A DNA stretch of 14,487 nucleotides from contig JAJRWI010000023.1 in the NCBI GenBank assembly GCA_024276825.1, positions 1-14,487 of the forward strand, given 5' to 3'. The notes below the pieces were generated by a model. That model worked only from the letters and a program-made list of their open reading frames with translations, was not told where the DNA came from and did not search any database. This document shows, piece by piece, positions 1 through 14,487 of this stretch. This stretch comes from an archaeon. GTDB lineage: Archaea; Asgardarchaeota; Thorarchaeia; Thorarchaeales; Thorarchaeaceae. The stretch's first letter is position 1. Each line of letters opens with the position of its first letter. Made by a program: the position numbers and the translations under genes.

Positions 1-260
1 AAGGACCATACAGACCACTCTGTGTGAGTACGACGACCCCGTCGTGGTAAGAAATGCGGAGACCCCCACTGTGTCAGGGAGTGATGTCCCTGAGAGTTCA
101 CAGGGGGAAGGAGGCCAGTTCTGTGATAATGCAGAAAAAGCCCCTGCGAACACCGATGTATCGGTGGGTGGTGACACCTGCAGGGGAAGGGCTGAACGCA
201 TGAGTCCTGTTCAGACGAGTTCACCACTGTGCGACAAGTCTGAACAAGATTAGGTTGTCA
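1..260 (+). mobile_element. 3' end of a multicopy element (copy 1 of an inverted pair), densely structured; putative IS200/IS605- or IS607-family (TnpB) right end / omega-RNA-like region
   Basis: Positions 2-260 match the reverse complement of 14229-14487 with 18 substitutions and no indels; 2-123 are identical. Homology stops abruptly after ...GGTTGTCA/GGTTGCCA. Stem-loops cover most of its length. The family assignment is inference, as no transposase or nuclease domain is inside the window. Confidence 0.6.
2..253 (+). CDS. 5'-truncated C-terminal tail of an element-encoded protein (possibly TnpB-like)
   Basis: The frame is open from the window edge (RTIQTTLCEYDDPVVVRNAETP...) to TAG 251-253. 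The other copy has TGG at this codon, so the stop is not conserved. No domain is recognisable. Confidence 0.35.
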   Translation, partial: RTIQTTLCEYDDPVVVRNAETPTVSGSDVPESSQGEGGQFCDNAEKAPANTDVSVGGDTCRGRAERMSPVQTSSPLCDKSEQD

Positions 261-312
261 TCACCTCCTTCGTAATGCTTTTATTCACAATGTTTTAACA
301 ACCCCATCGACA

Positions 313-389
313 CGGGACGTAGCTTAACCTGGTAGAGCAACGGACTGTAGATCCGTCGGTTGGGCGTTCAAATCGCCCCGTCCCGACCA
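313..389 (+). tRNA. tRNA-Tyr(GUA), intronless, CCA encoded
   Basis: Acceptor stem CGGGACG/CGTCCCG with the archaeal Tyr C1-G72 pair and discriminator A. Anticodon arm ACGGA-CT GTA GA-TCCGT. T-loop TTCAAAT. CCA at 387-389. Confidence 0.96.
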
Positions 390-474
390 CCTAATTCTCA
401 AAGAATATTGCTTCAGCTTGTAATACTGGCGCTTTTCTATGATTTTGCAATGTTGGACTTGGTGTAAATGAACA

Positions 475-762
475 ATGAGAAAGATCGAGTCATTGATCAG
501 GACGGGACTGAAGGAACGTGGCTTCGACTGCCACTCAGTATTCACAATTCCAGATGAGGAAGAACCGAGGATCCTGATTGCCTTCAGTTCTAGAGGTAAG
601 AAGCGCCTGACCGAGAATAAGGTTGAGAATGTGCTGAACTCCCTTGGCATTGGACGATTCCGTGCGGCTGGCAAGTTTCATCGCCTTAGTTCTGCATTTG
701 TACACCTTGAGGTGATGATGGGCGCAAGGACAGAGTCTGATGTGACAAGGGGCGCAGAATGA
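475..762 (+). CDS. hypothetical protein (95 aa)
   Basis: ATG with GGTG ~10 nt upstream, globular-looking composition, 16 bp upstream of the co-oriented SDR gene. No family recognised. Confidence 0.7.
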   Translation: MRKIESLIRTGLKERGFDCHSVFTIPDEEEPRILIAFSSRGKKRLTENKVENVLNSLGIGRFRAAGKFHRLSSAFVHLEVMMGARTESDVTRGAE

Positions 763-778
763 ACGGTGATGAAACAGA

Positions 779-1537
779 ATGGACATGCAACTCGCTGATA
801 AGACATTCCTCGTGACCGCATCCTCCCGAGGTCTTGGGCTCAGTGTTGCGCAAGCACTTGTTAATGAGGGTGCTGATGTCATCCTCTGCGGTCGAAACAA
901 AGAGCCTCTTGAGAAGGCGGTTTCAAAACTTGGAGCAAGAGCAGAATATGTTGTCGCAGATGTGTCAAAGAAGGAAGACATAATCCATCTTATCGATCAG
1001 ATACGATCCTCTAGGCACCAAATTGACGGTCTCTTTGCAAATGCAGGAGGTCCTCCACTTGGCACATTTGACTCTCTGCCTGAAGATGCATGGTACAACG
1101 CCTTTGAACTGACACTCATGAGTACTGTGCGACTGACACACGGTGTACTCTCTCTGTTGAAGCACTCTGCCTCACCATCTATACTCTACAACACCTCGAT
1201 CTCGGTGAAACAACCAATTGACAACCTATTGCTCTCCAATTCTCTTCGCGCTGCAGTGGTGGGAATGATGCGGACAGTGGCCAACGAGTTGGGCCCGCAC
1301 GGCATTCGCATCAATGCTGTCTGTCCAGGCTATATCTACACGCAACGTGTTGAAGACCTTATGGCACAAGGGCCACCCTCCCGGAAGGAGCAGATTGAGG
1401 CGGCAATTCCATTAAGGAGAATGGGTCACCCCGATGAGTTCGGCCCATTCTGTGCATTCCTCTTGAGTCCTAGGGCCAGCTACATCCATGGTGCACTCCT
1501 TCTCATCGATGGTGGTTTCCATAAGGGAATGATGTGA
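779..1537 (+). CDS. SDR family oxidoreductase (FabG/3-oxoacyl-ACP reductase-like, atypical active site)
   Basis: Rossmann motif TASSRGLG, NAGGP, INAVCPG, IPLRRMG and YIHG..IDGG. The catalytic YxxxK is replaced by SNSLR. Confidence 0.93.
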   Translation: MDMQLADKTFLVTASSRGLGLSVAQALVNEGADVILCGRNKEPLEKAVSKLGARAEYVVADVSKKEDIIHLIDQIRSSRHQIDGLFANAGGPPLGTFDSLPEDAWYNAFELTLMSTVRLTHGVLSLLKHSASPSILYNTSISVKQPIDNLLLSNSLRAAVVGMMRTVANELGPHGIRINAVCPGYIYTQRVEDLMAQGPPSRKEQIEAAIPLRRMGHPDEFGPFCAFLLSPRASYIHGALLLIDGGFHKGMM

Positions 1538-1538
1538 A

Positions 1539-2507
1539 TCATAATATCGGTGGAAAATCGGTGGGATCAATCACTCCCAGACGTAATAACGCTGCCTTTG
1601 CATAATTGCGAATCTGCTCATCTGTGTCCCTCAGAAGATCTTGCAGGTATCTGGTGGCGGGAGGATATGGTGAAACCCCCATGGCCCATGCTGCGGTACG
1701 TCTGACCTCGCTGTCCTCTGAGAGCAGGAGTTCTGCTATTGCCCTGAGAACAATCTCGGACTTCTTCTCGGCAAGAAGCTGTATCAGTCGGACCTGCCCC
1801 TTCGGTTTCTCATTTCTTAACGAGTCTGCAAGTCCCTGCAGGGCCCTTGAGTCATCCATGTCCCTGAGAGCCCTGATTGCCCAGTCGCGCACCTCATCGG
1901 ACTCATCCTCAAGAGCAGCCAGAAGACAGATGACCGAGTCAGGCGAACTGATCCTGCTTAATGCCCATGCTCCAGAGGCTCGAATGTCGGCATTGGGGTC
2001 TCCAAGTATCGCACATAGTACACCAATGCTCTCGCCATCAGCGATGTTGGTCAGTGCAAAGATGGCCTCTTTTCGAAGGTCGACACACTCATTGCGATCT
2101 CTGACTATCCTGCGGATGGCCCTCCCATACAAGGCAGGGTCCGTGCTTGCAAGAATATGGAGGGCCCACTTTCTCACTTCAAAGTCATCACTGGGGTTCA
2201 GAAGTATGTTCAGGACAACATCATTCATGTCATCTATCCGTTCTCGGTAGGCTGCCTTCAGCGCCATCACCCTGATTTTTAAGTCCTCCTCACTCAATGC
2301 TCTCATTATCACTGCCACTGCCAGTCGGGGCATCAACATATCAACAATGTTCATCACCACACTCTTGTCCTCCTCTGTTCCTCCCTCCCCAAAGATGTCT
2401 GTCAGCAATGCCTCAAAATCCTCTGCATGGGAATTGATGTAGTCAATACTCTCCCTCAGGGTCTCTCTATCACTACTCTCTCGGATAGAGGCGAGCACAC
2501 TCTTCAT
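1539..2507 (-). CDS. HEAT-repeat (PBS lyase-like) protein
   Basis: Repeated D.(.)VR..A..AL units (DFEVRKWALHIL, DLRKEAIFAL, NADIRASGAWAL, DEVRDWAIRAL, SEVRRTAAWAM, EQIRNYAKAAL). SD-like GAGGT upstream. Confidence 0.9.
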   Translation of the reverse strand: MKSVLASIRESSDRETLRESIDYINSHAEDFEALLTDIFGEGGTEEDKSVVMNIVDMLMPRLAVAVIMRALSEEDLKIRVMALKAAYRERIDDMNDVVLNILLNPSDDFEVRKWALHILASTDPALYGRAIRRIVRDRNECVDLRKEAIFALTNIADGESIGVLCAILGDPNADIRASGAWALSRISSPDSVICLLAALEDESDEVRDWAIRALRDMDDSRALQGLADSLRNEKPKGQVRLIQLLAEKKSEIVLRAIAELLLSEDSEVRRTAAWAMGVSPYPPATRYLQDLLRDTDEQIRNYAKAALLRLGVIDPTDFPPIL

Positions 2508-2536
2508 ATTAGTAATACCTCATCTCACTGACACTC

Positions 2537-2545
2537 TTTATATAA
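2537..2545 (-). promoter_or_regulatory. TATA box for the HEAT-repeat gene
   Basis: TTATATAAA on the minus strand ~30 nt upstream of ATG 2507, abutting the SIS gene stop codon. Confidence 0.5.
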
Positions 2546-3550
2546 TCAATAAATCTTGAAAGCATTTGCATTGGGCTGCCGCCATCCGGTCTTTTCAGGA
2601 CTGTACCTCAATACCGTGTAGTAAGCTGCCATCTGAAGGGTTATTGTGTTGACTATGGCCTGACCAAGATCCGACCCAAGTCCAAGTTTCTCATCTGCAT
2701 GTGAATGGTAAACACTCATCTTCAGAGTGTCCTTCAGTACTCTGAGATATCTCAGATCATCATCTGTGACAGGATCATCGGTGATAAGAACCACCTGATC
2801 CCCCTCATCTAGGTTGAGGTTCCAGTGATGACAGAACTCCTCGCGTAGCGCCACCATACTGTGCAATAGTGAATACTCATTGAACTTCATCTGACCAAGC
2901 TGTGCAGCCACATAATTGGGCCCATCCGACACAAGGTACAGCGGCCTGTCACGTATGAGCATCTCTGCAATCCTTTTTCCCTCTGCTTCTGCCCAGTCGA
3001 TCATGGCATCGCCAATCTCCCGCAGCCTGCTCAAGTCCTCCTGCTCAGGCACGAGAGTAGTATTGGAACACGTGTTCCCAATCTTGAAGAGATACGCCAT
3101 GGCACTGGTGGTCGGTGATGATGGACTGATGTTATACGACTCCACTAGGGCCCGAGTCACCCACACTTCATCAGCATTCTCACTGGCCCTCCCTCTCCTG
3201 TCATCTGTCAGGACCACAGTACGTGCGCCTCTGTTCCGTGCATGCTTCAGGGCTGCTATGGTTGCCAGACTTCTGCCCGACGCGGTGATTCCTATGATCA
3301 CTGTATCAGGGTCGATATACACCCTCGGAACCTCTGTCGGGGACAGGGCAACCGCCTGACATCCTGCCCTCCTAAACACCCACTGTCCGTAGTGTGCTAC
3401 CGCATAGGAGTCGCCGCAACCAGTCAGAATTATGTCACTCTCACTCAGAGAGAGCCCCTCAATCACGCACTCTGTGGACTCGAGGGTCTCACGAATCGCC
3501 TCACCCTGCACCCTGATCGCCTGATAACACGCATCCAAGAACTCGGTCAT
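2546..3550 (-). CDS. SIS-domain sugar-phosphate isomerase/deglycase (GlmS isomerase/AgaS/FrlB-like, two SIS domains, no glutaminase domain)
   Basis: Motifs LTGCGDSY, IGITASGRS.AT..AL..AR..GA and SPSSPTTS, plus a second SIS domain with GP.Y..A..G.MKFNE and EEFCH. Confidence 0.88.
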   Translation of the reverse strand: MTEFLDACYQAIRVQGEAIRETLESTECVIEGLSLSESDIILTGCGDSYAVAHYGQWVFRRAGCQAVALSPTEVPRVYIDPDTVIIGITASGRSLATIAALKHARNRGARTVVLTDDRRGRASENADEVWVTRALVESYNISPSSPTTSAMAYLFKIGNTCSNTTLVPEQEDLSRLREIGDAMIDWAEAEGKRIAEMLIRDRPLYLVSDGPNYVAAQLGQMKFNEYSLLHSMVALREEFCHHWNLNLDEGDQVVLITDDPVTDDDLRYLRVLKDTLKMSVYHSHADEKLGLGSDLGQAIVNTITLQMAAYYTVLRYSPEKTGWRQPNANAFKIY

Positions 3551-3626
3551 ACTCCTAGTATGGACTCCATTCTAGATATCAACATTTGGAAGCAATGAGA
3601 CCTCCTGACCGAAAGTCCCAGTTCAC

Positions 3627-3851
3627 TTACTCCTTTATCAGACCAATTATGAAGAGAATGACTCCAAATCCAATGAGGCCCAACATGACCTCCGTGAAGA
3701 CGTACCCTCCCAGCTCTGTTGAGAATATTCCCTGATCGAAATACACCAGCACAGAACTGAGATCAACATATGCCGCCAGATACGTCGACAGTATCGGCAA
3801 CAGGCCTACTATTATCAAGATTATTCCTAGAAATGCTAAGGTCTTTCCCAT
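3627..3851 (-). CDS. small membrane protein (74 aa, two predicted TM helices)
   Basis: Hydrophobic N-terminal (LAFLGIILIIVGLLPIL) and C-terminal (VMLGLIGFGVILFIIGLI) segments. Confidence 0.75.
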   Translation of the reverse strand: MGKTLAFLGIILIIVGLLPILSTYLAAYVDLSSVLVYFDQGIFSTELGGYVFTEVMLGLIGFGVILFIIGLIKE

Positions 3852-3989
3852 TTGAATCCCTTTCGTCCTTTCTCTTTGCTCTTTTCTGTGAGCACTCTCT
3901 ACTCACATTCATCCTATAAAAATCAGCGGTTTCCCTTCTCCCCCAAAATTAGTGGCGCCCCCGCCGGGATTTGAACCCGGGTCTCAAGA

Positions 3990-4019
3990 TTCGTCCATAG
4001 CAACTGTCGCCTGCAATGC
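3990..4019 (-). other. tRNA intron, position 38/39, 30 nt
   Basis: Central helix TGTC/GACG, bulges AC^G and AA^T, outer helix CAT-T-GCAG/TTGC-T-ATG (relaxed HBh'). A 37/38 placement gives no good central helix. Confidence 0.78.
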
Positions 4020-4038
4020 GTGACAGTCTTGAATGCTA

Positions 4039-4068
4039 CACCGGACCACACAGGGGGTCTGTTTGGTT
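4039..4068 (-). other. tRNA intron, D-loop (20a/20b), 30 nt
   Basis: BHB motif: central helix CCGG/CCGG, bulges CC^A and TG^T, outer hairpin ACCA-A-ACAG/CTGT-G-TGGT. Confidence 0.85.
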
Positions 4069-4496
4069 GGCCGGACTACACTACAGGGGCACCTGATTGA
4101 GTAGATGGCGGTGAGGACAATTGATTTTCTATTAAACTTGTCGTTGTGAAAGGTGATTCAAAAGACAGATCAGTAAAACCCGATAAGGCTCACGATTGAA
4201 ATGCTTGAGATTGTTGCCCTGCAATACATTTTTTTGTGAAGATGTGATATTATACAATGGACCGAATAAGTCGGTTGAAAGATTAGCTGATACTCCAATT
4301 TGGTGTTTTATCGCAATCCTTTTATGTTTTTGAAAATTGAGAGCTTTGCTCAAGTTGAATTGCTTCCCGTCCATGCATGGCCATATGATACATAACGTTA
4401 GAGCAGTAGTCATAAATATCACTAGAGACGGCATGTTGCATGTGGCACCAACTCGCATAGGGCTCGTGGCGCAGCTGGAAGCGCAGCAGGCTTTTA

Positions 4497-4520
4497 AGCT
4501 GATGGACTATCAGCAAAGAA
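4497..4520 (+). other. tRNA intron, canonical 37/38, 24 nt
   Basis: Strict BHB: CTTT/AAAG central helix, bulges TA^A and AA^A, outer helix GCTGAT/ATCAGC. Confidence 0.92.
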
Positions 4521-4536
4521 ACCTGAGGGTCGCGGG

Positions 4537-4566
4537 ATCCTTCTCCATTTGGGGGCAGGACGCGAG
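4537..4566 (+). other. tRNA intron, T-arm 53/54, 30 nt
   Basis: Central helix CGCG/CGCG, bulges GG^A and AG^T, outer helix TCCT/AGGA (relaxed HBh'). Confidence 0.85.
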
Positions 4567-4606
4567 TTCAAATCCCGCCGAGCCCGCCACAACTTGTGCG
4601 GACTTG

Positions 4607-4738
4607 GATGAGGGGGCAATACGACTAAGGCAGAAAAAGCGGGGCGACCCACTGCGGCAATATGAACTCAGTTTTCTGAGGTCATGCGTTGGGAAGCGTG
4701 TGTCGGCAGTGGAGGACCCCGTCCCACTCATTAGGTGG
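4607..4738 (+). ncRNA. candidate structured cis-regulatory leader RNA upstream of rpoB
   Basis: Nested helices GATGAG/CTCATT, CGGGG/CCCCG, CCACTGC/GCAGTGG, GGCA/TGTC, ATGA-CTCAG/CTGAG-TCAT, and GCGTT/AGCGT with a GGGA loop. It ends at the SD AGGTGG 4733-4738. Confidence 0.55.
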
Positions 4739-4745
4739 CAAAGTC

Positions 4746-7700
4746 ATGTCAGACAAGAAAGAAAGGGGTAAGTATTGGCCTGTAATAGAGGCATTCTTTA
4801 GTCACTATGGGCTTGTAGGTCAGCACTTAGACTCCTTCAACCGATTTATTCGAGAGGAGCTTCAACAAGTAGTCGATAGTGTTGGAGAGATCAAGCCAAA
4901 GGTGGAGGGATATACAGTACAACTGGGGCGTATTCATGTCATGCCCCCAACCGTACGTGAAGCGGATGGCAGTGAGCATCCCCTATATCCCAATGAGGCC
5001 AGAATTCGAAACCTCACTTATGCAAGTAAGCTCTATCTGGAATGCACACCCGTGAAAAAGGATGGTGGGACAACCACTCATCTGGAAACCCTCGAGATCT
5101 ATATTGGCGACCTTCCAATCATGCTTCGGAGTGAGAAGTGTCTTCTACATGGCATGTCCGATGAGGAACTCATTGCACATGGCGAGGATCCCAAAGACCC
5201 TGGCGGCTATTTCATCATCAACGGGTCTGAGCGCGTATTAGTGACCCAAGAAGATTTGGCGCCAAACAGGATTCTCATTGAAGAGGCCAGCAAGAGCTCA
5301 AGCTATACCCATATCGCCAAGGTGTTTTCAACATCAAGGGGGTTCAGAGCACCAGTAACCATTGAGAGAAAACGTACTGGGGAATTGCGTGTTTCATTTC
5401 CATCCGTTCCTGGAAAAATACCCCTTGCAATCCTGATGAAGGCATTAGGCCTTGAGTCTGACAGAGAGATCGTCGAGGTAATATCTGATGATGAAGAGAT
5501 TCGAAACGAACTCATTGTGACAATTGAGCAGTCTGCACCCATCAATGCATCTCGTGATGCCGAAGAGGGCTCCACTCGAATCAATGCCCTTGACTTTATT
5601 GGAAAACGAGTCGCAGTTGGCCAGACAAAAGAGTACAGACTTGCACGAGCAGAAAAAGTGCTTGATCGCTATCTATTCCCACACATAGGCACCGAACCAG
5701 AGCATAGGCTTCAGAAGGCTTACTATCTTGGTCAGATGGTGGAGCGCCTGCTGGAACTCGTCTTGGGCAAACGCCAACCGGATGACAAGGACCATTATGC
5801 AAACAAACGACTGAAGCTCTCTGGAGACCTGTTGATGTCCCTGTTCAGAGTCGCATTGTATTCACTCACTCGCGACATCAAATATCAGTTGGAACGTACA
5901 GCCGTACGTGGGAGAAAACCAAATATCAAGACAGCAGTCCGAGCAGATGTCATCACTCAGAGGCTGAAGCATGCATTAGCCACTGGAAACTGGGTGGGTG
6001 GGAAGGCTGGAGTGTCACAGTTACTTGATAGGACAAATTACATATCATCACTCTCACACCTCAGGAGAGTTGTTTCACCCTTATCACGATCACAACCCCA
6101 CTTTGAAGCACGAGACCTTCATTCAACTCACTGGGGCAAAATATGTCCAAATGAAACCCCTGAAGGTCCAAACTGTGGTCTTGTCAAGAACATAGCAATG
6201 ATGGCCTACATCTCGGTGGGTACTGATGAGGAGGCCGTCGAACGCGCACTACTAAGGGCTGAAGTCGAACCTATTGAAAACCTCAAGGGCAAGCGTCATA
6301 CTAAATGGGCTGATGTGTTTCTCAACGGCAGACTTGTTGGAATTCATCCTGCACCGCAGGTTCTTGTGAAGGTGATTCGACAGAAGCGTCGTGCTGGAGA
6401 GATTGACAACGAGGTCAATATCGCATACTATGAGGATACAAACGAGGTGCAGGTAAACTGCGATGCTGGACGTGTCCGACGACCACTCATAATTGTTGAG
6501 AATGGAAAGAGCCGTCTGACCGACGAGCACCTTAAGATGATTGAGAGCGGTGAATGGGGATTTGTTGATCTTTTGCGAAATGGCATCGTCGAATTCCTTG
6601 ATGCTGAAGAGGAAGAGAACACCCTGATTGCAATGTATCCCTCTGATATCAATAAGAAAACAACACACCTTGAGATTGAACCCTCTACAATCCTTGGGAT
6701 TTCTGCAGCACTCATCCCCTTCCCCGAACGAAACCAATCCCCCCGAAATGTGTACATGGCCGCCATGGTCAAACAATCAGTTGGTGTGCCAGCATCAAAC
6801 TTCAAATATCGTGCAGACACAAGAGCCCACTTCTTCCATTATCCGCAGGTCCCGCTAGTCAAAACCAGAGCAATGGACTCAATAGGATACGAGGAACGTC
6901 CCGCGGGACAGAACTTTGTTGTTGCAATACTGTCCTTCGAGGGCTATAACATTGAAGATGCACTCATCATGAACAAGGCCTCTATTGAACGCGGTCTTGG
7001 CAGGAGCACCTTCTGTCGTGTATATGAGAGTGAAGAGCGAAAATATCCTGGCGGACAGGAGGATAAGTTTGAGATTCCCAACCGGAGTATCAGAGGATAC
7101 AGGGCGTCTGAGGCATACCGAAATCTTGGAGAAGATGGAATCATTGAAACCGAGGTGGAGGTACAGGGCGGTGATGTCTTGATTGGTCGCACCTCACCAC
7201 CCAGATTCCTTGAGGAATATTCAGAGTTCGATATCACATCTCCTAACCGTCGTGAAACCTCTGTGGCAGTGAGGCATGGAGAGTCTGGTGTCGTCGACAG
7301 CGTTATTCTCACCGAAACAATTGATGGTAATCGTCTGGTAAAAGTAAAGGTCAGAGACCTCAGAATTCCCGAACTTGGTGACAAGTACGCCTCTCGACAC
7401 GGGCAGAAGGGTGTCCTTGGCTATATTGTTCCTCAAGAGGATGTTCCATTCACAGAGGACGGTGTTGTCCCAGACCTGATTATCAACCCACACGCAATCC
7501 CAAGCAGAATGACAATCGGTCAAATCATGGAGATGATTGCTGGGAAAGCAGCAGCTTTGGATGGACATCAACAAGATGCCACTGCCTTCAGTGGTGTCAG
7601 TGAGGAGGAACTGTTCAAGATACTCCACAAGCATGGCTTTCAGTGGAATGGCCGCGAAACCATGTATTCGGGTATCACAGGTGAACGCTTGCAGGCCAAT

Positions 7701-8113
7701 GTATTCATTGGCGTCTGCTACTACCAAAAACTCCATCATATGGTTGCTGACAAGATCCACGCCCGAGCCCGCGGACCCGTACAGATTCTGACCCGTCAGC
7801 CAACTGAGGGTCGTGCCCGAGAGGGCGGTCTCAGGTTCGGTGAAATGGAACGTGATGTACTCATCGGCCATGGTGCAGCAATCCTTCTCAAGGGACGACT
7901 GCTTGATGAGTCCGACAAGAGTAACATGCTGGTCTGTGAGGAGTGCGGCCTTATCGGAGTATATGACCGCAACAAGGATCAGTACTATTGCCCCATCTGT
8001 GGCACAGGCACAAAGATTAGCAGCGTCATCGTGTCTTATGCCTTCAAGCTCCTCATCCAAGAGATGATGTCTCTTGGCCTCGCCTGCAGACTTAGACTAA
8101 AGGAGATGATCTA

Positions 8114-8114
<1 letters not shown>
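4746..8114 (+). CDS. rpoB: DNA-directed RNA polymerase subunit B (Rpo2, unsplit)
   Basis: Motifs [55 protein letters not shown] and a C-terminal Zn ribbon. Start moved to ATG 4746, which follows SD AGGTGG. Confidence 0.98.
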
Positions 8115-11975
<3,861 letters not shown>

Positions 11976-12065
11976 GAGAAATCCACTTTGCCCCCAGTCT
12001 AAAAATGAACTGCGTTGGCGCAAACATTAAAACAGAAATGTTTCAGAAACAAGCGACTCATTACC

Positions 12066-12073
12066 TTATAAAT
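12066..12073 (+). promoter_or_regulatory. internal TATA box upstream of rpl30e
   Basis: TTATAAAT in the 113-bp AT-rich rpoA2-rpl30e spacer. Confidence 0.45.
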
Positions 12074-12088
12074 GAAAAAACAAGATAA

Positions 12089-12400
12089 ATGGAGAGACCA
12101 TCTAAATTGAGCATAAATCAACCCATTGCAAGTGCCGTGGCAACTGGAAAGTGTGCCATAGGTGCAAAGTCCTCAATTGACACAATCAAGAACGGAGAGG
12201 CAAAGCTAGTTGTTGTTGCTGCTAACTGCCCACAAGACGCCTTGGAGGACATAATGAGATATGCAGAACTTGTGCAGGTCAAAGTTGTTACCTTTGAAGG
12301 AACCTCTTGGGACCTAGGCGAAGTTGTGGGAAAACCGTTCATGGTCTCTGCCATTGCTATAATCGAGCCTGGCGACTCCAAGATACTAAAGATGTTCTGA
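12089..12400 (+). CDS. rpl30e: 50S ribosomal protein L30e (eL30)
   Basis: TGK..IG.K, AKLVVVAANCP and GTSWDLGEVVGKPF.VS..AI..PGDS.I. Canonical position after rpoA''. The true start may be the in-frame TTG at 12107. Confidence 0.95.
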   Translation: MERPSKLSINQPIASAVATGKCAIGAKSSIDTIKNGEAKLVVVAANCPQDALEDIMRYAELVQVKVVTFEGTSWDLGEVVGKPFMVSAIAIIEPGDSKILKMF

Positions 12401-12410
12401 GGGTGGCCCT

Positions 12411-12845
12411 TTGACCCGCGTGAAACTCTCTATGGAGGACATGGCCCTTATTGCTACGTTCGAACGTATCACTGGTGTTTCTGCAATCGATGTGATACGC
12501 GATCAGGAAGGAAATCGTATCATCTTCGTTGTGAGACCCAAACATCTTGGAAAGGCCATTGGTAAGGGCGGAGCTGCTGTGAAACGTGCATCTGAAGAAC
12601 TCGGGTGTTCAATTGATATTGTCGAGATGGCAGACACAGTCGAGGAGTTTGTAAAGAATGCACTTGCACCCGCTCGTGTTGAAAAGGTCAGAATAATCAC
12701 TCAACGTGATGGGTCTCGCGTCCTCTCTGTTTCAGTAATTAGTGATGATCGCGGTATTGCAATTGGTCGTGAGGGTAGAAATGTTGCTAGGGCTCGCATT
12801 CTCTGCAGACGCCACTTTGATATCTCTAATGTGACTATTGCATAG
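12411..12845 (+). CDS. nusA: archaeal NusA-like KH-domain transcription factor
   Basis: Two KH motifs, GKAIGKGG and GIAIGREGRN. TTG start after GAGGGTGG. Canonical synteny. Confidence 0.95.
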   Translation: MTRVKLSMEDMALIATFERITGVSAIDVIRDQEGNRIIFVVRPKHLGKAIGKGGAAVKRASEELGCSIDIVEMADTVEEFVKNALAPARVEKVRIITQRDGSRVLSVSVISDDRGIAIGREGRNVARARILCRRHFDISNVTIA

Positions 12846-12995
12846 ATAACACATTTCGACAGACTAACTTATGTTTTTCAATAACGATGCATGTCTTTTC
12901 ATAAGGCTTAAAAGTCTTCAAAAGCCGAATGCAATGACCCCCCACAGAGCACTCCCACTCTGTCGGGACATCTACTAATTTCCGAGGTATGAACA

Positions 12996-13439
12996 TTGTC
13001 TAGAGGAAAAAGCCCACTTGGCGAGTTTGCAGCCAGACCCCTCAGAATGAAAAGGAAAAAGTTCCGTTGGAAAAAACCCTCCTACAAAAGAAGAATCCTC
13101 AAACTTAAGCGGAAGACCGATCCACTAGAGGGCGCCCCACAGGCCAGAGGCATTGTCTTAGAGCGTGTAGGTATTGAATCTAAGCAGCCCAACAGTGCTA
13201 TCCGAAAATGTGTGAGGGTGCAGTTATCAAAGAACGGCAAACAGATCACAGCGTTCATACCTGGAGACGGAGGGTTGACGTATATAGACGAGCACGATAC
13301 GGTGCTGGTGGAAGGGATAGGCGGAGCGATGGGCGGAGCGATGGGAGACCTTCCGGGAGTGAGATGGAAAGTGGTGAAGGTCAATGGAGTGTCGCTAGAG
13401 TCATTGATCTACGGAAAAAAGGAGAAACCAATCAGGTGA
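12996..13439 (+). CDS. rps12: 30S ribosomal protein S12 (uS12)
   Basis: [30 protein letters not shown] and [13 protein letters not shown] start after GAGGT. Confidence 0.97.
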
Positions 13440-13444
13440 TAGAC

Positions 13445-14104
13445 ATGGCTGAAGAAACCCCGCCAAATGCTGAAGAAACTGGTGAAGTGCCTGAGAAACC
13501 GCATACCCCTCCTGACCTGCTATTGTTCGGGAAGTGGGACTCAACAGAAGTGGTTGTCAATGATGTTGGCCTTGCACGATATATTTCACTGAAACCAGTG
13601 TTGATTCCACACACTGCAGGAAGACATTCACACAAGAGGTTTCACAAGAGTAATGTGCCAATAGTGGAGCGCTTTGTCAACAAACTGTTGAATGCTGGAA
13701 AGCGAAAGGAGAAAAAGACCCGGACTGGACGAAATGCTGGCAAGAAGGCCAAGGCGATTGGCATACTAAAGCGAGTCTTTGAGATGATTGATTATCGGAC
13801 CGGGCTGAATCCAATCCAAGTACTTGTGACTTCAATTGAGAACGCTGCTCCTGCGGAGGAAACCACACGAATCTCTTATGGTGGAATGGCATACCCCCGC
13901 TCAGTGGATGTCGCACCACAGCGCAGAATCGACCTTGCGCTGAGATCACTGGCAGTCGGGGCAGTACGTGCTGCACACAAGAGTGCAAAGTCCTTCGAAG
14001 AGTGCATTGTGGACGAGCTCCTTCTAGCATACAAGAACGATCCCTCAAGTTATGCAATCAGTCGTAAGGAAGAACGTGAGAGAGTGGCACGTTCAGCAAG
14101 ATAG
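13445..14104 (+). CDS. rps7: 30S ribosomal protein S7 (uS7)
   Basis: LFGKW, PHTAGRH, NPIQVL..AIEN-like, VDVAPQRRIDLAL and ERERVARSAR. Start moved to ATG 13445, which follows AGGTGA. Confidence 0.97.
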   Translation: MAEETPPNAEETGEVPEKPHTPPDLLLFGKWDSTEVVVNDVGLARYISLKPVLIPHTAGRHSHKRFHKSNVPIVERFVNKLLNAGKRKEKKTRTGRNAGKKAKAIGILKRVFEMIDYRTGLNPIQVLVTSIENAAPAEETTRISYGGMAYPRSVDVAPQRRIDLALRSLAVGAVRAAHKSAKSFEECIVDELLLAYKNDPSSYAISRKEERERVARSAR

Positions 14105-14107
14105 TCC

Positions 14108-14154
14108 TAGGCGACACACTCGTGTGCCCTATTCACCTGCCTTTTTCAAAGGCA
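14108..14154 (+). terminator. two short hairpins after rps7 (possible 3'-end/terminator structure)
   Basis: TAGG..ACAC-ACTC-GTGT..CCTA (14108-14131) and TGCCTTT-TTC-AAAGGCA (14138-14154), which includes a T5 run. Confidence 0.35.
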
Positions 14155-14228
14155 TGATTTATATCCGACGGCACTTTTGCTGAATTGGTTGCTAATGAAA
14201 AATGGATGGCTTGCATGGATCGCAGTCC

Positions 14229-14487
14229 TGGCAACCCAATCCTTTTCAAACTTGTCGTGCAATGGTGAACTCGTCTGAACAAGGTCCATGTGTTTAGCCC
14301 TTCCCCTGCAGGTGTCACCACCCACCGATACATCGGTGTTCGCAGGAGCTTTTCCTGCGTTATCGCAGAACTGGCCTCCTTCCCCCTGTGAACTCTCAGG
14401 GACATCACTCCCTGACACAGTGGGGGTCTCCGCATTTCTTACCACGACGGGGTCGTCGTACTCACACAGAGTGGTCTGTATGGTCCT
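14229..14487 (-). mobile_element. 3' end of the same multicopy element (copy 2, inverted)
   Basis: Reverse complement of 2-260 at 241/259 identity. The frame is open from the window edge and runs past the repeat boundary to a stop at 14146 in flanking DNA. Confidence 0.6.

What the first reader, a model, noticed from the sequence alone, without database searches (positions are those of the whole stretch)
1..260. Element end that behaves like a conserved structured RNA (omega-RNA-like) rather than a protein tail
Seen: helices at 7-14/19-26, 29-35/40-46, 64-73/99-107 enclosing 74-80/87-93, 119-125/130-136, 141-147/180-186 enclosing 151-156/161-166 and a GTGA-capped 167-170/175-178, and 208-216/238-246. 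Of 18 differences between the copies, 17 are transitions. Those in stems keep pairing: 124 U.G->C-G, 130 G.U->G-C, 135 U-A->U.G, 142 C-G->U.G and 240 G-C->G.U. The ORF stop is not conserved (TAG vs TGG). Homology ends sharply at GTTGYCA, followed by unrelated flanks. Established: TnpB omega-RNAs of IS200/IS605 and IS607 overlap the tnpB 3' end, finish at the element right end and take their guide from flanking DNA. Inference: this is an Asgard RNA-guided nuclease scaffold of at least 260 nt, with candidate guides TCACCTCCTTCGTAATGC (261-278) and GGACTGCGATCCATGCAA (14228-14211, minus strand).
Basis: partly seen in the sequence, partly recalled or inferred. Interest (0 to 1): 0.72.

Follow-up and report, generated by a model that had tools for sequence, protein, structure and literature searches.

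The report
Orphan TnpB guide-RNA scaffold, Asgard mini-transposon
Both ends of this contig are the right ends of small gene-less IS607-type transposon remnants in a Thorarchaeota (Asgard) genome; each keeps the folded guide-RNA (omega RNA) scaffold of a TnpB nuclease, which is real and well conserved but a kind of element already described.

Summary
Window 2-260 and 14229-14487 are inverted copies (93%), with 18 differences (17 transitions). All nine helices exist and the five claimed pair-keeping changes are correct; a sixth stem change (245) breaks a pair.

The stretch is the 3' three-quarters of a TnpB omega-RNA (reRNA) scaffold.
- A divergent copy sits at the 3' end of the genome's only tnpB.
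- In related genomes the same RNA follows tnpB genes of a Thorarchaeota clade of at least 558 proteins.
- Across 30 sequences, 95% of cells pair (42-50% when partners are slid), with 156 compensatory cells.
- G.U outnumbers A.C 141 to 21, so it is an RNA in the tnpB sense.
- A covariance model built only from relatives finds the window copies at 57-74 bits.
- Supported structure continues upstream of the contig start, so the whole scaffold is about 350 nt.

All copies end at GGTTGT-CA, followed by unrelated flanks.

The window copies are not attached to tnpB. They belong to roughly 640-bp mini-elements with an IS607-type left end (a decayed MerR-HTH tnpA start). No intact tnpA is assembled.

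Guide use of the flank (261 onward) is inferred only; there are no RNA data.

Stand-alone omega RNAs are already published, and this scan noted the same family on other contigs of this genome. I rate it a new member of a known kind, of moderate to low interest.

The parts
1..260 (+). Copy A: the 3' part of the omega-RNA scaffold and the right end of a mini-element of about 640 bp. The contig begins inside the element. The left half is probably the start of contig C47 or C36, with about 60 nt unassembled.
   Evidence: R1 model: 73.7 bits over 135-266
2..115 (+). Decayed remnant of the last ~38 codons of tnpB (frame 2), overlapped by the RNA scaffold. In this lineage an 18-nt hairpin that holds the tnpB stop codon in relatives is deleted, so the frame runs on to 253.
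40..46 (+). 3' arm of a conserved long-range helix (CCGCGGC / GCCGUGG in relatives). Its 5' arm lies upstream of the contig start.
   Evidence: helix 6 of A7: 98.6% paired; contig C4 copy keeps it by a double change
65..107 (+). Stem-loop: outer helix 65-73/99-107 enclosing 75-78/89-92.
   Evidence: (helices 1 and 2: 99% and 88% paired, 7 pairs with double changes)
114..192 (+). Central domain closed by 114-116/190-192. It holds hairpin 121-124/131-134, helix 141-148/179-186, the sequence-hypervariable but paired hairpin 151-156/161-166, and the GUGA-capped 167-170/175-178.
   Evidence: (helices 3, 4, 6, 7, 8)
208..246 (+). Terminal hairpin 208-216/238-246, with the conserved GTTCAC motif in its loop. 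Its 3' arm is also one copy of a subterminal repeat that occurs inverted in the element's left end.
   Evidence: (85% paired in relatives, 4 pairs with double changes)
247..260 (+). 3' tail of the scaffold and the right-end boundary: ...AGGTTGT, then C (15/17 copies) and A (11/17 copies).
   Evidence: the fixed right-flanking nucleotide of IS607 belongs to the scaffold in ISXfa1 (PMC10711439)
261..280 (+). Candidate guide of copy A (inferred). It is unique in the genome and lies just upstream of the TATA-like box of tRNA-Tyr (313-389).
   Evidence: inference from the TnpB/IS607 mechanism
14229..14487 (-). Copy B: the same scaffold and right end on the minus strand. It has one broken pair in the terminal hairpin and a lower model score.
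   Evidence: (57.4 bits)
14209..14228 (-). Candidate guide of copy B (inferred); unique in the genome.

Best explanation
Window 1-260 and its inverted twin at 14229-14487 are the right-end parts of two gene-less IS607-type mini-transposons, about 640 bp each, in a Thorarchaeota genome. Each carries the omega-RNA (reRNA) scaffold of a TnpB RNA-guided nuclease. The scaffold is a multi-helix RNA of about 350 nt in the tnpB sense. It starts about 90 nt upstream of the contig start, runs over the decayed last codons of tnpB, and ends at GGTTGT-CA (258/260).

Shown here: homology to the RNA behind real tnpB genes, covariation, strand specificity, the shared boundary, and the mini-element architecture.

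Inferred from the established TnpB mechanism: the transcript reads on for about 16-20 nt into the flank (from 261, and from 14228 downward on the minus strand), and that stretch is the guide. A TnpB supplied in trans would use it to cut the empty site left after excision by a serine-recombinase TnpA, so that homologous repair copies the element back. The one resident TnpB is C24:45302-46951, which has the rearranged RuvC-II glutamate.

In this assembly there is no intact tnpA. The only TnpB has its own scaffold, just 68% identical over the part that aligns. The two copies are therefore most likely relics of a once-mobile guide-RNA carrier, still close to foldable, and whether they act today is open. 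The confidence given is for what the sequence is (a TnpB omega-RNA scaffold at the right end of a mini-element). For present-day function of these two copies I would give about 0.4.
For: 1. A 68%-identical copy starts at the 3' end of the genome's only tnpB.
2. In 26 loci of related genomes the matches to the window lie on the C-terminal codons of TnpB homologues, followed downstream by the same RNA.
3. Alignment A2 (30 sequences): 41 pairs, 95.2% of cells paired versus 42-50% for slid partners, 156 compensatory cells versus 21-34, 0/500 shuffles.
4. The upstream part, A7 (21 sequences): 40 pairs, 94.8% versus 42-50%, 88 compensatory cells versus 8-27.
5. G.U 141 versus A.C 21 in paired cells, so the structure is strand-specific.
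6. Model R1, built only from relatives, finds copy A at 73.7 bits, copy B at 57.4 bits and the tnpB-linked copy at 80.9 bits.
7. The 3' boundary is shared by all copies and by an independent run's contig. Two same-genus genomes have no element upstream of tRNA-Tyr, and homology resumes about 8 nt right of 260.
8. A MerR-HTH remnant (PF00376, 8e-14) lies at the left end of complete mini-elements. Its closest intact relative is a 207-221 aa MerR-plus-resolvase TnpA.
9. The TnpB clade keeps RuvC-I D (GIDLG), the alternative E six residues before CxxC, RuvC-III D (NADRNG) and the Zn ribbon, as defined in PMC10711439 and PMC10691335.
10. The frame through the stretch is not under protein selection, and Pfam finds nothing in it.
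Against: - There are no RNA data: no listed run holding the stretch is on record as RNA, so transcription, the 5' and 3' ends and the guide length are all inferred.
- No resolvase domain is found in this 98%-complete assembly.
- There is only one tnpB, and its own scaffold differs considerably from the mini-element scaffold.
- Other copies are truncated at various points (q75, q99, q148, q162, q194), which looks like decay.
- Copy B has a broken pair and a lower score.
- Full-length tnpB genes of this clade in relatives stand without a tnpA, and the closest intact TnpA sits beside a different 707-aa TnpB-like gene with no R1 RNA. The link between this RNA family and a serine recombinase therefore rests on the mini-elements alone.
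- The 5' part of both window copies is missing from the assembly.
Confidence: 0.88

Rival explanations
1. The copies are inert relics. The scaffold is what remains of a dead IS607-type element and drifts neutrally; it looks conserved only because the copies are young. This agrees with the best explanation on what the sequence is, and differs only on whether it still does anything.
For: No tnpA domain in the assembly. One tnpB with a divergent scaffold. A graded series of truncated copies. Copy B has a broken pair and a lower model score. The transition bias is the same outside stems.
Against: Five of six stem substitutions between the two copies keep pairing. Truncated copies from several genera, and this genome's mini-elements, all keep the RNA from about the same 5' point near TnpB codon 450, behind unrelated upstream sequences. 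Scaffold matches outnumber tnpB-core matches about 3:1 across 41 family genomes (445 vs 138), which suggests retention. Stand-alone omega RNAs work in trans in other systems (PMC10691335).
Confidence: 0.45
2. The conserved right end is mainly a DNA-level signal, i.e. binding sites for the serine-recombinase TnpA, and the apparent RNA folding is a by-product of inverted DNA repeats.
For: The 3' arm of the terminal hairpin (ACAAGTTTGAACAAG type) recurs in inverted orientation inside the left end, as expected of recombinase sites. IS607 ends are recognised as double-stranded DNA (PMC10711439).
Against: Covariation extends over about 350 nt and 80 pairs, far beyond a terminal binding site. G.U pairs exceed A.C by 141 to 21, which a double-stranded DNA signal cannot explain. 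The same RNA follows solo tnpB genes that have a different left end. At most this explains the last ~40 nt, which may serve both roles.
Confidence: 0.08
3. The stretch is a protein-coding C-terminal extension of TnpB: the open frame 2-253 is real coding sequence.
For: The frame is open for 83 codons in copy A and for 133 codons in the C4 copy. One related full-length TnpB (670 aa, G030) reads through the scaffold in the same way.
Against: 11 of 18 differences are nonsynonymous and the stop is lost in copy B. No Pfam match. In most relatives tnpB stops inside the hairpin that is deleted here. There is no tnpB body upstream in the mini-elements.
Confidence: 0.03
4. The scaffolds are trans-acting guides aimed at host or foreign targets elsewhere, as in regulatory or defensive use, and not at their own insertion sites.
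For: Orphan scaffolds outnumber tnpB. Copy A sits 52 nt upstream of tRNA-Tyr.
Against: The 18 nt after each of eight right ends match only their own flank perfectly; other hits need 2-3 mismatches, which is chance level. Only 2 of 17 right ends lie within 400 nt of a detected tRNA.
Confidence: 0.07

Closest known systems
TnpB omega RNA / reRNA of IS607-family elements (e.g. ISXfa1, PMC10711439; IS607 IStron work, bioRxiv 10.1101/2023.11.20.567912)
   Same: Sense-strand structured RNA that overlaps the 3' end of tnpB and ends at the transposon right end. A fixed nucleotide or two after the end (here C, A) is conserved, as for the IS607 right-flanking nucleotide that belongs to the scaffold. The left end carries a MerR-HTH serine-recombinase tnpA start.
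   Different: The scaffold is much longer: about 350 nt here and about 415 nt in relatives, against about 150 nt reported for ISXfa1. It overlaps about 100 codons of tnpB. The likely junction dinucleotide is not GG. The window copies have neither tnpA nor tnpB. There is no Rfam family or sequence similarity to published scaffolds.
Stand-alone omega RNAs of OMEGA systems (Altae-Tran 2021, as summarised in PMC10691335) and gene-less PATE-like IS200/IS605 elements that carry omega RNAs (PMC10055086)
   Same: Mobilised elements that keep the guide-RNA scaffold but no effector or transposase, in genomes that also hold an effector; they would need TnpB in trans.
   Different: Those cases are bacterial, of IscB or IS200/IS605 (Y1 transposase) type. 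These are archaeal (Thorarchaeota), have IS607-type left ends, and pair with a TnpB that has the rearranged RuvC-II glutamate.
Asgard-linked TnpB groups with a conserved GTTCACTCA motif downstream of tnpB (Cas1H-Asgard-1/-2, PMC10691335)
   Same: Asgard host. The same 9-nt motif lies downstream of tnpB; here it is in the loop of the terminal hairpin of the scaffold.
   Different: The paper describes a hypervariable stretch directly upstream of the motif and an aCas1 partner. Here the bases upstream of the motif are conserved and form part of a hairpin. Cas1 is not a partner: genera rich in this tnpB and RNA have no Cas1 hit, and the one nearby case is an ordinary Cas1-Cas2-Cas4 module beside a truncated copy.
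TnpBs with the alternative RuvC-II glutamate (Ealt with D-hydrophobic-G in RuvC-I, PMC10711439; RIIr branches with E replaced by G, PMC10691335)
   Same: The canonical Glu is replaced by Gly (AIGRL), and an invariant Glu lies six residues before the first CxxC.
   Different: RuvC-I is D-L-G, not the D-P-G of Fanzors and 'pro-Fanzors', so this is not the Fanzor-like subclade. I did not determine which named branch of the published tree it belongs to.

Membership tests
TnpB omega RNA (reRNA) | Lies in sense orientation over and behind the 3' end of a tnpB gene | tested here: met
   Met for the family: the own tnpB-linked copy at C24:46958-47078 and seven related full-length loci. The window copies themselves keep only the last ~38 tnpB codons.
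TnpB omega RNA (reRNA) | Conserved secondary structure supported by covariation, on one strand | tested here: met
   A2: 95.2% paired, 156 compensatory cells, 0/500 shuffles. A7: 94.8% paired, 88 compensatory cells. G.U 141 vs A.C 21.
TnpB omega RNA (reRNA) | Scaffold ends at the transposon right end; what follows differs between copies | tested here: met
   All copies end at GGTTGT-CA followed by unrelated flanks. An independent contig shows the same. The site is empty in two congeners.
TnpB omega RNA (reRNA) | RNA is expressed, carries a flank-derived guide of about 16-20 nt, and is bound by TnpB | not testable with these tools
   No listed run holding the stretch is on record as RNA.
TnpB omega RNA (reRNA) | A transposon-adjacent motif (TAM) next to the left end | tested here: inconclusive
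   Left flanks end in R-C-N before GT(A/G)A in 16 copies, a weak motif. No base-exact empty site could be found.
IS607 family | Serine-recombinase TnpA with an N-terminal MerR-type HTH | tested here: inconclusive
   Only the HTH start survives, with stop codons in several copies. The closest intact relative is a MerR-plus-resolvase TnpA in G005. There is no PF00239 hit in this genome.
IS607 family | Insertion by crossover at a matching dinucleotide, without target-site duplication | tested here: inconclusive
   C-A predominates at both junctions, but the two junctions match in only 3 of 10 complete copies (my count). No longer duplication was seen.
TnpB nuclease (resident partner, C24) | RuvC D-E-D triad and a CxxC...CxxC zinc ribbon | tested here: met
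   D in GIDLG, the alternative E in (P/H)EAWTS, six residues before CxxC, D in NADRNG, and C4 present. The canonical E position is G. PF07282 5e-12; aligns to solved TnpB/Cas12f.
aCas1-associated Asgard TnpB transposons | An Asgard Cas1 homologue beside tnpB | tested here: not met
   There are no PF01867 hits in genera with many copies. The single nearby case is a CRISPR adaptation module. A very divergent aCas1 could escape PF01867.
Any Rfam family | Match to a curated covariance model | tested here: not met
   Only tRNAs and an unrelated ribosomal leader matched.

The most novel reading that the evidence does not exclude
Thorarchaeota maintain a trans-acting multi-guide system. Gene-less mini-elements each carry an unusually long omega-RNA gene (350-415 nt) that may have its own promoter: a TATA-like box lies 22-35 nt before the shared 5' start near GGACTAGG. 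These outnumber tnpB about 3:1 and are serviced by a few TnpBs with the rearranged catalytic site. Under this reading the window copies are working guide genes, and the GTTCACTCA motif that the 2023 census left unexplained is simply the terminal loop of this scaffold.
Probability: 0.2. Interest if true: 0.6.

Novelty: new member of a known kind. Interest (0 to 1): 0.35.

Why it matters
This gives a covariation-backed secondary structure, and a working covariance model, for the guide RNA of a large Asgard-archaeal TnpB clade that has no Rfam family. It places a motif noted but left unexplained in the 2023 TnpB census (GTTCACTCA) in the terminal loop of that RNA. It shows that orphan scaffolds outnumber nuclease genes about 3:1 in this archaeal family. 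That helps with annotating Asgard genomes, where these repeats break assemblies. It also gives anyone who wants to test an Asgard TnpB with the rearranged catalytic site a defined scaffold to start from. It does not reveal a new kind of system.

Tried and rejected
- The search for related loci with the TnpB in genome contigs returned nothing usable.
- Sequencing runs: no RNA holder listed. The one DNA run held only a small share and came from another sample; it gave no contig reaching past position 1.
- Base-exact empty site and TAM: the same-genus genomes are too diverged in intergenic DNA. Only the tRNA and its promoter align, so the junction is fixed only to within about 8 nt.
- Joining C47 or C36 to the C12 ends: the orientation and the position left of tRNA-Tyr in G001 and G002 are compatible, but 2.4-7.8 kb of other sequence lies between them there, so adjacency is not shown.
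- aCas1 partnership: rejected.
- Trans targets of the candidate guides: none beyond chance.
- Left ends of full-length solo tnpB elements versus truncated copies: no BLAST similarity.
- Helix 7-14/19-26: supported only within this genome's lineage (contig C4 copy has a compensatory change), with no counterpart in relatives.
- The inner hairpin in the loop of the terminal stem is weak: 72% paired, no double changes.
- Rfam: no family.

Full report
**What is in the sequence**

The window is an entire 14,487-bp contig (C12) of a 2.94-Mb, 82-contig genome. Its two ends are inverted copies, 2-260 and 14229-14487, 93% alike. The copies differ at 18 positions, 17 of them transitions, all between 124 and 258. 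The first 123 nt are identical, which is why the assembler stopped there.

The substitutions at 124, 130, 135, 142 and 240 keep their pairs exactly as claimed. Eleven of the twelve differences outside stems are also transitions, so the bias is largely mutational and is not evidence for structure.

The + strand folds far better than shuffled sequence (z = -5.6); the minus strand gives -3.5. The frame 2-253 is open, but 11 of the 18 changes are nonsynonymous, one turns the stop TAG into TGG, and it has no Pfam match.

**Copies and boundary**

The genome holds 14 copies or fragments. All end at ...AGGTTGT followed by C (15 of 17) and A (11 of 17), and then by unrelated sequence. They begin at different points (query positions 1, 4, 9, 75, 99, 148, 162, 194), which looks like a series of truncations.

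A contig from an unrelated public run matches 139-260 and then runs on into other sequence. In the two same-genus genomes the RNA is absent upstream of tRNA-Tyr. Homology with the window (the tRNA promoter region) starts about 8 nt to the right of 260. These are effectively empty sites, but they are too diverged to fix the junction to the base.

**Link to TnpB**

The genome has one tnpB (C24:45302-46951, 549 aa; PF07282 5e-12). A 68%-identical copy of the repeat begins at its last codons.

In related genomes, DNA matches to the window fall on the C-terminus of TnpB homologues: full-length in six loci, and only the last ~100 codons in about twenty. Window 1 to about 115 aligns with the codons of the TnpB C-terminal tail. 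In most relatives the tnpB stop lies in a small hairpin that is deleted in this lineage, so the frame runs on here.

The proteins keep RuvC-I D (GIDLG), RuvC-III D (NADRNG) and the C4 zinc ribbon. They have Gly at the canonical RuvC-II Glu, and an invariant Glu six residues before the first CxxC. This is the 'alternative E' arrangement described by Yoon et al. (PMC10711439) and the E-to-G rearranged class of Altae-Tran et al. (PMC10691335). RuvC-I is D-L-G, not the D-P-G of Fanzors.

**The RNA**

In an alignment of five copies from this genome, the tnpB-linked copy and 24 relatives (A2), RNAalifold finds 41 pairs, 24 of them with double compensatory changes. On that structure:
- 95.2% of cells pair, against 42-50% when the 3' partners are slid by 1-3 columns.
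- There are 156 compensatory cells, against 21-34 in the slid controls.
- None of 500 column shuffles reaches any observed measure.

There is one more, a closing helix 114-116/190-192.

The terminal hairpin (208-216/238-246) is out of register between this lineage and the relatives in the MAFFT alignment. Tested on relatives alone, it is 85% paired, with double changes in four pairs.

Paired cells hold 141 G.U against 21 A.C. The structure therefore belongs to the + strand, i.e. it is an RNA in the tnpB sense and not a DNA cruciform or a recombinase site.

A covariance model built from 23 relatives only (R1, 3' domain) finds copy A at 73.7 bits, copy B at 57.4 bits and the tnpB-linked copy at 80.9 bits. 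Rfam has no matching family.

**The scaffold is longer than the window shows**

Upstream of the region matching window position 27, relatives and the two complete mini-elements of this genome share another ~170 nt with 40 predicted pairs, 25 with double changes. These are 94.8% paired against 42-50% for slid partners, with 0/500 shuffles reaching the observed values.

One of these helices is long-range (CCGCGGC with GCCGUGG). Its 3' arm is window 40-46 and its 5' arm lies off the contig. The C4 copy keeps it through a double change. Helix 7-14/19-26 has no counterpart in relatives.

The whole scaffold is thus about 350 nt here and about 415 nt in relatives, and it overlaps roughly the last 100 codons of tnpB.

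Truncated copies from several genera, and this genome's mini-elements, all resume homology with full-length tnpB near one point (GGACTAGG, codon ~450), behind unrelated upstream sequences that often hold a TATA-like box 22-35 nt away. I read this as a hint that the RNA unit starts there. It is not shown.

**What element the window copies belong to**

Complete copies on C4 and C28 are about 640 bp. In order, they contain:
- a left end (GTAAA.TTCAGAAG...);
- the start of a MerR-HTH gene (PF00376, 8e-14), with stop codons in several copies;
- the last ~100 tnpB codons;
- the scaffold and the right end.

Contigs C47 and C36 begin with such left halves, and about 60 nt separates them from the C12 ends. 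Shorter derivatives keep only the left end and the last 65-100 nt.

The closest intact relative of the HTH remnant is a 207-221 aa MerR-plus-resolvase protein in G005, i.e. an IS607-type TnpA. However, it sits beside a different 707-aa TnpB-like gene with no R1 RNA. Full-length tnpB genes of this clade stand alone, with a different left end. This genome has no resolvase domain at all.

The left end holds, inverted, the same 15-nt word that forms the 3' arm of the terminal hairpin, so the last ~40 nt may double as a recombinase site.

**Mechanism (inferred)**

By analogy with characterised TnpB systems, the transcript should run 16-20 nt into the flank and use it as guide. In ISXfa1 the fixed right-flanking nucleotide is part of the scaffold (PMC10711439).

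The 18 nt after eight right ends match only their own flank. This fits homing-type guides and gives no support for targets elsewhere.

With no tnpA and a single, rather different tnpB-linked scaffold, I cannot say whether the two window copies still work. I put that at roughly even odds.

**Distribution**

In 41 genomes of the family, R1 finds 445 scaffolds in 34 genomes, while the TnpB core (residues 201-447) finds 138 matches in 33 genomes. This genome has 9 versus 1 and G013 has 79 versus 7. The closest relative, G001, has neither. Matches are not exact copy numbers, and the assemblies are fragmented.

**Comparison with what is known**

Stand-alone omega RNAs that lack effector and transposase, and that work in trans, are already published (summarised in PMC10691335). 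So are gene-less PATE-like carriers of omega RNAs in IS200/IS605 (PMC10055086).

The 2023 census noted a conserved GTTCACTCA downstream of Asgard tnpB genes, tied it to aCas1-associated groups and left its nature open. Here that motif lies in the loop of the terminal hairpin. Cas1 is not a partner of this clade in the genomes searched.

Earlier notes of this scan, on other contigs of this same genome, reached the same reading. I tested the identity and structure claims independently here. The tRNA-proximity lead did not generalise: 2 of 17 right ends.

**Verdict**

It is a new member of a known kind.

Noticed in passing
window 4460-4586 (+) and about 3941-3983 (-): Rfam calls a 127-nt tRNA, presumably intron-containing, at 4460-4586 that ARAGORN missed. 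The 43-nt inverted repeat I2 (3941-3983 / 4559-4601) looks like the T-arm and acceptor 3' halves of two tRNAs on opposite strands, so a second unrecognised tRNA may lie on the minus strand near 3941.
   Followed up: partly
window 279-289 and 313-389: Copy A ends 52 nt before tRNA-Tyr. A TATA-like TTTTATT conserved in both same-genus genomes lies between them, so the element sits just upstream of the tRNA promoter and its predicted guide abuts it.
   Followed up: partly
L043 (G030:C326) about 2550-2950: Upstream of a 670-aa TnpB whose frame reads through the scaffold, a unit of about 100 nt containing the left-end motif (GAGTTCAAAAGTCC...GAACAGGTTGCAA...TTTATA) is repeated three times in tandem.
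   Followed up: no
L091 (G005:C19) 1383-3506 (-) and 4270-4893 (-): An IS607-type TnpA whose N-terminus is nearly identical to the remnant in this genome is paired with a 707-aa TnpB-like protein whose RuvC-III region reads NRHHNAA instead of NADRN. This may be an inactivated or rearranged nuclease.
   Followed up: no
L016, L017, L021 (G005, G029, G020; one genus): Three species share the same flank downstream of a truncated tnpB-tail-plus-scaffold copy. That copy has therefore stayed at an orthologous site since before the species split.
   Followed up: no
L104 (G008:C19) 2133-5386: A truncated scaffold copy lies directly behind a Cas1-Cas2-Cas4 adaptation module and next to what looks like a CRISPR array (a repeated peptide in a spurious ORF). 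I read it as a chance insertion.
   Followed up: partly
window 170-174 and 220-224: GGUGA in the GUGA-capped hairpin is complementary to UCACC in the conserved GTTCAC loop motif (UCACU in relatives, still pairing by G.U). This is a possible pseudoknot that I did not test.
   Followed up: no
G000:C81:166331-166728: This is a second, unrelated decayed IS607-like remnant: a MerR-HTH start of the LGVCPKTIRRWD type next to a 62-aa PF07282 fragment.
   Followed up: no

Follow-up and report, generated by a model that had tools for sequence, protein, structure and literature searches.

The locus and its question

In a genome from the archaeal family Thorarchaeaceae, the RNA polymerase operon begins with rpoB, and 156 nt separate rpoB from a tRNA-Lys gene. 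What does this spacer contain, and does it control the operon? We analyzed a stretch of 14,487 nt from this genome (GenBank assembly GCA_024276825.1, contig JAJRWI010000023.1), which we refer to as the window. An earlier note, made from the letters of the window, had proposed that the spacer encodes a multi-helix RNA that lies directly 5' of the ribosome-binding site of rpoB, and the fold, its covariation, and its position all bear this out. We propose that the element is a lineage-specific structured RNA that serves as a cis-acting leader of the rpoB mRNA in Thorarchaeota and is recognized by a trans-acting factor. Judging from sequence comparisons, we give this reading a probability of roughly one-half.

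The tRNA gene (4460 to 4589, + strand) is for tRNA-Lys(UUU), is interrupted by intron insertions, and encodes the CCA end; the tRNA model from Rfam matches 4460 to 4586 with a score of 44 bits and a 56-nt insertion. The spacer runs from 4590 to 4745. rpoB (4746 to 8114, + strand) begins with the ATG at 4746, is unsplit, and encodes 1,122 amino acids that match domains 1 to 7 of Rpb2 in Pfam. It is the first gene of the operon, and rpoH does not precede it. ORFs 3' of rpoB lie at the positions expected for rpoA' and rpoA'' (these were assigned by position in the list of ORFs), and downstream of the position of rpoA'' are ORFs with Pfam matches to eL30, a NusA-like KH protein, and uS12.

The intron insertions of the tRNA-Lys(UUU) genes (4460 to 4589 in the window, and loci L002 to L100) differ by genus. 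There are none, one, or two of them, in the anticodon region, the variable region, or the T-arm, and the exons and the encoded CCA are constant. Upstream of tRNA-Lys, the gap between divergent tRNA genes is filled by an ORF of 108 amino acids (4132 to 4458, - strand) that has no match in Pfam.

A three-armed fold ahead of rpoB

The element has about 90 bases and a three-armed fold. Its core, at 4639 to 4722 of the window, is built from helices P1, P2, and P2b, which lead to a three-way junction from which hairpins P3 and P4 extend; all of it is on the + strand. The inner stems in the earlier note (P1, P2, the bulge at 4705, P2b, the junction, P3, and the second hairpin) are real and conserved.

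The core is preceded by a variable 5' flank (4590 to 4638), which ends in an A-rich linker; roughly 10 nt ahead of P1, this linker has the motif AGAG(C/U)A, whose conservation is loose. In P1, GCGGGG at 4639 to 4644 (ACGGGG in the family's consensus) pairs with CCCCGU at 4717 to 4722. Next comes an internal loop, with CGAC at 4645 to 4648 and AGGA at 4713 to 4716. This symmetric 4x4 loop had been singled out beforehand; it is present in the window, but it is not typical of the family. At 4645 to 4648, most relatives have a C followed by GG and C, with the GG in G.U pairs and the last C in a C-G pair. In place of the 4x4 loop, most members have a C.C mismatch beside two G.U pairs, or else a 1-nt bulge.

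P2 (4649 to 4655 with 4706 to 4712) and P2b (4656 to 4659 with 4701 to 4704) are separated on the 3' side by the bulged G4705, and P2b closes the three-way junction. The junction strand J2b/3 (4660 to 4663) contains an AUG that is conserved in the relatives; in the window's genus, 4662 and 4663 pair with 4684 and 4685, which lengthens P3. P3 itself (4664 to 4671 with 4676 to 4683) has the loop UUUU in the window. Across the family, the P3 loop has 4 to 10 nt and is U-rich, and it includes UUC in all members except for a divergent copy in the sixteenth genus (G015).

P4 (4684 to 4699) can be drawn in two registers. In the window, AUGC and GCGU close an 8-nt loop, GUUGGGAA, and an alternative register (4686 to 4690 with 4695 to 4699, or GCGUU with AGCGU) with a GGGA tetraloop is also possible. 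The tetraloop had been the original proposal, but of 43 distinct hairpins, just 20 keep this register intact, and it pairs 77.6% of the cells of the alignment. The register UGC/GC(R), with the 8-nt loop NNNGGGAA, is found in 38 of the 43, with 89.8% of cells paired.

Finally, the tail (4723 to 4745) includes a near-invariant CC (4723 and 4724), a pyrimidine-rich stretch, the Shine-Dalgarno (SD) sequence AGGUGG (4733 to 4738), and a spacer. If P1 is shifted to use this CC, the resulting register (GGGCGG with CCGUCC) fits about equally well, with 96.4% of cells paired, and shows no two-sided changes among the aligned members.

Folding energy and covariation

The whole spacer folds better than dinucleotide-shuffled controls (z = -2.40, with 1 of 200 shuffles equally good), and the core from 4634 to 4726 does so more clearly (z = -3.34, with 0 of 200). 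The minimum-free-energy (MFE) structure of the window gives back the inner stems that had been drawn previously, and P1 is present in the unconstrained MFE structures of 57 of 60 full leaders.

For covariation, we used a model-guided alignment of 65 distinct homologues and 30 base pairs. Standard pairs account for 93.9% of the cells, and when the 3' partners are slid along, pairing falls to 36 to 52%. Two-sided changes occur at 12 of the 30 pairs, as compared to 4.6 ± 1.4 in shuffles, and none of 500 shuffles reached 12; because the model guided the fitting of the alignment, this count favors the structure. One of the two-sided changes is in P1, three are in P2, three are in P2b, five are in P3, and none are in P4.

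P1 is paired in 99.2% of cells, and its one double change is from A-U to G-C. The double changes in P2 are from U-A to C-G, from G-C to A-U, and from C-G to U-A. All three pairs of P2b change on both sides (GGC/GUC, AGC/GUU, and GGUAU/AUGCU), and in P3, where 94 to 99% of cells are paired, the changes include CUCGG/CUGGG to CCUGA/UUAGG. Covariation thus supports P1, P2, P2b, and P3. P4 and the bases that we propose are recognized are invariant, so they yield no evidence from covariation. Many of the conserved pairs are G.U pairs, which indicates that the folded strand is the + strand, which is also the strand of rpoB.

Several unpaired bases are conserved. GGGA in the P4 loop is invariant, the fifth base of this motif (A) is near invariant (0.98), and C4645 is almost invariant across the members; the AUG of the junction strand is also conserved, and the CC after P1 is near invariant. 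Two contacts between these parts are possible: GGGA with UCCY (loop to tail) and GGGAA with UUCU (loop to loop). All of the bases in these contacts are invariant, so covariation cannot test them.

Distribution and gene order

When we searched the DNA of relatives, the central part of the element turned up in other genera, at about 75 to 78% identity. A first covariance model, built from 16 loci, had one match per genome in 73 of the 86 genomes of the family, representing 15 of its 16 genera. Two genomes had two matches each. Both are metagenome-assembled genomes (MAGs) with 6 to 7% contamination, and in the one whose extra copy we read, that copy also adjoins rpoB. Besides this family, the class includes one other genome, which had no match to the covariance model.

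We then built a second model from 70 members. Of 26 genomes sampled from the family, 23 had a match to it, as did the window's own genome. Among 124 other Asgard genomes, no match was significant (the only two were weak, with E = 0.036 and 0.6). As far as these searches of genome sequences go, the element is restricted to Thorarchaeota. We examined three of the family's genomes that had no match: in one of them, rpoB is at the edge of a contig, and in a second, a search with the first 300 residues of RpoB gave no match. In the sixteenth genus (G015), which lacks a match to the model, we recognized a divergent copy by eye: it has P1 as ACGGA/UUCGU, P2 as UGUUACAG/CUGUAACA, a junction with two hairpins, and UGGGAA.

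The order of features does not vary. In loci that reach far enough upstream, or that have called starts, we always found tRNA-Lys(UUU) with its CCA, 37 to 56 nt, the element, 19 to 28 nt, and the start of rpoB. (The neighboring tRNA-Lys was counted in all of the loci that we read with sufficient upstream sequence, and the 37 to 56 nt are measured from P1 to the tRNA.) rpoB is directly 3' of the element in the first 16 loci, as determined with tblastn, and also in 57 of the 65 distinct members, which are those with a callable start codon. The distance from the end of P1 to the start of rpoB stays within 19 to 28 nt, and the SD sequence, which we defined against the end of the Thorarchaeal 16S rRNA (GGAUCACCUCCU), is 1 to 8 nt ahead of the start.

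Inspection by eye of the 37- to 56-nt flank between the tRNA and P1 found neither a T-run terminator nor a TATA-like box, which fits a single transcript that runs from the tRNA into rpoB. Perhaps tRNA-Lys and rpoB are co-transcribed.

In a sister family (G037, at L109:1288-1500), the adjacency of tRNA-Lys and rpoB is kept, with an AT-rich spacer of about 210 to 213 nt that lacks the element and has its own long hairpin (UGGUC...GACCA). In another Asgard family, one genome (G038) shows the classical order, with rpoH followed by rpoB.

Comparison with known classes of RNA

The earlier note did not recognize the RNA as 5S rRNA, SRP RNA, SECIS, or a known riboswitch, and our searches agree: at the gathering thresholds, none of the 4,227 models in Rfam 15 matched 4590 to 4745, and the neighboring tRNA was the only match. 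A search of 501 nt at E ≤ 10 again found the tRNA and nothing in the spacer. More specifically, the spacer had no match to the tRNA covariance model at E ≤ 10, and ARAGORN found no tRNA in it.

We also compared the element to known motifs. Inspection of 65 aligned members did not reveal a kink turn (K-turn), with its 3-nt bulge and tandem sheared G.A and A.G pairs: P1 and P2 are separated by a C.C mismatch with G.U pairs, and paired GA dinucleotides are absent from the strands of the junction. In the same alignment, the CUGA that a C/D box would have reads CUGG in most members, and there is no conserved ACA 3' of P1, as would be expected for an H/ACA box. The potential GNRA tetraloop is not closed by a stem in all members. 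No expression platform of a riboswitch, whether an alternative pairing of the SD sequence or a terminator, is conserved, and no T-run terminator was seen. The element does resemble a riboswitch aptamer in being conserved with covarying helices, and it resembles the leaders of ribosomal protein operons in lying beside the ribosome-binding site of an operon, with P1 ending 19 to 28 nt before the start of rpoB.

We considered whether the element mimics rRNA, using the 23S rRNA and the partial 16S rRNA of the window's genome and the full 16S rRNA of a relative. We found matches of just 7 to 10 nt, with E = 0.1 to 20, which is the level expected by chance and makes no convincing case for mimicry. 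Among these matches, the 10-mer ACGGGGCGGC, which is the family consensus for the 5' strand of P1 and P2, is also found near position 231 of 16S rRNA in two genera (the window's own, L193, and G005, L194). In addition, a gap of 4 nt separates UUGGGAAG from AAACGGG in 16S rRNA near 836 to 856, and each of these matches is at chance level. We take this part of 16S rRNA to be the helix-27 region, which uS12 contacts. As the operon encodes uS12, we count this pair of matches as the best lead from the comparison, and as a weak one.

An upstream ORF that begins at the AUG of the junction was rejected: it stops after five codons in the window, and the indels in the P3 loop are not multiples of three.

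A full-text search of the literature did not find a description of the element. Apparently, this RNA family has not been described before; its general kind, the structured leader of an operon, is known.

How the element might act

The element is single copy, its fold covaries, it is on the same strand as rpoB, and the distance from it to the downstream ribosome-binding site of rpoB is fixed. It probably serves to control the production of RNA polymerase. The element would be part of the rpoB mRNA and would control the operon in cis. The near-invariant unpaired bases, namely, GGGAA in the P4 loop, UUC in the P3 loop, the region of the C.C mismatch and G.U pairs, and the CC that follows P1, would be read by a trans-acting factor, most likely a protein encoded by the rpoB operon or else RNA polymerase itself. 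About 10 nt separate the fold from the SD sequence on its 3' side, so a bound factor could act without any pairing to the SD sequence: it could obstruct the small ribosomal subunit or trap it. Alternatively, the bound factor might alter the decay of the mRNA once the tRNA is excised.

A more specific proposal, which we offer tentatively and regard as possible rather than probable, is that this might be the first dedicated RNA operator for the synthesis of archaeal RNA polymerase. Its ligand would be RNA polymerase, uS12, uS7, eL30, the NusA-like KH protein, or a small molecule, and through it the expression level of the entire rpoB-rpoA-eL30-nusA-S12 operon would be set in an Asgard lineage.

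Could the element instead be a processing or stability element? If tRNA-Lys and rpoB share a transcript, then a fold near the new 5' end could guard the mRNA against 5'-to-3' decay or mark a site of processing. The invariable order of tRNA-Lys-CCA, element, and rpoB, the short distance of 37 to 56 nt from the tRNA to P1, the lack of an obvious terminator or promoter by eye in that flank, and the high stability of the long stem are all consistent with this. However, a protective hairpin requires neither invariant loop bases nor a three-way junction nor a fixed distance to the start, and the sister family (G037) has the same order of tRNA-Lys and rpoB without the element. We therefore consider this explanation to be unlikely, and since a hairpin that merely stabilizes the mRNA would not need invariant bases in its loops, they count in favor of a leader that is recognized by a factor. 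It is more doubtful still that the three-way junction is the aptamer of a riboswitch that tunes the synthesis of RNA polymerase in response to a small molecule or ion. A junction with highly conserved unpaired bases just ahead of the ribosome-binding site would suit a riboswitch, and inspection of the alignment suggests that UUC in the P3 loop and GGGAA in the P4 loop could touch, as the loops of purine riboswitches do. But no riboswitch in Rfam matches, there is no conserved expression platform, the only genetic context is related to neither metabolism nor transport, and the sequences of P1 and P3 are conserved beyond what pairing alone requires. We also doubt strongly that a separate gene for a trans-acting small RNA merely happens to lie between the tRNA and rpoB. 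Although the sequence is highly conserved, and although the adjoining tRNA gene could supply a promoter and processing, only 19 to 28 nt, with no T-run, separate the 3' strand from the start of rpoB. Furthermore, there is no second copy elsewhere (the two-copy genomes are the contaminated MAGs), there is no C/D or H/ACA box, and a search of the genome for the P4 hairpin pattern found one more match, as expected by chance.

The least probable of these explanations, in our judgment a very remote one, is a conserved switch in which the 3' strand of an outer helix pairs instead within the tail and masks the SD sequence. The window does allow both states. The outer helix (4607 to 4617, within the variable 5' flank, with 4721 to 4732; 11 bp) has a duplex energy of -20.5 kcal/mol (z = -2.76), CCACU can pair with GGUGG, and the probability that the SD sequence is unpaired is 0.21. 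The outer helix is therefore real in the window, but it does not extend to the family: across 59 leaders, the 5' flank pairs with the tail no better than shuffled versions of the flank do (mean z = -0.07, with 5 of 59 leaders below -1.64). Similarly, the SD sequence has no fixed partner, as its partner in the MFE structure may be in the 5' flank, the tail, or the coding region, or it may have none; on average, it is 42% unpaired across the leaders. With neither the outer helix nor an SD partner conserved, the mutually exclusive switch that had been proposed for this leader is not supported as a general mechanism.

Relation to known systems

The preferred reading, a leader that is recognized by a factor, has counterparts in the autogenous leaders of bacteria (the L10 leader of rplJ, the feedback on rpoBC, and S7 acting on the str operon) and in the candidate leaders of archaeal ribosomal proteins in Rfam. 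The shared feature is a structured leader beside the ribosome-binding site of an operon for transcription or translation. Autoregulatory leaders typically have a narrow, class-level distribution (PMC3616713). The element shares this kind of distribution with the autogenous leaders, along with conserved loop bases that would suit a protein. It differs from them in that it does not match their sequences or models, in that its matches to rRNA are at chance level, and in that it is at the head of an operon that begins with rpoB, in an Asgard archaeon.

Riboswitches with three-way junctions, such as the purine and TPP riboswitches, share with the element a P1 stem, two hairpins at the junction, loops that are able to touch, and a location upstream of the ribosome-binding site. 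In contrast, the element has a long stem of P1, P2, and P2b before the junction, has no match in Rfam, lacks a conserved expression platform, and is in a nonmetabolic context. The K-turn operators that bind eL30 or L7Ae, as in the pre-mRNA of yeast RPL30, are another potential parallel, as eL30 is encoded in the operon and the window's copy has a purine-rich internal loop. However, the consensus of the family lacks a 3-nt bulge with tandem sheared G.A pairs, and the 4x4 loop is specific to the window. In tRNA-punctuated transcripts, such as those of mitochondria or those with the t-elements of haloarchaea, a tRNA upstream of an mRNA may define the mRNA's 5' end. In contrast to these, an additional conserved fold follows the tRNA here, and the tRNA model does not match it.

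To our knowledge, few cis-regulatory RNAs have been validated in archaea, and we did not find any described for Asgard archaea in the literature. Nor do we know of a mechanism that balances the synthesis of archaeal RNA polymerase. Here, an RNA family that is supported by covariation is tied to a single essential operon. It offers well-defined targets for mutagenesis (GGGAA, the P3 loop, and P1), so the question of how RNA polymerase is controlled becomes directly testable.

The element also marks a rearrangement of the operon that is specific to Thorarchaeota, with tRNA-Lys in the place of rpoH, and perhaps the element arose as the tRNA gene took over the head of the operon from rpoH. In the window's genome, rpoH is away from the head of the operon, on another contig (C77, L105:1168-1737, + strand), and encodes 189 amino acids. 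Its product has an N-terminal domain that resembles restriction endonucleases (Mrr_cat in Pfam, E = 1.2e-6), followed by the C-terminal domain of Rpb5 (E = 6e-28), a layout of domains that recalls full-length eukaryotic Rpb5.
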